64,000 nt of DNA from a virus, in IMG/VR virus record IMGVR_UViG_3300020581_000010, positions 1 through 64,000 of that record, one strand, 5' to 3'. The notes under the pieces were generated by a model. The model was not told where the DNA came from and made no database searches. It saw only the letters and a program-made list of their open reading frames with translations. Positions 1-64,000 of the stretch are shown piece after piece. Both the position numbers and the translations under genes were made by a program. Every line of letters begins with the position of its first letter. Position 1 is the stretch's first letter.

Positions 1-108
1 CATGCCGTTAGACGGTGGCTGGGGCAGTGAGGCACCGCTGCCGATGGAGACTCCCATCCCCATCGCTATGCCGAGACTACCGCGACGTTTTCGCCGACTT
101 ATCCGCAC
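1..108 (-). CDS. Partial (runs off window) probable head fibre/spike protein N-terminus
   Basis: GTG at 108 gives VRISRRKRRGSLGIAMGMGVSIGSG...; alternating hydrophobic-Gly stretch resembles the LGLGL N-terminus of head fibres; directly follows spike-base gene. Confidence 0.4.
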   Translation of the reverse strand, partial: MRISRRKRRGSLGIAMGMGVSIGSGASLPQPPSNGM

Positions 109-118
109 GCTCTCACCG

Positions 119-442
119 TTAGTAGTAGCCCACGATGCCCGTAGCCCCGGTCCCGGTGTTGTAGACCTTCGTGACGCACAGTGGGTGGATGATTCCGGCC
201 GCGAGGGCACCTGACGGGATGACGATGCCCGTACTTCCCCCGACGGTGTCCACTTTCAGGGCACCAGCTACGGCGAAGCTGATGCCGCGAGTCGTCGCCG
301 CGAGGTTCGCTCCGTCGTTGGGAGTTATGAGGAAGCAATTCGGTGCCGGCCCCGCTGGCTGGACGAACGGGTCCGCCGCTGTGCCGCTGCCGGCTTGGAG
401 GGAACTGTTGCCGCCGCTGGTGCCGATATTCGCCCCTGCCAT
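119..442 (-). CDS. Head spike base protein (RcGTA Rcc01079-like)
   Basis: ITPND..LAATTRGISF..AGALKV...IHPLCVTKVYNTGTGATGIVG matches the family pattern as recalled. Confidence 0.65.
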   Translation of the reverse strand: MAGANIGTSGGNSSLQAGSGTAADPFVQPAGPAPNCFLITPNDGANLAATTRGISFAVAGALKVDTVGGSTGIVIPSGALAAGIIHPLCVTKVYNTGTGATGIVGYY

Positions 443-452
443 GTCTCACCTC

Positions 453-1547
453 TCAGAGGATGGATGCGAAGTAAGCGTTCCACGCCGTGATCTGGGCAGG
501 AGAGAACGCATAGTTGAACAGTCCGAGTTGCCGTATCTTTGCCGCGAGGAACCCGGTCCCTCCGCTCGGTGCCCCCTGCCCGACGTAGACCGGGAGATTA
601 GCCGATGTCACTGTCAGCCCGGCCGGAGTTCCGCCGACTGACACCCCGTTGCGGTAGATAAGGTCGGTCCCAGAACCGTTGCGGGTGCATATCAGGTAGA
701 CCTGGCTAGAGATGTTCTCAGCCACCGAACTTGAGCAAATGCCAGAACCGGCAGTAGTCGTCGTCACTTGGTCAAGGCTGCCAGCGGTGTTGATAGTCAG
801 CGAAGCCCCGTTGTTTCCCGACTGCGTGTTGCCGAAGATGAGCGGACTGCTGCTGGCGAACCCGGTGAACTGCAAGAGAGCCGTGAACGTGTAGGCGTTC
901 CCGATAGGGTAGTTGTTCGACGACACCATGAAGTCGTCGGTGCCGTCAGACTGCAAGCATGGGTGCCCGTTGAGCCCGGCCGCGTGGTAGGTGAACTGAT
1001 CCGCCCCGACTGCTTGAGTGAACGGGTTGCCGAGCACGTCGGTCCACGTCGGCACTGCCGCCCCATCTGCCACGCCGACGCCCATGCTCGCGTCGAGGTA
1101 GAACAGCGGGTTGTAGGTGCTTGGGAAATACGGGGCCGGTGCGACCGTGATGCCGTTGTCAACCATGCAAGAGCCGTACAGGAAACGCAGGTTGACCGTG
1201 GCGTTCGACAGGATCAGGTCGTAGCTGTACTCCCCTGAAACCAGAGCCGAGAGCAGCGATTGAGCCGCGAGCAGCGTGATCGTGCCCGAAGCTCCCCCAA
1301 GCGTGATTGTCCCCTGCCCTGCCGATGGGGAAGATGAGAACGCGAACACCAGCGGAGAAGACTGCGATTGCCCATTGCGGATTTGCAGGAGTGCCGACGT
1401 GTAGCTGGTCAGGTCGAAAGGTGCCCCCAGGTTCAAGGCCGACGCTGGCAGGCTGTTCGCTGGAGGCGAGACGCAGTTGAGCACCAGCGAGAAATCGCCG
1501 TTGGCAACGATGATCGGGATGTCGAGGCGTCCTGCAAACATGCTCAC
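453..1547 (-). CDS. Fibre/adhesion protein: BppU-like N-domain plus LamG/ConA-like C-domain
   Basis: PFDLTSYTSALLQIR...GTITL...YSYDLIL N-domain; LDAS..ADGAAVPTWTD, LIYRNG, LGLFNYAFSPAQI C-domain. Confidence 0.65.
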   Translation of the reverse strand: MSMFAGRLDIPIIVANGDFSLVLNCVSPPANSLPASALNLGAPFDLTSYTSALLQIRNGQSQSSPLVFAFSSSPSAGQGTITLGGASGTITLLAAQSLLSALVSGEYSYDLILSNATVNLRFLYGSCMVDNGITVAPAPYFPSTYNPLFYLDASMGVGVADGAAVPTWTDVLGNPFTQAVGADQFTYHAAGLNGHPCLQSDGTDDFMVSSNNYPIGNAYTFTALLQFTGFASSSPLIFGNTQSGNNGASLTINTAGSLDQVTTTTAGSGICSSSVAENISSQVYLICTRNGSGTDLIYRNGVSVGGTPAGLTVTSANLPVYVGQGAPSGGTGFLAAKIRQLGLFNYAFSPAQITAWNAYFASIL

Positions 1548-1802
1548 ACCTTACCGCTATCGCGGCACGAATTCCAGCACGATCAACGGTATACCGTCAC
1601 CGTCACGGACGGATTGAGGACCACGACCAAGTAGACGGCCGTGGGCGTCGTGATGACGAGGTTGCCGAAAGGCCACTGCTTGACGGCCAGGTTAGGCTGG
1701 GGCATGTCGGTTATACCTCGAAATACGCTTGTTCACTTCCGCTGTTGAAAATCCTTGTGGTACAATTGGGGCGGCCAGCGTCAGCAAACAGGAGCCATTC
1801 TA

Positions 1803-2681
1803 ATGAAACGCCGTGCATTCACCCTCATCGAACTGCTCGTGGTCATTGCGATCATCGCCATCCTCGTCGGAATGCTGGTGCCGGCGGTCCAGTCCGTCCG
1901 CGTTGCTGCCGCCCGCACGCAGACGGTGAACAACCTCAAGACCTGTGCCCAGGCCAGCATCAACTTCCACATGCAGTACCGATTCCTGCCCTGCAACGGG
2001 TCGGTGGTGTCCAACAATTTCATCGTCTTCCAGAAAGTCGCCCCGAACAATTGGGCCTGTCAGTCCGACGTTGAGTCCGGTTCGTGGGCTTACCAGATAC
2101 TCCCATTTGCCGAGAATTCGCAGCTGTACGGCGTCCCCCACACCGGACCTTGGCTCCCGTCGTCAATGCCATACTTCCGGCTCCCGCAAGCGAGCGTGCA
2201 GTGGATGTCAACCAAGGTCTTCTGGCTCCTCGACCCTGTTCGCGGCCGGGCCGGTTCGTACACTTCCGGCCAGTTCCAAGGTAGCCAGACGGACTACGCC
2301 ATCAACGCTTGGCTCAACTCACCCACTGGAAATCTCGGCGACACTGACAGCCATCTATCACTCATGGGTATCAGGGACGGCACCAGCAACACTATCCTGA
2401 TCGGCATGGCGGGCATGTCAACCGACGACTACTATACCGGCGTTACCTCCGTCTGGAACCGAACTTGGTGGGTCGGCGGACTTGCAGGCACAGGTCGCAA
2501 TCTTCCAGTGAGCGAGATGGATGTCAAGGGTCCGAACTCCGCAGGCCAGTGGGGTTCCGGCTACTCGGGCACAATGCCGTGGTCCTTCTGCGATGCGTCC
2601 GTGCGGTCAATCGCTTACGGTGTCAACCTGCAATCGCTCCTCACCCCGAATGGTAACGATTCGATCCCGGCGATTGATTGA
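1803..2681 (+). CDS. DUF1559 family prepilin-type protein
   Basis: MKRRAFTLIELLVVIAIIAILVGMLVPAVQSVRVAAAR..NNLK, SWAYQILPF, IRDGTSNTIL; RBS AGGAG upstream of ATG 1803. Confidence 0.93.
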   Translation: MKRRAFTLIELLVVIAIIAILVGMLVPAVQSVRVAAARTQTVNNLKTCAQASINFHMQYRFLPCNGSVVSNNFIVFQKVAPNNWACQSDVESGSWAYQILPFAENSQLYGVPHTGPWLPSSMPYFRLPQASVQWMSTKVFWLLDPVRGRAGSYTSGQFQGSQTDYAINAWLNSPTGNLGDTDSHLSLMGIRDGTSNTILIGMAGMSTDDYYTGVTSVWNRTWWVGGLAGTGRNLPVSEMDVKGPNSAGQWGSGYSGTMPWSFCDASVRSIAYGVNLQSLLTPNGNDSIPAID

Positions 2682-3213
2682 GCCCTTTTCCCCAGAAGTA
2701 CAGGTCGTGATGGTCGCGGTCAATCTCGGCCGCGAATCGCTTGAACGCTCTACCTATCTCAATCGCCTGATTTATCGACAGCGGGCGATAGAAGTCCTGC
2801 CACCCCTCGCGTGCCGCCGTCCCAGGCGATGCGTCCGGGTCGTTCGCCACCGTGCCGTGTTCCGGCCTGCCATTCGCAGCACAAGTGAAGAGGAACAATC
2901 CGTCAGGCTTGAGCAGCTCGACGATCCTCTTGACGGACTGCTCAAGCCGCTTGTCGTGCTCGAATACCTCCGTGCAGATGATCGTGTCGTAGATTTCAAG
3001 CTGGCCCGGCAAGTACTCCTCAATCAGGCAGACTTGATCGACGTTTTCACCTTCCGCTAGGTCGATGCCGGTGTACTCGCAGTTTACGAATAGGCCGCGA
3101 TTCGTGCCGTTCACGTCCATCGACCCGCAGTCGAGTACTCGCTTGCCGACGAATGATCGTGGGAACACGGACTGAACTCGGCAGCAGAAATTCCGCTGTG
3201 CGTCATGAGCCAT
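2641..3213 (-). CDS. Class I SAM-dependent methyltransferase
   Basis: VLDCGSMDVNG, YTGIDL, YDTIICTEVFEH, LLKPDG. Confidence 0.85.
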   Translation of the reverse strand: MAHDAQRNFCCRVQSVFPRSFVGKRVLDCGSMDVNGTNRGLFVNCEYTGIDLAEGENVDQVCLIEEYLPGQLEIYDTIICTEVFEHDKRLEQSVKRIVELLKPDGLFLFTCAANGRPEHGTVANDPDASPGTAAREGWQDFYRPLSINQAIEIGRAFKRFAAEIDRDHHDLYFWGKGLNQSPGSNRYHSG

Positions 3214-3934
3214 AGCTGAACCCTTCAACCTCGAATGGGAAGGTAAATATCTGCGGGCCTTCCCAGAGGAACCCGTTGCGACAGCAGAACGATTCGACGT
3301 GGTGCCACCCCTCCGACCCGAGCCACGTCTCGACGTACATCCGGTCCCGCCACGAATGCCCGGCCCATCGCATGTCTGGTCCGTGCCGCCGACGGTATTC
3401 TTCCGGACTCTGGAGGGAAGCTATCCAGTCACAGCGTGCCATCCAGAAGTTCCCGCAGAAGTGGGGGAAGTCTGGCAATTCCTGCCACGACACCCCGCAC
3501 ATATCGGCCACGGCGAGCAATTCGAGGTTCTTCCGCCAATCGGCGATTACGTGCTTTGCCATCACCCGCCGCCACTGCCGCTTGATAGGACACCCCTGGG
3601 CAGATACTCCCTTGGTGTGGAAGTACAGGACCGCCCTGTCTTGATTTTCTTGAGCGAACTTGTGGAGCTTGCACAGCGTCGGGCCTTCGTACAGGCTCAG
3701 GTCATCGTTTACATAGCGGACGAAGATTGAGACATCGAATGTCCTCGCAAAAGCCGTGAGCCACGTCGCGTCGGCTATCGTGCCGAGCACGCAAGCGGTC
3801 GCTCCCCTCAGCCCGACGTGTGCCATGAGCCGTAACTGCTCCTCGACCACTTGCTGCCAGTTCCCCATGCAGGAGACGTGGTAGAAGACGGAGAGCTGAC
3901 TCGGCGGTTTCAGATCGGCACGCCGCAAGGCCAT
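3203..3934 (-). CDS. Conserved viral protein with LYFHTKG/GNFW motifs (putative glycan-modifying or GT-like enzyme)
   Basis: YEGPTL, VLYFHTKG, HFCGNFWMA; position within glycosylation cluster. Confidence 0.5.
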   Translation of the reverse strand: MALRRADLKPPSQLSVFYHVSCMGNWQQVVEEQLRLMAHVGLRGATACVLGTIADATWLTAFARTFDVSIFVRYVNDDLSLYEGPTLCKLHKFAQENQDRAVLYFHTKGVSAQGCPIKRQWRRVMAKHVIADWRKNLELLAVADMCGVSWQELPDFPHFCGNFWMARCDWIASLQSPEEYRRRHGPDMRWAGHSWRDRMYVETWLGSEGWHHVESFCCRNGFLWEGPQIFTFPFEVEGFSYGS

Positions 3935-3953
3935 CCGGCTCTCAAACGCTTCC

Positions 3954-4598
3954 CTATTGTGGTAGTCGCTCGTAGTACCCTCCGATCAAGTGCGGCGTGC
4001 CTGTGTTGATGGACTTCCCGGGCCAGTGTGGGTCGTAGTCTTCCTCACGCATGACGCGGAAGTCGAGGGACACGCGGGTCTGGCCGGACTCGTTGATCTT
4101 GTTGCCGTGCTTCAGGTCCACGCCGGAGAAGATCGCGTATTCGCCAGGAGTGAGCAGCAATGGGTAGGCTTTCGGAGACTGCCGCTGCGATTCGACCCAT
4201 ACGGTGTTCTGCTCGTTCGTAGGCGTCAGCGGCAGCCAGACGTTCAAGGCTCTCGGCTGGTGCCCGTAATCGCGGTCGCGGTGCCACTCGCCCACAGCGA
4301 CATTGCCGGGGAAGTGTATGCGGATGTTAGGCGTCTTCTGGTAGACTAGCCTGCCGCCGCCGTCGATGTTGTGGGCTATCCTGTCCTCAAGGAACGAATG
4401 GTACAGTGGCAAGAGGTCAGCGATGCGGCTGTAGAACAGCTTGTGGAATTCCGTGCTCTGGTCGGTCGCTCTGGTCAGCGGAGCGTCCAAGAGGACTCGC
4501 GTATCGTAGTGCAGTCTGTGGAGGCAGTCTACGCCGAGCACGTCTTCGATGATGTCCGAGAATGGGTGTTTCTCCGAGTCGTACTTGAATCTCCGCAT
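3954..4598 (-). CDS. StrG-like 2OG-Fe(II) oxygenase
   Basis: YQKTPNIRIHFP, WHRD (HxD), NVWLPLT, HGN..N....TRVSLDFR; start moved to ATG 4598 after GGAGG. Confidence 0.8.
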   Translation of the reverse strand: MRRFKYDSEKHPFSDIIEDVLGVDCLHRLHYDTRVLLDAPLTRATDQSTEFHKLFYSRIADLLPLYHSFLEDRIAHNIDGGGRLVYQKTPNIRIHFPGNVAVGEWHRDRDYGHQPRALNVWLPLTPTNEQNTVWVESQRQSPKAYPLLLTPGEYAIFSGVDLKHGNKINESGQTRVSLDFRVMREEDYDPHWPGKSINTGTPHLIGGYYERLPQ

Positions 4599-4600
4599 CC

Positions 4601-5905
4601 CTACCTCCTGATTGTCGCCAGACACTCCTCGACCGTCCCCTTCGCCACGATGACATCGGCGTCGGTCGCCTGCCTCAGCATATCGGCAGTCACGCCATGA
4701 TGCCACACCACCGCGATGCCGTTGGCTATCCTCTCGCACTCCATTTGTAGCGTCTTGACGATTGTTCCGAGCTGGCCGATGTCTCTGCCGTTCGCTTCCC
4801 ACTCGCGGAGCCCGTTGTCGAGGTCCGTCACCGGGTCTCTCCAGTACCCGGTGTGCCACCCGTAGGAGCGTAGCTGTGAGGCTGTCGCACGGCCGGTTTC
4901 TAAGAGGACGATGAACCTCTTCGGGGCAGGAATCATCGGCCGCTTTATGCTGGCCTGAATCTGCTCACGTGCCTCCTTGATCGTCGGTGCCATGATGAGG
5001 ACCACCGGACCAGCCCAGAATCGCTTGACAAGTTCCACGGTGACTTGTGGGTGCCAGATTCCAAGGTAGACGTTCTCCTGCGAGACGCACTCCCATTGCA
5101 GGTCGTGCAGCCATCGCACGAAGGCGTTCAGGTCCGGCTTGTCCTCCTTGAAGACTGTCAAGAGCCCGTTGTCGATATCGGACGTTGGGTTCCGGTCGTA
5201 CCCGGTGTGGATGCCGGATTCGCGGAGTGCGGCGACAACTTCCTTTGGGCAGTCGAGCACGAAGACGTGTTCCTCACCCTTCGGGCTCTTCCAGAACTTC
5301 GTGGGATTCACCCTGCCGTTGATGTCGCTCTGGGACTTTACTTGCCCGAACAGGAACGGGTCCGGGGCGTAGACGTTATAGCCAGGTTGCAGTGGACCCA
5401 TGATATGGTCGCAGTGGGTCTGGCTTGAGGGGGCACGCCAGATTGAGTACAGGTCTCGCATGAACCGCCCGCGTATGGCGTAGGCGTGCGTCCGCTGACA
5501 GTTCATGCACCTGACAACCCCGTCGCTCACCTTGCGTGGGCCCTGGATATGCTGACCTCCGAGCATGAGCTGCTCCCAATCCGACGGCACGGCAGCGAAG
5601 AATCGCTCGCAGTCTTCAAGGAAAGTTGACATCACCGTAGCATCGTCTTCGAGGACCAGCAGCGACTTCACGTCGTCTAGGATGGCGGATTGGAGGATGG
5701 TGACGTGGGACTGGAGGCACCCGTATACGGCGTCGGTCGATTGCCACCCACGAGGAGTCGGCACGATCTTCCCATCGACGGCAGGGAATATCTCGGGATC
5801 ACGGAATGGCCAGCCCTTGGCGAGCACGTCAGTGCGGAACGCGGCAAGGCGGTCAGGCCGACGCCGCAGGTTGATGAGGCAAACACGGTCGAATAGGTCT
5901 CTCAT
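4601..5905 (-). CDS. Glycosyltransferase family 25 with duplicated C-terminal domain
   Basis: INLRRRPDRL, GCLQSH, LVLEDDA, LMLGG, THAYAI. Confidence 0.85.
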   Translation of the reverse strand: MRDLFDRVCLINLRRRPDRLAAFRTDVLAKGWPFRDPEIFPAVDGKIVPTPRGWQSTDAVYGCLQSHVTILQSAILDDVKSLLVLEDDATVMSTFLEDCERFFAAVPSDWEQLMLGGQHIQGPRKVSDGVVRCMNCQRTHAYAIRGRFMRDLYSIWRAPSSQTHCDHIMGPLQPGYNVYAPDPFLFGQVKSQSDINGRVNPTKFWKSPKGEEHVFVLDCPKEVVAALRESGIHTGYDRNPTSDIDNGLLTVFKEDKPDLNAFVRWLHDLQWECVSQENVYLGIWHPQVTVELVKRFWAGPVVLIMAPTIKEAREQIQASIKRPMIPAPKRFIVLLETGRATASQLRSYGWHTGYWRDPVTDLDNGLREWEANGRDIGQLGTIVKTLQMECERIANGIAVVWHHGVTADMLRQATDADVIVAKGTVEECLATIRR

Positions 5906-6234
5906 TCTTTCCATTTGCCTAACGGACACTTCTGCTCTGCCCATCCGGCCTTGACATACATGCCGCACCCGCATTCCTTGCACGACAGGCGTTGCTGATC
6001 GAATCGGTCACACCCTTTGCAGATCGTGAGCCGCTGTTGCCTCATTTCTTCCGAGACTAGCTTCATGCCGCTGGTGACGTGTTGCCAAGTAGCTTTGCCA
6101 AGATTAATCGCCTTCTGGAATAGGCCGGGCTCTGGCCTATTTCCGATTGCATCCCAGTGCTTTCGGAAGCCCGGGTTATTGCGGTATCGGTCGCAGAAAA
6201 AGCAGTCAGGTTTATCGCAAAGACATGGTCTCAT
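5902..6234 (-). CDS. Small Cys-rich zinc-binding protein (DUF6171-like)
   Basis: RLTICKGC...CKECGC..KAGW...CPLGKW. Confidence 0.65.
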   Translation of the reverse strand: MRPCLCDKPDCFFCDRYRNNPGFRKHWDAIGNRPEPGLFQKAINLGKATWQHVTSGMKLVSEEMRQQRLTICKGCDRFDQQRLSCKECGCGMYVKAGWAEQKCPLGKWKE

Positions 6235-6986
6235 GATGTTATGATAGCGTCGTTGAATCCGACTGCACAAGGATCGCACACAGTAGTCCCGGCTCCTGGG
6301 CAAAATGTGCAAAGTGATATATCCGTCTGGCACGCTAGCGCACAACCCATGTCTCCATTGTTCGCGGCCGGTTCAATTGCATAGAAGGTTGCTGGATTTT
6401 GTGGAAGAGTCCAAGAAAACGGGACGCATGTAAACGAATCTCCGCTAGTCGTCTCTTGGTCACAAAATGTCGGGTTAACGCATTGCGTTTGACAAGAACC
6501 TTGGATTGCAAAGTCGCTATTTCCGATGCACTGCATGAATAAGGCTAGATACTCAGTACAATTGAAAGGCCCTGGTGGAGGTGTGTCGCTTGCATAGCAG
6601 GCGGAATACCATCCTGACTCAATGCCCCAAGGATTAGATGGATAGAATGGGTTTGTCAAGTGGTATATCAGAGGTATCGGATTCGGAAGCGTACTCCACG
6701 TCATTGCCCATCCTGCACATATAAAAGGCAAAGTTAATCCTGAATATGATAAGTATAGAGTCGGCGGGTTCTCGGCGAACGCTAAGCCGCACGCACCCGC
6801 CATGCAAGGATTATACGGACCTATCGACGATGCCGCACTTCCGGACGGATGTATGATGGAACCTGACCTGGCGATTGACCTAGAAGCACTTGATGAACTT
6901 GACGAAGAACTGCTCGATGACGACCCAGGACAGCAGCAAGAGCCGTCGTATGTCTTAGTTACCGTGTATATCTTTCCGGGCGTCAT
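6231..6986 (-). CDS. Cys-rich, poly-Ser putative tail-tip/receptor-binding protein
   Basis: CCCPG followed by a long Ser run; many Cys; lower GC; end of tail operon. Confidence 0.5.
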   Translation of the reverse strand: MTPGKIYTVTKTYDGSCCCPGSSSSSSSSSSSSASRSIARSGSIIHPSGSAASSIGPYNPCMAGACGLAFAENPPTLYLSYSGLTLPFICAGWAMTWSTLPNPIPLIYHLTNPFYPSNPWGIESGWYSACYASDTPPPGPFNCTEYLALFMQCIGNSDFAIQGSCQTQCVNPTFCDQETTSGDSFTCVPFSWTLPQNPATFYAIEPAANNGDMGCALACQTDISLCTFCPGAGTTVCDPCAVGFNDAIITS

Positions 6987-6987
6987 A

Positions 6988-7473
6988 TCAGCAGTGACCT
7001 TGGCTTATCGTCGTGCCCGGTGGGAAGCACACGCAGATGTATGTCTCAGTGACTACAATTTGCCCGTTGACGCAAGCTGCCGTGACGCCGACGAGCAGAG
7101 ACGTACATACGTTAGAACTTGAACCGGACGACGTTGGTGGTGAGCCGCAGCAAGCATCGAATTCGTAGGTCGGATTTCCGCCGACCATTGTCTTGAACCG
7201 CATCCACCGAAAAGATGGGAACGGCACTAGGTTGTTATTCGCCTCAGTCGCTCCACCGCTGCCGATTGCTCCGGGCGTCCCAATAGTGACTGCCGCTGAC
7301 CCTGATCTTGCCCCCGCTTGAGGCTGTGGTGTTCCGGTAGCGTCGTAGACCTGTTCGTTCCAGTCGTAGACGTAGATGCCGTTGACGAGCGTAGCGGCAG
7401 TGATTTCGGCGAGGAATATTGCCTCAAACCACCCCGGCCCCTTGTCGTCGTCGTAGCTGCCGAGTCCGCTCAT
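6988..7473 (-). CDS. Putative tail-tip protein
   Basis: FLAEIT...YDWNEQ...ATEANN; position after tail hub gene. Confidence 0.5.
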   Translation of the reverse strand: MSGLGSYDDDKGPGWFEAIFLAEITAATLVNGIYVYDWNEQVYDATGTPQPQAGARSGSAAVTIGTPGAIGSGGATEANNNLVPFPSFRWMRFKTMVGGNPTYEFDACCGSPPTSSGSSSNVCTSLLVGVTAACVNGQIVVTETYICVCFPPGTTISQGHC

Positions 7474-7476
7474 GTC

Positions 7477-8757
7477 TCACCCATTGGCCGCACAGTTGAT
7501 CGCTACCGGACTGTCCGGGTCCATGAACAGCAATTCTACGGGGAACGACAGGTAGTAGGGTGGGCCGAGGTTCAGGACGTTGCTCGCCCCGAGCGTGACC
7601 TGGATCGAGTTCGCTACCGGCGTGCCGCTGCTCTGCATGTAGTTCGTGGCGTAGTAGTAGTTCCGGTCCTGCCACGGTAACAGGTTGTGTCCCCCGATGA
7701 TCCAGTTGTAGTTCCACGATCCCCAGGGTGCCGAGCCTGGTGGGGGGAAGTTCGGCGTCGGCAGGTTCGTCCCGATCCTTCGCGTCTCAAGGAAGATGAG
7801 GTCGATGTCAACCAGCTTCTCGGCCGTGAATATGCCTGTCGGTCCCGCTGCGGTCGGCCACGGCATGAGGCTCTGCGTAGGCTGGGTGTACGTCGTCGGC
7901 TTGTAACCCATGTAGAGCAGTTCGCCTGGATTCCAGTCCCACCAAGCGTACTGGTTGACCCGCCCCCGGTAGAACTGGAGGAAGCTGTTCGCGGACTGGA
8001 TGTATCGGTAGGGGACGTGCTCCCACCGCATCGTGACCAAGCTGTTCGGCAAGAGGAAGAAAGGTTGTCCGGGGAACACCGCACCGTTAGGCGGTTTCTT
8101 GACGTGCGTTGCGTCTAGTTGAGCGGCGAAATTTATCTGCCCCTGCTTGAAGTTGACGACATCCTCTTTCGGCAACCGCTCGTAGTTGCAGTACCTCCAC
8201 CACTCCGTAGGGGCGGTGTAGACGACCGACCCACCGCTCGGGGTGTAGTAGGTGTTCTCGATGGTGCTGATCGAACTGTCTTGAAACAGTGGATACTTGA
8301 GGTTCTGGAAGTCGAGTGTGATCTTCACGACCGGGTACAGCCAGAACTCAGGGACGCACGGAACTTCGAGGTCGCCTACAGTCGCCGTGAGTTCGGCACC
8401 GTCAGCAGCACCTGGCAGCGGCGGGTCAACCGCGTTCGGGTCCGACTTGGAACGGTTCATGATGAACTGGATGTCGTTGATCCCCACGCAATAGAGCCAC
8501 TGCATGATCGGGTGGGCCAGCGGCATGACGCGGTTCATGACGCCGGTCGCTGAGGGGAGCGGATTAGTAGACCCCATCACATCGTCCGGCAGGCTCGCCA
8601 TCTGTGCGGCGGTCAGTGCGGCGTAGACGGCAGGGGGGCCAGAGGATGTCTGGTAGACGGCGTAGTAGGGAACCGTGGCCCGCTGCTGCTGCCAGTTGAC
8701 GGTTATCTTGTTCGGCGAGACGGTGTCGCGGACTTCGATGTAGGTGAGGACGGTCAT
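7477..8757 (-). CDS. Putative distal tail/hub protein
   Basis: Immediately downstream of tape measure; GRVN..W.....GELLY motif. Confidence 0.55.
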   Translation of the reverse strand: MTVLTYIEVRDTVSPNKITVNWQQQRATVPYYAVYQTSSGPPAVYAALTAAQMASLPDDVMGSTNPLPSATGVMNRVMPLAHPIMQWLYCVGINDIQFIMNRSKSDPNAVDPPLPGAADGAELTATVGDLEVPCVPEFWLYPVVKITLDFQNLKYPLFQDSSISTIENTYYTPSGGSVVYTAPTEWWRYCNYERLPKEDVVNFKQGQINFAAQLDATHVKKPPNGAVFPGQPFFLLPNSLVTMRWEHVPYRYIQSANSFLQFYRGRVNQYAWWDWNPGELLYMGYKPTTYTQPTQSLMPWPTAAGPTGIFTAEKLVDIDLIFLETRRIGTNLPTPNFPPPGSAPWGSWNYNWIIGGHNLLPWQDRNYYYATNYMQSSGTPVANSIQVTLGASNVLNLGPPYYLSFPVELLFMDPDSPVAINCAANG

Positions 8758-10070
8758 CAGAATCCCCCTAGAGGATTCAGTCCGCGAAGAAAGCCGGCCC
8801 GTGCGTCCTGGAAGGCGTTGATTCCACCGGCCACAGCACCGGGGACGTTGCGAGGATTCAGCCCGGCGACTTCACGGAGGGCGTTGACGATGATCCGCTG
8901 CAACTCCGACGCGAGGTCTCTGTTCTGCACCGAGTCGATCCCCCTGAGGATGTCCGCCAGGTAGTCCTCCACTGCCCGCTGCTGACCACCGCCAGCCTGC
9001 ACTGACGCGATGGCGAGATTCTTGCTGATCTCCTCGAACCCGCTGATACGCACGTCCTGCACTGCAATCGGGGCTGGACTCCGCGGACCCGCCAATGCCT
9101 CGCGTATGCGGCCTACCAGTTCGCCCAGGCCGACGAACTTGAGTAACAGGGCGGCGAACGTCGCCAGCCCTTCAACGACGCGGTGGAGCGTTGCACGGAA
9201 CGCCTCCATGTCGCCAGCCCCACCGAAGAAGTTCCGCAGGATGTCGCTGAACGTCTTGATCATGACGGTGATGCCCGCATTGAGGGCACGCACCAGGGCG
9301 TCTATCGCCGGCCTCAACTCCTCGAAAATCTCCATAATCGGCCGCATCGCTTCTTGGAACAGCACCAGCGTAGCGAGTAGTCCGCCGCCGACCAGCGTAG
9401 CGATCACCTCGAACACTTGGGCCACTTGCGAGATGATGTCCGCGAGGAACTTGAACGACGGGATGAGCAGTTGGATGGCCGATGAGAACTGGCCGCCTAT
9501 CGTCACCATCAGCTCGCCGAATATCTCCGCGACCGCAGCAACGACTGGCGACAGGGCCTCCATCGCCGGGTACAGGATGCCGGCTATCTCGTTTGCGACT
9601 TTGCCGAGCACGTCGAACAGCGGCACGAACGCTACGCCGAGGGTCGCGTTGAGCTGCCTGACCGCGTAGTCGAACTGGAACAGCGTTGCTGGGCTGAGGG
9701 CTTCCACCCACTTGCGGGACTCGCTCACTGCTGACTGTACGATGTCAATCAGTCCCTCGAAAGCGATGGCAACGAGTGCGGCCGGCCCCGCAATGGCAGC
9801 GAGCCCGGCGTCAGCCCCGGCGGCAGCTACCCCTTCCGTCGCACCGCCAGCAGCAGCGGCGACGGGTTCCACGGCAGACGCGGTGGCAGAGCCTACTCCC
9901 TGGATTACTTGTGCGAGCCCGGTGGTGAAGTTCTTGAACAGGTCAACGGTCGCCGAGAACGTGCGGCTGAATTGGGCGAGCGAGTCTTGGAACGCACGCA
10001 CCGCCGGCGAGTCGAATATCTTGTCAAGAAAATCCGTATTCGTCGTCGGGCTATTTTGGACTTTGGCCAT
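8757..10070 (-). CDS. Tape measure protein (short, 437 aa)
   Basis: Ala/Leu-rich amphipathic helical repeats following chaperone pair. Confidence 0.7.
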   Translation of the reverse strand: MAKVQNSPTTNTDFLDKIFDSPAVRAFQDSLAQFSRTFSATVDLFKNFTTGLAQVIQGVGSATASAVEPVAAAAGGATEGVAAAGADAGLAAIAGPAALVAIAFEGLIDIVQSAVSESRKWVEALSPATLFQFDYAVRQLNATLGVAFVPLFDVLGKVANEIAGILYPAMEALSPVVAAVAEIFGELMVTIGGQFSSAIQLLIPSFKFLADIISQVAQVFEVIATLVGGGLLATLVLFQEAMRPIMEIFEELRPAIDALVRALNAGITVMIKTFSDILRNFFGGAGDMEAFRATLHRVVEGLATFAALLLKFVGLGELVGRIREALAGPRSPAPIAVQDVRISGFEEISKNLAIASVQAGGGQQRAVEDYLADILRGIDSVQNRDLASELQRIIVNALREVAGLNPRNVPGAVAGGINAFQDARAGFLRGLNPLGGF

Positions 10071-10398
10071 TGGTCTTCGCCGCGTATTTCGCCCTGAGGA
10101 AAGCCTTGTGCACTTCCGCCTGTGCCGGGGACAGCCCGATCATCTGGTTCGACACCAGCCCGTCGATGACCGCCAACTCCTCTTCCAGCGTCCAGCTATC
10201 CTTGACCGGCATCGGCCTCTCCGGCCACTTGAGGGAACCGTCCTTCGTGCGGGCGTGGAAGTACAGCTCGAACTTCTGGAAAGGGCTGAGTTCCGCGATT
10301 GCCTTTATTTCGAGCCTGACTTCCGTCGCAAGGTGGGCATAGATGGCCTTGCGGAAGAGGGCATTGAATCGCAGCACCTCAGCCGGGTCTAGTTTTTT
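10051..10398 (-). CDS. Tail assembly chaperone frameshift extension (gpT-like)
   Basis: Open in the -1 frame from slippery A AAA AAC (10398-10392). Confidence 0.7.
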   Translation of the reverse strand, partial: KKLDPAEVLRFNALFRKAIYAHLATEVRLEIKAIAELSPFQKFELYFHARTKDGSLKWPERPMPVKDSWTLEEELAVIDGLVSNQMIGLSPAQAEVHKAFLRAKYAAKTNGQSPK

Positions 10399-11006
10399 GA
10401 GTCGTCCCCTTCCTTGAGCCTCTTGGGTGTGGCGAGCGATTGGTTCGTCACCAGGGCCAACATGCTCATGATCTCCGTGCCCTTCGCCTCCATGAGCTTG
10501 ATCATCTCAACGCGGTCCTTGCACCCGAGCATCTGCATCCCGAAGAAGATTCGCCCCGACGGAGTCTGCAAGTAACTCTGGCAGATCGGACCTTCAAAGC
10601 CGAACTCGCCCCGCTCGAACCGCTGGTTGCACGCCTTGAGTTCCTTGGCGTAGGCCGCGTCGTCAGGAGCCAGTGCGGATTCCGCAGTAAGCGTGATAGC
10701 GTCAGCGTAGCTCTTGAGCAAGCTGTTCCGCTTGGCGAGGTCCCCCACGTCAGTAGGGACCGGTTGTGCGAGGAGCCCGGCGTGCATCCGCCAGTTGTCG
10801 GCAATGACCTGCAAGGCCCTGACGTGCTGCTCGCGTCTGTCCTCGTAGGTCGCCTCGATCCGCCGCCGCTCGTTCTTGAACAGGTGAATCTCGAAGGCGT
10901 TCATGATGCGGTCGTTCAGGACGGAGAGCTTGTAGGTCTTGCCGTCGTACTCGATCGAGAACGCCTCGCCGCTGTTGCCGAGAATCTGCGTGAGTGTCGC
11001 GGTCAT
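10389..11006 (-). CDS. Tail assembly chaperone (gpG-like)
   Basis: Between tail tube and tape measure; ends TCA AAA AAC TAG. Confidence 0.7.
   Translation of the reverse strand: MTATLTQILGNSGEAFSIEYDGKTYKLSVLNDRIMNAFEIHLFKNERRRIEATYEDRREQHVRALQVIADNWRMHAGLLAQPVPTDVGDLAKRNSLLKSYADAITLTAESALAPDDAAYAKELKACNQRFERGEFGFEGPICQSYLQTPSGRIFFGMQMLGCKDRVEMIKLMEAKGTEIMSMLALVTNQSLATPKRLKEGDDSKN
10392..10398 (-). other. -1 programmed ribosomal frameshift site A AAA AAC
   Basis: X XXY YYZ heptamer just before stop; -1 frame reads K-L-D-P-A-E-V-L-R-F into the next ORF. Confidence 0.8.
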
Positions 11007-11019
11007 TCTTTCCCCTTAG

Positions 11020-11388
11020 CTATGACAGGCTGATCGTGAAGGATCCGGACGTCTGGGCCGTAACCGCCATCATCGCTGCCCCTTCAATATCATCCTCAGG
11101 TTCCAGTGATTCGATCAGTGCCGTCACCTGCAAATTGATCATGCTGGTGATGCCGAGCGTGAACAGATAGCTGTTGCCGATAGTCATGGGCATGTTGCCC
11201 ACGTCGTAAGGCCCCGACAAACTCACGGTCGCGGAGAGCAAGCCGGTGACGAGCTGCTGGAACCCGCTGGTGAAGTTGTTCACCGGGACCAGCTTCGCCT
11301 TGTAGGACAGCTTCCATTTGGCGAAAGCATACGTCAAAGTCCCTAAAAGCGTTGATCCTTGCTTACCAGCGATGGGATTAAAAGCCAT
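11020..11388 (-). CDS. Major tail (tube) protein
   Basis: IAGKQG, W.LS, GLLSATVSLSG.YD, beta-rich, canonical position. Confidence 0.65.
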   Translation of the reverse strand: MAFNPIAGKQGSTLLGTLTYAFAKWKLSYKAKLVPVNNFTSGFQQLVTGLLSATVSLSGPYDVGNMPMTIGNSYLFTLGITSMINLQVTALIESLEPEDDIEGAAMMAVTAQTSGSFTISLS

Positions 11389-11414
11389 GTTTTATTCCGG
11401 CTTTAGGCCGCTCC

Positions 11415-11924
11415 TTACGTTGTTGATCCGAATACGATTACCGTGAGGACTCCCGTGCTGCCGCCGTTGTTCGTCACCCGCAGAGTCCGGTGGGTCGCGT
11501 CTACCACTATGCCCGTCACCGTGTTGTTCTCCGCGTGCATCTCCATTGCTCCGGGATTCACCGTCACGCCGGCGGCCGGGAGGAACCACGCCGCGAGTCC
11601 GTTCGTCGTTCCGGGTGCCAAGAGAAACTGACCGGGATTTGCAGCGGCGGCTATCACGAGGATTGCGAACACGTGGGCGAACCCGGTCGCGTTCCCTACT
11701 TGGTCCGTGAACGAGAACAGGTCGAACTCATTGTGGGCACCGGCCGCGAGAGAGAACTGCTGGGCGAATGCGTCGTTGGGGATGCCGACCCCGGTCCCCT
11801 GCCAGTTGTAGTTGTTCTGCGAGGGTCCGAGCGTGGCGGGTCCAAACGGGCTGGCCGGGTTCGTCAGCGTGAAGTTCACGGCCGCCTGTAGTGAAATCGA
11901 ATTCGCGGCTACGTTTCCTGCCAT
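11415..11924 (-). CDS. Putative structural protein (beta-rich)
   Basis: Position between terminator and tube genes. Confidence 0.5.
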   Translation of the reverse strand: MAGNVAANSISLQAAVNFTLTNPASPFGPATLGPSQNNYNWQGTGVGIPNDAFAQQFSLAAGAHNEFDLFSFTDQVGNATGFAHVFAILVIAAAANPGQFLLAPGTTNGLAAWFLPAAGVTVNPGAMEMHAENNTVTGIVVDATHRTLRVTNNGGSTGVLTVIVFGSTT

Positions 11925-11934
11925 GCGTCCCCCC

Positions 11935-12423
11935 TCACGTAGTGCGGGTCTCGGCTACGTCGTAGTTGACTACCAGCCCTGTCAGGTCGTAGGTCGTGTT
12001 GCTCCACGCCGCCTCGCTGATAACGTCGTCCATGTCTATGCTCACGTCCCAAGGCCCCTTGCTGATCCCGTTCGGCAGCACAATCGGGTTCACCTGATAA
12101 ATCTGGTTGCGGATCGTCTGCCGCACGAACATCACCTGCTGCAAGTCGCTCAAGAGGTAAGCGTTCCCGGCACTGACGATGCCGATCACTATCGGGTACG
12201 ACCAGACGATGTTGTATTGCCCGTCGTTGCCGGGAAACGTCTGACCCGCCCCGCCCTTCCTTATCTTCTCTCCGGACTTGCCCGGTGCAAGGATGACCAT
12301 CGGCAGCAAGTCCTGGTCCAGCACGATTACTTTCTTGCGGACGACCACCTGCATCTGCGGGAGCACGCTTCCGAGCGTGTTCTCAAGCGAGACTAGTAGC
12401 CCCTCGTAGTTCGACAGGATCAC
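11935..12423 (-). CDS. Putative tail terminator
   Basis: Size, position, DLLPMVIL motif. Confidence 0.5.
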   Translation of the reverse strand: MILSNYEGLLVSLENTLGSVLPQMQVVVRKKVIVLDQDLLPMVILAPGKSGEKIRKGGAGQTFPGNDGQYNIVWSYPIVIGIVSAGNAYLLSDLQQVMFVRQTIRNQIYQVNPIVLPNGISKGPWDVSIDMDDVISEAAWSNTTYDLTGLVVNYDVAETRTT

Positions 12424-12827
12424 GGTGTCGTCACCTCGACGGGTTTCCAGCCGGTGAACTTCTGCACCTCGCAGGAGAACTCCGCTTCCGCGAACTCGCT
12501 AGTCACGTCCACGATCAGCCAGCCGACGCCGTTCATGTCCTGGATGTAGTTCTGCTCTTGCGGACGGGGTGCTCCGCTCATCTGCAAGTTCTGCAAGTCG
12601 ATGTCGAACTTCGAGGTAGTCTGCACCAGCGACGACCCGTCAGCCCCCTGCCTGACCTGCTTGGTCTCATACTTCCGTGCTCGCGGGATGAAGTAGGACA
12701 CGAACTTATCCACCGTCCCGTTCGGCGAGCCGGCCTGCGTGTTCCGCACCAAGAGCCACACCGGCCTGACCTGCCCCTGCAAGTCGAGCAAGTTCCCGAG
12801 TTGGCCAGCGAGCGTGAAGTCGATCAT
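12420..12827 (-). CDS. Putative head closure/head-tail joining protein
   Basis: Position after connector; PQEQNYIQD..GVGWLIVDV; start ATG 12827. Confidence 0.5.
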   Translation of the reverse strand: MIDFTLAGQLGNLLDLQGQVRPVWLLVRNTQAGSPNGTVDKFVSYFIPRARKYETKQVRQGADGSSLVQTTSKFDIDLQNLQMSGAPRPQEQNYIQDMNGVGWLIVDVTSEFAEAEFSCEVQKFTGWKPVEVTTP

Positions 12828-13507
12828 ATCGCTATCCTCTTGGTCCGCTCCCGTGCCAAGGTGGACGCGATCTCCCGATTGAACAACCCCAGCCATTCCG
12901 AGTCCGGTACGCTGACGCTGACACCGCTCTTGCTCACGCTCGTAGGGTGCTGGCCGAATAGAGCTATCTGCCGCATCTTGCTCACCATCAGCTCGCACGC
13001 CTGCACGACCGACAGCGGCGGCGACTGCCCTGCCGTGTAGCTGACCTTGATATTCCCCGCCGGCGGTCCCGGATAGGACAGGACCAATCCCTGCACCCAC
13101 TCGGCCGGTCGTGCCCAGTACGTCCCCAGCCGCGTCAGCTTGCCCGTAGTGCTCTGGCTTCCCGGCCCGTTGTCCCAGTCGAGGCAGAAGTCAACGCCCT
13201 GGGTCAAGAGCGTGGTGGACGCGAACGACCCGCTGGTGTCCCCCGACGCCGCCGTGTCGTCCTCGTAGCACGACGTGATGGACAGGACGGGCGTAACCGA
13301 TAGCCAGATGAACGGCGTGTTGCACCCGCTCAGAATCTCGTTGCTCACCGTCTGCACGCTGTAGTCCGCGACGCCGATGTAGTCGAGGATGAGCGACGTA
13401 GCCCGTGCGATCCAGAGCCCTAGCTGGGCGTCGAACGTCGTGTCCTGAACGGTGAGACCCAGCAGGGTCTTCATGTTCTCGACAGACGTGAGTTGAGTCT
13501 GGCTCAC
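12824..13507 (-). CDS. Head-tail connector (gp6/gp15-like)
   Basis: LTSVENMKTLLG..D..L..I.RA...I.DY, PVLSITS, NIKVSYTAG..P..V.QAC; likely start GTG 13507 after GAGGGG. Confidence 0.75.
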   Translation of the reverse strand: MSQTQLTSVENMKTLLGLTVQDTTFDAQLGLWIARATSLILDYIGVADYSVQTVSNEILSGCNTPFIWLSVTPVLSITSCYEDDTAASGDTSGSFASTTLLTQGVDFCLDWDNGPGSQSTTGKLTRLGTYWARPAEWVQGLVLSYPGPPAGNIKVSYTAGQSPPLSVVQACELMVSKMRQIALFGQHPTSVSKSGVSVSVPDSEWLGLFNREIASTLARERTKRIAI

Positions 13508-13516
13508 TTGCCCCTC

Positions 13517-13556
13517 AAAGAAAAATGCCATGCCAGGTGAAGGACTGGCATGGCAT
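13517..13556 (-). terminator. Rho-independent terminator after capsid/decoration genes
   Basis: 12-bp stem ATGCCATGCCAG/CTGGCATGGCAT, 8-nt loop, followed by TTTTCTTT on minus strand. Confidence 0.8.
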
Positions 13557-13588
13557 ACCTGGCGTAGCCGACCGTGCAGAAAGATCGC

Positions 13589-14146
13589 TTACAGTGTGTT
13601 CGGCAGACGGCTGTAACCGGCCGTCGTGTCCGACATCTTGGCCTGCTCGATGATGATGCCGGCAGTCACGAACACGGGCGACGTGCCGGCAGTCGTCGTC
13701 ATGTTCAGCCGGGCGTACCGCAGCACCCGGTTGCCGATCAAGCTGATGTACTGGTTGCTCGTGGTGACGCTGAACGTGGTGTTGCCAGCGATCACGGTGA
13801 AGGTGCCGTTGGTGGTGGCACACTCTTCGAGCTGCCCCGTCAACGAGGGTGACGTGCCGGTGACGGCCCCGATGATGACCACGGCGTTCGTCAAGTTCTC
13901 GGCCATGCTCATGTCGATGGCCGTGCCCGTGGTCGCGGTCGTGATGCCGGCCGTCGTCGGCTGGATGCTCGTGCCTTGGATGCACTGCGAGAGGTCCACG
14001 ACGATGGACGCTTCGTGCTCGGGGAACTCGGCTTCCTTCTCCCAGTTGTAGAGCACTTGCTCCAACTGCGGGGCGAGTTTCCGCGTGAGCGGCTTGCCGT
14101 CGAAGTCGAGTCCGGTGAGCCGGGGACGTTGGTCCAAAACGTGCAT
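13589..14146 (-). CDS. Capsid decoration/cement protein
   Basis: Follows capsid; TGTAID, GAVTGTSPSL, LEE..T..G.FT, LRYARL jelly-roll pattern. Confidence 0.6.
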   Translation of the reverse strand: MHVLDQRPRLTGLDFDGKPLTRKLAPQLEQVLYNWEKEAEFPEHEASIVVDLSQCIQGTSIQPTTAGITTATTGTAIDMSMAENLTNAVVIIGAVTGTSPSLTGQLEECATTNGTFTVIAGNTTFSVTTSNQYISLIGNRVLRYARLNMTTTAGTSPVFVTAGIIIEQAKMSDTTAGYSRLPNTL

Positions 14147-14185
14147 TGCTGAGTCCTCTTGTGAGTCTTCGGACTTCGCGTCCGC

Positions 14186-15736
14186 TTAGTTTCCAATCGT
14201 GGTCGGCAGCAACTGGTCCGCGTAGATGAACGCACCCGGATTCAGCGGTGCCCCATCGGCGGTCATGATCGCCCGCACGGCCGTCTGGTCGGCCTGGAAG
14301 ATCGCACCCTGGTTCGCCATTGCAAATTCGATGCTGCCGAACATGCCGATTCGCATGTTGCTCCACATCCCGCCGAAAAGCACTGTGAGGTTCGTGCCCG
14401 AAGACTTCACCCGGCCGTTCGGGACGTTGGAGCTGTTGACCACCTTGAAGCCGGCGAGGTAGTCGATCTGCTTCCCGTCCTCGAACCCGCGAGTCAGGTC
14501 GAACAGGAACAGACCGCCAGAGTCACCGACAGCGGCCACACCGGCACGCTTCGCCTGCATCGACCGGAGCAAGGTCGGGTAGATCAGCCAGCCCTCGAAC
14601 TTCGCGTTGGCGGCCTCAACGTTGCCAATCATGGTGTACGGGTCGCCGGGGGCGAGCGTGTAACCGTTCGTGGTCGTGGCCGAACCCGTGCCGTTGAACG
14701 ACTGGACGCCGGAGTAGCCGACGAGTCCCTGCGTGACGTTCTCGCTACCAGCACCGACCATCAGGTTCTGGTCGAACAGCAACGAGATCGAAATCATCAT
14801 GTCGTTGCGGAACAACTGCTCGACGATGGGTCCGCCGAAGCGGAGAAGCTCGTTGTTCGTGACGATGTACGCCCCGATCTTCTTGCCAGCGATTTCAATC
14901 TGGCCGGTGCCGACAGAGGACTGCGTGGTGTTCGCACCTTCGCCGACGTTGTAGGCGGTCGTCGGGGTCGTCTGCCGGGGGAACGTGATGCGGCCGGACG
15001 GAGGCAAGGGGAAGATCACCGCACCAGACGCGAGTACGGCCGAGTTGTTACGCAGCAAAGGGACCAGCGGCCCGAACTCAGGGAACGGCACCAAGGCACC
15101 GCCCAGGTTTTCTTGCAGGAAGCTCTGGGTCGAGCCGCCAACCTTTTGGGTGAAGCCCTGGTCGTTCCACTGCTGGTTCGTCTTCGTCACCAGAGCCGGA
15201 TTGACCAGTCCCTTCTGCACCATCCAAGAGGCGTATTCCGGGTCGTAGGCCGGCTGCGTGTCGAGCAGGCTCTTGACCTCGAAGGCCAGTTCCTTGTCGA
15301 TGCACGACAGGCGTGAGTCTTCCGAGTACAGGAAGTTCATCCCGAGCGGGCTGACGATGGTCTCTTTGTTGGTGTTGATCCCGTCCCGTTCGGTCGCCTC
15401 ACGCCAGCCGCCCTTGTGGTCGCGGAAGGATTTCTTGAGCCTGTCCGACATGTTGAATTCGAGCTGGGCGTCTTCGGGCCGGATGGCTCCATTTGCAAGG
15501 CCAGCCGCCTTGTGGAACATGTATCCACGGCTGCCCATCGTGTCTTCACCAGCACGGGCTGCCGGGGCCTGGTTCTGGCCGAGGATGCGGCTCTTTGCCG
15601 TGGCTACCGAGCCGCGTCCGGCGACCAGTTGCCTTTCTGGCAACGCCTCTCGCCGTGCGGCCGCGATTCGCTTGCGGGCCTTCTGCAAGAGGGCCAACTC
15701 TTCTTTGAGTGCCTGTGTCTTCGCGGTGATTGCCAT
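14186..15736 (-). CDS. Major capsid protein, HK97 family, long N-terminal delta region
   Basis: GGALVP, LLRN, FPRQT...AYNVGEG, KKIGAY...NELL, D.....GAG....QGL, FQADQTAVRA...DG. Confidence 0.92.
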   Translation of the reverse strand: MAITAKTQALKEELALLQKARKRIAAARREALPERQLVAGRGSVATAKSRILGQNQAPAARAGEDTMGSRGYMFHKAAGLANGAIRPEDAQLEFNMSDRLKKSFRDHKGGWREATERDGINTNKETIVSPLGMNFLYSEDSRLSCIDKELAFEVKSLLDTQPAYDPEYASWMVQKGLVNPALVTKTNQQWNDQGFTQKVGGSTQSFLQENLGGALVPFPEFGPLVPLLRNNSAVLASGAVIFPLPPSGRITFPRQTTPTTAYNVGEGANTTQSSVGTGQIEIAGKKIGAYIVTNNELLRFGGPIVEQLFRNDMMISISLLFDQNLMVGAGSENVTQGLVGYSGVQSFNGTGSATTTNGYTLAPGDPYTMIGNVEAANAKFEGWLIYPTLLRSMQAKRAGVAAVGDSGGLFLFDLTRGFEDGKQIDYLAGFKVVNSSNVPNGRVKSSGTNLTVLFGGMWSNMRIGMFGSIEFAMANQGAIFQADQTAVRAIMTADGAPLNPGAFIYADQLLPTTIGN

Positions 15737-15783
15737 TGCAGTCAGTCTCGTTAGGAAAAGTTCTGGCCCTGAAAAATCAGAGG

Positions 15784-16296
15784 TTATCGGGAAAGGCGTT
15801 CGATCTCTGCGAGTTCCCGCTGGATCGAACGACGCAATTGCTCTTCCGTGTCCGACCCGAGGCCGAGCGACTTCGCCGTCTCGGTCTCCATGTCCGTGCC
15901 GCCCTCGCCTGCTTCGTGTTCGTCGTCGAACGTCTCTTCCGTCTCGCCACCCTCCATGTCGTAGACCGGAAGGTCCTTGTAGGACTTGTGCTTGCCGTAG
16001 TTCTTCTCGTGGTGGGTGCGGAAGTGCGAGTCGAGCTTGTCCATGATGGACTTCGCGTCGTCGATGGGCTTCCGCATCGGCCCCTCGACGTGGTCGTGGG
16101 CACCGATCACGTCTTTCAGCCCGTGCAGTCCCGCCATGATCCGGTGAGCGGCTTTTGCCCCTTCGGGCATGCCTTCGAGCGGGTCTTCCTCGCCGGCGAT
16201 GTTCTCTTCGGTCTCTTCTTCGTGTGCGAGGTGTTCGGACCTGTCGGGGATGTCGCCGGGCTTGCGGGCGGGTTCGTCAACGACGTGTGCTGGCAT
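15784..16296 (-). CDS. Acidic scaffold-like/internal head protein
   Basis: Highly acidic, directly upstream of capsid gene, contains TAKS motif. Confidence 0.5.
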   Translation of the reverse strand: MPAHVVDEPARKPGDIPDRSEHLAHEEETEENIAGEEDPLEGMPEGAKAAHRIMAGLHGLKDVIGAHDHVEGPMRKPIDDAKSIMDKLDSHFRTHHEKNYGKHKSYKDLPVYDMEGGETEETFDDEHEAGEGGTDMETETAKSLGLGSDTEEQLRRSIQRELAEIERLSR

Positions 16297-16374
16297 GACT
16301 TGCTCTCCACGGTGGATGCGACTACATGCTGTCCATCGTGCGAGAATCGTCTGGCGGGTTCAATCGCCGATTCA

Positions 16375-16707
16375 CTACTGAGAATTGACCTTGACCGCCC
16401 ACGGCCCGGAAGTGACGTGCCCCGAGTCGTCCATGAACTCCTCGCGGACCACGGCGACGGGGCGTCCCCTGTGGTCGGTCCAACGCCCCTCGCGGACGAA
16501 CTTCACCCCACCGTCAGCGTTGCCGAGTTCCGTGGTGGCTGACTTGGCACGCACTTCAGCGTCTGGGACAGTGCCGTCAAATTTGTCGTCGGCGACAATT
16601 TTGGCTGGCTCTTTCAGTGCCGCGAATGTATCGTCCGTCTGCTTGGTCCAGTCGGCGTTCTCGTCTGTAGCGTCAGGCGAAGGGAACTCACTTGTGGAAC
16701 TGCTCAT
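16375..16707 (-). CDS. Small acidic protein overlapping ART-domain gene (candidate immunity/partner)
   Basis: ATG 16707 lies inside last codons of upstream gene; MSSSTSEFPSPDATDENADWTKQ. Confidence 0.55.
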   Translation of the reverse strand: MSSSTSEFPSPDATDENADWTKQTDDTFAALKEPAKIVADDKFDGTVPDAEVRAKSATTELGNADGGVKFVREGRWTDHRGRPVAVVREEFMDDSGHVTSGPWAVKVNSQ

Positions 16708-19700
16708 AGGTCGGCCCTCCACTCTGTGATCCGGCAAAAGTGTTCGTGGCGAGATCAATCTTCGGTGCGATGTGAGTCCACGCTGCCGTGTTGCACTTGA
16801 TTTTTCCGCCGAGTACGACGCACTCGGCTTCGGTCAGGCACCCTGCCCCTGTTAAGGCTGTTGAGAACACTCTTTCGATTGGAACCCGCACGGCGATCAT
16901 CATGCAGTTTTTCTTGGAGTTGTTCCTTGAACTGTCCGCGAAATAATGGGCCGTGTCGAAACTCGTGCTGAATGACGACAGCGGTTGCAACGCTGTCTCA
17001 GCACCATCTTGCGATGTCCACTTCTCCTCAATCTTTCCGCCCTCAAGCTTCATGCCGCGATATAGGACTAGTTCCTTGATGCCTGCCTTCTTGAAAAACT
17101 CCTGCGTGTTCTCGTAAGTCGCTTCGAGATAAGCGTGGATGATGCCGCTGTACTTCTCACGCATCTCTTCCGTCTTGTCTTGCAACGCGATTTCCTTTTT
17201 GCTGCCGCTCGGCCCGACGTAATTGAAACTGTCCTTGACGTTGAAAAATTCCTTGGCTCCGCCTTGAATAGCACGCGACAAGGCATTGTGATCGTTGGAC
17301 GATTCCGCCCAGTTGTTGACGAGTACGGCGACGGCACCTTTGAGAGCGTCTTCTTCGTCTACCACGTCTTCCCAATGCTCCTCGTTGTACTCTTCGACAA
17401 GGGCTTCCGCTTCGGCCTCTACCGGAGTGCCAGCGTACTTTTTGCTGAGGATTTCAGCGATCTGCTGCGTCAGATTTGCTTTAGCGTGTGCTCTCATCCC
17501 ATGCGTTGCTTCAATGTTGCCCTTCGCGTCCACGGTGGATTCGTGGTCCCCTTCGTCTCTGGCGAATTTCTTGAACCACTCGCCCATGATCCGGTTCATC
17601 CCACCGTTAGACGATTGCTCTTTCAGTGATTGCAGGAAGGAAGCGTTCGTGTCGGGACTGCCTTCCGCCTTTTTTTTTTCGCTCGCCTCTTCCTTCTCCC
17701 CTCCCTTGCCTTGCTGCCGAGTCCAGATTTTGCCGCCCTTTGGGCCTTCGCCTGAGTAGGTCCAGCCTTCGCCGGGTGGAGTGGGGCCGTGGTACTCTTC
17801 GGCCTTGAGGGTGAAGCCGGCAGCTGATTTGTTGCTGGATTCGGTCCCGCGAAAAGCACCCTTATCTCTTTTCAGAATCCTAGCCGCGACAGAATCCTTG
17901 TCTCTCCAGTCCGAGACCCCGACATCTTTAGCCAGCTTCTCGCGTACACCCTTGGGTTGCGTGTCCAAGAGTTTGACAATCTGTGCATGCACGTCGGCGT
18001 CAGGCTCGCCCTTCTTCATGTCGTACTTGATGAAATCGTGCAGTGCCGTCCAAGTTTCCGGTAGCTTGCGAGGTGCGGGCGGTTGTTCGCGTTGTGGTGA
18101 AGGCTCAGGTTCCTTCTGTGCAATCTTGTTCCCGTGTTTGTCGTAGCCTTCTCCGAACGGATTGAATTCCTCTCGTTTGGTTCCGATGCCGTTTCTGCCC
18201 ATGAACTCGGCAGCAGCTTTACCGATAGACTCGGCGTTTGCCCCGCGTCCGATCATGACTGTCCCGTATGTGTTCTCTTTGTCGGACGGACTCATTTCCC
18301 GATGAACGTCCGACATGTTGCGGACTTCGTTCCACACCTTCAATTCGATTTGCTTCTGGTTAGCGAGAGAAATCAGGAGGCTTTTGAATTCCGTTGGCTT
18401 CATGTCGGGAGCAATCTTTCGCTTGAGTTCGGCATACAGATGGTCCGTCCTTGCCAGACCGTCACCGTGAACGTCTGACGCTGCGAATGCTCCGACTATT
18501 GATCGTCCTAAACTTTCGGCATCGTGAGGCTGGCCCTGTGATTGCTTTTTCTCGCCACTATGTTCGGCGGGTCCGCTTTCCGGCTCTCCCTGATGCTGCC
18601 AAATTTTGCCGCCTTTTGGGCCTTCACCCGTCTGCACCCATCCTTCGCCGGGCGGATTAGGCCCATGATACTCCGCTGCCTTCCACCCCTTCCGCACCTC
18701 GACAGGCTTCCGCGAGTCCATGCTGATCGTGCTGCCGTTCGACAAGTGCAGGATGATCGTGTTCTGCTTGCGTTCCCGCTGCGTCACCTTGGCGAACTCG
18801 CCCGTCTTCGGGTCTTTCACGTCGTTCCCCGCCCGCACGTTGTTGATGTGCGTGGACACCGGCCTCGGCTTCGGAGTCACTGAAGAAGTCTGCGGCAACG
18901 GCGGAACGGCTGTCGGTTCAGGCGTCTTCGCCGTGCCGGGCATGGCTGCTTGCTGCCTCTCGGCGACGGCCTTGTCCCGCTTGGCCTTGAGGGCTTTCTG
19001 CAAGAGGTCGCGGTTCAGGGAAGTGTTCGCCACCTGATTGCTGCCCCACGAGTGCGGGTTGCTCTCCCTCAGCGTCACGCCTAAACGCTTGGCGAACTGG
19101 TTGAACTCGCCGTGGCTCAGTCCTTCCGAACTCTTGACGATGCCGTCGATGTCATGGTCCGTCACCTGAGACGGTCGTGCCGCCAGCTTGTTCCGCAGTG
19201 CGTCCGCATGGTCAATGGCGAATGGCACAGGAGAGTCATTGCGTCTCAGCGGCGCCTTCTGCCAGTCGTGCCGCTGCCTCAAGTGTGGGTACTTGTTGAG
19301 GATCGCGTCGGGGACGGGGATGCCTTCCTTGACCGCCTCATACGCTGAAATTTTCTCGGCCTGAATGTCTATCTCACGCTGAGTCGGGGGATGGTCGTAG
19401 GTCGCTACCCTGACATTGCCACGCATAAGCACGTTAGGCTTGTCGGGGTTGACCGATAGGCCGATCTGATGCGGCGACTTGAGCCACGGTTTCACCGGCG
19501 GCGGGTGCTCCTGCTCGCGGGCCTGCTCCTCAGGTGTGCCGGTGGGAACCTGTCGTTCCCGCTCGTAGAGATTGGATTCGGGGTCTTGCGGTGGCTCTGG
19601 CAACGGCACGCGGGGTCCGCCGCCGCCGTACTTGGCAGCATTCGGGTGCGTGTGCAGCAACGCACGTGGGGCGGGTTCTCTCTCTGGTTCAGGCGTGCCT

Positions 19701-21406
19701 AGCGGCCTGTCCCCTGCTTCGCGTGCCCGCTCGTCTTCCTGACGCTGCCGCTGCTCTTGGAACTTCCTTTCGGCCTCCGGGTCTTCCTTGACGGGATTGA
19801 GTTCCAGCCGACGCCTGCCGAGTTCGTTGTTCACGATGTCGCGTGCGGTCAGGACGACGTTCTGGTCCTTATCGTTGCCGTACCACCCCTCGACGCCTAA
19901 CTCCCTGCCGGCCTTCTGGAGGGCGTCTCCCGACAGTCCCCTGAGAGCGGCTTGCACCTTGACCTGCAACTCGCGGATGGTGCCGCTTATCAGCCCTTCC
20001 TCCGTCCCCTTGTTAGCTGAGAGTATGCCCCGCACGTCCTCCGCGACGCCGGGGACGGTCTTGGTCGGTGCCGCTGGCTTCTCGCCTTGTGGTTGCCCGC
20101 TGTGCCGCCACAGCTTGCCGCCTCGCGGTCCCTCTCCAGCGAATTCCCATCCTTCGCCGGGGGATTCGGGCTGGTGCCTCACTTCGTCCTTGAGTGTGAA
20201 GGACTTCGCCGTGATACCTTCGCTCCCTTGCTCCCACTCCGCGAGCAAGTCCTTGACTAGCTGCTCGGCCAACTCGTTGATCTGTGCGTCCGTCAGTCGG
20301 TCGAATCCCTTGGTAGACATCGACTCGCGGGCACGCTTGTAGACTTCGGCGATCACGATGAACGGGACGGCCGTCAGTGCAGTTTGACCAGGCACCCATA
20401 CGGGCACGCCGAACGCTGCACCTACTCCGGTCACTCCCCACGACAGGATGTTAGCCGCCCCGAAGATTCCGAGAGCTTGGCGACGACCATAACGAGCCTC
20501 CAGCCTCTTGAACATGCCAGCCGATACTGACCGCATCTTGCGTCCTGCCGCACCGGCCGCACGCATGGTCTTCTTGCCGCCCTCGACTATCTTCGCGGCG
20601 ATGTCGTCCGCGTGGTGCATAGCGTTGCGGATGCGTGGAGAGCGGCGGATAGCTGACGCCATGCTCCACTGGTGCTTGCCGTTGCTCTTGGGTTGTTTGC
20701 CGGGGGACCAGATTTTCCCGCCGCGTGGTCCTTCGCTCACGAGGTGCCAGTTGTCGCCCGGCGGCTTGGGTCCGTGGTACTCGGCAGACTTCGCGGTGAA
20801 GGATTTTGCAGTCTTCCGCTGTCTCTTTACGGCAGTCCACTTGCCCCACTCGTTGTTCCACGCGAGTTGGAACTTACTCCCGTCGTCCGCCATCTCCTTG
20901 TTAGCGACCGCGATGTCTTCGGCAGTGTAGTCCCTGAATTCAGGGTCGTTGAATGTCTGGACATAGGATGCCGAGATGGTGTCACCTACCATCTTGCGGG
21001 CCTGCTCAAAGTATTCACGGTCGCCCATGTCGGGCTTTCCCGTCAGAGGGTTCGTGACCAGCACTGACCGTTCGCCGACGAGACTTCCGAGGTCTCGCAA
21101 GTGCATCGCGTTCCAGCCACCCTTGCCATCGGGAACAAGGCGGAATTTGCTGCCGTCGTCGCGGAGTTTCTGGTTCGCCTCGCGGGCGTCCTTAGCTGTT
21201 GCCATCGGGTTCTTGCGGAAGGATTCGACAGCAGCATTAACCGGATCATCTGCGGGTGGCTTTTTGAGCGTCGGCTCGCCGCCGGGGATAGAATCTGTCC
21301 GTTTCCAAATCTTGCCGCCCTTCGGTCCTTCCCCAGACAATACCCATCCCTCACCAGGCGGGGTCGGCCCGTGATACTCGGCAGCTTTTTCGATAGTTGC
21401 GAGCAC
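16688..21406 (-). CDS. 1572-aa modular head-associated polyprotein with five GP[KR]GGK repeats and C-terminal ADP-ribosyltransferase-like domain
   Basis: Repeats read directly; C-terminal LYRG / SSFSTS / EAE motifs; lies between protease and capsid genes. Confidence 0.8.
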   Translation of the reverse strand: MLATIEKAAEYHGPTPPGEGWVLSGEGPKGGKIWKRTDSIPGGEPTLKKPPADDPVNAAVESFRKNPMATAKDAREANQKLRDDGSKFRLVPDGKGGWNAMHLRDLGSLVGERSVLVTNPLTGKPDMGDREYFEQARKMVGDTISASYVQTFNDPEFRDYTAEDIAVANKEMADDGSKFQLAWNNEWGKWTAVKRQRKTAKSFTAKSAEYHGPKPPGDNWHLVSEGPRGGKIWSPGKQPKSNGKHQWSMASAIRRSPRIRNAMHHADDIAAKIVEGGKKTMRAAGAAGRKMRSVSAGMFKRLEARYGRRQALGIFGAANILSWGVTGVGAAFGVPVWVPGQTALTAVPFIVIAEVYKRARESMSTKGFDRLTDAQINELAEQLVKDLLAEWEQGSEGITAKSFTLKDEVRHQPESPGEGWEFAGEGPRGGKLWRHSGQPQGEKPAAPTKTVPGVAEDVRGILSANKGTEEGLISGTIRELQVKVQAALRGLSGDALQKAGRELGVEGWYGNDKDQNVVLTARDIVNNELGRRRLELNPVKEDPEAERKFQEQRQRQEDERAREAGDRPLGTPEPEREPAPRALLHTHPNAAKYGGGGPRVPLPEPPQDPESNLYERERQVPTGTPEEQAREQEHPPPVKPWLKSPHQIGLSVNPDKPNVLMRGNVRVATYDHPPTQREIDIQAEKISAYEAVKEGIPVPDAILNKYPHLRQRHDWQKAPLRRNDSPVPFAIDHADALRNKLAARPSQVTDHDIDGIVKSSEGLSHGEFNQFAKRLGVTLRESNPHSWGSNQVANTSLNRDLLQKALKAKRDKAVAERQQAAMPGTAKTPEPTAVPPLPQTSSVTPKPRPVSTHINNVRAGNDVKDPKTGEFAKVTQRERKQNTIILHLSNGSTISMDSRKPVEVRKGWKAAEYHGPNPPGEGWVQTGEGPKGGKIWQHQGEPESGPAEHSGEKKQSQGQPHDAESLGRSIVGAFAASDVHGDGLARTDHLYAELKRKIAPDMKPTEFKSLLISLANQKQIELKVWNEVRNMSDVHREMSPSDKENTYGTVMIGRGANAESIGKAAAEFMGRNGIGTKREEFNPFGEGYDKHGNKIAQKEPEPSPQREQPPAPRKLPETWTALHDFIKYDMKKGEPDADVHAQIVKLLDTQPKGVREKLAKDVGVSDWRDKDSVAARILKRDKGAFRGTESSNKSAAGFTLKAEEYHGPTPPGEGWTYSGEGPKGGKIWTRQQGKGGEKEEASEKKKAEGSPDTNASFLQSLKEQSSNGGMNRIMGEWFKKFARDEGDHESTVDAKGNIEATHGMRAHAKANLTQQIAEILSKKYAGTPVEAEAEALVEEYNEEHWEDVVDEEDALKGAVAVLVNNWAESSNDHNALSRAIQGGAKEFFNVKDSFNYVGPSGSKKEIALQDKTEEMREKYSGIIHAYLEATYENTQEFFKKAGIKELVLYRGMKLEGGKIEEKWTSQDGAETALQPLSSFSTSFDTAHYFADSSRNNSKKNCMMIAVRVPIERVFSTALTGAGCLTEAECVVLGGKIKCNTAAWTHIAPKIDLATNTFAGSQSGGPTYEQFHK
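17723..17800 (-). repeat. Polyprotein repeat 5 EEYHGPTPPGEGWTYSGEGPKGGKIW
   Basis: Direct reading. Confidence 0.95.
18599..18676 (-). repeat. Polyprotein repeat 4 AEYHGPNPPGEGWVQTGEGPKGGKIW
   Basis: Direct reading. Confidence 0.95.
20108..20185 (-). repeat. Polyprotein repeat 3 EVRHQPESPGEGWEFAGEGPRGGKLW
   Basis: Direct reading. Confidence 0.9.
20708..20785 (-). repeat. Polyprotein repeat 2 AEYHGPKPPGDNWHLVSEGPRGGKIW
   Basis: Direct reading. Confidence 0.95.
21305..21382 (-). repeat. Polyprotein repeat 1 AEYHGPTPPGEGWVLSGEGPKGGKIW
   Basis: Direct reading. Confidence 0.95.
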
Positions 21407-21407
21407 G

Positions 21408-23036
21408 TTACACCGTCAGACTGGATTCAGCTTCGGTGAGAAAATCCGCCGCCTTCGCCGTGATTGCTTCGTGTACCTTCCCCTTGCCGTCGTCACGTAC
21501 CACGTCACCCTCTTTGTTACCGTGGTTCACCCCGCAACCCGCGAGCGTTGACCTTGCCCACACGTAGAGCCGGTGCTGGCGGTAGGGGGTAACGAGCGTC
21601 TGCCGTCCGTCGTCCGCGACGTGCAGGAAGTGGTGGTGTTTCTTCTCGGCGTCGGTCAGTTCCAACGCCCCTTCAAGTGCGACCGTCGCGGGTTTCTGCT
21701 CCTTGCTGGTGATGGACTTCTCTTGCTTGGGAAGTTCCGCGATGTTGGCGGTCAGCGGGTAGGTGAGGACTTCGTTGCCGTCCCACTTCGCGGGCTTCGT
21801 CTTGTCCCACGGGTAGGGGAACGAGAACTTGCCGGCAGCGGTCTGGATGTCCAAGACCCCAGCTTTCTTGTCGCGGCTGACGACTTGGATTTCCTGCGGC
21901 TGGAGGGACGTGTTGCCGCCCATCCACAGTTGCAAATTGTCGTAGTCCCAGTTCTCGCGGGGTCGGACAACGAGAACCACCTTGTCTCCGAAGTGTCCGC
22001 AATACTCGGCCTGCATGTCGTCCGGCAGTCCGTCAATGGAGAACTGTCCCGCGATGTTCACTTGGGGGATGCTGTTGCGTGGGACGCCGTTGCGGGCACG
22101 CGGCATGTCTCCGGAGGGGCCGGCAGCTCCCATGCTGCGGTCGAGGGAGTCGCGTGCGAGGTCGATGGTGCGGTTCGGGTTCGATGGTTCCATTGGGATG
22201 CTCTTTTGGGTGATACCTGGGACTGAGACGGATACGGGGCGGTTCAGGTGGTAGCCGAGCTGCTCGAAGGACTTTCGGATCACGGGGTCGAGCGGGTCGC
22301 CCTCAAGTTTCTTGCGGCCCAGCAGAGTCAGCACGGCGTCAGGGTTCATGCCTGCCGGAACCCACGATCCCTCGACCATCGCACATCGCTCGATGAACCG
22401 GCCCGGCTTCGGCAGCCCGGCGTCCGGTTCGGGCGGCAGCTTGCGGACGATCAAGTCCTTGAAGGCGATGCTGTTCGCCCTGAGTACGCGGGCCTTGACC
22501 AGCGAGTAGCACTGCACGGCGAACGCGGTCTTGTTGTGGAAAAAAGTCTTCTGCGTGATGACCTGGGAATCGACATCCTTCCAGACGCAGTACTTGCCGT
22601 CCGGCGATTCGCTGACCCCCACTGGGAACGGGGACCACTTGCCGTGGTCGTACAGGATGATCGGGTTACTCTGATGTTCGGTGGTGACGACCCCGCCAAC
22701 GTCTACCACGTCGCCCACCCAATCGCGGCGGTTCGTGCAGAGGATGCCGATGGCGGACATCTCCCCGTCGTCGGTGGACACGTCCATGAGGTCGCTGTTG
22801 AGGCTGACCAGCCCGTCTACTTCCGACTCTTCGGAGGTGTTGTAGAGCTTGTAGGTGTAGGCCTTGACCGACTGAACGTCGTGGCACCCGCAGGCCGACT
22901 TGGCGGTGACGGAGGCGAGTCCCCATAACTGGTTGCACAGGGCTGTGCGGTCCTCTGCCGACAGTCCAGCGAGTTCAGGATGCAATTGGCACCTCGACAA
23001 AAACTGGTGCGGAGTCTCATCGGGCAATCGCTGCAT
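21408..23036 (-). CDS. Prohead protease (HK97-type) with long C-terminal extension
   Basis: RDWVGDVV, NPIILYDH (His), PVG, LRANSIAF (Ser), VEGSWVPAGMNPDA. Confidence 0.85.
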   Translation of the reverse strand: MQRLPDETPHQFLSRCQLHPELAGLSAEDRTALCNQLWGLASVTAKSACGCHDVQSVKAYTYKLYNTSEESEVDGLVSLNSDLMDVSTDDGEMSAIGILCTNRRDWVGDVVDVGGVVTTEHQSNPIILYDHGKWSPFPVGVSESPDGKYCVWKDVDSQVITQKTFFHNKTAFAVQCYSLVKARVLRANSIAFKDLIVRKLPPEPDAGLPKPGRFIERCAMVEGSWVPAGMNPDAVLTLLGRKKLEGDPLDPVIRKSFEQLGYHLNRPVSVSVPGITQKSIPMEPSNPNRTIDLARDSLDRSMGAAGPSGDMPRARNGVPRNSIPQVNIAGQFSIDGLPDDMQAEYCGHFGDKVVLVVRPRENWDYDNLQLWMGGNTSLQPQEIQVVSRDKKAGVLDIQTAAGKFSFPYPWDKTKPAKWDGNEVLTYPLTANIAELPKQEKSITSKEQKPATVALEGALELTDAEKKHHHFLHVADDGRQTLVTPYRQHRLYVWARSTLAGCGVNHGNKEGDVVRDDGKGKVHEAITAKAADFLTEAESSLTV

Positions 23037-23253
23037 GTCGCCTCCGCTGTGGAAAGATGCAATCGGCGAAATGATCGGCAGACACGCCTAGGGCCTTGGC
23101 TATTCTCAGTCCGATTGACAGGCTCGGGGCCTTGCTCCCCATTTCGAGGTAGCACAGGTGCGAGCGGGAGCAGCCTGCCAGCCGTGCGAGGTCTTTCTGC
23201 TGGAGGCCACGGTCTTCGCGTAACTTGCGGAGTTTCGCACAATAGGCAATCAT
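23017..23253 (-). CDS. XRE-family HTH regulator
   Basis: LRKLREDRGLQQKDLA....SRSHL..LE.G...PSL...RIAKALGVS. Confidence 0.85.
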   Translation of the reverse strand: MIAYCAKLRKLREDRGLQQKDLARLAGCSRSHLCYLEMGSKAPSLSIGLRIAKALGVSADHFADCIFPQRRRHAAIAR

Positions 23254-23355
23254 TCCCGAAGCCTATCGCAAACGGCAGCGGAATTCCAGCATGATCAGAA
23301 GATAGCCAACACTAACATAACTTTGACAATTCCGCAAGAATCCTTGTGGGCACGC

Positions 23356-23384
23356 TTGACTATATGGACAACCTAGTCTATATT
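23356..23384 (+). promoter_or_regulatory. Sigma70-type promoter with overlapping GACTA-N11-TAGTC palindrome
   Basis: TTGACT-17bp-TATATT. Confidence 0.7.
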
Positions 23385-23429
23385 TGAGTGTGTGAGGGGA
23401 ACGATACTCAAACGCGAAGGGGATGGACG

Positions 23430-23663
23430 ATGCAAACGCTGATGCCACCAATCGGAACTTCTGTTCAATGCTGGTTCGGGTCGCACACCTATCGCGGCGT
23501 GGTCAGCAAGAATGGGAAGGTCGCACCGCATGTCAGATTCAAACTCAAGAATGGACGTGTAATCGAAGGCAGGGCGACAATTTTACCTCACGGTGCTGCG
23601 ACCGGAGTTGCCTACCGTGGCTATTTGGCCCAAATGTATCATCCGACCTCTTACGGAAAGTAG
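23430..23663 (+). CDS. Hypothetical protein
   Basis: ORF downstream of promoter, purine-rich RBS. Confidence 0.55.
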   Translation: MQTLMPPIGTSVQCWFGSHTYRGVVSKNGKVAPHVRFKLKNGRVIEGRATILPHGAATGVAYRGYLAQMYHPTSYGK

Positions 23664-23669
23664 AACCCA

Positions 23670-23885
23670 ATGCCCGAATCCATCGGCCAGCGTCTCAAGC
23701 GACTGCGGCTCGCGTCCAAGCTGAGTCAGGCTAAGGTGGCCAAGGCGTCCGGCCTGTGCCTCAAGACCCTGTGCCGCATCGAACGAGATGAGAACGTCCC
23801 CACCATCTACTCGGCACGAGCGATTGCTGGGGTGCTGGGGATCGGACTTGAGGAATTTGTTGGAGAGCGTGAACTGGTGCAGTAG
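23670..23885 (+). CDS. XRE-family HTH regulator
   Basis: IGQRLKRLR..KLSQ..VA..SGL...L.RIER....PT...IAGVLG. Confidence 0.85.
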   Translation: MPESIGQRLKRLRLASKLSQAKVAKASGLCLKTLCRIERDENVPTIYSARAIAGVLGIGLEEFVGERELVQ

Positions 23886-23899
23886 TCAGGAGTCTACCC

Positions 23900-24601
23900 A
23901 TGATCGCTATCGAACGCCGTCGCAACATGAAAGCCGAGAGCTGTAGGGCTTGCGGGAAATTCTGCGAAGCTGGCGATGGATTCCTTTACAGGGACACCCA
24001 TACGCATCGTCGCAATCGCTACACCGGACGCTTTCTTTGGTTCGTCAAGTGCGTGGATTGCCATGAAGGCAACAAGACCAAGGGAATCGTTGCGGCCGAA
24101 AAATATGCGGCCGCTCACGCGAGCGACCCGGTCGTTCGTCCGTGGTCATTGTCCCAAGTTAGGAAGTGGAGCGTGGAGCGAATTGAACACAAAGACGATG
24201 TTGCCATACGAATTGAATCAGCGACTTTTGCCGGGATCATCAGCTATCGGGACCGGATCAACAGCAGCTTTCGTGCCCCGACTGGCTACGCGATGGAGCA
24301 ATACGAATTCGCTGGAAAGCCTCTTTCCCGCAATGCGGCTGACGAGTTGACGAATCGCGTCCTTCCGATCATCAACGCGGTCAACAGTGAGGAGCGGGCG
24401 TCCGGAGAAATCGCCGCCGCGAAACTGGTTGCTGCTGGTGCCGTAGTTTCCAAGCATTGCTGCGGATTTTGCTGGAACGTCGAATTCAAGGGCGGAAGAT
24501 TTACCCTTTGGGGGTGCGTCAACGGCAACAACAAAATGTCTGGGATCATCAACGGCAAATGGGTCGAAACGACGGCCGAAAATCTGATTAGGGTTGAATA
24601 G
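23900..24601 (+). CDS. Hypothetical protein with N-terminal Cys motifs
   Basis: AGGAG RBS; CRAC, CVDC. Confidence 0.6.
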   Translation: MIAIERRRNMKAESCRACGKFCEAGDGFLYRDTHTHRRNRYTGRFLWFVKCVDCHEGNKTKGIVAAEKYAAAHASDPVVRPWSLSQVRKWSVERIEHKDDVAIRIESATFAGIISYRDRINSSFRAPTGYAMEQYEFAGKPLSRNAADELTNRVLPIINAVNSEERASGEIAAAKLVAAGAVVSKHCCGFCWNVEFKGGRFTLWGCVNGNNKMSGIINGKWVETTAENLIRVE

Positions 24602-24675
24602 TCCGGTCACTTAAACAAAACAGCCCCCGGTTTATCCGCCAAGACTCACCGGGGGCCTAACAGGAGTGTCACGAG

Positions 24676-24843
24676 ATGTCATTATGCAAGCACAACTACT
24701 CCGAAGCAATCGAAAACCAGCCTGCCGATGAAACTGTCGACGCCGAGTGGCAAGCGTTCCAGCAGCAGCAGGCGGAAGAGATGTTCGCGGACGCGGCGTA
24801 TGTCGAGGAGATGGAACGGCACTTTAACAAGATTGGATGGTGA
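24676..24843 (+). CDS. Small acidic hypothetical protein (55 aa, not in ORF track)
   Basis: AGGAG RBS; MSLCKHNYSEAIENQPADETVDAEWQAF...IGW. Confidence 0.5.
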   Translation: MSLCKHNYSEAIENQPADETVDAEWQAFQQQQAEEMFADAAYVEEMERHFNKIGW

Positions 24844-24846
24844 ACC

Positions 24847-25233
24847 GTGGCCGAACGAAACCCGATGCAACCGATTGTCGTGAGCAATGACGTTGTTCGC
24901 TTCAAGGCAAACCGGATCGTGCGGAAGTTGTTGGATGTCGCAACCAGAGCCGGCGTATACGACCTGAACCACATCGCGGCGGACAGGGAGTTCTCGCAAG
25001 ACGACCGGGCTCAATTCGCCCAGCTGATCGGCTACAGTGTGACCGGCTACCACGAACTTAGTCACATCAGCGACCAACATTGCAAGGAAGCGACTGACGC
25101 CGCACAAGCTAAATGGCCCGGCTTCAAGGCGTGCCGAGACATGGGGTGCAAAATCCACTGCGGCGTTGAACTTGAGGTCCGTGGAAGCGTGATTGAGCCA
25201 TCGAAAATGTTACTCGGCGAATGCGACGATTGA
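24847..25233 (+). CDS. Conserved phage hypothetical protein
   Basis: PMQP...RFKAN.IV..LLD...DLN...FAQLIGYS. Confidence 0.6.
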   Translation: MAERNPMQPIVVSNDVVRFKANRIVRKLLDVATRAGVYDLNHIAADREFSQDDRAQFAQLIGYSVTGYHELSHISDQHCKEATDAAQAKWPGFKACRDMGCKIHCGVELEVRGSVIEPSKMLLGECDD

Positions 25234-25238
25234 TCCCG

Positions 25239-25400
25239 TCACTTCTTCTTCGGCGGTGGCGGGTTCTTCCCGCCGCCTGCCGAACGTCTCGCCTGACTGT
25301 ACGCGATGGCTGCCGCGACATCCGGCCTTTTCCCAGCCGCGATTTCACGTCTGATGTTCTCGCTGATCGTGTCCCTGCTCTTGCCAGGTTTCAATGGCAT
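25239..25400 (-). CDS. Small basic conserved phage protein (MPLK.GKS...ISENI family; 53 aa, not in ORF track)
   Basis: MPLKPGKSRDTISENIRREIAAGKRPDVAAAIAYSQARRS; GAGG RBS. Confidence 0.75.
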   Translation of the reverse strand: MPLKPGKSRDTISENIRREIAAGKRPDVAAAIAYSQARRSAGGGKNPPPPKKK

Positions 25401-25409
25401 GGCCTCACC

Positions 25410-25628
25410 TCACAGTTTGATACCCCGTTCGTTCACCAGCATGGTAAACAACTCTTGAGCCACGGCGGACGACTCCAGCCCCTCCACCTTCGCCAGCACT
25501 TCGTCGGCCGTGAGTGAGCCTCCCCACACCGCGTTGACTCCCCTGATGAAAGAGGCGGTCCCCTTGGACATGGCGGCGATGTCGCCTTCGGATTGGGTGG
25601 CCGGAACGGGTGCGACTGCTAACGGCAT
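25410..25628 (-). CDS. Hypothetical protein
   Basis: GGAG RBS, abuts next gene. Confidence 0.55.
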   Translation of the reverse strand: MPLAVAPVPATQSEGDIAAMSKGTASFIRGVNAVWGGSLTADEVLAKVEGLESSAVAQELFTMLVNERGIKL

Positions 25629-25684
25629 GGGGACTCCAGAAAAATTCGGTTCGCTATTGACACGTCTGCGGCTATTCTAGCGGT

Positions 25685-26152
25685 ATGGACGCCACGGACG
25701 CAATAACCCTTTCAGACGAAGCCCTGCAATCGCTCACGACGAACTACCGCGACCACCACGCGGGGCCGTACCATGACCGCGAAATGGCGTGGGTGCTGCT
25801 CGGCACAGGGCATCACGTCGTGAGGGCGTTCCCAGACTGGTCATACCAGAGCGAAAAGACGCGGTTCAAGTTCGGGAAGACGGTCGGGACTGCCATTGCC
25901 AAGCTGATCGCTGATGATCCGGCGAGGTGCGTTCTCGGCACGGTCCACACCCACCCGCGAGGGCCGAACATCCTCAGCCCGTTCGACCAACGCGAGTGCG
26001 GCGAGTGGGTGGCACGACAGGAGATGTTTGAAGGACTGTTCGGGATCGTGTCCCGCGTGCAGGGCGGCATAGCGATAGGCGGTGGGGCGTGGTGTCAGTT
26101 CTTTTGGGTCAACCGGGTCGGCTACTTCCGGCCTGCGGAGGTCCGCTCATGA
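25685..26152 (+). CDS. JAB/MPN (JAMM) metallopeptidase
   Basis: Upstream Glu (REM..VLLG) and GTVHTHP....LSPFD = HxHx7Sx2D. Confidence 0.85.
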   Translation: MDATDAITLSDEALQSLTTNYRDHHAGPYHDREMAWVLLGTGHHVVRAFPDWSYQSEKTRFKFGKTVGTAIAKLIADDPARCVLGTVHTHPRGPNILSPFDQRECGEWVARQEMFEGLFGIVSRVQGGIAIGGGAWCQFFWVNRVGYFRPAEVRS

Positions 26153-26652
26153 GTCCCCGCCCTGACTTCGTGTCACCCGTCGAGGCGTCCGACATACTCG
26201 GCGTCAGCGTCATGGAAGTGAGGGACTTGGTCTCTTCGGGACTCATCGCCAGGGACGCCCGCTACGTCCGCCGCTTCAAGGTCTCTCTGTTCGGCCTGTA
26301 CCGCTACGCCCGTGCGAACCACCTCTCCATCCAGTCGCCGTGGCCTCAGCTCTACCCCGTGCTCGCCGTGGGGTTCCCCGCAGCGTTCATCGAGCAGCTA
26401 GACGACGCGGTGGGCAGTGAGCAACTGAGGTTGTTCGACGCATCGGTGGTGAACTTCCGCGAGGTGTTCGAGGAGCACGCCCCCTTAGCCGTGGTGGTTG
26501 ACACCAGCGTCAGGGGGCTATCGTTGCAAGAGGCGAGGATGGTGGCGGCTCAACTGGACTTCTGGCAGGCCGAGCCGGCGAGGACGGTGCGGACGGTCGG
26601 CGAAGTGATAAGCGACATGTACTCGCGGTGGCCTGGGAGCAATGGGGACTAG
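26149..26652 (+). CDS. Excisionase/MerR-type HTH with degenerate receiver-like domain
   Basis: VSPVEASDILGVS...V..LV.SG; P.AVVVD in C-half. Confidence 0.6.
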   Translation: MSPRPDFVSPVEASDILGVSVMEVRDLVSSGLIARDARYVRRFKVSLFGLYRYARANHLSIQSPWPQLYPVLAVGFPAAFIEQLDDAVGSEQLRLFDASVVNFREVFEEHAPLAVVVDTSVRGLSLQEARMVAAQLDFWQAEPARTVRTVGEVISDMYSRWPGSNGD

Positions 26653-26897
26653 TTGGCTTCGATTTGATCCTTCACGTCTTTGTCGATCATGGTCTTCAAT
26701 CTCTCTTCGTGTTCTTTGTGCCCCTCTTTTTCTTTTTCGGAATACGGCCCGTGAGCCTCATCGTATTCCTTGACCTTGTCGTCGATGAACTTCTTGCAGT
26801 CCTTGCAAAACGCTAAGTGGTCGGCAAATGTCAGCCTCTCTGCGGACGACATTTCTTCCGGCCATCGCAAATTCGATCGGAACTCTTCGCATGTCAT
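26649..26897 (-). CDS. zf-HC2 (ZAS) anti-sigma-like small protein
   Basis: MTCEEF...HLAFCKDC (C..Hx3Cx2C). Confidence 0.65.
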   Translation of the reverse strand: MTCEEFRSNLRWPEEMSSAERLTFADHLAFCKDCKKFIDDKVKEYDEAHGPYSEKEKEGHKEHEERLKTMIDKDVKDQIEAN

Positions 26898-28498
26898 TTT
26901 CCGTTTGCCGTTGCCGACACCCTCCCATTCGCATGGACTTCTTTTGCACGCCCACGCCTCTTGAGAATTTCCAGCACTTCCTCAATTGTCTCGCCATCGG
27001 TCCAAGCCTTCTTGGTGTGGCTTTTCAATCCGAGATCGGCAGGTCCAACTTGTGCCGCTTCCTTGTCACCTTGGCCAAGTGCTGCCGTCATCGGGTCGGA
27101 CGGCACCATTGCCCCACCGCCCGTGCCCGGTTGCTGGCCGGTTCCGCCGATCCATTCCTTGTCCCTGTCCGACGGCTTCAGCCCGACAAGCTGTCTGAAT
27201 TCGCCGACCGTAATTACGCCCGGTTTCGACGCTGCCGCGTTCGCTCGTTCGAGATCGAACTTCTCATCGCTCGGCTTCTTGCCGTGCAAGTGCAGATGAA
27301 CGTCTTCGCTGTACCACGGATGAATCAGACCGACTGTCAACGCACTTGCGAACTTCGCCAACATTGGGTCTAAGCTGCTGTAATGGAAGCTCATGATCGA
27401 AGCGTGGTCGGTCGCAAAGTTGTCGTGGCCAGAAAGGCCGGCAATCGCTTTGTTCAGGCCGAATGCCGCGAGCGTGAATTCTAACAACTGATCCCAAGAT
27501 TTTTCCCAGCCCATTTCTGCCGGGCTGTTCGTGAACGGGGTCAGTTTGCTGAACGGCGGGGCGACGAACGGGATTCCAGAATTCTCTGCCCCACCGTAGA
27601 TGTTGACCAACTGCTCCCTCAGCCTCTCCATGTCCTTCGCCGATGGCTGAAACGCCAAACTGTCGAAACTCAACATAAACCGCTGTTTCAGCCCCTGCTT
27701 CATCTCGTTCGCCCGGCTCAAATCCATCTGCCTCACCACGTCCGTCTGTGCAGCAATCGCAAAGAGGCAGGCATATCCCGTCCACCGGAAGAACGGGTGA
27801 GGGTCTTTGACCATCACGATCTGCTCGGCGGGGACCACCGTCCCGACCCCCTGCTGGACTGGAATCTGTGCGTATGGTCCTGCGGGTAGCCACGGCTGCA
27901 CCAGCCATGCCCCGTTAGGCCACAGGGGGCTGATGGGCTGCGGGATCAACGACGCAGTGGAGAGGACGTAGGCTTCCTGCGGGCGGTCCCATTCGATGTC
28001 CAGTTCCCAAGGCGTCCAGATGGGGGCCATGCCAGTGAGGCACTTCTGCAAGTTTCCCTGTTCAAGGATGTCAGCCAGCGTTTCCTTGGGGTTCGGATGG
28101 CTGAGGAATTCGACCACCTCGTCCTTGGGGTAGACGGGGATTCGCCTGTCGGGTTCTCGCGGGTCCAATTCGTAGAACTCGGCCTCAGCCTGGTAGAAAT
28201 GGCGGTTCAGCGTGTTGATGGCCAAGAACACTTGAGAGAAGTACTGCCGGCTGAGCTGGAACCAATTCTGATCGGCGTAGCCTGGGGCGTTGACCCTCTG
28301 GGCAGACCAGAAGAATCGGTAGGCATCGAACGTGCTGAGGACGTTCTGGCTGCCATAGTCGGCGATGTCCGTGAGCGGCTGGACGCGATTCGGTGGGCCG
28401 GTGTCCCTCCACCGTCGCCACCACGCCGAGCTGTTGCTGGACATGCTCGGAGCTGCGAGCGATTGGGCTTTCTGGTTAGCGGAGCAAGTGTAGGGCAT
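26894..28498 (-). CDS. Portal protein (HK97 family)
   Basis: VFLAIN, LSHPNP, LTG, G.EN.G.P, SPAEM, LAAFG, GVITVGEFRQLVGL. Confidence 0.88.
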   Translation of the reverse strand: MPYTCSANQKAQSLAAPSMSSNSSAWWRRWRDTGPPNRVQPLTDIADYGSQNVLSTFDAYRFFWSAQRVNAPGYADQNWFQLSRQYFSQVFLAINTLNRHFYQAEAEFYELDPREPDRRIPVYPKDEVVEFLSHPNPKETLADILEQGNLQKCLTGMAPIWTPWELDIEWDRPQEAYVLSTASLIPQPISPLWPNGAWLVQPWLPAGPYAQIPVQQGVGTVVPAEQIVMVKDPHPFFRWTGYACLFAIAAQTDVVRQMDLSRANEMKQGLKQRFMLSFDSLAFQPSAKDMERLREQLVNIYGGAENSGIPFVAPPFSKLTPFTNSPAEMGWEKSWDQLLEFTLAAFGLNKAIAGLSGHDNFATDHASIMSFHYSSLDPMLAKFASALTVGLIHPWYSEDVHLHLHGKKPSDEKFDLERANAAASKPGVITVGEFRQLVGLKPSDRDKEWIGGTGQQPGTGGGAMVPSDPMTAALGQGDKEAAQVGPADLGLKSHTKKAWTDGETIEEVLEILKRRGRAKEVHANGRVSATANGK

Positions 28499-28926
28499 TA
28501 AGCCACCTTGACAGATTCATTCTTGACGAAAACGCCGTCCTTCATGGTCCCGATGGGTTCCGCCTTGTACTTGCTAGCCAAGTAGACGTTGTTGTCCTCA
28601 TCTGCCACGATGGCGTCCGCCCGGAAAGGCAAGCCACGGAGTGGATATTCCCCGTCCTCAATCTTGCCCCAGTCTGGGCTTTCGAGGTACAGGAGGATGG
28701 TTTTGCCCGCGTCCCACGGTTGCCATTCGACTACCTTGGCATTCTTGAAGTGGTCGCACCACAACGTCCCGACGCTGAGTTTCTTGTTGCTGAGGCTTAC
28801 GAACAAGTCGAGGACCAGCTCGGGAGTGATGACGAATCCCTGCACGCTTCGCCCGACGAATCTCTTCGCATGGGCAATCTCCTCAGGTGTCATCTGGGAA
28901 ACAATCGCTGCTAGTTCATCTGTCAT
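28498..28926 (-). CDS. Hypothetical protein
   Basis: GAGGA RBS; coupled to portal. Confidence 0.6.
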   Translation of the reverse strand: MTDELAAIVSQMTPEEIAHAKRFVGRSVQGFVITPELVLDLFVSLSNKKLSVGTLWCDHFKNAKVVEWQPWDAGKTILLYLESPDWGKIEDGEYPLRGLPFRADAIVADEDNNVYLASKYKAEPIGTMKDGVFVKNESVKVA

Positions 28927-28994
28927 TGTCTGTCCTCAAAGTGGCCCGCCGGGCCGTTTTCAATCTAAATTGAAACATGCCCCAGGGGCAGATT

Positions 28995-29440
28995 TCACTT
29001 CCCCGCCTTCGCCAGTTCCTTCTTCGGTTCTGCCTTGGGTTCGACTTTCGGTTCCGGCAACAGCCCCATCCTGATCTTGTTGTCGCGGATCGTGGTGACG
29101 ACTTTCTGAGTCTGGAACCACTTCCGCATCTCGGCTTCCACCGCCTGCTTGTGCTCCGGCTTCAGCAGAGACAGCTTGGCCTGGGCGTTCTGCTCGTTGC
29201 CCTTCGGTCGCTCGATGCTCTCGATCCGTGCTGCGGACTCCGGCAGGTCGGCGTGCAGGTAGAACAGGATTAAGGCGTACGCAGCGTGGGCCATCGTGGG
29301 GAACGTCGGGGCGTTCTCAAGCATCTCCCCGTTGTCGAACTCCGGCAGCGGCTGGAAGGCACGGTGCGGGGCGAAGTATTTCACCCCCGGAAAGAAGATG
29401 GATTGCCCATTGACGACGTGCGGCGGTTTCTCGTTCGGCA
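28995..29440 (-). CDS. Hypothetical protein
   Basis: Likely start MPNEKPP after GGAG. Confidence 0.5.
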
Positions 29441-29539
29441 TGACTCGCTCCAGGTTTGCAGTTGCAATCTCTCGCTTTAAAGAATACGCTTTCTGATGGA
29501 CACGTACAAGCGTTATCACTCCAATGGAGGGTTTCTGCC

Positions 29540-30235
29540 ATGTCTACCGCCGTCGTTGAACCTGTCGAACCGAAAGCGAAGCCCATCGACCCGGCACCGC
29601 CCGCCGATCCGCTTTTCGCAAGGATCGTTGCCAAGTACACCACGGCCTACCGTGCCCTGTCCGCCAAGGTCAGGGCCGGTACGAAGGAAGTGTTCGGAGA
29701 CCTGTGGAGCCTTGAGCAAGAGGCGTCCGCAGCGATCAGGGCAATGAGTCCTGCTGCCTACTACGACTTCGTGTCTGAAGCGAACATCGAACCCCACCAC
29801 GACAGCAACCGACCGATCACCCCAGCGATGATCGACAAGGCGTCCGAGATATGCCAGGCCCGCATCGACTCGCTGACCCGCGTCGTCGGCGGCACGGTCG
29901 AGAAGAAAAAGACTGTCGTCAAGCCCGAAGACTACGAGGTCAACACCACCATCGTCGCACCGACCCTGACCGGCGTGCAGGCCGTGAAGCCCGCGAAGAT
30001 GGACGGCATCAAGGTAGCCAGTTCGGTTGACGTTGACCTCGACTCCCCTGACTGGGAGCGGGTGACGCCCACCATCGTTGACCCGCTGACGGGCACGTTC
30101 ACCGCGAGGTTCTTCAAGGAGCACAAGGCGGGTGCCAAGCTGACGCGGGTGAAGGTGGCGGCACCGCACGAGGCAGTGATCGAGGACCCGAACGCGAAGC
30201 CGCTTGAGAAAACTGGCGAACCGAAACCCGTTTAA
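29540..30235 (+). CDS. Hypothetical protein upstream of terminase
   Basis: GGAGG RBS, typical codon usage. Confidence 0.65.
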   Translation: MSTAVVEPVEPKAKPIDPAPPADPLFARIVAKYTTAYRALSAKVRAGTKEVFGDLWSLEQEASAAIRAMSPAAYYDFVSEANIEPHHDSNRPITPAMIDKASEICQARIDSLTRVVGGTVEKKKTVVKPEDYEVNTTIVAPTLTGVQAVKPAKMDGIKVASSVDVDLDSPDWERVTPTIVDPLTGTFTARFFKEHKAGAKLTRVKVAAPHEAVIEDPNAKPLEKTGEPKPV

Positions 30236-30262
30236 CCCGTTTTTTGACGGCTGGAAAACGGA

Positions 30263-30871
30263 ATGAGCGAGCGAACAGAGAAGGGGACATTCGCGGCCGG
30301 CAACAAGGGCGGACCCGGCAGGCCACGCAAGAAGGACGACGAACGCAAGAGGTACATCGAAGCCTTCCGCGAGACCGTCACCGTAGACGACTGGATCGCC
30401 ATCGTCCAGCAAGCCGTGACCCACGCCAAGAGCGACGACGCCAAGGAAGCCCACCAAGCCCGCGAGTGGCTGGCGAACTACCTCATCGGCAAAGACCCGT
30501 TCACCGTGATCGACCTCGCCGAGAAGATCGAAGGACTCGAAGAGGTGATCGCCAGCATCCAGAACAAGCCAATAGGTGCAAATGGACAGGCGGAATTTCC
30601 TGACAGTGACGACGGGGGCGATAACCCTCCACCAGCTGGGCCAGAGGGCCCAGGGCCTGTACCAGTGGCTCCCGCAACCGGCGAACCCGGTGGTCGAGCA
30701 AATCCGCCAGAGGCCCGAAGCGGTGATGACGCTGGCAGGGATGAAACCGGACCCGTGGCAGGTGAACCTGCTCCGCTCCAAGGCCGAGACGGTGTACGCC
30801 AACACGACACGCCAAGGCGGGAAAAGCCTGGTAGCTGGGGCGGTCGCCCTCCAGGTGGCATTGACTTCTGA
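30263..30871 (+). CDS. terS: Terminase small subunit (C-terminal tail overlaps TerL)
   Basis: KGTFAAGNKGGPGRPRK, AREWL..YLIGK. Confidence 0.75.
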   Translation: MSERTEKGTFAAGNKGGPGRPRKKDDERKRYIEAFRETVTVDDWIAIVQQAVTHAKSDDAKEAHQAREWLANYLIGKDPFTVIDLAEKIEGLEEVIASIQNKPIGANGQAEFPDSDDGGDNPPPAGPEGPGPVPVAPATGEPGGRANPPEARSGDDAGRDETGPVAGEPAPLQGRDGVRQHDTPRREKPGSWGGRPPGGIDF

Positions 30872-31451
30872 CGGCTCAACAACGCTCATCGTCAGCCCCT
30901 CGGAACGCCAGTCAATCGAACTGCTCCAAGAGAAGATTCTCCCTCTCTACCGCAAGCTGGGCCGACCCCTGGGTCTCCTCCGCGACAGCCAGACCTCCGT
31001 GCGGTTCGGCAACGGCTCACGCATCGTGGCCCTGCCCGGCAAGGAAGAGACCATCCGGTCCTTCTCGGCCGTTTCCTTGCTCATCCTTGACGAAGCCGCA
31101 CGCATACCGGACCCGCTGTTCTACTCAGTCGGTGCGTTCCTCGCGGTGAGTCACGGGCGGATGCTGGCGATGTCCACCCCTTTCGGGCAGCGGGGATGGT
31201 TCTACGAGGAGTGGAGGGGGGCAGGTGCGTACGAGCGGTTCGAGGTTCCGGCGTCGATGTGCCCACGCATCCCCGCGAAGTTCCTTGAGGAAGAGCGTAG
31301 GAAGATGGGGCCGCGATGGTTCGCTCAGGAGTACGGCAATTCCTTTGAGGCAGCGACGGGCAGTGTGTTCAACCCCGAAGACGTGGACGCCATGTTCGAC
31401 TTGGACGACCTGCCTGAAGGCGTGAGCCCTGAACAACTCGCCGGGGTGTAG
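30582..31451 (+). CDS. terL: Terminase large subunit, ATPase domain
   Basis: PDPWQ, RQGGKS (Walker A), SPSERQS, LILDEAA (Walker B), MSTPFG..GWFYE. Confidence 0.92.
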   Translation: MDRRNFLTVTTGAITLHQLGQRAQGLYQWLPQPANPVVEQIRQRPEAVMTLAGMKPDPWQVNLLRSKAETVYANTTRQGGKSLVAGAVALQVALTSDGSTTLIVSPSERQSIELLQEKILPLYRKLGRPLGLLRDSQTSVRFGNGSRIVALPGKEETIRSFSAVSLLILDEAARIPDPLFYSVGAFLAVSHGRMLAMSTPFGQRGWFYEEWRGAGAYERFEVPASMCPRIPAKFLEEERRKMGPRWFAQEYGNSFEAATGSVFNPEDVDAMFDLDDLPEGVSPEQLAGV

Positions 31452-31453
31452 CC

Positions 31454-32389
31454 GTGGAGTGGATCGTCAGCATCGACCTGGGGAAGATCAACGACTACAC
31501 CGCGTTCATCTGTGCGAGGAAGGCCGAGACGAACCCGCCTATCTACCTTGTCGAACACATCGAGCGGTTTGAAATTGGTCTGCCCACACTCTACCCCTCA
31601 GTCGTTCGTCGCATGAGGAAGGTACTCGGCAGCGAGAAGATGGAGGGAGCGAGGTTCATCGCGGACGGCACCGGCGTAGGCATGGCCGTGGTGGACATGT
31701 TCCGCGAGCACCAAGAGACACGCGGCGTCATCCCCATCAGTATCACTTGCGGCAAGCATGCTACTTGGAACCAAGAGGGCAACGCCTGGCATGTCCCAAA
31801 GCTGGAACTCATCTCCGTGATGCAATCGCTACTGCCGAGCAAGCGAGTGAAGATCAACGACGGCTCTGGTAGGACTGACAAGGCACACCCTGACGTGGAC
31901 CTCGGCCCGGTGCTGGCAAAGGAGATGAAGAGCTTTGACTGGACCCGCAAGCACAAGACCGACGACAGCCAAATGACTCTGGAGTTGTGGCGAGAAAAGA
32001 CGAACGATGACACCGTCCTCGCACTGGCCATGCTCCTGTGGTACGGCGAACGCGGCCGTGGCATCAACTACAACCTCGAACTAATTGGCGAGCGAATAGC
32101 CGCTGCGACCGACGAAGTGGTCAAGTACCCGTTCATCCGATTCTTCCGGCCCCACAAGACGTTCCAGCCCGTGCCAAAGGTCAACGGCCAGGAAGTACTC
32201 GGATGCCTTGGATACGACACCCAAGAGGAGGCGTTGCTGTTCTCCCTCGAACTGCTCAAGAGGGCAGGGGAACGGGTGAAGTTTGAGGCACCTGAGGACG
32301 TGCGGGAACTGGACGAACGGAAAAGGGCGAAGGTACTGGAGGACGTGGTCAGGATGATGGGGCAGAGGGGGATTGCGGTGAGGCGTTAG
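31454..32389 (+). CDS. Terminase large subunit, nuclease domain (separate gene) with C-terminal extension
   Basis: SIDLGKINDYTA, DGTGVG.AVVD, VPK.EL, DDTVLALA. Confidence 0.85.
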   Translation: MEWIVSIDLGKINDYTAFICARKAETNPPIYLVEHIERFEIGLPTLYPSVVRRMRKVLGSEKMEGARFIADGTGVGMAVVDMFREHQETRGVIPISITCGKHATWNQEGNAWHVPKLELISVMQSLLPSKRVKINDGSGRTDKAHPDVDLGPVLAKEMKSFDWTRKHKTDDSQMTLELWREKTNDDTVLALAMLLWYGERGRGINYNLELIGERIAAATDEVVKYPFIRFFRPHKTFQPVPKVNGQEVLGCLGYDTQEEALLFSLELLKRAGERVKFEAPEDVRELDERKRAKVLEDVVRMMGQRGIAVRR

Positions 32390-32660
32390 ATTCTGCTCTC
32401 TCCACATCGCGTTTGCATTCAGCAATTACGGCGTCTATCACGTCTAGAGGCTTGGCCGTGCTCTCCAAAAGGTGAACGCTTATCTGCCGACGCGTTCCGA
32501 AACTGTCATGCCAGAACCTAACGTCGATGACGTAGTTTTGTGGATCAAACGGGTCATTGGGTGACACCTGCACGTCTTGTACGGTGGCCAAAGTATTCCA
32601 GCCAGGACATGCCGTCCGCATCCGTTTGTTGATGGTATCTGCCCAAGCGACGGGGTTCAT
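32349..32660 (-). CDS. Hypothetical protein
   Basis: Overlapping start/stop chain. Confidence 0.45.
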   Translation of the reverse strand: MNPVAWADTINKRMRTACPGWNTLATVQDVQVSPNDPFDPQNYVIDVRFWHDSFGTRRQISVHLLESTAKPLDVIDAVIAECKRDVERAESNASPQSPSAPSS

Positions 32661-32944
32661 TGCTTGCCCTTTCCTACACTGACATTCCCCTTCTCATCGA
32701 CCGTCAGGCATTCGTCAGCCTTGACCTCTTGGATTGCTAATTGAGCGTGGCCTAGTTCGCGTACCACTTCGGCAACCTTCTCCAGTCCGTCCTTCTCAGG
32801 GAATAGCTGGACGTAGGCCGTGACGACGCTGCCGCAAGAAATGTCGAGCACGATGCGATGGACTCCATCAGCTTTCAGGCCGAGAGCCTCAGCGATTTTC
32901 CGGCAGGAATTGTCCCAGCCGCCGACTGGCAGGAACGCCATCAC
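32657..32944 (-). CDS. Hypothetical protein
   Basis: Overlapping start/stop chain. Confidence 0.5.
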   Translation of the reverse strand: MMAFLPVGGWDNSCRKIAEALGLKADGVHRIVLDISCGSVVTAYVQLFPEKDGLEKVAEVVRELGHAQLAIQEVKADECLTVDEKGNVSVGKGKQ

Positions 32945-33801
32945 TCGCCCTCCACGATGATCGGTTGCGGGTCGTCCACGTCGGCATATTCAAGCGTCAC
33001 TTTGTCGACGCCGAACGCTTTGTAAACGAAGTCCATGAGATTGCACCACTTATCGATCCATCTTTGCTTCTCTTCCTTCGTCATTCCCTTGACGGGCTTG
33101 ATCGTCACGCCCGGTGTCGGCTTGAACGTGAACAGCATGGGTTTGCCGTAGATCGCCTTGCCTTCCTCGTGGAGCTGCCTGATACGTTCGGCGATATTGC
33201 CGGGAACAAGAATGCCGCCATCCGATGAGCGAAGCAACGGAAACGGTTCGCCGTGTTCTATCATCGTCTTTTGACCATCCCTTCCTGCATGGCCTTCTGT
33301 TGTGCCAATCCGTACTTGTCCACGATAGCACACGCCGCCTTCATGGAGGCTTCCATCGCCGGCCCACGGAAGTATTCTACGCCCTGCGTGACGCCCTCAG
33401 ACAGCAAGAAAACAGCGATCCCTTCCTCTGTCCCCACTTCCTTGAGGAAGCACTGTACGCTGTCCCTGACCTTGCCCCGCCAGAGGCAGTCTTCGAGCGT
33501 GGCCAGGTCATCGTCTGGAACGCCGTCGATTGCGAGACCGAAGACTTGGGTGCAGAGGGGGAACTTGTGGTGGTCGGTCATGAATCGTTCCTCTCTTCCG
33601 TCCACGGATTCTTCAAGTGCTCCCATGCGTCATCAAACTTCCGCATGGCTTCGTCGGCGGTCTCGCCCTGTGCGTAAATGTCTCCATATCGTGCGTGCCA
33701 AAATGCTTTCGCTCCTTCGTGCGATGACGATAGCCGCAATTCCGGCCTGAACAAGACGCTCGGCCTGCATCGCTGGGATTCGGCGTAGGCGTTGGAATCG
33801 G

Positions 33802-34539
33802 TCATCTCCCATTCCTCTGTGCCACCAGCCCGTCCAGAAACGCCCGCCCCTTCTCGTCGTTCAGCATCCACCGCCCCGCAATCGCTGCCAGGGCCTCCGG
33901 GAACTCATCCGTCTGCAACTCAGGCTTGTTGATCGTCCGCCCCTTCCAGTGCCCTGACCAGTGGTCCCAGTCGCACCAGAGGGCCAGCCCTGCCTCGTGG
34001 CACTTCTGGTGGAACACCGTATCCTCTCCGCCTTCGAGCTGCGTCCCGCGGTCATTGTACACGTAGTGGAACCACGGCGGTGACATCCTCTTGAAGACTG
34101 ACGGGTGGTAGGCAACGGTGTGGGTGCCGATGTTGCCGATCCGCGTCAGGCCGGTCATCGTCGCGGCCTGGGCCTCTGTGTAACGCTTGGCGTCAACGTC
34201 CCACACGCAGGGGTTCTCGTTCGATGCGAGGTAGGGGAAGCCGAGAATGTCGGCCCTCCTAATGTGTTGCGTGGGATAGAACATCAGACAGACATTCTCT
34301 ATCGTCCCCACCGCCGGCACCGCGTCGTCGTCCACCATGATCAGCGGCACGTCCAGAGTCAGGCAAGCGTCCGCGAGCTGGTTCCGGGCCTGCGGTGTGT
34401 TCCGATGCGGCACGGGCATCACCAAGAGCCTGCCCCAGCCGTGGATGGACGCAAGCTCCTCAGCGAGCCACTTGAGCTGGTCAGTGCGGGACCATCCTGA
34501 GTAGGTAGGTAGGCCGAGAATGGCGAAAGGTTTGGTCAT
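33802..34539 (-). CDS. GT-A fold glycosyltransferase (GT2-like)
   Basis: LPTY, ARN.L, MVDDD, GGEDTVF, CD....SGH. Confidence 0.75.
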   Translation of the reverse strand: MTKPFAILGLPTYSGWSRTDQLKWLAEELASIHGWGRLLVMPVPHRNTPQARNQLADACLTLDVPLIMVDDDAVPAVGTIENVCLMFYPTQHIRRADILGFPYLASNENPCVWDVDAKRYTEAQAATMTGLTRIGNIGTHTVAYHPSVFKRMSPPWFHYVYNDRGTQLEGGEDTVFHQKCHEAGLALWCDWDHWSGHWKGRTINKPELQTDEFPEALAAIAGRWMLNDEKGRAFLDGLVAQRNGR

Positions 34540-34723
34540 TCCTCTTTCCGCTCCACAAGATCGTAGCTCTCAAGCAACCACGAGACGAAATACCCCATCG
34601 GCGTCTTCCAGGAATCGACCGTCTCAAGCATGGCCTTGAAAACGTCCGGCAGTTCCTTCTTGGCGAACCCGTGGAACTTCTCCATGAGTTCCTGCGATGC
34701 AACCTCGAATTCTTCGTCGCTCA

Positions 34724-35338
34724 TCAAAACTCCGGCACCCAAGGTTTCACATCCGGCAGCGGTGGAACAGCCAACTGCTCCGCCCGTGCCCGTTTCGCCG
34801 CGAAGTACACTTCCTTGCACGCCACCACGTCAGCCATCGCGTCGTGGGCTCCTGTCAACGCTTTGCCGCAGATCATCTCGTATGCCTCTGCCAGCTTCGG
34901 CCACTTGTAGCCATATTTGCCCGGCAGCTTGCATATCGGGGTGGCCATCTCCATGACGCAAACCTGCACCGGGGGATAGGTCAACGACATGCCCGCTAGC
35001 GTAGCCTCTCGGATGAGTAGGTTGCGGTCGAATGAGAGGTTGTAGACGGCCAAGGTTCCTGACGCTGGCATCATGCTCTGGAGATGCTTCAAGGCATCGG
35101 CCATCGGTATGCCGTCTTGCTCGCACTTCTCCGTGGTGATGCCGTGGACCGCAGTCGCTTCCGGTGGGATGGTCCAGCCATCGGGCTTGATGAACAGCTT
35201 GCACGATCCGACCGGTTCACCCTCGCCGTCAACCAGCATTGCCGCGAGCTGGACGATGCGAGGCTGGTGCGGTGCGTCGTCAGGGGAGTGATAGTCCCAT
35301 AGGGATGTCGTTTCTGTGTCCACGAAAGTCGTGCTCAT
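34724..35338 (-). CDS. DEDDh 3'-5' exonuclease
   Basis: DTETT, HGIT, YNLSFD, AHDAMAD. Confidence 0.92.
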   Translation of the reverse strand: MSTTFVDTETTSLWDYHSPDDAPHQPRIVQLAAMLVDGEGEPVGSCKLFIKPDGWTIPPEATAVHGITTEKCEQDGIPMADALKHLQSMMPASGTLAVYNLSFDRNLLIREATLAGMSLTYPPVQVCVMEMATPICKLPGKYGYKWPKLAEAYEMICGKALTGAHDAMADVVACKEVYFAAKRARAEQLAVPPLPDVKPWVPEF

Positions 35339-36361
35339 GCTGCACCTCTTCGCCCAAGAGAATCACCATCCTCGGAGCAACGCCGTCGCTGTCTAGAACC
35401 CCAAGGAAGTAGTCACGCCACGCCGAACTGTCCACCATTATCCCATCGACCTTGTACGTCTTGCCGTCCTTGCACTTCATTGTCTTCGGGAGGCATTCCG
35501 TCTTGACCACCCGCATCCCGAGTACCGAATCCCTGGTTGCTTCCTTCAGCTTGCCCATCGCGTTCAGGATTTCCGGAACGTTCGGCGGTGGCATGTTTAT
35601 GCTAGCACAGTACGTGTGCGGGTCGTTCAGCCAGCTCATTTGATGGTCAACTCCTCAGTAGTCCCCAATAGCTTTCCGCCGCAGTAGATTTTCGCTGGCC
35701 CTAAAACGACAGGCTTCCCGCCGAGCATGGCCTTGTCCCTCCTGATCTTGTCTGACAGCCACCTATCGGACTCTGCCTTCTGCGGTGGGGAGAGCAGAGA
35801 TAGCTGGCAATCGTATGACCACAGAGGCAAGCCAGCGAAGATTACCGGCCTTCCTCGTGCGTCGGCAAGCAACCGTGCGTCGCGTTTGTCGCTCATCACT
35901 CCCTCGCTTCCACGATCACGGGTTTCAGTTCGCACGTCGTTACTTCCTCCATGTCAATCCAAGTGCGGATGTCCAACGCTTGCGGATGGCTCCACCACAA
36001 CAATGCCGTATGCCACTTGCCGTCGTCTGGTACGTCTCGGGCCTTCACGAACATTTTGGTGACTGAACTTTTAAAGGCCTCTGGCGGAAGCATGCCCGAT
36101 CCGATGGCAGTGTCAAAAAACGTCTTTGGCCTCGCCTTTTCTTTCTCGTCGTAGGTCGTGACAATCTCTTGTCCGACTCGTTTGACTTGGGATGAAACCG
36201 TGCGTCCTCGATCTATCAGCAGTTCTTTCAGTCGCTCTTGTTCCTTGGCTTCCTCAAGAGCGGTGTCCCAAATCCTCCTCAGGTTCGCCACGTGGTCGCT
36301 TGTTAGCCGTGACACGCAAGGGTGCACCTCGGCCAAGCATTCCTCAAACGTCTTCATGCTA

Positions 36362-38383
36362 TCACCCCTTCGGCTTCCGCCACACCCAGCAATCTCCCCT
36401 GACCGCCGCTGGCGTATCCCTGAACGTCCCGTCCACCGCCTCCACCACACCGGGGAACGCTGCCGTGTAGTCGTGCCCCGCAAGGATGCCGCCCGGCTTC
36501 ACCTTCGGAAGCCACGCCTGGATGTCCTGCACGACAGACTGGTAGTCGTGCGATGCGTCGATGAACACGAAGTCCAGGCAGTTGTCGAGGATAGCCCCGG
36601 CAACGTCCGCACTCTTCCCTTCCTTGACCTGCACCAGCTTTGACACCCCGGCCCGGCGTAGGTTCTCGTCGAACGCCTGACGCAATGTCTTGCCCCCGAG
36701 CTTGCTGATGATCTCCCGGTGGACCTGCTCATCCGATCCCTGGAAGTGGTCCACGGCATACAGGAACCAGTGCTGTTTTGGGTACTGCTGCGTGGCCCTG
36801 GCGAGTACGGTGATTCCCTGGCCAAGCAGACTGCCCACCTCGACCAGCGACCCGCCACCGCTGACGGCCAAGTCCCTGACTACCTCGTGGTACAGCTCCC
36901 GCATGGGCTTGGTGCAGTAGCCGAACGGTTCCCAAAAGGGGTCGGGCTTAGCATACGGTTCGACGATTGCCCGTTGTGATTCGGTCAGGTGGTGCTTCTC
37001 GCCTGTCGATTCTAACGGCTCTCGTGATGGTAGCCCGAGATGATTCGGCCTCGACTGCTCTGGAACATTCTGGCTTTTCTTCATCGCTTCAACGGCGGTG
37101 AGTCTTTCCCACACGGTGACACCGCCATTGATAGCCCTTGTCTCGTATTTCTTCGGAACCGGAAACAGCACGTCCGGTATGCTCTCAATCGTGAAATGGT
37201 TCGTGAAAACGGCATTGATGCGGGATTCCTCAGCCGACTTGTGGAAGCATCCGACGCCGTTCCTTGTGAACCACACCGGAGCATCCACCTTCACCCATTC
37301 GGCACGCTCGAAGGACGCTGCGATCCGGTTCGCCGCCGGCCTCAGTGCCTCCGTGGCCTCAGCAATGGCCGCTGTGCCCTTGCTGGCCACTGACGCCGCA
37401 ACGTCCTGCATCGTGTCGAACGTCGCCTCTGCTGGCGGTCCTGCCGCGACTCCGCACCCTTGCGTGAGGGATTCGGCCAAATCCGTAAGTCCCGGAATGT
37501 GAATCCTTTCCGGTTTCAAATCGGACGCTGCGTCCGTTTTGGCCACCCCATTCTTCGCCGTCCGCTCCTTCTCCTCTCGCATCCTCAGAATCGAGTACAT
37601 CTTCTCCCTGAACGTGTCCACCTGAGAGGGGTGCAGTATCTTCGGCTGAGTGATCTCCCCCACCTTGAAGTGGCTCGACCAGTTGTCGAAGTCGGCGAAG
37701 ATGTGGACGTTCGCCGCCCTCATCTGCTGGTGGCAGAAGATGTCCTCGCTGGCCTTCATGATCGTGTGTGCATCGTCTGCCCACATGAACTCGTAGTACG
37801 GCTTCTTGATCAGCGAGAATGCCCGCATGTCGTAGGCTATGCACCCCGGCCCGACGTTCTCCACCTCGACCAGCCCCCTCTCTGCCGCCGCTTCCTCGCG
37901 GGTGTAGCGGGACATCTGGAAGCCGCTGTTCTCGTAGTTGTTCTTGTTGGTGCGGTATCGGAACACCAGCGGGTCTTCCTTCTCTCCCCCGGTGCAGTAG
38001 GGGGAAGCGATCACGATGGGGGGCCTGCCCTTCTGCAAGTTCAGCCAGATTTCCTTGACCGCCTCGTCGAACCACCGCGTGACCGGACCCATGTCGTCGT
38101 CGAGCATCACCAGCACGTCCGCCCCCCGCTGCTGGGCTTCGTCCACGGCGATGTTCCGGGCTGCCGAGTGCGGGACCACGTTGCCGAACACGGCGATGCT
38201 CGTGACCAGTCCCTTGATGCCAGCGAGGCACGGACCACCAGCTAGGGCGATTGCACCCATGCTCTGGACGTGGGCCTGGAAGCCGACCAGCTCTTGGCGG
38301 ACCATGCCGCTAGCCGTGATGATCGCACTAAGGACTTTGAACGGCCTTGGTGGCGTCTCGCTCTGACTCTGTTGCGGCTGCAC
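36362..38383 (-). CDS. GT-A glycosyltransferase fused to class I (Methyltransf_24-like) methyltransferase
   Basis: N: AARN, MLDDD, SEDIF; C: VEVGSLLG, AVDHFQG, DFVFIDASHDY, KPGGILAGHDY. Confidence 0.85.
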   Translation of the reverse strand: MQPQQSQSETPPRPFKVLSAIITASGMVRQELVGFQAHVQSMGAIALAGGPCLAGIKGLVTSIAVFGNVVPHSAARNIAVDEAQQRGADVLVMLDDDMGPVTRWFDEAVKEIWLNLQKGRPPIVIASPYCTGGEKEDPLVFRYRTNKNNYENSGFQMSRYTREEAAAERGLVEVENVGPGCIAYDMRAFSLIKKPYYEFMWADDAHTIMKASEDIFCHQQMRAANVHIFADFDNWSSHFKVGEITQPKILHPSQVDTFREKMYSILRMREEKERTAKNGVAKTDAASDLKPERIHIPGLTDLAESLTQGCGVAAGPPAEATFDTMQDVAASVASKGTAAIAEATEALRPAANRIAASFERAEWVKVDAPVWFTRNGVGCFHKSAEESRINAVFTNHFTIESIPDVLFPVPKKYETRAINGGVTVWERLTAVEAMKKSQNVPEQSRPNHLGLPSREPLESTGEKHHLTESQRAIVEPYAKPDPFWEPFGYCTKPMRELYHEVVRDLAVSGGGSLVEVGSLLGQGITVLARATQQYPKQHWFLYAVDHFQGSDEQVHREIISKLGGKTLRQAFDENLRRAGVSKLVQVKEGKSADVAGAILDNCLDFVFIDASHDYQSVVQDIQAWLPKVKPGGILAGHDYTAAFPGVVEAVDGTFRDTPAAVRGDCWVWRKPKG

Positions 38384-39080
38384 GGTGTTCCTCCGTTATG
38401 GGGATGGTGGTGAATGTCTGGCGGTCGCTGCCGGTCATGGAAATCAATCTGGCCGTGGCGTTCGCACGGGCAGTCACGAGTCCGTCGATTGCGTGACACG
38501 TCTCTTGCCGCCATGCTTGAAGGGCCCTGGTTTCGCGTTCAATCCGGCCGCTTTCAGCGACTTTCTTTGCCAGATTGGAATTCGCGTCTTTGAGCACGGC
38601 CACCTCGGCCTCAAGTGCCGTCACTTCGTGTTCGCATTGCTCGTACATCCCACGCAGGTCAGCGTTCACTTCCTCAAGCGTCTTGATTGCTTCGCCCCTC
38701 CGTCCTACCTCGTCGGCCAGCTTGGCGTTCTCGGCGAGGGCCTCGGCCAATTGCTTTGGCCCGGCGTTTTCTTCACGCCGCTTCAGGTCGAGGAGTTCTC
38801 CTGCCATCCGGTCCCGCTCGGCAAGCAAGTTGGTGTAGGTGTCCAACAGAGTTTTGCTTTCAGCTACCAGCCTGTTGCAAGAATGCTGAAGGAATGCACA
38901 AACCTGTTTGCTCCACAACTCGAAAGCAAGCATATCCTCCACGGTTTTGGTGGAGCCGCACAGCTTGCAGTGGAATTGATACTTCGTAGGTCCGAGTCCG
39001 AACCACGGCCGGACAGCGTCCCGATAACCCCATTGATGCTCGCACGTCCTCACGTCCCTGCCGCTGCCGTTATCCGCCAT
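38328..39080 (-). CDS. Coiled-coil protein with N-terminal Zn ribbon
   Basis: CEH..CKLC; heptad-rich. Confidence 0.5.
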   Translation of the reverse strand: MADNGSGRDVRTCEHQWGYRDAVRPWFGLGPTKYQFHCKLCGSTKTVEDMLAFELWSKQVCAFLQHSCNRLVAESKTLLDTYTNLLAERDRMAGELLDLKRREENAGPKQLAEALAENAKLADEVGRRGEAIKTLEEVNADLRGMYEQCEHEVTALEAEVAVLKDANSNLAKKVAESGRIERETRALQAWRQETCHAIDGLVTARANATARLISMTGSDRQTFTTIPITEEHRAAATESERDATKAVQSP

Positions 39081-39685
39081 TGGAATACGCTCCCTTGGTT
39101 GTTCTCTGCCCCGTCCCGCCTGTACCGATGCAGCTTGATAACCGCTATCGCCGACTCGTTCAGTTCGACCACCTTCTCAAGCATCGCCACTTGCTGCTGT
39201 GCGGCGTGGACATGCTGCTCGGCTACCATCTTCAAGAGGTTCGCCCCATCGTCCGTCTCGAACCGTGCCGCGATGTCCCGCATCTCTTCGAGGTTCCGCT
39301 TGACCGTGGCCATCTGCTGCTTGGCGTCCCTGACCGTCACTTCGATGGCCTGTATCATCTCCCGCACCACGTCGTTCCGCTTCGTGCCCCTGCCAGTCAC
39401 GGTGAGCAGCTGCACGACTTGAAGGAACGCCTGCGAGATGATCGCAAGTTCCTGCCCGTTGTCCTTCTCGGGTGCCTTCTCCCACTCGCCCGTCTCGTCG
39501 TACTTCGCTCGCCTCGCGGGGTCGCTGAGCACGTCCCAGGCCAGCTTGACCCGCTCGAACTCCTCCTGTGATCCACCACGGTCAGGATGGGTTGCGAGGG
39601 ACCGCTTGCGGAACGCTGCCTTGATGGCCTCAGCGGTCGCGGTCTTGCGGACCTTCAACACTTTGTAGGGGTCAAACGGCTTCAT
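39050..39685 (-). CDS. J-domain (DnaJ-like) protein
   Basis: DPYKVL, IKAAFR, HPD, AWDVLSDP.RR..YD. Confidence 0.92.
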   Translation of the reverse strand: MKPFDPYKVLKVRKTATAEAIKAAFRKRSLATHPDRGGSQEEFERVKLAWDVLSDPARRAKYDETGEWEKAPEKDNGQELAIISQAFLQVVQLLTVTGRGTKRNDVVREMIQAIEVTVRDAKQQMATVKRNLEEMRDIAARFETDDGANLLKMVAEQHVHAAQQQVAMLEKVVELNESAIAVIKLHRYRRDGAENNQGSVFQWRITAAAGT

Positions 39686-39945
39686 TGTCTGGCCCTTATC
39701 AGCATGTTCAAGATTTCCGTCGCTGCATCACCATCGTAATCGGCGTCCTCGACCTTGCGAACTACTGACACCTTGACACCGATCAGCTTTGCCGACTGCC
39801 TTTGGGATAGATTGCCTCTCATGCGGATGTCATAAAACTGCTGGGCGATGTTGGCCTTGCGTTCTTCCTCAGCGACCGCCTTGACCAATTCCTGGTCGGC
39901 CTCAAGCTGTCGCCTGATAACATCGGCAAAGTTCTTGGTTTTCAT
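39682..39945 (-). CDS. XRE-family HTH protein
   Basis: IAQQ.YDIR...NLSQ...AKLIG. Confidence 0.7.
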   Translation of the reverse strand: MKTKNFADVIRRQLEADQELVKAVAEEERKANIAQQFYDIRMRGNLSQRQSAKLIGVKVSVVRKVEDADYDGDAATEILNMLIRARQ

Positions 39946-40226
39946 GGAAGCATCCTTGGGACAGCGTCCCTGTTCATCGGTAACGCTTGCCACGACTTTT
40001 CTACCGGCACCTTGTCACCCTTCTCCAGATTACACCCCTCGCACGCCAGCTTCCGGTTCTCCGGCGTATCGTCACCGCCCCTTGACAATGGAACCACGTG
40101 GTCGATAGTCGCGGAGTCGAACGTGAGCCGTTTTTGGCAGATGTAGCACTTGTTATCCTCCCTGAGCATGGCCCGCACGATGAAGTGCCGGTGGTTGTTG
40201 AAATTGAACTTCCGCTTGCGTTTCAT
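39942..40226 (-). CDS. HNH endonuclease
   Basis: CYIC, TIDHVVPLSRGG, N..LAC..CN..K. Confidence 0.9.
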   Translation of the reverse strand: MKRKRKFNFNNHRHFIVRAMLREDNKCYICQKRLTFDSATIDHVVPLSRGGDDTPENRKLACEGCNLEKGDKVPVEKSWQALPMNRDAVPRMLP

Positions 40227-42603
40227 GGGTTGCGGCCCTCGCTGATCATCACGCCATACCTCTCTGCGATGAACGACTGGATTTGCCCAACATAGTTTGG
40301 ATTGCTAGACACCAGATCGGCATCGTGGCAAATCATGGTAACCACTTTCCCTTTAGGGAAATCTTTAACCCATCGGATCAGGTCACGCCACTGCCGCCGC
40401 TCGTCGCGTGCCTTGCGTCGTTTTCTGGCCTGTCGGTTGTCACGGCATTTAGGCATGGTCTGAACCCTCGCCTCTCGGTCGGTTGTCCAGCTTGCACCCT
40501 TCCGTCTTGCAGTTCTGGCACAGGAACCACCAGTAGGGAGGCTCGTCGCCATCAGCCATCGCATACCCGAAAGAGATGTTAGTCCCGCTGCACTTCGGGC
40601 AAGCATGATTTTCTGACCAAGACTCCCAGCGTTCTTGCTGATTCACGGCTTGCGGCCCTCGCTGTCCTTTTTGGTGAACCCGTCCGTCGTCTGCTCCTCT
40701 TGCTGAAGGAACTTGCTCAACAGCACCTTGACGTTGTGGGCTGACACCATGCGGCCATCGCCCGCGATGTTGTATCCGTAGGACATGTCGATTGCGGTGC
40801 AAATCTGCTCATACTCTTGCGGGGTCAGCATTACGGGTCTTTCGGTTTGAGGTATTCCCTGCACTGTCTCGTAAGCGTGGCCTCAATCTGCCACCCGTCC
40901 CCGTCATCGACTTCCGCCACCACGTCCATGAGCACCGATCCCCACAGCTTGTCGATGTGGGAGCGGATCGTGCGTAGCTGCTGCTCCGGTATGGCGTCGT
41001 AGACCGCAACCCGCTCAACGTCGGTGTAGCGGACTGACCGCTCCTCGGCACCCTTGCGGCCTTTCAGCGTCAGGAGAATCGAGGTGTTCATCTCGGCCTC
41101 GCAATCTCCACCGGCCACCACTCTGCCGAATCCCTGCACTGGTCTAGAGGGAACTCCACCCCGTCCGGTGCCGCGAACATCAGTTGCACGCATCCCCGGA
41201 AGTAGCTGGCCACTACCTTGACGATTGCCCCGCCCTGACACCACTCGTCCCTGTACCAATAGTACCCTGCCCCAATCGGGGGCTCCGTTGACCAGTGGCG
41301 GTCAGCTATGAGGACGTAGGGGATGGTGTTGCCGTTAGTGTGCATTGCCGATGCTCTCCAACGCTGCCGCCTCGGTCATGACCTTGCCGTCCGCCTTGCG
41401 TCTCCACGTCGCCTCACCCTTGCCCCTGGCGTGAATCTCGAACCCCATCTTGCGGAGCGTGGCGTCCTTGCTGTGCCGCCTGGTGTGGTCCTGAGAGCGG
41501 TGGGCTGATTCAGCTTTCGCTTGCGGGCTGATGTTGGCCATCGTTCGCCCTCCGTTTCGCTTCCTTGACATCTTCAAGAAACCTTAGCGAACGCACTATT
41601 TCTACTGCACCGCTGCCATAGAATGGAGGGTACTGGTTCGGGTGGTCGTATCTGTCGCCCTTCTTCCAGTACAGGTGTTCTCCGCTGCCAGAAGGTATCG
41701 GTTGCCACCCATCGACGACCATCTGGACCATGCGGTCATAGACCAACTCGCGATGCGTCATTTCCCTGCCCTCTCCGTCGGCCCCATCGCTTCCCACTTC
41801 AACCGTGCGAGTACGGGGTCGAGGTGTTCGCCGATCCCGGCACGGATGGACTTCGCTTCGATCCACGCTTCGTGTTCGCTCCTGTCGGTCACTTCGTCAA
41901 GGTTCCTGGCACACGCCTCCAGCCATCCCTTGAGGGCAAGTAGGTGCTGCTCGTTTGTCATCGTCGTGGATGCTGGCTTGACGGTCATCGCTTCGCACCT
42001 TTCGCATTGCGGACGGCCTTCCTTTCTTTCCTCAAGTACGAGTCAAAGTAGGTCGCTTCGGCACACTTGCGACCGCCAATGTCTGCCGCGTCATTTTGAG
42101 CATTTGACATGCAGTGAACGGCACCGATCAGTGCCTCTAAAATCTCATCGGCGTAGTGGTGCAACGGGCACCAGTGAATTCCATCGTCGGACGTGGTGTA
42201 GTGGCACCCGCAGTCACGGAATATCCCTTCCGTCGTCGGCTTCTCGTTAGCGTACCTTGAGTAGAATTTCTGCTCGCTCATCCCCAAATCTCCTCTATCG
42301 CCGCAGGCACCATCTCCTGCGGCAGTGAGTCCCACCCACGCATGAAAGCCGTCACCGCCGCTTGCTGGCACACCCCGCCCGCGAACTGCTGCCACAGCCT
42401 GGGACGCTGGCTGATAGACCGCTTGTGCAGGCCCATCGCACACACCCAGCACTCCTCGAATGGCGTGCCCCTGTCAGTGTCGTGGTGCGTCCACCGTGGG
42501 AGCGTTGTGGACCCGTCGAACTTGCACAGGGCAGGAACCTCAGGCTTCCGCACTTCACGACGTAGGACAGCGACAACGGGTTCGGCTGAGGGTGGGAAGA
42601 TGC

Positions 42604-43200
42604 TCACGCCATCACCACCTTCATCCTGATTGCCTTGCCGGACCTGACCGCCTTCAAGATCACTCGCGGGTCTTGCATGTATTCCATGAACCATTCGAGG
42701 ATGCTGGAAATCGTTTCTGGTTCCTCGGCATCACAGTAGGACGCCACTTGCTTTGCCAAGATGAACGCCGCACGGGACAGGCCGCACTTGTACATCCTCT
42801 TCATGAGCGGACGGCCGATGGTATCCTCCATGATCTTGAAATTACTTCCGGTTCTCGGCATCACGGCCCGCTCGTTCTGAAGCCAGACCCCAAGGGCGTC
42901 GTTGCCTGACATCGGCCGCATGGTGACGTTGACTGACGCATAAATCTGTGCGAGGTCAGTGTCAGCCGGGAAGACATTAGCCTCAATTTCCTTCCAGCCG
43001 AGTTGTTTGGCTGCCGCCCATCGGCGGTGCCCTTCGATGATCGTGTAGTCCTCCATGATCGAAATCGGCTGGAGCAATCCAAACGCCTCCATCGAATCGG
43101 CCAGCTTAGAAATGTTGGCCTTGTCGGTTCGTCGTGGAGGATTGTGCGGTGCCGGCTTGAGTCTGGACAGCGGTACGATACGACGGTCTTTCAGTTGCAT
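42604..43200 (-). CDS. ParB/Srx N-terminal domain protein
   Basis: NPPRR, LADSM..FGLLQPI, IIEGHRRWAA. Confidence 0.85.
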   Translation of the reverse strand: MQLKDRRIVPLSRLKPAPHNPPRRTDKANISKLADSMEAFGLLQPISIMEDYTIIEGHRRWAAAKQLGWKEIEANVFPADTDLAQIYASVNVTMRPMSGNDALGVWLQNERAVMPRTGSNFKIMEDTIGRPLMKRMYKCGLSRAAFILAKQVASYCDAEEPETISSILEWFMEYMQDPRVILKAVRSGKAIRMKVVMA

Positions 43201-43430
43201 GGTCTTTTCTCCCTCACCGTAGGCTGAATCTTTATCAGGCACGAGTGCGGCACCCTTCGTCCGCCCATCCTCAGAATCTTCTCCACCTGCTTGTCGTCAG
43301 CGTGCCACGCCGTGCTTGCCCTCCGTGTGGAGCAGAGGCCGAGCAGGACAGCTACGCCGCCACCAAGTAGTACGGGCATGACCTCGATTGCCAGAGCGGT
43401 TAGAAGGGACATGGGGTTCCTCCGTGAAGG

Positions 43431-43676
43431 CTAGATGCTGTAATCGAAAGCCGGTTCGGACTTCTCCAAAGCCGCGTATCTGAATTTCTGGCACGATTTG
43501 ACGGTGAAGATTCGTCCCGTGACGACATTGAGACACCGCCATGCCGTCCACCCGGTGCAGGAGTTTCCATTGAACTCCTCAGTAGCGGACAGCACTTTAA
43601 CTTGAATGGTGTCGCCGTTCCATCTCAGCCAATACGCCTTTCCGACCTGAATATCCCTGGCTTTCATCTCTTGCAC
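43431..43676 (-). CDS. Hypothetical SH3-like protein
   Basis: MKARDIQVGKAY...N..TGR; directly downstream of promoter. Confidence 0.55.
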   Translation of the reverse strand: MQEMKARDIQVGKAYWLRWNGDTIQVKVLSATEEFNGNSCTGWTAWRCLNVVTGRIFTVKSCQKFRYAALEKSEPAFDYSI

Positions 43677-43707
43677 CTTTCAGTTAGACTCGTTGCCTCA
43701 CTCCCTT

Positions 43708-43738
43708 AATCTATACCCCACGGGTAATAGTTTGGCAA
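43708..43738 (-). promoter_or_regulatory. Promoter with operator AACTATTACCCGTGGGGTATA
   Basis: TTGCCA-17bp-TATAGA(TT); near copy of the 44309-44337 element. Confidence 0.65.
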
Positions 43739-43763
43739 TCTCAATCTGGCGGAATTTCCCAAG

Positions 43764-44069
43764 TTAGCGTACGCTATCGTTTGCCGGGCTCATATCGGCT
43801 TCCCGTTCGTCACCGCCTGCCAGCACCGCCGTCATTCGCGTGCGTTCAGTGCCATCCTTGTTCATCTGGATTCCGCCGTCTTCGTCCAAGATGTTGATGC
43901 ACTTGATACTGATGTCCTCTACCGGAAGAATCACGGCTCCGTCGCTTTCGAGTGCGTGCGAGAACGATACCTTGTTGACGCACACCGGCTCCCTGCCGTG
44001 GCCTTCAGCGATCAGTTTTCCGATGATGCGATACAGCCTATTAAGCGTCATGGTCTTCGGCTTACTCAT
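43764..44069 (-). CDS. Hypothetical protein
   Basis: Coupled to HTH gene. Confidence 0.55.
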   Translation of the reverse strand: MSKPKTMTLNRLYRIIGKLIAEGHGREPVCVNKVSFSHALESDGAVILPVEDISIKCINILDEDGGIQMNKDGTERTRMTAVLAGGDEREADMSPANDSVR

Positions 44070-44284
44070 GTTTTTGCCTTTCGTTTCGGCCTGCCCGTCG
44101 GCCTCACCCTGACCGCCTCAAGGTCGCCTGGTGCAATCCGCCACGCCTTGCCCCTCGGGTACTCAGACAGCACAGCGAGCAACCGACCTGACTTGATGAG
44201 CTGCCGTACGCGGTGGACGCTGACGCCCAGCTCGCGTGCCGCCTCTGCGGTGCCTATCGTGCCATTTTCTTTCCGCCGACTCAT
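44066..44284 (-). CDS. Excisionase-like HTH_17 regulator
   Basis: GTAEAARELGVS..RVRQLI.SGRL; ends VRVRPTGRP. Confidence 0.8.
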   Translation of the reverse strand: MSRRKENGTIGTAEAARELGVSVHRVRQLIKSGRLLAVLSEYPRGKAWRIAPGDLEAVRVRPTGRPKRKAKT

Positions 44285-44308
44285 TGCTTTTCCGTCCCCT
44301 TCCGTGAT

Positions 44309-44337
44309 ACTATAACCGATGGGTAATAGTTTGACAA
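44309..44337 (-). promoter_or_regulatory. Promoter with operator AACTATTACCCATCGGTTATA
   Basis: TTGTCA-17bp-TATAGT. Confidence 0.7.
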
Positions 44338-44823
44338 GACAGGAGGGCAACACGCATGAGCAAGAAATGGCTAGTCCCCTGCAACGTGAAGCAAGCAACT
44401 GGAATCCAATGGTGGGAAGTTGTTGCCGACACCGCCGCAATGGCTCTTTCTAAGTTGAAGCAGGGGGAAGGCACCTGCACGAATGAGGAGATCGAGGTTG
44501 TCGATCTCGGCTATCCCAGAGTGGACGAAGTGACGCAAGTCGAGGAGTGAACCCATGCCGACCCCAACCGACACCGTGACTCCGCTGGTCTGCGAACGCC
44601 TCATGGTATGCCTGGTTGACATGCTCGGCATATCCCTATCGGTCGCCTACTGTGGAACCCCACCGCAAGAGGAGCATGGGCCGAACGTGCAGTTCTTCAA
44701 GAATCTCGAAGACAACGTGCAGGGCAACCGTGGCAACGGGCTGGATTTGTCGCACTTGACGTGGGGCGATGCGAAACTCTTGCTTGAGGCAACCATGAAG
44801 AAGGCACAGGAGATTTTGGACAA

Positions 44824-45057
44824 ATGACCGCCATCCGCCAGACCCGCCTCCGCATCCTGGGCGTCTTCCTGAGTCGCCGTATGCAGGGCAAGCCTCCTCC
44901 GTCAGTCCGCGACCTGTGCAAGATGCTGGGCCACTGGCCTAACAGCGTCCACGGCCACATCCGAGCGTTGCAGCGTGATGGGTTGATAGACGTGGGGACG
45001 GCAAGCAGCAGGGCGGTGGAGACGAAGTGCAGGTTCATTCCTGTGGAGGCGTTGTGA
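44824..45057 (+). CDS. LexA-type DNA-binding domain only
   Basis: PPSVRDL...G..SV.GHI.AL..DG.I...SRA. Confidence 0.75.
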   Translation: MTAIRQTRLRILGVFLSRRMQGKPPPSVRDLCKMLGHWPNSVHGHIRALQRDGLIDVGTASSRAVETKCRFIPVEAL

Positions 45058-45254
45058 CCGAATCCCAGCTCCACATCCTCTCAAACCTCTTCTCAGGCCG
45101 TGAAGCCCTGTCAGGGTTCGACCGATGGAAACACGGTGGCCTCACTCGCACGCTGAGGATGATGGAGCAGCGTGGCTGGCTCAAGGAAGGTGCGATCACG
45201 GCAGAGGGGCGGAAGGCGTTGGCAGTGGCAGGCAACCCAGAATAGGGAGCGACC

Positions 45255-45863
45255 ATGTACGAGCGATTTACCGACCGGGCACGCAAGGTCATGCAACTTG
45301 CGAATCAGGAATGTCAACGGTTTAACCACGAGTACATCGGCACGGAGCACCTGTTGATCGGTCTAGCCAAAGAGGGTTCTGGTGTTGCGTCGAACGTCCT
45401 GAAAAACATGGGCGTGAGTCTCGCTGCCGCGAGGGTGGAAGTCGAGAAGATCATCATCGCGGGACCGCAAGGGCAGATGATGATGGGCAAGATTCCTCAT
45501 TCGCCACGACTCAAGAAAGTCATCGAATACGCCATTGACGAGGCCAAACTGCTGAACCACAACTACGTCGGCACAGAGCACCTTCTTCTCGGCCTCGTCC
45601 GCGAGAAGGAAGGCGTAGCCGCTCAAGTGCTGTTCAATCTCGGCGTCAAGCTGGAGGATGTGCGGCAAGCGATCCTCGACTTGCTCAATCCGAAAAAGGA
45701 CGAAGCCGACAAGCTGGAGGACGCACGAGATGAAGCGATCCAGGTGGCGGCAAATGCCCTGATGATGGCACGCCTAGCAATCGACAGTTGCTTGCGGGTT
45801 CTTGGCGTCAGCGAGCGACAAGTGGCAGAGTGGGCGGTGAAGCTGGAAGTGAAGAAGGACTAG
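45255..45863 (+). CDS. Stand-alone Clp N-terminal repeat domain (ClpC N-domain)
   Basis: MYERFTDRARKVMQLANQE..RFNHEYIGTEHLL; second repeat HNYVGTEHLLLGL; no AAA+ domain. Confidence 0.92.
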   Translation: MYERFTDRARKVMQLANQECQRFNHEYIGTEHLLIGLAKEGSGVASNVLKNMGVSLAAARVEVEKIIIAGPQGQMMMGKIPHSPRLKKVIEYAIDEAKLLNHNYVGTEHLLLGLVREKEGVAAQVLFNLGVKLEDVRQAILDLLNPKKDEADKLEDARDEAIQVAANALMMARLAIDSCLRVLGVSERQVAEWAVKLEVKKD

Positions 45864-45938
45864 CCCCTCACCGATTTAGCCAGGGCCTCGAAGCCCTCGC
45901 TTTCGAGCCAGTCGGCAAAGGCAAATTCATCTTAGTCT

Positions 45939-47036
45939 TCATTCCCCGGAACCTTCATCAAACAAACCATGCTCAATTGGTGCCGCAACCGTCTCATCGG
46001 CTTCCGACCAGCCACGCGGATACACCTTATCTTCCCAGCACTTCCTGATGAATGCTTCGTCCTCCGGCGTCACCAGGACAATGCCTGCCCGACGCTGAAT
46101 GTCCATGATGCGGTCGAACATTCTTTTGCGGGCTTCAAGTTTGATCGGCCCGTAGCCGTCTTTTTTGCCTTTGCCCTTAGCCTGCCCAGAGCGGAAGCAG
46201 CGATTGATTCGGCGGCGGGACTCAAACCAAACGTCGTAAAGCTCGTTCAGCGGAGATTCCTTGCCGTATCGCTTTGAGACCGCTTTCGGGGCGTGTGCTT
46301 TAGATTGGATCGCCGGGCAACCGATGCAACCGAACCTTGCTGCCGTCACGACAGGATCAGACCATTCAAAAACGTCCTTGTCTACCTGCACATCGTAGAT
46401 GTCAGCGAGCCTCTTGGTGATTGCGAAAACATCCTGCATCTTGTCGGCCACGATGGGCCTGACGTGCCCGCAGAGCCAGTCAATGACGTGACAGGTCCGC
46501 CAGTGCAGAATCGGGCTGTAAGTGCGATCCGACGGATCAGGTATGCCGCATTCTCCCCCTGCCGAGCAGCCCTTGCGTTTGATCTTGCCGTCACGCATTG
46601 CCGACTCGCCGAGCCTCAAGCCAGTCAGAGTCACCCCTATCGAATTCTTCTCTCGCCACCGCTCCATCGGGTCGATCTTCGTCGCCCGCGTACACCACCG
46701 CATTGATCGGACGCCTGGGTGTATCGGAGAGACGCCGATGCCCAAAATGCGGTTGTACAGCTTCTCATTGATTCGCGGCTCAACAACAGCACAATCCCAC
46801 CCGCACGTTCGCAACAGGACCATCATGTCGCGGGAGATTGCCTGCAACTGGGGATATTCGACGGTAGTGTCCGACTGGACAAGCTGTGGCCGTTCGACGG
46901 TAATCCATCCGGTTCGTCGCATCCATTCAATCCACGTCACAAGCGAAGTCGAATCCTTGCCGCCGCTGAACGAGGCACACCACGGACCTTGCAAGCGTTC
47001 GAGGTGCTCAGCTGTCGGTTCATAGAATGATGCCAT
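45939..47036 (-). CDS. PAPS reductase-family (DndC-like) protein
   Basis: SFSGGKDS, DT.VE, RWCT...KI.P, GLRLGES..R, ARFGCIGC. Confidence 0.85.
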   Translation of the reverse strand: MASFYEPTAEHLERLQGPWCASFSGGKDSTSLVTWIEWMRRTGWITVERPQLVQSDTTVEYPQLQAISRDMMVLLRTCGWDCAVVEPRINEKLYNRILGIGVSPIHPGVRSMRWCTRATKIDPMERWREKNSIGVTLTGLRLGESAMRDGKIKRKGCSAGGECGIPDPSDRTYSPILHWRTCHVIDWLCGHVRPIVADKMQDVFAITKRLADIYDVQVDKDVFEWSDPVVTAARFGCIGCPAIQSKAHAPKAVSKRYGKESPLNELYDVWFESRRRINRCFRSGQAKGKGKKDGYGPIKLEARKRMFDRIMDIQRRAGIVLVTPEDEAFIRKCWEDKVYPRGWSEADETVAAPIEHGLFDEGSGE

Positions 47037-48032
47037 TCCTCACCCCTTTCCGCTAAGACTCTCCGCCGATGTCGGTGTAAAGGGCCTCGATTTCAGCTTC
47101 ACGCTGGGCAATCTCCAACAAATACCAGCGGGCTTTGTTCCTTACAGTCCAGGTGTATTTGTACCACCAAGGCCAGAGCAGATAGGAGCGATAAGCTTGC
47201 GGCAATCGGCGAATCAGGTTCCACCAATTCACTGTCGGTCCTCCTTTGACAGCTCTTTTACAAGCCGATCACATTCGGCCTTTTGGCGTTGCAGGGATTT
47301 CACAACCGGCAAGTGGAATGACTTCTGTATGTATCCTGGGTCGTTCATTAGCCGTAGTCTTCGCGTGAGGCGGAATCTGTATCGCTTGAGCATTTCAATA
47401 GCCGTCTCCGTGCTGTCTATGCCATCCACCAGGAAAAGCAATTCTCTTGCTTGGTCAAGTGGACTCAAAACGCTGTCAGCCATTTTCGGTCCTCAGTTAC
47501 TCTTGCGGGGCGTGGGTTAGATGAAAAACTCTTTCCCACACCTTCGTAATGCGGCATGTCAATCTCCCTTCATGGCGGACGACTTTTTGTGTTTTGGATG
47601 CACGCGATAGAGCCCGCGTATTCTCTTGCGACATTCCCCGCAAATATTGAGCAGCCTAGTTTCACGATCCCCGTAAGCATTCGTTCCTGTGATGAGGACA
47701 GAGGCAAGATCGTCAACGCGAGGCGTATTTTTTGTCGGCCTGCTTTGTCGGCTTTTCAATCGCCTATCTTCGGTGTCGCCGGAACAATAATCGCAGGTGC
47801 CGGAAAAGAGGTTTTTCACTCGTCTTATCCCTTCATGGCGGACAGGATGGCGCGGCACTCCCAAGAATTCAGCGTTACGCAATGCTCCTCATTGGCCTGG
47901 AACAGATGTTTGTTCTGGACCTGTTTTTTCACCGGCTCCAGCGCTCCTCTCAGGGCAGCGTTTTCCGCTCGCAGGCGGTCTAGCTCGATGTCTGCTTCCG
48001 CTTTCAAGGCACCACCGTTTCTTGCTTGCACA

Positions 48033-48278
48033 TCAAACCGACCTCCAAAGAATCTCCGGCCCATTCCGAATACCTTCGGCCAGGCCCATCTTGCCGAGTG
48101 CCGTCAGGAGGTTGTTTGCCGTCGATGCCTTAATCCCCAGCAGTCTGGCAAGCCTTGTCCCGCTGATCGGCTGGTTGCGTTTGAGTACCGAAAGCGTCTC
48201 ATCGCACTTCAGCGTCAGCGGCTCTTTTCCGGTCCCAGCACACTTTCGGCACTTGCGAGTAGTCCGCATGTCTTTCAT
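48033..48278 (-). CDS. Zn-finger plus winged HTH protein
   Basis: CRKCAGTG; LARLLGI..STANN.L..L. Confidence 0.6.
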   Translation of the reverse strand: MKDMRTTRKCRKCAGTGKEPLTLKCDETLSVLKRNQPISGTRLARLLGIKASTANNLLTALGKMGLAEGIRNGPEILWRSV

Positions 48279-48851
48279 GCTAGCACGTGAAAGGCCGAAG
48301 TCTGGCTTATCCCCCCGCTGGTTGTTTAGCGTGTCCGCAAAGTTCCCCCGGAAAATCCGGTTCCTCAACACGTCTCAACTGATTGCTCGTTGCGTGGCGA
48401 TGCTCGACCGCCGACCCCGAGCCACGAAGGGAATGGTGACGGTTTTTGAGGCTTCCCGCACTGGACGATTGCAGGAATCCAGCCTGTGCCTTACCCCTTT
48501 AGGTTCAGCTCGACTCACTCGCCGAACTGCCCCGGCCCGCTGTCAGGCGGTTTGGCCTGGAAGCCCCGGTAATCTCCCTCTGCCCTGGGCGGCTTGTGGA
48601 GCGGAGCCCCGTACCTGTCGGATTTAGCCCGAGGACCGTTCTCGGACGTTGTACACTGGCCGTGTCCGTCTTGTGTTTCGGGGGACACTTACCGCCGCGA
48701 AGAGAAGCTCACGTGATTCGGTGATAATGACTTGTTCCACAGAGGTGCATTCTGATATGATGCCTCTATGGATACTTGTTTGGACGGGGGCCTCTCTTCG
48801 CGGGGACGGCCCTCTTCCATTTCCACAGCGTAGCCGAATCGGTTCTGCTGG

Positions 48852-49253
48852 TCAAGAACGACCTGAAAATGCCCTCTTGAGCAAAGCAAACACCGCCCCG
48901 CTCTTCACGTCGTCTGGCGTGCAGTGGAACACGCGGTATCCCATCAAGACAGCCTCATTCCTCTTGTGCTGGTCCTCGATGAATCCCTTCCCTCGCGTGT
49001 GCCTGCCTTGCGTCCAGGCTCCTCCGTCGATCTCCAAGGCTATGGGAATTGCAAGATGCGGCCAGCACACGTCAAATTTCCACTCCCTCGTATCGTGGAA
49101 CTCGTGCTCGAAGATCGGCGTCGGCAGGCCGTGCCCTACGCACATTGCCACGAACAGCTCGCGGTTGAACTTGCCCCGCTTGACCTTGGCTGTCCGCTTT
49201 TGGGGTGGGGTGACGATGCCGAGTGCATTGGCGTCTTTGGAGGAGAGTTTCAC
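48852..49253 (-). CDS. Vsr/DUF559-like endonuclease
   Basis: EHEFH..REWKFD.CWP, ALEIDGG, GRH, D..K.NEA...GYRV. Confidence 0.8.
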   Translation of the reverse strand: MKLSSKDANALGIVTPPQKRTAKVKRGKFNRELFVAMCVGHGLPTPIFEHEFHDTREWKFDVCWPHLAIPIALEIDGGAWTQGRHTRGKGFIEDQHKRNEAVLMGYRVFHCTPDDVKSGAVFALLKRAFSGRS

Positions 49254-49632
49254 GGCCTGGCCTCGTTAGTTGCGTTGTCGCCGCTTGTTTCGTGGCTCTC
49301 GGTGTGTTCTGGGTAGCCGTAATGACACGCTTCGCACCATTGCTCATCGCTGCCATCCTGCTTGTAGGCATGAAAGCATCCGTCAGGTTTCGGCCCGTCG
49401 ATCCGCCGCCGCTTGCAGTTCTCGCAGATGTCGGCCCCTTGGAACCAACGCCCTTGCGATACGCCGTCGCTCATGACCTTGACCCGAACTTCGACCTTGC
49501 GTTGCCAGAGCATCTTGAGCCAGTCCCACAGGCTCCACTCGATGATGACGGTCGTGTGGTGGAACGGGTCTTCGACAGGGATTTCACTCGTGGTCTTGTT
49601 GTCGATTTGCGTCCTGATTGACAGGTGCCGCT

Positions 49633-50025
49633 TCATGTGTTCAGTGTCTCGCATGTCGCTCTCCTCTCAAGAATCTCCCTCAGTTGCCCCATCGCCCACG
49701 TCCGCTCATCCGTCAACGCTGACCGTCCCCCGATGCCGTGCCTGCGTACCAAGTGGACCAGCTCGGTTATGTCCTCTGGCGTCACCCGCTCGCGTGCGGC
49801 GGCTTTGGCCAAGAGCTGGTCTACAGATGGCTCGTTGCCATCATGCTGCGATTGGTGGCACAGCCGGCACAGACCAATCAGGTTTGCCGGGTGGTCCACT
49901 TGGCCGCTCCCCTTGGCGTGGATGTGGCAGCACTCGGCCGGCACAAAGAGGAATTGCGTGCGGCACCACTCGCACCGTGGACGAATGCGGACAGCCTGGC
50001 GTGCGTCTGGATCGTCAAGGATCAC
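49633..50025 (-). CDS. HNH-like nuclease
   Basis: CEWC, HI...GSG..D...NL..LC..CH...H. Confidence 0.7.
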   Translation of the reverse strand: MILDDPDARQAVRIRPRCEWCRTQFLFVPAECCHIHAKGSGQVDHPANLIGLCRLCHQSQHDGNEPSVDQLLAKAAARERVTPEDITELVHLVRRHGIGGRSALTDERTWAMGQLREILERRATCETLNT

Positions 50026-50738
50026 TGGTCGCCCTCAACGAAGCCGATTAATTGTCGCCCAACGAATTCAGTGTACGCTGGCGGGATTGCCTGGCTAAGT
50101 TCATCGCGGCTCATCCAATCAATGCCCATTGCCTTCCTGCCCATGTCCGTGCCAACGTGTTTTCTGTGGATGATCGGTTCGCCTTTGGCTGTCGTCCCAA
50201 TTTGCTTTCCCCTCTCAAGAACCGTGTGTCCAAATACTAAAAGCCAGTCACCCTTGTGAGTTCTCGGGCAAGTAGTCCCGAACAGGAATCGGTTGCTTTC
50301 AAAAAGCCGGTGCCTTTTTACTCCGCAGCCAAGAGCTAGCCCGCATACCAAAGCTGGGCATTCGAGCGGAGCTCCTGGGACGTTTTCGATCACCCACGGT
50401 TTTCCGGTTTTGTGCAACAATTCCCTTGTTCGAACGATCAAGTCGGGATGATCGGTGCGGCCGTGGATGTTGTTGGCCTGGCTATACGCTTGGCATGGTG
50501 GGCTGGCGTGAATGGCCGCAATGTCCTCAAGCCAGTAATTCGGCCCACTCGGAGCAATGTGGAACTTGCCGCCACGGAGCAAGCATTCGAGCAGTTCAAG
50601 GGCATCGCCTTCGACGAACGGAAACGGATAGTTTTTCTGAGGCTTGATGTCGCACCCAACCACGTCGAACCCGGCACGGTTGTACCCGACCGAACAGCCG
50701 CCAGCACCGCAAAACAGGTCTAGCAAAAGCGGCCTCAC
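50022..50738 (-). CDS. DNA (cytosine-5) methyltransferase
   Basis: LDLFCGAGG, SPPCQ, IENV, RHR.FE, AIPPAY. Confidence 0.9.
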   Translation of the reverse strand: MRPLLLDLFCGAGGCSVGYNRAGFDVVGCDIKPQKNYPFPFVEGDALELLECLLRGGKFHIAPSGPNYWLEDIAAIHASPPCQAYSQANNIHGRTDHPDLIVRTRELLHKTGKPWVIENVPGAPLECPALVCGLALGCGVKRHRLFESNRFLFGTTCPRTHKGDWLLVFGHTVLERGKQIGTTAKGEPIIHRKHVGTDMGRKAMGIDWMSRDELSQAIPPAYTEFVGRQLIGFVEGDQ

Positions 50739-50922
50739 TTCTTCTCCCTCCCGCTGGCAATCTGCCTCAGCTTCGCCACGCTCACCTTGTCCAGCCTGTC
50801 CCGGCACTTGTCACACAAGCCCACCAATCCGCCCTCGAATTCGACTACGTTGAGCAAGAGAATCTGCGGCTTGAGGCATAGCTCGCAGTTCAGCAGACAG
50901 CGGATGGTCGAGGGGTCGGAGG

Positions 50923-51459
50923 TCATGGCTTCACGGTCTCTTCCAACGCTCCTGCAAGGTACGGCACCGCCTCAATCCCCCGGTTCGTGTTCCACGGTCT
51001 CGGCACCAGTATCGCCTGACCGCCAGCGTCTCGGAAGGCGTCCACGTTCTTGTCGTAGTCGTCAACCAGCACCGCGTCAGGTCGTGCGAAAAACTGCTTG
51101 GCTGACCCGATGAAAAACCGCCGACGGTAATTTGGCAGGCACGCCGCTATCCAGGCGTGCTTTGCTGACGAACACTGCGGGTCTCTTGCCGGCGAGGTTA
51201 GGATGCAGACGTTCTCGCGGCCGAAAGCCGATTCGACGTGCAGCAAGATTTCGTGGGCGTCCGGCATCCTTGCGAGCTGTGCCCAGAAGTGGTAGTCCAT
51301 CGGTGCCCAAAACTGCTCCGGCGTCATGCCCCAGATTTTGTCCATGTCGAACTCTTTTGCTGGCGTCGGCCCGGCGTAAGGGTTCGGCCGCTTGTGGGCT
51401 TTGCACGCACCCCCTACGAAGTCCGCAATCACTCCGTCGAGGTCAAGGAAGCATTTCAT
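50923..51459 (-). CDS. HAD-family 5'(3')-deoxyribonucleotidase
   Basis: LDLDGVIADF, ILTSP, K..W, LVDD. Confidence 0.85.
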   Translation of the reverse strand: MKCFLDLDGVIADFVGGACKAHKRPNPYAGPTPAKEFDMDKIWGMTPEQFWAPMDYHFWAQLARMPDAHEILLHVESAFGRENVCILTSPARDPQCSSAKHAWIAACLPNYRRRFFIGSAKQFFARPDAVLVDDYDKNVDAFRDAGGQAILVPRPWNTNRGIEAVPYLAGALEETVKP

Positions 51460-51710
51460 TCGTCCATCTCCTCAGCCATCTCGTAGGGCAACTCCTCTTC
51501 GTCAAGGTAGTCGCCGCGTGCCATCTTCTCCACGGTTTCCTTGAGGTTGCGGACGGACTGCCGAAAGTAGCTCGACTTGAGTTCAACGCCCACGCCTTTC
51601 CGACCGTTCAGGACGGCCCCAGCTACTTCACTGCCGACACCGCAGAACGGAGTCAATACTGTCTCGCCTGGGTTCGACCAGAGGTCCGCCGTGGAAGTGC
51701 AACAATTCAA
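51456..51710 (-). pseudogene. C-terminal remnant of N4/N6 DNA methyltransferase
   Basis: LWSNPGETVLTPFCGVGSE...GRKGVGVELKSSYF; no catalytic xPP[YF] half upstream. Confidence 0.7.
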
Positions 51711-51900
51711 ACCCCCTTCCTGTCAGGCACGAGCATCAGGAAGAACGCCACGCTGAACCCGCAGAAGAACCACCCGATTGCGGACGGCGGCTGCCAGAGG
51801 ACGGGATTCTCCACAGGAAACGCTGCCCCGTATCCGAGCACGATTGCCGCCGACAGGTGATACCACCACCGCGTTATGAGCCACAAAAGACGCTCATTCA

Positions 51901-52473
51901 TCACTTCACCCCATTCGCCTTCGGCCTGTCCAAGAACCCGTACCGTTTTAGCTGTGCCTCTACCGCCGCCGTCGTTGACCTGATTGCCGCTATCCGCTTG
52001 CCGATGCTTTCCTCTAAGGCCCTGACGTATTTGTTCGCCTTGCCCATCCGAGAGGCCAGCTTGGTCAGCGTCTTGTTCAGCTCCGCAGACTGCCACGCCA
52101 TGTCGGCCAGTAGCCCCTCGACCTTGCGGGCCTCGTCGTACAGGGCCGAGACCTTGGCCGACGCCTTGGCCGACGCCTCCGCTTGCTGCTCCCAGATTCG
52201 CGTGAGGACGATCATCTGACGCTTGCCGCATTCGTCGATGGCCGAGAGGTCGAACACCTTCCCAAGGGCCTCCCTGACCCGCTCGGGGTGGTACTCGCAG
52301 GCGTGCTCGATGTCTCTTGCCAGGCGGTCGGCGGAGTCTCGGTCGCGGGCCTTGATGGCCGCTTCGCGGCGGTCTTCAGGAGTGAAGGGGTCGTCAGGCA
52401 TGGGCAGCTCAAAAGGGGATGGCTTCACTCGGATCATCGGCGAATCCGTAAGGCACGCAGGCGTCTTTCTCAT
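51901..52473 (-). CDS. Coiled-coil hypothetical protein
   Basis: Helical ORF downstream of helicase. Confidence 0.5.
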   Translation of the reverse strand: MRKTPACLTDSPMIRVKPSPFELPMPDDPFTPEDRREAAIKARDRDSADRLARDIEHACEYHPERVREALGKVFDLSAIDECGKRQMIVLTRIWEQQAEASAKASAKVSALYDEARKVEGLLADMAWQSAELNKTLTKLASRMGKANKYVRALEESIGKRIAAIRSTTAAVEAQLKRYGFLDRPKANGVK

Positions 52474-52520
52474 CTAGCGTGTCGAAAACACTTCCTGCCG
52501 GCGGAGGAATTTTCGGCGGC

Positions 52521-54140
52521 TCACGCCTGCACCTTCTTTCGATTCTTTGCGACGTACTGCGGGAACAGTTCGGCCACTGGCAGGGACCACAACTGTTCCC
52601 CTCTGGCTGGCATGTTCGGCATGTCTTGGAACTCCCACGGCCCCTTGCCGTTCATCTCACGCTTGAACCTTCCAGCCGCTGCTCCGGCGGTCCTTCCGGT
52701 GTTCGCCGCCCACCCCAGGCACGCTTTCCACTTCCGCACGGCCGACTCGTTTTGCGTGCCGTTCGTCGCCAGCGGATCGTCGATTTCAATGAGGATGCCG
52801 TTTTCCTGGTTGATGTTCTTCGGCTGTGCCGCTTCAGGCTTCGTACTGTGTCCGCACGCCGGGCACACGCTGCCGCTGTAGAGTGCGTGGCACTTCGGGC
52901 AGTGGAGGATAGACGGTGCGTCCGGCTTCACCTTGTCTTGAATCGTTTCGCCAGGTTTGAGCTGCCAGTCGATGTCCCAGTTAGGCATATGTTTGAAGAA
53001 GTGCACGCAGCCCGCATGGTCAATGAGGATAGCTTCTTTCTTTCCCTCTGCCGGCCTCATGACGCGACCGATCATCTGCATGAACTGCACGAAGGATTGC
53101 GTCGGTTTGGCTAGGATACACACCTCGGCGTCGGGACAATCGAACCCTGCGGTGAGCACGTTGCAGTTCGTGAGTACAAGCGTCTCGCCCCGCTGGAACC
53201 GGCACAGCATCCCGTCCCGCACATCGTCTTCCGTCGTTCCGTCGAGGTGTTCGCACTTCACCCCAGCCGCCTGGAACTGTTCAAGGATGGCCATGCTGTG
53301 GGACACACCGGACGCGAACACGATGGTCTTCTTGCCTTCCGCCAGTCGCTTCCAGTGGTCCACGATGTCGCCTACGAGTTTCGGCTTGTTCATCCGCTTT
53401 TCGAGTTCTTCCCTTACGTACTCGCCTGTTTCTGGATTGACCCTCATTCCCGCGAGGTCCGGCTGATATGGGCCGAACACGCGAGTATGCACGAGGAACC
53501 CGTCGGCGATGAGCTGCGAGGTCTTCACGGCCTGGATCATCCCGTTGAAGTCGCCTCCCAAAGTCTGCCCGTTGCCCTTCGCCGGGGTCGCGGTCAGGCC
53601 GACTACTACGGCATTGGGGAACATGCGGATGAGCATCTTCCACGTCGGAGCAGTAGACAGATGCGCCTCGTCAGGCACAATTAGGTGGAATTCTGGCAAC
53701 TCAAGGGCCATCTCCCGCCAGCGTTCGATGTTCTTGTGAGCCCGTGCTGAGTCCTGCATCGACAGAGTGCCTGAGTCCAGCCTCGCCTGCCACTCCCTGA
53801 TTTTCTTCGGGATGTTGATCACGCGGGATAGGAGCGTGTCTTTGGTTGCGACTTGGACCGGGTGTTCGAGGTCGTAGCCGCGACCAGACATGATGATGCC
53901 GTGTGGAACGTCGAGCCGCCGCAGCTTGTCGCTGCACTGCGTCACCAGTTCTCGGGATGGTGCGAGGAACAGGCAGCGTTTCTGCTTGGCGACGAGTCCG
54001 TGGATGATGTGTGCCGCCATGATCGTCTTGCCGGCCCCGCAGCTCGCCTGCAAGATTGCCCGCCGTTCTCCGGCTGGCATTTCCGAGAGCAGTTTGCGTA
54101 GCCTGTCCACGGCGTCAACTTGATATGGCCTGAGTTCCAT
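52521..54140 (-). CDS. SF2 DEAD/DEAH-box helicase with C-terminal Zn finger
   Basis: LRPYQ, GAGKT, DEAH, GLTATP, GFD.P, QMIGR. Confidence 0.93.
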   Translation of the reverse strand: MELRPYQVDAVDRLRKLLSEMPAGERRAILQASCGAGKTIMAAHIIHGLVAKQKRCLFLAPSRELVTQCSDKLRRLDVPHGIIMSGRGYDLEHPVQVATKDTLLSRVINIPKKIREWQARLDSGTLSMQDSARAHKNIERWREMALELPEFHLIVPDEAHLSTAPTWKMLIRMFPNAVVVGLTATPAKGNGQTLGGDFNGMIQAVKTSQLIADGFLVHTRVFGPYQPDLAGMRVNPETGEYVREELEKRMNKPKLVGDIVDHWKRLAEGKKTIVFASGVSHSMAILEQFQAAGVKCEHLDGTTEDDVRDGMLCRFQRGETLVLTNCNVLTAGFDCPDAEVCILAKPTQSFVQFMQMIGRVMRPAEGKKEAILIDHAGCVHFFKHMPNWDIDWQLKPGETIQDKVKPDAPSILHCPKCHALYSGSVCPACGHSTKPEAAQPKNINQENGILIEIDDPLATNGTQNESAVRKWKACLGWAANTGRTAGAAAGRFKREMNGKGPWEFQDMPNMPARGEQLWSLPVAELFPQYVAKNRKKVQA

Positions 54141-55147
54141 TACGGCTGATTCTCCAGTTCGACCTTACGCCACTTGGTTATCCACCCGGTCCCACGGCAT
54201 TCCGAGCACCCCTTGCCGTCGCAATCGCGGTGGACGATGTAGGGCTTGCCGAATTCGACGTGCTTGCACGCTTCCTCAAGGGCGGGAACGATGAGAGATA
54301 GGTTCGTCCACGGATAGAGCGTCTGGTTGTTCTTGAGGTGCTTGACGATGCCTTTGAGGGCCGCTGCGGAGTCTGACAGGAATGTGTCGCCGAACGTGTC
54401 GCGGAGCTTCTTGGGGACCACGTAGCCTTCGCCGTCTCGCGGGACTTTGGCGTCCTTCTCGGCAGCCTTCTCAGAATCGCTAGGAGGCTCCCAGGCGTCA
54501 CCGGCGTCTGGCGGTGGCGTGTCGGCCTTCTTCGGCTTCCCGTTGCCGCTGTGAGCCTTGCCATTGCTTTCGTGGACCTTGCTGCCGTGACTTGTGCCGT
54601 TGGCCGATGGGGTCGGGATGTCGTCCTCGTCGTCTTCTTCGTCGGGGTCGGTCTTGGATGTTCCTGCCGCGATCTGAATAGCTGGTGCTGGCATGGGAGG
54701 AGCAGCGTTGCTCTTTTTTCGTTCGCCTTGGATCGTCGCACAGGCATTGCATCCCTTGACGGCTGGTGCTGGACGAAGGTTGTTGCACTTGTTGCAACGG
54801 ATGTCGTCTGATTGGGCTTCGTCTTCGTCCGGAACGTCAGGACCATCATGGATTCGCTGCCAAAGAGCAATGAGTTCATCCTTCAAAATGGCCCCCGGGG
54901 CCATTTTGGCAAGCTGCATGTACTTACGGGACTGGCGGTAAGAGCAAGGCATGGCCTTTTCCGCGAGGGCCTTAAACTGGCCGTGAGGGCAACCAGATTT
55001 GGCAACCAAGAGCCACTTTCCAGATTCGAGAGCGTTGTTTGCTCTGGCGAATTCGCTCAGCTGCGACTTGTTGTGGAACCCAGCGGCTTTTTTGAATGCT
55101 GCCTTGACATCCACGTTCGCCTTGACGATTGCCGATGCTGCCTGCAT
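54140..55147 (-). CDS. DUF3102-like domain protein
   Basis: G..LL.AK..CPHGQF......S.R....YMQLA. Confidence 0.65.
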   Translation of the reverse strand: MQAASAIVKANVDVKAAFKKAAGFHNKSQLSEFARANNALESGKWLLVAKSGCPHGQFKALAEKAMPCSYRQSRKYMQLAKMAPGAILKDELIALWQRIHDGPDVPDEDEAQSDDIRCNKCNNLRPAPAVKGCNACATIQGERKKSNAAPPMPAPAIQIAAGTSKTDPDEEDDEDDIPTPSANGTSHGSKVHESNGKAHSGNGKPKKADTPPPDAGDAWEPPSDSEKAAEKDAKVPRDGEGYVVPKKLRDTFGDTFLSDSAAALKGIVKHLKNNQTLYPWTNLSLIVPALEEACKHVEFGKPYIVHRDCDGKGCSECRGTGWITKWRKVELENQP

Positions 55148-55165
55148 TGCTGACTCCTAAAAGGG

Positions 55166-55492
55166 TTATTTCTTGGAGAGACCTTCCAAAAGGAACTTGT
55201 GGACCTCGTTGCACCGTGCTTCGCCGTATATCCTTTTGAACCTGGTGAAAAGCAAGATGAAGTCGATTTTGCAATTGCCGCAATAATCGGCGTGCATCCT
55301 TATGGCTTCCCGTTCGGCAATGGACAAACGGCGATGGGATTTGCGGAGTTTCTTGACTTGTTCGCAGTTGAGAGTGCCACCGGCTTTGAGGTAGCGAACC
55401 CTGGCCTTGGCTTCCGATAGCTCAATTTTCTTGAAAATCTTGTTGAGTTCAGCGAATTGGGCTTCAAGAGCGGGAGATATTTCGGGCTCCAT
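55166..55492 (-). CDS. Hypothetical basic protein
   Basis: First ORF after structured leader. Confidence 0.5.
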   Translation of the reverse strand: MEPEISPALEAQFAELNKIFKKIELSEAKARVRYLKAGGTLNCEQVKKLRKSHRRLSIAEREAIRMHADYCGNCKIDFILLFTRFKRIYGEARCNEVHKFLLEGLSKK

Positions 55493-55619
55493 GCTTCACC
55501 AGAAAAGGCCAGCCGTCTCGGTCAGGGTTTGTATTCACCTGCCACAGCGAAATGTTCCCTGGCGAGACGGCGTGGATCAAATTGTTTTTGGTGTCACTTG
55601 TGGCAGGTGACTCCAGATA

Positions 55620-55647
55620 AGGATACTGTCACGGCGTGACGTGTCAA
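55620..55647 (-). promoter_or_regulatory. Promoter with palindrome GTCACGCCGTGAC in spacer
   Basis: TTGACA-16bp-TATCCT. Confidence 0.7.
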
Positions 55648-56118
55648 GCGGGATTCTTGGTCTTTTTCGGCTTTGAGAATCGCATGTTGAGTTTCTCAAT
55701 GAGCGTGCTTTCGATCAGTTCCATCGGCCACCCTTGCTTGATGCAGTAGTGGATCAGAATGCCCATGATGTCCGCAAGTTCATAGCAGTCGTCGGGGTAC
55801 TCTTTGAGTTCATTCAGCTCGTCTTGTGCGTGGCCAAGAATGAAGGGCGGCTGAACCTCCGACAAGTTGAAGTGTTTGCGATTGTGGACGTAGCCCTCGC
55901 GGACCATGCGTTCGATTTTCTTCCATGCCTTTTTCATGATGCGTCCTTTTCTACCGTCTTCTCGGCCAGCTTTTCCAGCACCCTCTTTGCGACGTACAGA
56001 TAGCGGTCTATCGACCATTTCGGGAGATCGTCCCACGAGTCTCGCATCCGCCGCTTTGTTTGCAAGCCGTCCCATTCGAGGGCGGATTCGTGCAGGAATC
56101 GGGCGAGCTGTTCGGCGG

Positions 56119-56592
56119 TCATCGCCATACGTTCCCCCACATGTCTGCCAGGTATCCGTTCGTCACCAGTTCTGGGAACATGATGCGAGCCTTTTTCCAG
56201 TAACGCTTGGTTTCCTTCCGGTCGCTGTTACTCAGGGATTCGATCAGTTCGCCAAGCATGGGACGACTTTCATTGCGACCGCAACCGGCCTCGATCTCTG
56301 CGGCCTCGATTGCCTGCAAAAACTTGTGGCAATCTAGGCAGGTGTTTTCTTCGTAGGTTTCGCCGATCGACGGTTCCTCACACTTGCAGCATTCGTCCGT
56401 GTCGCAGCACTGGCACTCCGACTGCTCGCAGTCGCGGCAGAATTCCCACTCCTGCATGTAGGTGTGAGCGTATGGCGTGCCCGGAAAAATCTTGGTGCAG
56501 CACTCGTTGCAGGTTTTCGTTTTGGCGGAAGCAACAATTCTTACTTCGTATACGCTCGCTCGCCAGTCGCAATCGCCTTGGTAAAAGCACAT
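56119..56592 (-). CDS. Cys-rich Zn-finger phage protein
   Basis: A.K...C.EC...I.PG..Y, TCLDC. Confidence 0.6.
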   Translation of the reverse strand: MCFYQGDCDWRASVYEVRIVASAKTKTCNECCTKIFPGTPYAHTYMQEWEFCRDCEQSECQCCDTDECCKCEEPSIGETYEENTCLDCHKFLQAIEAAEIEAGCGRNESRPMLGELIESLSNSDRKETKRYWKKARIMFPELVTNGYLADMWGNVWR

Positions 56593-56593
56593 A

Positions 56594-56842
56594 TCATGCC
56601 TCCGGGTCAATGGTCCACGCAATCACCATCTTCTCCCACAAAATGCCCCTGGTGTGAGCCCGCTCGGGTTCGGTTGCTCCGGAGGACACCAATTCGTCAA
56701 CAGCTTGTGCCGTCATCCATTCCCGGCACGCATCGCATGAGCTGTAGTGCTTTGCCCCAGCGAGCAGTTCAGAGCCGGAAACCTGGTCGGCTTGGCGGGA
56801 GCACAGGCTGATGGTCTGATCGTGGAATTCTTGGCAGGTCAT
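56594..56842 (-). CDS. Second zf-HC2 (ZAS) anti-sigma-like small protein
   Basis: MTCQEF...HYSSCDAC; GGAGG RBS. Confidence 0.6.
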   Translation of the reverse strand: MTCQEFHDQTISLCSRQADQVSGSELLAGAKHYSSCDACREWMTAQAVDELVSSGATEPERAHTRGILWEKMVIAWTIDPEA

Positions 56843-57608
56843 GTCGCCTCCGGGTCGGTCGCAATGAATTCGTCGATCTTCCTGCGGATCGGTGCGGCTT
56901 TCGCTTCCTCGCGTTCGAGCGTTTCCCTGTCGAACCGGGTAAAACTCCGTCCAAAACCAGCACGCAGGGCACGTCCCGTTGTGGTTGCGGCAAGCTGCCA
57001 GTTCGGTCATTGAAATGTCTCCGGTGCTTTGCCGCTGATGACCATGAGGCGATAGTCGTGGCAGGTCATTGCATCACCTCAAAAGCACCATGCGGGACTG
57101 GCCTCTCCAAACCAGCCCGCACGGTGCGACGAAAGGGATCACTTGAGCCACGTACTGTCAGACGCCAGGTCGAACAACCCGAACTTCTCAGCGAACGCCG
57201 CATCGTGGCACGCTGCACACCGGAGAACGCGGGCGTCGAATTGTTTGCCGTCTGGGGGAACGGCTGGCAGGCTCTTGGGGACGTAGGGCACATGCTCGGC
57301 TACCTCCATGATCTGTTCGGGGGCGTCCTTCGGATTGCGGTTTTGCTTGACCATCTCGGCTTGAGACTTCGCTACAGCGTCGGCCCGCTCAAAGAGCTTG
57401 TCCAGCCTGTCGTGCATTTCCTCGCGGTCTCTATTCAGACGCGAGGTGTCGAATTGAATCGAGACGACGACTATCGCAAGCAGCATTGCGTACACACCAG
57501 AGGCCACTTTGAAGAAACTGGGCACGTCGTCGTCTCTCATGCTCTCCCCCTTGAAGAAACGCCGCACGGGGCAGCCCCTCCCGAAACCACCCCGCACGGC
57601 AACGAGAT

Positions 57609-58532
57609 TTAGACACCAGCCGCGACGGGCGGCAGCTTGACGAACCGCTTCAAGTCCTTGTCCCATGGGAAGCCCTCAGCCCGCCCCACCGACTGAAAGA
57701 AGTTGCCGATCTCCTTGCGGATTTCCTTCTCGCTCACCGCGACCCTGACTTCCTCCCACAGGGCGGTCAGGTTGTCAGCGTTCAGCTTGCCGTCCTTCTT
57801 GAGACCGTCCACGCGAAGCCCCCACGCCTTTAGGACGGACACAGGAGCGGCGGGTTCCGGCTTCGGCGGTGCTGTTTGCTCTTCTTCCGGTGGCGAGTCC
57901 TGATACTCAACCTCGCGTGTCGGTTCGGCGTCACGCGGCGGATCGACCTGTGGTGCCCGATTGTCCGCTTGACCCATCTCGTCGCTGGTGTAGAGCCCGC
58001 TGAGTTCCTGTGGGAACGCCTTGCGGAGTGCGAGGGCTTCGGCGGTCTTCGACAGCATCAACGCTGGCATCTTCGCCCACATAAAGGACGTGTTGCCTTG
58101 CTTGTCGAGCTGGACGTACTCCGACCAGAGGGCGACGGCCGACAGCGGCTTGTCGAAGTCCTTGCGGAGCACGCGGACCTTGGCAGCGGCGGGCGGTTCC
58201 TTCTCAAGCCACACGTCCCGCCACACGCCGTCTTCCCCGCACCACTGCGGCTCATCTTGCCCGGCGTACTTCTGGCTCCGATCAGCAATGAGCCGGAAGC
58301 CGTCGATGCTGGTCTGGATAATCATCACCTCGCGGCGTTGCTGTGAGTTCCACCGCTTGACCGGGTAGATTTGCCTGGCAAACGGGTCAAGGCCGGTCCT
58401 CTCGCATTGCCAGAGGAACATCGTCAGCTCGTCAGGCGTGGCCCCGGCACAGAGCGTCCGCCGAATCACGTCGATCTGCGATTCGGTGAACTTGTTGTGC
58501 TGAACCGTCACCAATTCTCCGTTGGTCGTCAT
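57609..58532 (-). CDS. bet: Phage recombination protein Bet (RecT family)
   Basis: [49 protein letters not shown]. Confidence 0.93.
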
Positions 58533-58719
58533 CGTTCGTCCCTTTCGTAAAGTTTGTCCCTTAGTGTCGCTGCCACAATGGAGAGGACAGCGAGCCACAA
58601 CGCGAATTCAAGCCAGTCCGTGGCGGACATCGTGCCTCCGTGAAAAATGCGGCAGGCTGGTAGGCACTTTCGATGGTTCTGATGGTACACCGCCAGTTCC
58701 TGCCGCTATCGCATCTCGC

Positions 58720-59355
58720 TCACTTGCCGGACATCGACCGGACTTCTTCGGGAGTGTATTCGTTGCTCACGCTCTGGCCTGTCAGTCCGCAAGCCCGCAT
58801 CCGGCTTACATTGCCAGCCGCCGCTGCGAAAGCCGACTTCGCGGTCGTCGGAGTGTAATTGGCCGCTGCCCCCTTGATGCCAAGACCGCCGGCTTCGGCG
58901 AATGCGTCCTGATTAGCACCGAGGAAAGTGAATTGCCACTTGTAAACGTCCTGCTGGTGCTGGATCATCGCCTTGATCCGCTCCTTGGTGAACTCCTTGC
59001 TGGAGTTCTCATAGCCATCCGTGATGATGACGAACACCACCAAGCCGGGACGGTCCTTTTCGTCCATCTTGCTGAGCCGGTCGCCTGTCTCGGCAATACC
59101 GCGTCCGACCGCGTCCAAGAGGGCCGTCATTCCGCGAGGCACCAGAGGACAGTGCGGGACTTCGCCGATGGGTTTCGCACGGTGGACGAACTCGTATTCG
59201 GTGTCGAACTGAATCAGCGTGAAAAGTGCACGTCCGGGCTGTTTCTTCTGCTGTTCAATGAAACTGTTCAAACCGCCCTCAGCGTCGGTCTTGCACGAAG
59301 ACATCGAGCCGCTGCGGTCAAGGACGATGACGATTTCAGAAAGGTCTTGCTGCAC
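58720..59355 (-). CDS. vWA domain protein
   Basis: LDRSGSM (MIDAS), PRGMTALLDA, IITDGYENSS. Confidence 0.92.
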   Translation of the reverse strand: MQQDLSEIVIVLDRSGSMSSCKTDAEGGLNSFIEQQKKQPGRALFTLIQFDTEYEFVHRAKPIGEVPHCPLVPRGMTALLDAVGRGIAETGDRLSKMDEKDRPGLVVFVIITDGYENSSKEFTKERIKAMIQHQQDVYKWQFTFLGANQDAFAEAGGLGIKGAAANYTPTTAKSAFAAAAGNVSRMRACGLTGQSVSNEYTPEEVRSMSGK

Positions 59356-59746
59356 GGAAAAACTCCTTGGAATAGGGCGAATGATTGGCTACTGCACCTG
59401 GCTCACAAACGAGCAGATGTACGCTGACACCCTCCGCTTCGCAGCTTCGTCGAGGGATTCCAGTTCCCAGATTATCCTTTGCATCACGCGGAGTTCCGGG
59501 TGCTGCTTGCGGCGTTCGGTCTGCTCGGTCTCTTCCGGTTCGGTCGGTTGTGCGGACATGGTGTGGCTCCTTAAAAGTGCCCGTCTCTCCGGGCTGTCCC
59601 GACAGCGTATCGGTAGCAGGAAGTGGTGCGATTCGTGCGTCACCGCTGGTCGCATTCCAAAAGTCGGCTGCTTACCCTGGTCACGGCGTCAGATGGTGCC
59701 TGACAACACCGCCGCCCTATGCTCTCTCGTGTTTCCTCATGACATA

Positions 59747-59775
59747 ATCCTACGCTTCGGCGAAGCATTTGTCAA
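59747..59775 (-). promoter_or_regulatory. Promoter with operator GCTTCGCCGAAGC
   Basis: TTGACA-17bp-TAGGAT. Confidence 0.8.
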
Positions 59776-59784
59776 CAAGAAAAA

Positions 59785-59982
59785 CTAGACCCGCGTGCGA
59801 GGTCGCCCCTTCGGCCTGACCCGCACGCTCTCAAGGTCCGTGCGTCGAATGGCGTAGTCGTGGCCGAATCGTTCGTGCCTTAGCTTGCCGGTCTTGCACA
59901 GGAGCTGCACGCTTCGCCGCGTCAGGCCGAGTTCGTCGGCGGCTTGCTGTGTCGTCAATATGCCGTTGAGTTTTTGAGCCAT
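59785..59982 (-). CDS. Excisionase-like HTH_17 regulator
   Basis: LTTQQAADELG...V..L...GKL; ends VRVRPKGRP. Confidence 0.85.
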   Translation of the reverse strand: MAQKLNGILTTQQAADELGLTRRSVQLLCKTGKLRHERFGHDYAIRRTDLESVRVRPKGRPRTRV

Positions 59983-59988
59983 GCCGAA

Positions 59989-60017
59989 ATGATACGCTTC
60001 GGCGAAATGCCAGTCAA
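59989..60017 (-). promoter_or_regulatory. Promoter with operator TTTCGCCGAAGC, probably leaderless HTH mRNA
   Basis: TTGACT-17bp-TATCAT, ATG 6 nt downstream. Confidence 0.8.
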
Positions 60018-60107
60018 TCCTTCTCCCTCGACTGCAACCACTTCACAAGAGCCCCAAGTGCGGCAATGGTAGCGATCCAGATGAGGATAAATATGGTGGG
60101 GTGCATG

Positions 60108-60488
60108 TCAGCCCCCGGTCTCGCCTGACAGGCTGTTCTTGATGCTCTCCTTCTCACGCTCCCGCATCGTGGCACAGTCATCAACGACGTACGGGTTCCA
60201 CCCCTTCCAATGCCAGTTGTGCCCGAACGTGAGGTGGCAGTTTTTCGACGGGTGCTCGCAGAGGGTCACGAGATTGGCGTCTACCAGCTCCAGCTCGGGA
60301 TGCGTGTGGTAGGGAAGCTTGTGGTGGACCTGCAAATCCTCAGTCCCGCCGCACGCCTGGCAAACCGGCTCTTTCAGTAGGTGGGCTTTCCTGACAGCTG
60401 GCCAGTGCGGAGAGCGTGCCTTGCCGTTGACCGTGGCAGGAGCGGCATTGGGATTGGCAGAGAACAAGGCAAGGATGCGGTCGAGCAT
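60108..60488 (-). CDS. HNH endonuclease
   Basis: RS..W..VR..HL...P.C.ACG, VHH, NL.TLC....CH. Confidence 0.88.
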   Translation of the reverse strand: MLDRILALFSANPNAAPATVNGKARSPHWPAVRKAHLLKEPVCQACGGTEDLQVHHKLPYHTHPELELVDANLVTLCEHPSKNCHLTFGHNWHWKGWNPYVVDDCATMREREKESIKNSLSGETGG

Positions 60489-60584
60489 GTCGGCCTCTCT
60501 GAAAGATTCCCCCGCCACTGGCAGCGTTTGCCCATCGCTCCGTCATTCGCAAGCCAGCCGACGGGGGAAGTCCTCTGTCAAAGG

Positions 60585-61844
60585 TCACTCGGCAGAAACG
60601 TCGTGCACGTCAGCCGACGCGGGCACGAGCGGGTTCAACGCCCACTTGCCAGCCTGCATCGGTCGCGGTGCCCCGAATGACACCCTGCCGCCCGTTGGGA
60701 TCGGCCTTGAAAGCGTCAGGATGATGTACGGAAGCGTCGGAACCGGGGTCGGCGTGGGAGTAGGTGTCGGGGTAGGCGTTGGAACCGGAGTCGGCACCGT
60801 GCCCTGCCCCTGAATGACCGCCGCGACAAACTTCGCATTGCACACGCCTAGGCCGGTACATTCGTCCCAGCCCGGCCTCGCCGTGTACGCTCCGTTGCTT
60901 CCGCTGGTGATGTCCGTGAGGTCATTCAGGGCATAGACGAGCGATTGCGTGAATGCGATCTTCTTACCGACCTCAGCGTCGATCAATGCCTTGAGTGCCG
61001 CCCACATCGGGCTCACTGCCGATGTCCCGCCGAACGTCTGAGACTGCCCCGCGATGAGCACCGCGTAGCCGGTATTGGCGTCCGCATCCGCACTCACGTC
61101 AGGCACGCCACGCTGAGCGTTCGTGTTGCCTGCCTGCCAGGTCGGCTTGGTGAAGAGTTTCGAGTAACCGCCCCCGCCGTAGCTCCAAGCCGTCTCAACG
61201 CTCGCGGACGGGCAGCTCGTGCCACCGCAGCCGAATATGTACGGACTGCTCGCGGGGAAGTCCGTGTTGTTGCCCGTGCCGCCGTCAGTCGATCCGTCGT
61301 CACCGCTGGACGCGAAGCAAGCCATGTTCGCGGCTACGCACGCCTGGATGCCATCGTTCGTTGCGGACACGCTGGCAGCGTCCCAGCCGGCCTCATTCTG
61401 TCCCCACGAAACGCTCACGGCACTCGCCCTGCCGTCCGCCGCTGCCGCCTTGAACCCGTCCGCGATGCCCGTGGCGTCGTTCGGTGCCCAGATCATCAGT
61501 AGCCCGATGTTTCCCCCGGTTGCCCCAGCGATCACCTGCATGTCGAGGGCCACTTCCCCATCGGCACTTGACGGGTCGCCGGTGTAGCTGTTCGTCGCCC
61601 CTCGAACGCTGATCTCAGCGATAGGTGGGACCGGGATGCCGAGCTGAGAGCAGTAGGCTTGCATGTCGGCCAGAGAATAACCGCCACCGAGTTCGATGAC
61701 GGCTATCCACAGCTTGGTAGGCCCGCTGAGGACAGGGTAGCCGTATCGCTTGGCGAGTTGGGCTGACGTGTAGGTCTGCTGAAGCCTCGCGGCATTCGGG
61801 CGGCGAATTCTCAGGACGCAAGATGATTTGGCGAATCCTGACAT
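60585..61844 (-). CDS. S53 (sedolisin/kumamolisin) peptidase with Pro-Thr linker
   Basis: DGEVALD, SVSWG, SSGDDG, RGVPDV, GGTSAVSP, GWD.CTGLG; (PT)n near C-terminus. Confidence 0.92.
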   Translation of the reverse strand: MSGFAKSSCVLRIRRPNAARLQQTYTSAQLAKRYGYPVLSGPTKLWIAVIELGGGYSLADMQAYCSQLGIPVPPIAEISVRGATNSYTGDPSSADGEVALDMQVIAGATGGNIGLLMIWAPNDATGIADGFKAAAADGRASAVSVSWGQNEAGWDAASVSATNDGIQACVAANMACFASSGDDGSTDGGTGNNTDFPASSPYIFGCGGTSCPSASVETAWSYGGGGYSKLFTKPTWQAGNTNAQRGVPDVSADADANTGYAVLIAGQSQTFGGTSAVSPMWAALKALIDAEVGKKIAFTQSLVYALNDLTDITSGSNGAYTARPGWDECTGLGVCNAKFVAAVIQGQGTVPTPVPTPTPTPTPTPTPVPTLPYIILTLSRPIPTGGRVSFGAPRPMQAGKWALNPLVPASADVHDVSAE

Positions 61845-62241
61845 GGGTACTCCGATGGGTGAGAGGCGGAAGTTACTTGGAATTGACGATGAGACTCCAT
61901 AGGGCTTCGTCTGCTGGCGGACTCAGCTTGCCTGGCAGTTCGTCCAAGAGGGCTTGGAGTTGGGCGACTTCGCTTCGTTTCCTGCGGATCAGTTGTTTCA
62001 GGGAATTCTTAGCAGACATTCGTCCGCAGCAATCGTCCGACGTGTCTTTTTCTGGGCTTCCTTTTAGCTCGTGGTAGACGCGACCGCCTGAAGGTTTGTC
62101 AGTTTCTGGCATTGCTTCGCCTTCGTCGTATCCTTCCGTTTCACGGTCTCTATCGCTGTGCATGTCTTCTCCAAGAAAAAAGGGCGGTGCTGGTGTAAGC
62201 AGACACCGCCCCCGCGTTGGGGAAAGCGACGGACAGGAGAA

Positions 62242-62619
62242 TCAAGAGCCGGCACCACCGACCCCGCCGATGACCGGGCCGAGTCCTTGGAGGATGCCGA
62301 GAATCAACTGTACCCACTGCAACCACGACATGCCTGCCGGCACAGCCGAAGCGTGAGCCGTGGCCAGACCCTTCGCACCGATCATCTTGCGGCACACGTC
62401 GGCCGCTTGGGCGTGAGTCATTGCTGGTCCTGAATGCGGTGAGCCAGCAGCTAAGACGCCGGTCGCCGGGTCAGGGAATGCCTGGCCGAGACCGAACGCC
62501 ACGCCGTCTTCGAGGCAGTGGATTGAATGGGCGTCGGGCTTCTTTGCCCCCTCGATCACGGCCAGCATTTCCTGCCAGATTGCCATGTCGAGTGAAGTTG
62601 GATATGGACGGAGAGCCAT
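62242..62619 (-). CDS. Hypothetical protein with C-terminal amphipathic/hydrophobic helix
   Basis: WLQWVQLILGILQGL. Confidence 0.55.
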   Translation of the reverse strand: MALRPYPTSLDMAIWQEMLAVIEGAKKPDAHSIHCLEDGVAFGLGQAFPDPATGVLAAGSPHSGPAMTHAQAADVCRKMIGAKGLATAHASAVPAGMSWLQWVQLILGILQGLGPVIGGVGGAGS

Positions 62620-62713
62620 GTTGAACCTTTCAGAGTGAGAGAGAAAATCCGCCGCCCCCTTGAACATTCCCAGTGCTACCTAAGTGTCGGGGGACGGCGG
62701 TAAGAGACCACGA

Positions 62714-63118
62714 TCAACGACGACGCCCACCGACGAAGAATCTGCCGCCCCCGAAGCCTACGCCCCGGAAGCCGACACCGATCCCGCCAAAGCCGATGCC
62801 ACCGAAACCGACGCGAGAACCGAAGAACCCGCCCCGGAAGCCGACGGTGTTGAACCCGAAGCCACCGAAATAGGGATTGACAGCCAGCGAGTTGAACGCG
62901 AGGCCGTTCACGCCGCAACCACCTGCCGCATAGCCGCTGAAAGCAGGTGCGAAGTTGGCGACGACACCGCCACCGCACGTCGGGGCCGCTGCGAACATCT
63001 GCACTTGCGGCTGGGCAATGACGGTCGTGGTCTGCTGGGAAAAGTACTGTGCCTGTGACGTGCTGGCGAGGGCCAGAATCACGGCGATTGATGCGATGAA
63101 CTTCTTCAAGGAAATCAC
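62714..63118 (-). CDS. Secreted Gly/Phe-rich low-complexity protein
   Basis: Signal peptide KKFIASIAVILALASTSQA; GF-rich tail. Confidence 0.6.
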   Translation of the reverse strand: MISLKKFIASIAVILALASTSQAQYFSQQTTTVIAQPQVQMFAAAPTCGGGVVANFAPAFSGYAAGGCGVNGLAFNSLAVNPYFGGFGFNTVGFRGGFFGSRVGFGGIGFGGIGVGFRGVGFGGGRFFVGGRRR

Positions 63119-63165
63119 CTAACCTTTCAAGTTAGAGAATCAGGGTTTCCCCTGTCATTGTACGC

Positions 63166-63867
63166 CTACGGGCGAGTTATTGGCGTCCCCGGCTTGATGA
63201 CAATTCCGACTGCGGGTCCGCCAGTCACGTCGCACGGTAGCACGAACGAGAACGGTCCCGGCACCGTCTGGGCGGGAACCGGGTTCCACGTCGCGGTCGC
63301 CGTGATCTGCACCGGCGTCCCCGGCACGCTCGGCTTCAGACCGTGCATCTTGAACGTCATGCCCACGGGCGGGTCAAGCGAGATGGTCGAGGGGTCCGAA
63401 GATGTCGGCACGGGCGTCAGCGTGGCGACGGAGCTGATGTCCACGGTCGCACCGCCAGCGTCGATGCCCATGACGGTGACGGTGTCATCTTCGTTGTCAA
63501 CGAACACGAAGTCACTGACGGACTTCGAGCCGGCCGCTTTGGCTGTCATCTTGCCGAGAGCGGATTTCTTGGTGAGCCGAATGGTCGGAGTCGTCATTGA
63601 AGACATAGTGGTCTCCTTTCGGGGGACGGGCGATGAAGTTTCTGCTGTGATCCCTGTTATTCTACGGTTTGCGTCGAGGAGTTCCTGCATTCCGGCGAGA
63701 AGAGCGTCCAGTTTACACTCGATCCGCTCTTTCCATTGCCTGAATTCTTCGTCAGCGAATAGGTTGCCGCTCATGTCATGCACCGCCGATACTAAGAGAG
63801 CGAACAAGCCGAGTAGGGTTAGGGCGAATCCGCAGAGGTACAGGGCGATTGCGGGGGCCTCATTCAT
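63166..63867 (-). CDS. Membrane-anchored or two-start protein with Ig-like C-domain
   Basis: N-terminal TM helix; internal AAGGAG-ATG at 63606; beta-rich C-half. Confidence 0.55.
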   Translation of the reverse strand: MNEAPAIALYLCGFALTLLGLFALLVSAVHDMSGNLFADEEFRQWKERIECKLDALLAGMQELLDANRRITGITAETSSPVPRKETTMSSMTTPTIRLTKKSALGKMTAKAAGSKSVSDFVFVDNEDDTVTVMGIDAGGATVDISSVATLTPVPTSSDPSTISLDPPVGMTFKMHGLKPSVPGTPVQITATATWNPVPAQTVPGPFSFVLPCDVTGGPAVGIVIKPGTPITRP

Positions 63868-64000
63868 TCCATCCCTTGCCCGCCGGTGCTACTTCCGGTA
63901 TCGGCCTGACCTGCTCCGGTCCCGTCACCTGGTGCCACAGTTGGAGCGTAGCCGCGTCCAGCGGTGGGCCTGCCTTGCCGTCCGCCGTGCGGGGCATTCG

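Follow-up and report, generated by a model that had tools for sequence, protein, structure and literature searches.

The window, a stretch of 64,000 nucleotides of viral DNA, encodes a large head-module protein, P0001, in which five mutually unrelated segments are each opened by a copy of the same short tag. Our preferred reading, held with slightly better than even confidence, is that P0001 is a packaged multi-effector polyprotein of five tagged cassettes that would be cut by an S78 prohead protease, with the tag acting as a handle. The reading draws on the repeat, its wider family, a fold prediction for the tag, the sharing of cassettes between proteins, the identity of the protease and the enrichment of a lysine motif, from which we infer the packaging, cleavage and ejection of P0001 and a binding partner for its tag. 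Proteins that carry the tag are phage-type polyvalent virion effector proteins, and the packaging of P0001 itself into the virion is predicted from its sequence. An earlier note on this DNA had proposed a polyprotein of this kind, and its protease, its effector class, its unnamed tag and its lysine motif all stand; the upstream K-S/A that it expected of the whole family does not.

The tag and its family

P0001 is an uninterrupted ORF running from a GTG at 21406 to a TGA at 16688, and the head genes are arranged in the order portal, protease, P0001, capsid (Table 1). The placement between the protease gene and the HK97-type capsid gene, already given in the earlier note, was confirmed, with two small ORFs also intervening; one of them, P0006, has no family match and is possibly scaffold-like. 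The stop codon of the protease P0002 falls 1 nt ahead of the P0001 start, and P0001 is translationally coupled to the protease gene. A phmmer search of P0001 and P0002 against the PDB returned nothing.

Table 1. Head-module features, in nucleotide positions of the window and residue numbers of the encoded proteins (↓, position after the lysine)
Feature	Position	Strand	Description
P0005, major capsid protein	14186..15736	(-)	HK97-fold, 516 aa, long N-terminal delta region
P0006	15784..16296	(-)	170 aa, very acidic; ETAK↓S close to C-terminus
110-aa ORF	16375..16707	(-)	overlaps P0001 stop; ATG 16707, GGAGGG upstream; contains VRAK↓S
P0001 polyprotein	16688..21406	(-)	1572 aa, five tag-linker-cargo modules
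P0001 modules			M1 aa 8-206, M2 207-406, M3 407-909, M4 910-1201, M5 1202-1572
ADP-ribosyltransferase-like domain, module 5	16793..17353	(-)	aa ~1352-1538
Tag copy 5	17717..17797	(-)	aa 1204-1230; preceded by FTLK1201↓A
Tag copy 4	18593..18673	(-)	aa 912-938; preceded by GWK909↓A
Tag copy 3	20102..20182	(-)	aa 409-435; most divergent (VRHQP); preceded by ITAK401↓S, FTLK406↓D
Hydrophobic hairpin, module 2	20339..20449	(-)	aa ~320-355
Tag copy 2	20702..20782	(-)	aa 209-235; preceded by TAK201↓S, FTAK206↓S
Tag copy 1	21299..21379	(-)	aa 10-36; preceded by IEK7↓A8
P0002, protease	21408..23036	(-)	542 aa; pro-peptide 1-46, S78 domain 47-278, 264 aa cargo afterwards
Portal protein	26894..28498	(-)	PF04860

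The tag follows the pattern HGPxPPGxGW-x3-GxGP(K/R)GGKxW, and each of its five copies is preceded by a lysine. All five copies claimed earlier were found in place, the coordinates given for them marking the final base of each ...KIW codon, and the lysine contexts were likewise as described (IEK↓AA, TAKSFTAK↓SA, TAKSFTLK↓D, GWK↓AA, and FTLK↓AE). The segments between tags, 170 to 480 aa long, had been called unrelated, and BLASTP among the five indeed yields no significant similarity. A one-copy query against the phage's own 75-kb record recovers exactly these five copies, with E-values from 1e-9 to 1e-30, and nothing else. The synonymous positions differ between copies about as codon usage would lead one to expect (third-base identity 0.32-0.67), indicating that the repeat is old and kept by protein-level selection, without recent DNA duplication.

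A tag HMM searched against 1.84e9 (1.84 billion) protein-cluster representatives gave 78 matches at E≤1e-3, about 73 of them real, and the family counts 99 tags in 72 proteins of uncultured soil phages, 53 of which have a single tag while many others carry 2-4 copies. The tag has no match in Pfam, PHROGs, or NCBIfam, in line with the earlier remark that it is not a recognised named family. A tblastn search against 50,697 phage records found no match, and the strict DNA pattern is present in 1 viral contig and, in soil metagenomes, in 12 contigs, most of them short; it has 0 matches among 185,579 species genomes, which gives no sign of prophage carriage. The five-copy alignment produced 33 pattern matches in viral contigs, none of them confirmed, and a related-locus search with P0004 found none. 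P0004 is encoded, together with P0003 and P0083, on a sister contig of 75,991 bp.

Among 51 tagged members, the Pfam domains are led by Phage_Mu_F (17), Portal_Mu (6), PI3_PI4_kinase (5), and ART-PolyVal (4), with Zeta_toxin, ADPrib_exo_Tox, InPase, RelA_SpoT, and Topoisom_I also represented; an amine oxidase is fused to the tag as well. Examples of architectures are tag-MuF-tag-tag-ART and Portal_Mu-tag-tag-TopoI, and at two loci (L006 and L008) the tagged gene directly follows the portal gene (Portal_Mu). These MuF, portal, and ART-PolyVal domains in tagged relatives bear out the idea of an effector-type polyprotein. The tags always lie at least 159 aa apart and never within 100 aa of the C-terminus, with the exception of P0048, a 98-aa fragment, and some genes begin directly with a tag (P0062 and P0026). 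Twelve tag positions are near-invariant among phages whose portal and capsid families are unrelated. Related phages also have a motif of their own, KHPRxxDGKFG, for which a literature search found nothing relevant.

The HMM search had been suggested as a check in the earlier note, and the matches do adjoin portal and MuF genes with variable cargo. The upstream K-S/A, in contrast, fails as a general property of the tag, a lysine preceding only 10 of the 99 tags, in P0001 and two close relatives. In other subfamilies the residue is V, A, or F, at a position that falls inside a conserved FGMVGDEW or FDEEY stretch. The lysine ahead of the tag is lineage-specific and no family feature.

With a 43-row alignment, AlphaFold2 predicts the tag to fold into a three-stranded mini beta-sheet (pLDDT ~90) with disordered flanks and a flexible linker after it; in tag copy 5 the strands comprise residues 1204-1206, 1215-1220, and 1226-1230, and the predicted cut K1201↓A1202 sits in a flexible part of the model. 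A Foldseek search of the model against the PDB gave no match at E≤0.001, the size of the domain making the search uninformative, as it does for a wide VIA-align search, whose best hit is a defensin with a Z-score of 2.2. An ESM Atlas search with the tag gave no usable match. A complex prediction that paired the tag (43 alignment rows) and the capsid protein (16 rows) scored 0.00, which is no verdict either way. A self-cleaving tag was set aside because there is no invariant Ser, Thr, or Cys nucleophile, and a WW or KOW domain on two grounds, a Trp-Trp spacing too short for either (13 residues) and the lack of a profile match.

The fold invites an explanation that we think unlikely, in which the tag is a nucleic-acid-binding handle whose sheet and basic tail would hold the freed cargo on the packaged DNA and let it exit with the genome. 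Three-stranded sheets with Trp and Lys are a known DNA-binding form, as in AP2 and the Tn916 integrase N-domain, a K or R is frequent after the final Trp of the tag, and a universal partner such as DNA would account for the 12 near-invariant positions. However, the 40 residues after the tags, depleted in hydrophobic residues, are only slightly basic (K+R 15.5% versus D+E 12.3%), and the fold searches gave no known DNA-binding fold, which is weak evidence for so small a domain. DNA binding also cannot explain incorporation, because the cargo must enter the procapsid before the DNA.

The prohead protease and the lysine motif

Judged by its sequence, P0002 is an HK97-family (S78) prohead protease with a C-terminal cargo of its own, as had been supposed for the upstream gene. 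Its putative catalytic residues are His131, Ser189, and Glu222; the histidine is conserved in 37 and the serine in all of the sequences of a 38-sequence alignment, and Ser189 aligns to Ser114 of HK97 gp4, with His131 one column off gp4 His65. A direct search finds no Pfam match even at E≤10 and none in PHROGs or NCBIfam. P0002 does match a related protein, L046, by BLAST (E 9e-23), which in turn scores 28 bits against Peptidase_S78 (PF04586; cut-off 21), and its Atlas feature and structure neighbours are Peptidase_S78 clusters. The cargo, whose function is unassigned, begins after ITQK278↓S. Homology between P0002 and its sister P0004 stops at GIT(Q/R)K↓S, where P0004 continues with a 2H phosphoesterase, and in relatives the protease forms the N-terminus of ORFs of 930-1956 aa immediately upstream of the capsid gene.

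The HK97 capsid protein is cut at K103↓S104. The maturation site predicted for P0005, GFTQK198↓V199, lies about 6 residues from the equivalent of that cut, and the T-Q-K-V-G-G residues are conserved among capsid relatives. The lysine sites ahead of the tags, proposed earlier as cut sites, fit the motif hydrophobic-T-x-K, which is found at the predicted capsid maturation site, at the protease/cargo boundary, and at three of the five tag junctions, the other two (tags 1 and 4) being without its Thr (IEK↓A and GWK↓A). The motif occurs 15 times in 3508 aa of head-module ORFs and 15 times in 28,846 aa elsewhere, an 8-fold enrichment. In distant protease-cargo fusions, whose capsids are 28-42% identical, it is some 4-fold more frequent than in the remaining ORFs of the same loci, though unevenly so; 4 of the 13 are without it, and their capsid ORFs are without the T-x-K-x-G-G site as well. 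The protease specificity may thus be clade-limited, and cutting right at the tag may be a local feature, since only three proteins have the lysine ahead of their tags.

Cleavage of P0001 into tagged cargoes is likely on this pattern of sites. We consider it quite improbable that P0001 stays uncut, as a single long head-internal or ejection protein whose tags are attachment joints or structural spacers. For such a protein speak the inferential nature of the cleavage, the single tag of 53 of the 72 relatives, and the incomplete motif at tags 1 and 4. The 8-fold enrichment and the recurrence of the motif at the predicted capsid site and the protease/cargo boundary argue against it, as do cassettes that elsewhere form genes of their own or are arranged in another order, and the incompatible destinations of a membrane hairpin and an ADP-ribosyltransferase that presumably acts in the cytoplasm.

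The predicted cut sites lie 3-5 residues ahead of the folded tag, which would also be expected if the tag were mainly a docking or processing element for the protease, presenting the flexible segment and having no role after cleavage; the protease might then carry the precursor into the procapsid. We assign this a low probability, even though P0001 is coupled to the protease gene, relatives have their cargo physically fused to the protease, and a conserved tag would suit the S78/Mu-type proteases, which rank among the better conserved parts of the head. P0062 and P0026 start directly with the tag, where no processing is required, and the residues before the tag vary by subfamily. The prohead proteases of HK97, T4, and SPN3US, furthermore, are known to read short linear motifs without docking domains (PMC10052503).

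Cargo domains and a possible role for the tag

The cargoes of P0001 are a module with DDGSKF repeats, a membrane hairpin, two modules without an assigned domain, and an ADP-ribosyltransferase (ART)-like domain of the R-S-E type. Modules 1, 2, 4, and 5 each match regions after the tag in other tagged proteins (E-values from 1e-10 to 1e-35), module 2 being the most widely shared. Its hydrophobic hairpin is likely a membrane-inserting cargo. Module 5 has the ART motifs in order and with the usual spacing (Y-R1450-G, S-T-S at 1480-1482, and E1526-A-E1528), all of them conserved in P0014, which is 36% identical. It scores 22 bits against the DRAT profile, below the cut-off of 25, and an AlphaFold2 model from a 2-row alignment is unusable (pLDDT 37.6), so that its putative ART membership is read from the motifs together with the sub-threshold DRAT match. 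A search of P0001 for Phage_Mu_F (PF04233) was negative at E≤0.01, and its individual segments gave no match at E≤1.

An ART at the C-terminus is toxin-like, and the small ORF that follows could be an immunity gene. P0001 might then be a lysis-released or secreted polymorphic toxin whose location in the head module is coincidental, and Jamet et al. (2017; PMC5576092) count the MuF-toxin proteins of temperate phages among the polymorphic toxins. We regard this as very improbable. P0001 opens with a tag already at residue 8, where a secreted protein would have a signal peptide, its gene, coupled to that of the protease, stands between the latter and the capsid gene, and the same tags are fused to portal and MuF virion parts in relatives.

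In our preferred reading, P0001 would be a phage-type polyvalent protein lacking MuF and built of five portable cassettes, each comprising a mini-sheet tag of ~27 aa, a flexible linker of 20-40 residues rich in Q, K, P, and G, and a cargo domain. In the procapsid, P0002 would most probably cut after the Lys of the hydrophobic-T-x-K and K↓AAEY sites, in the flexible residues immediately ahead of every tag, and the same motif would serve to mature the capsid protein and to release the protease from its cargo. The outcome would be five separate cargo proteins, each retaining the tag at its new N-terminus. Every cassette would require a tag of its own. The tag itself would most likely be a handle that keeps or positions the freed cargo in the head or guides its exit at ejection. 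A role in head entry alone does not explain the tag, because in many relatives a portal or MuF domain already provides the anchor. Against the handle reading, a near-invariant tag in phages with differing portal and capsid families disfavours a fast-evolving head protein as its partner.

A broader reading, which we offer tentatively as a possibility, is that the mini-domain may work as a portable, cargo-autonomous signal by which any attached protein is loaded or retained in HK97-type heads and led out at infection, KHPRxxDGKFG being a second such signal. If so, phages would have a general addressing system for the proteins they deliver, and, combined with cutting by the head protease, several effectors could be fired from one gene.

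Comparison with known head-borne proteins

Head-carried phage effectors are already known. For the sorting, cutting, and delivery of multi-domain polyvalent proteins, P0001 and its relatives offer a concrete layout, with a tag predicted to be folded atop each cassette, a predicted cut motif shared with capsid maturation, and cargo fused to the protease or the portal in relatives. Should the tag serve as a signal for loading or ejection, this would account for the retention of freed cargoes in the head, and chosen proteins could be loaded into phage capsids by means of a short handle in laboratory phage-host systems. Its HMM flags unannotated proteins of uncultured soil phages as likely virion cargo.

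Polyvalent proteins were proposed by Iyer, Burroughs, Anand, de Souza, and Aravind (2017; PMC5512222) to be packaged in the head and delivered with the DNA, with an embedded metallopeptidase as their processing route. Like those proteins, P0001 unites several effector-type domains, unrelated to one another, in a single large polypeptide and is encoded among portal and head genes, tagged relatives adjoining Portal_Mu. The relatives also share MuF, portal fusions, ART-PolyVal, 2H, InPase, RelA/SpoT, ParB-like, and metallopeptidase domains with them, and an HExxH motif, a ParB-like DGHHHW motif, and a 2H domain occur in sister proteins. In contrast, MuF, metallopeptidase, and LPD domains are not detected in P0001, whose predicted processing falls to the S78 prohead protease, acting at Lys sites. 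A repeated mini-domain that opens modules was not found in the searched parts of that paper, nor in Pfam, which includes its LPD families.

The MuF polymorphic toxins, SPP1 gp7, and Mu gpF share with P0001 the position in the head module and a variable C-terminal toxin, such as an ART or a RelA/SpoT-like one (PMC5576092), and a third of the tagged relatives tallied carry Phage_Mu_F (17 of 51). P0001 differs in being without the MuF domain and in having five modules rather than one toxin; the MuF toxins are described from temperate prophages (PMC5576092), whereas the tag carriers are uncultured soil phages and the strict pattern is absent from species genomes.

P0002 resembles HK97 gp4 in the His/Ser pair of residues 47-278, in the location upstream of the capsid gene, and in a predicted cut after Lys at the boundary between the delta region and the mature capsid protein. 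It differs in its 46-aa N-terminal extension and its 264 aa of C-terminal extra sequence, which reach up to ~1700 aa in relatives, and in having no direct Pfam match.

The internal proteins and Alt of T4 and the ejection proteins of phiKZ and SPN3US, the latter cut by the prohead protease (PMC10052503), are head cargo, as P0001 is predicted to be, and include an ADP-ribosyltransferase. In these phages, the head protease processes the cargo before its ejection into the host, at a short sequence that the capsid protein also has, as is predicted for P0001. Their cargoes, however, are encoded by separate genes, not as one five-module precursor, and their protease is of the gp21 type with the motifs L/I-x-E and A/S/G-x-E, while P0002 is of the S78 type and predicted to cut after Lys. 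In T4 and SPN3US, the N-terminal targeting propeptide is removed by the protease, whereas the P0001 tag follows the predicted cut and would stay on the cargo. A T4-type capsid targeting sequence was set aside for the tag on account of this position, the Lys motif, and the S78-type protease.

Encapsulin cargo-loading peptides are similar by analogy only, a short, conserved, and portable element being joined through a flexible linker to unrelated cargo of an HK97-fold shell. They are unfolded motifs at the C- or N-terminus with a mapped pocket in the shell, whereas the P0001 tag is predicted to be a folded mini-sheet.

The polyprotein gene and its upstream protease

The window covers the initial 64 kb of a 75,252-bp IMG/VR viral record with a CheckV completeness estimate of 68%. 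Its polyprotein P0001 starts with a GTG one base past the stop codon of the upstream gene, P0002, and contains five copies of the HGP tag, (E)YHGPxPPGxGWxxxGEGP(K/R)GGK(I/L)W. Searching the whole record with one tag copy returned these five only (E values 1e-9 to 1e-30), confirming the five-copy repeat described in the earlier note, whose nucleotide positions are the final base of each copy; the Lys quoted there ahead of every copy is also present. The tag alignment has 13 invariant columns out of 42. Third-base identity at conserved residues (0.32 to 0.67) is no higher than codon usage predicts, so the copies are old and protein-level selection has maintained them. Among themselves, the five inter-tag segments have no significant similarity.

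P0002 has no direct match in Pfam, PHROGs, NCBIfam or PDB. The nearest ESM Atlas neighbours of its residues 68 to 261 are Peptidase_S78 clusters (features 0.95, structure TM 0.56-0.60), and it matches 37 ORFs sited directly upstream of related capsid genes. One of its matches, an ORF of viral locus L046 (E value 9e-23), clears the Pfam Peptidase_S78 threshold. Conservation in a 38-sequence alignment extends to His131 (37/38), Ser189 (38/38) and Glu222 (38/38); in HK97 gp4, the catalytic Ser114 falls in the Ser189 column, and His65 one column away from His131. Because of these four lines of evidence, P0002 is predicted to be an HK97-family prohead protease, as had been proposed from the sequence. 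Its C-terminal extension is without a family match, and the equivalent region of the sister-contig protein P0004 is a 2H phosphoesterase (PF13563).

Coordinates of the features discussed (window nucleotides unless a locus or residue numbering is given)
Feature	Position	Strand	Remark
Polyprotein P0001	16688-21406	minus	ORF, 1572 residues
Tag copies 1-5 in P0001	aa 10-36, 209-235, 409-435, 912-938, 1204-1230
DDGSKF half-motifs, module 1	~21160 and ~20887
Protease P0002	21408-23036	minus	upstream of P0001
P0002 C-terminal extension	21411-22202	minus	264 residues, after ITQK278↓S
Capsid gene (P0005)	14186-15736		Phage_capsid and TIGR01554 matches over aa 211-506
P0006	15784-16296	minus	170 aa, very acidic; between polyprotein and capsid genes
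110-aa ORF	16375-16707	minus	between polyprotein and capsid genes; overlaps P0001 stop
Portal gene	26894-28498
Hypermodification or glycosylation candidates	36362-38383, 3203-3934, 4601-5983	minus
Flavin amine oxidase gene	L006:3538-5469	minus	Mu-like head module
Flavin amine oxidase gene	L008:8960-10321	plus	Mu-like head module
Protease-fusion ORFs	L051:3894-9761, L039:4559-9790, L027:5909-9769, L045:6253-9771, L043:6377-9646, L033:6772-9732
KHPR-motif carriers	L046:5289-8291, L054:1725-5003, L055:4352-7198, L061:4708-8127, L077, L080

Candidate cleavage sites in the head module

In this phage, the head-module ORFs contain 15 hydrophobic-T-x-K motifs in a total of 3508 residues; all the other long ORFs, with 28,846 residues, contain 15 as well, so that the motif is 8-fold denser in the head module. 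The motif precedes P0001 tags 2, 3 and 5; ahead of tags 1 and 4 stands K↓AAEY, which lacks the Thr. In HK97, the capsid protein is cut between K103 and S104. If residue 211 of the capsid protein P0005, which has a long region N-terminal to its family match, is equated with TIGR01554 model position 111, the HK97-equivalent cut position is about six residues away from the site GFTQK198↓V199, and T-Q-K-V-G-G is conserved among the P0005 relatives. The protease carries VTAK46↓S at its N-terminus and, within the extension, two more motif sites (K445 and K528); its similarity to P0004 ends exactly at ITQK278↓S, beyond which the two are unrelated. Two neighbours without any family match hold a Lys-Ser pair. 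P0006, which may be scaffold-like, has ETAK↓S in the vicinity of its C-terminus. The 110-aa ORF (ATG at 16707, GGAGGG upstream) includes VRAK↓S; it may encode another head protein, or else a protein that partners the ART module or confers immunity to it.

On the preferred reading, P0001 is a polyprotein of the polyvalent class that serves as virion cargo. The S78 protease would cut it at the Lys sites, probably yielding five proteins, each with a tag at its new N-terminus. A less likely rival reading is that P0001 is not cleaved. A Lys five residues before the tag His is also present in the sister-contig protein P0003 and in P0009. Across the family, the pre-tag position is Lys in 10 of 99 tags and elsewhere lies in conserved FGMVGDEW, LDAQGNF or FDEEY stretches, which makes the Lys a lineage adaptation and no part of the tag itself. 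The earlier observation holds, and its interpretation is supported in part; the upstream Lys is not borne out as a family feature.

P0003 also contains two internal copies of a segment of about 60 aa, RKHGE(I/T)EG(R/G)AKSP...YHWVDGKRVATAAEV, along with a DGHHHW motif like that of ParB and, C-terminally, the metallopeptidase motif HELGH. In the window, weak matches to the TET-associated glycosyltransferase (TAGT) and DUF4459, together with methyltransferase and GT25 domains, may indicate DNA hypermodification or glycosylation.

The tag family and its cargo

A profile of the five P0001 copies, searched against 1.84 billion cluster representatives, matched 78 proteins at an E value of at most 1e-3, four of them low-complexity false matches. 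The family comprises 99 tags in 72 proteins with at most four copies each, compared with five in P0001, the most found. Models covering the tag are absent from Pfam, PHROGs and NCBIfam, and the earlier note had not recognised it as a named family. It is absent by tblastn from 50,697 deposited phage genomes. A strict DNA pattern capturing 57 of the 99 tags had zero matches in 185,579 species genomes but did hit one viral contig and 12 metagenome contigs of soil type.

An AlphaFold2 model (43-row alignment) folds the fifth copy into a three-stranded mini beta-sheet (residues 1204-1206, 1215-1220 and 1226-1230) with a core pLDDT of about 90 and disorder on both flanks; no useful resemblance to solved structures was found. 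An aromatic residue directly precedes HGP in 96 of the 99 tags. A flexible linker is indicated by the composition of the 40 residues past the tag, where Q, K, P, G and A abound and hydrophobic residues are scarce. Tags are at least 159 residues apart, none lies less than 100 residues from the C-terminus except in P0048 (a 98-aa fragment), and some genes, such as those for P0062 and P0026, open directly with a tag.

The variable cargo expected by the earlier note was found. Pfam domains in 51 tagged members include Phage_Mu_F (17), Portal_Mu (6), PI3/PI4-kinase-like (5) and ART-PolyVal (4), as well as zeta toxin, ADPrib_exo_Tox, inorganic pyrophosphatase, RelA/SpoT, topoisomerase I, amine oxidase, inteins and parts of SNF2-like helicases. 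Examples are tag-MuF-tag-tag-ART (P0010), Portal_Mu-tag-tag-topoisomerase I (P0011), three tags followed by zeta toxin (P0012) and MuF-tag-ART-PolyVal-membrane module (P0053). That P0001 is a non-virion toxin is an unlikely rival reading. Where the DNA is readable (L006 and L008), the tagged gene comes after the portal gene. After the MuF/tag genes, both of these Mu-like head modules have a flavin amine oxidase gene, and Amino_oxidase, found in three tagged proteins, is an unusual candidate virion cargo.

The P0001 modules recur in other tagged proteins. Module 1, which has two DDGSKF half-motifs, resembles residues 593 to 722 of P0027, directly past its tag. Module 2, with a hydrophobic membrane hairpin at residues 320 to 355, matches eight other tagged proteins, nearly always after the tag (the exception is P0019), and the final part of module 4 matches both P0017 and P0052. 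Module 5, which is ART-like, resembles residues 697 to 899 of P0014, after its second tag (36% identity, E value 1e-35); its Y-R-G, S-T-S and E-x-E motifs are conserved and a DRAT match is sub-threshold. Tag, linker and cargo thus form a unit reused across proteins in differing orders. Since each cassette has its tag even in portal and MuF fusions, the tag most likely acts cargo by cargo after release, either in retention or positioning in the head or in leading the cargo out at ejection. Less probably, it is a protease docking element only, or a DNA-binding handle.

Untagged relatives and known systems

The 63 viral loci with related capsid genes have no HGP tag. Many of them have an ORF of 930 to 1956 aa that begins with the protease domain and ends just before the capsid gene, and these ORFs look like protease-cargo fusion polyproteins; Pfam found nothing in the extensions of three. 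A different repeated motif, (W/F)(D/E)ExKHPRxxDG(K/R/Q)FG, is present in one or two copies each in some protease-cargo proteins and in the portal-extension protein of L061. It has K or R a few residues ahead of it and was never seen together with the HGP tag. By tblastn, two cultured phages, Pseudomonas phage Orimi01 and Xanthomonas phage PhiXhv-5, also have it in or near their portal genes. Another conserved motif, G(H/E)PLT(E/K)KQRGxFG, recurs in the cargo extensions of the L027, L043 and L051 fusions.

In the searched parts of the descriptions of phage-type polyvalent proteins (Iyer et al. 2017, PMC5512222) and MuF toxins (PMC5576092), no mention of the tag motif was found. As described in those parts, both systems have the same domain repertoire and context as the tagged relatives.
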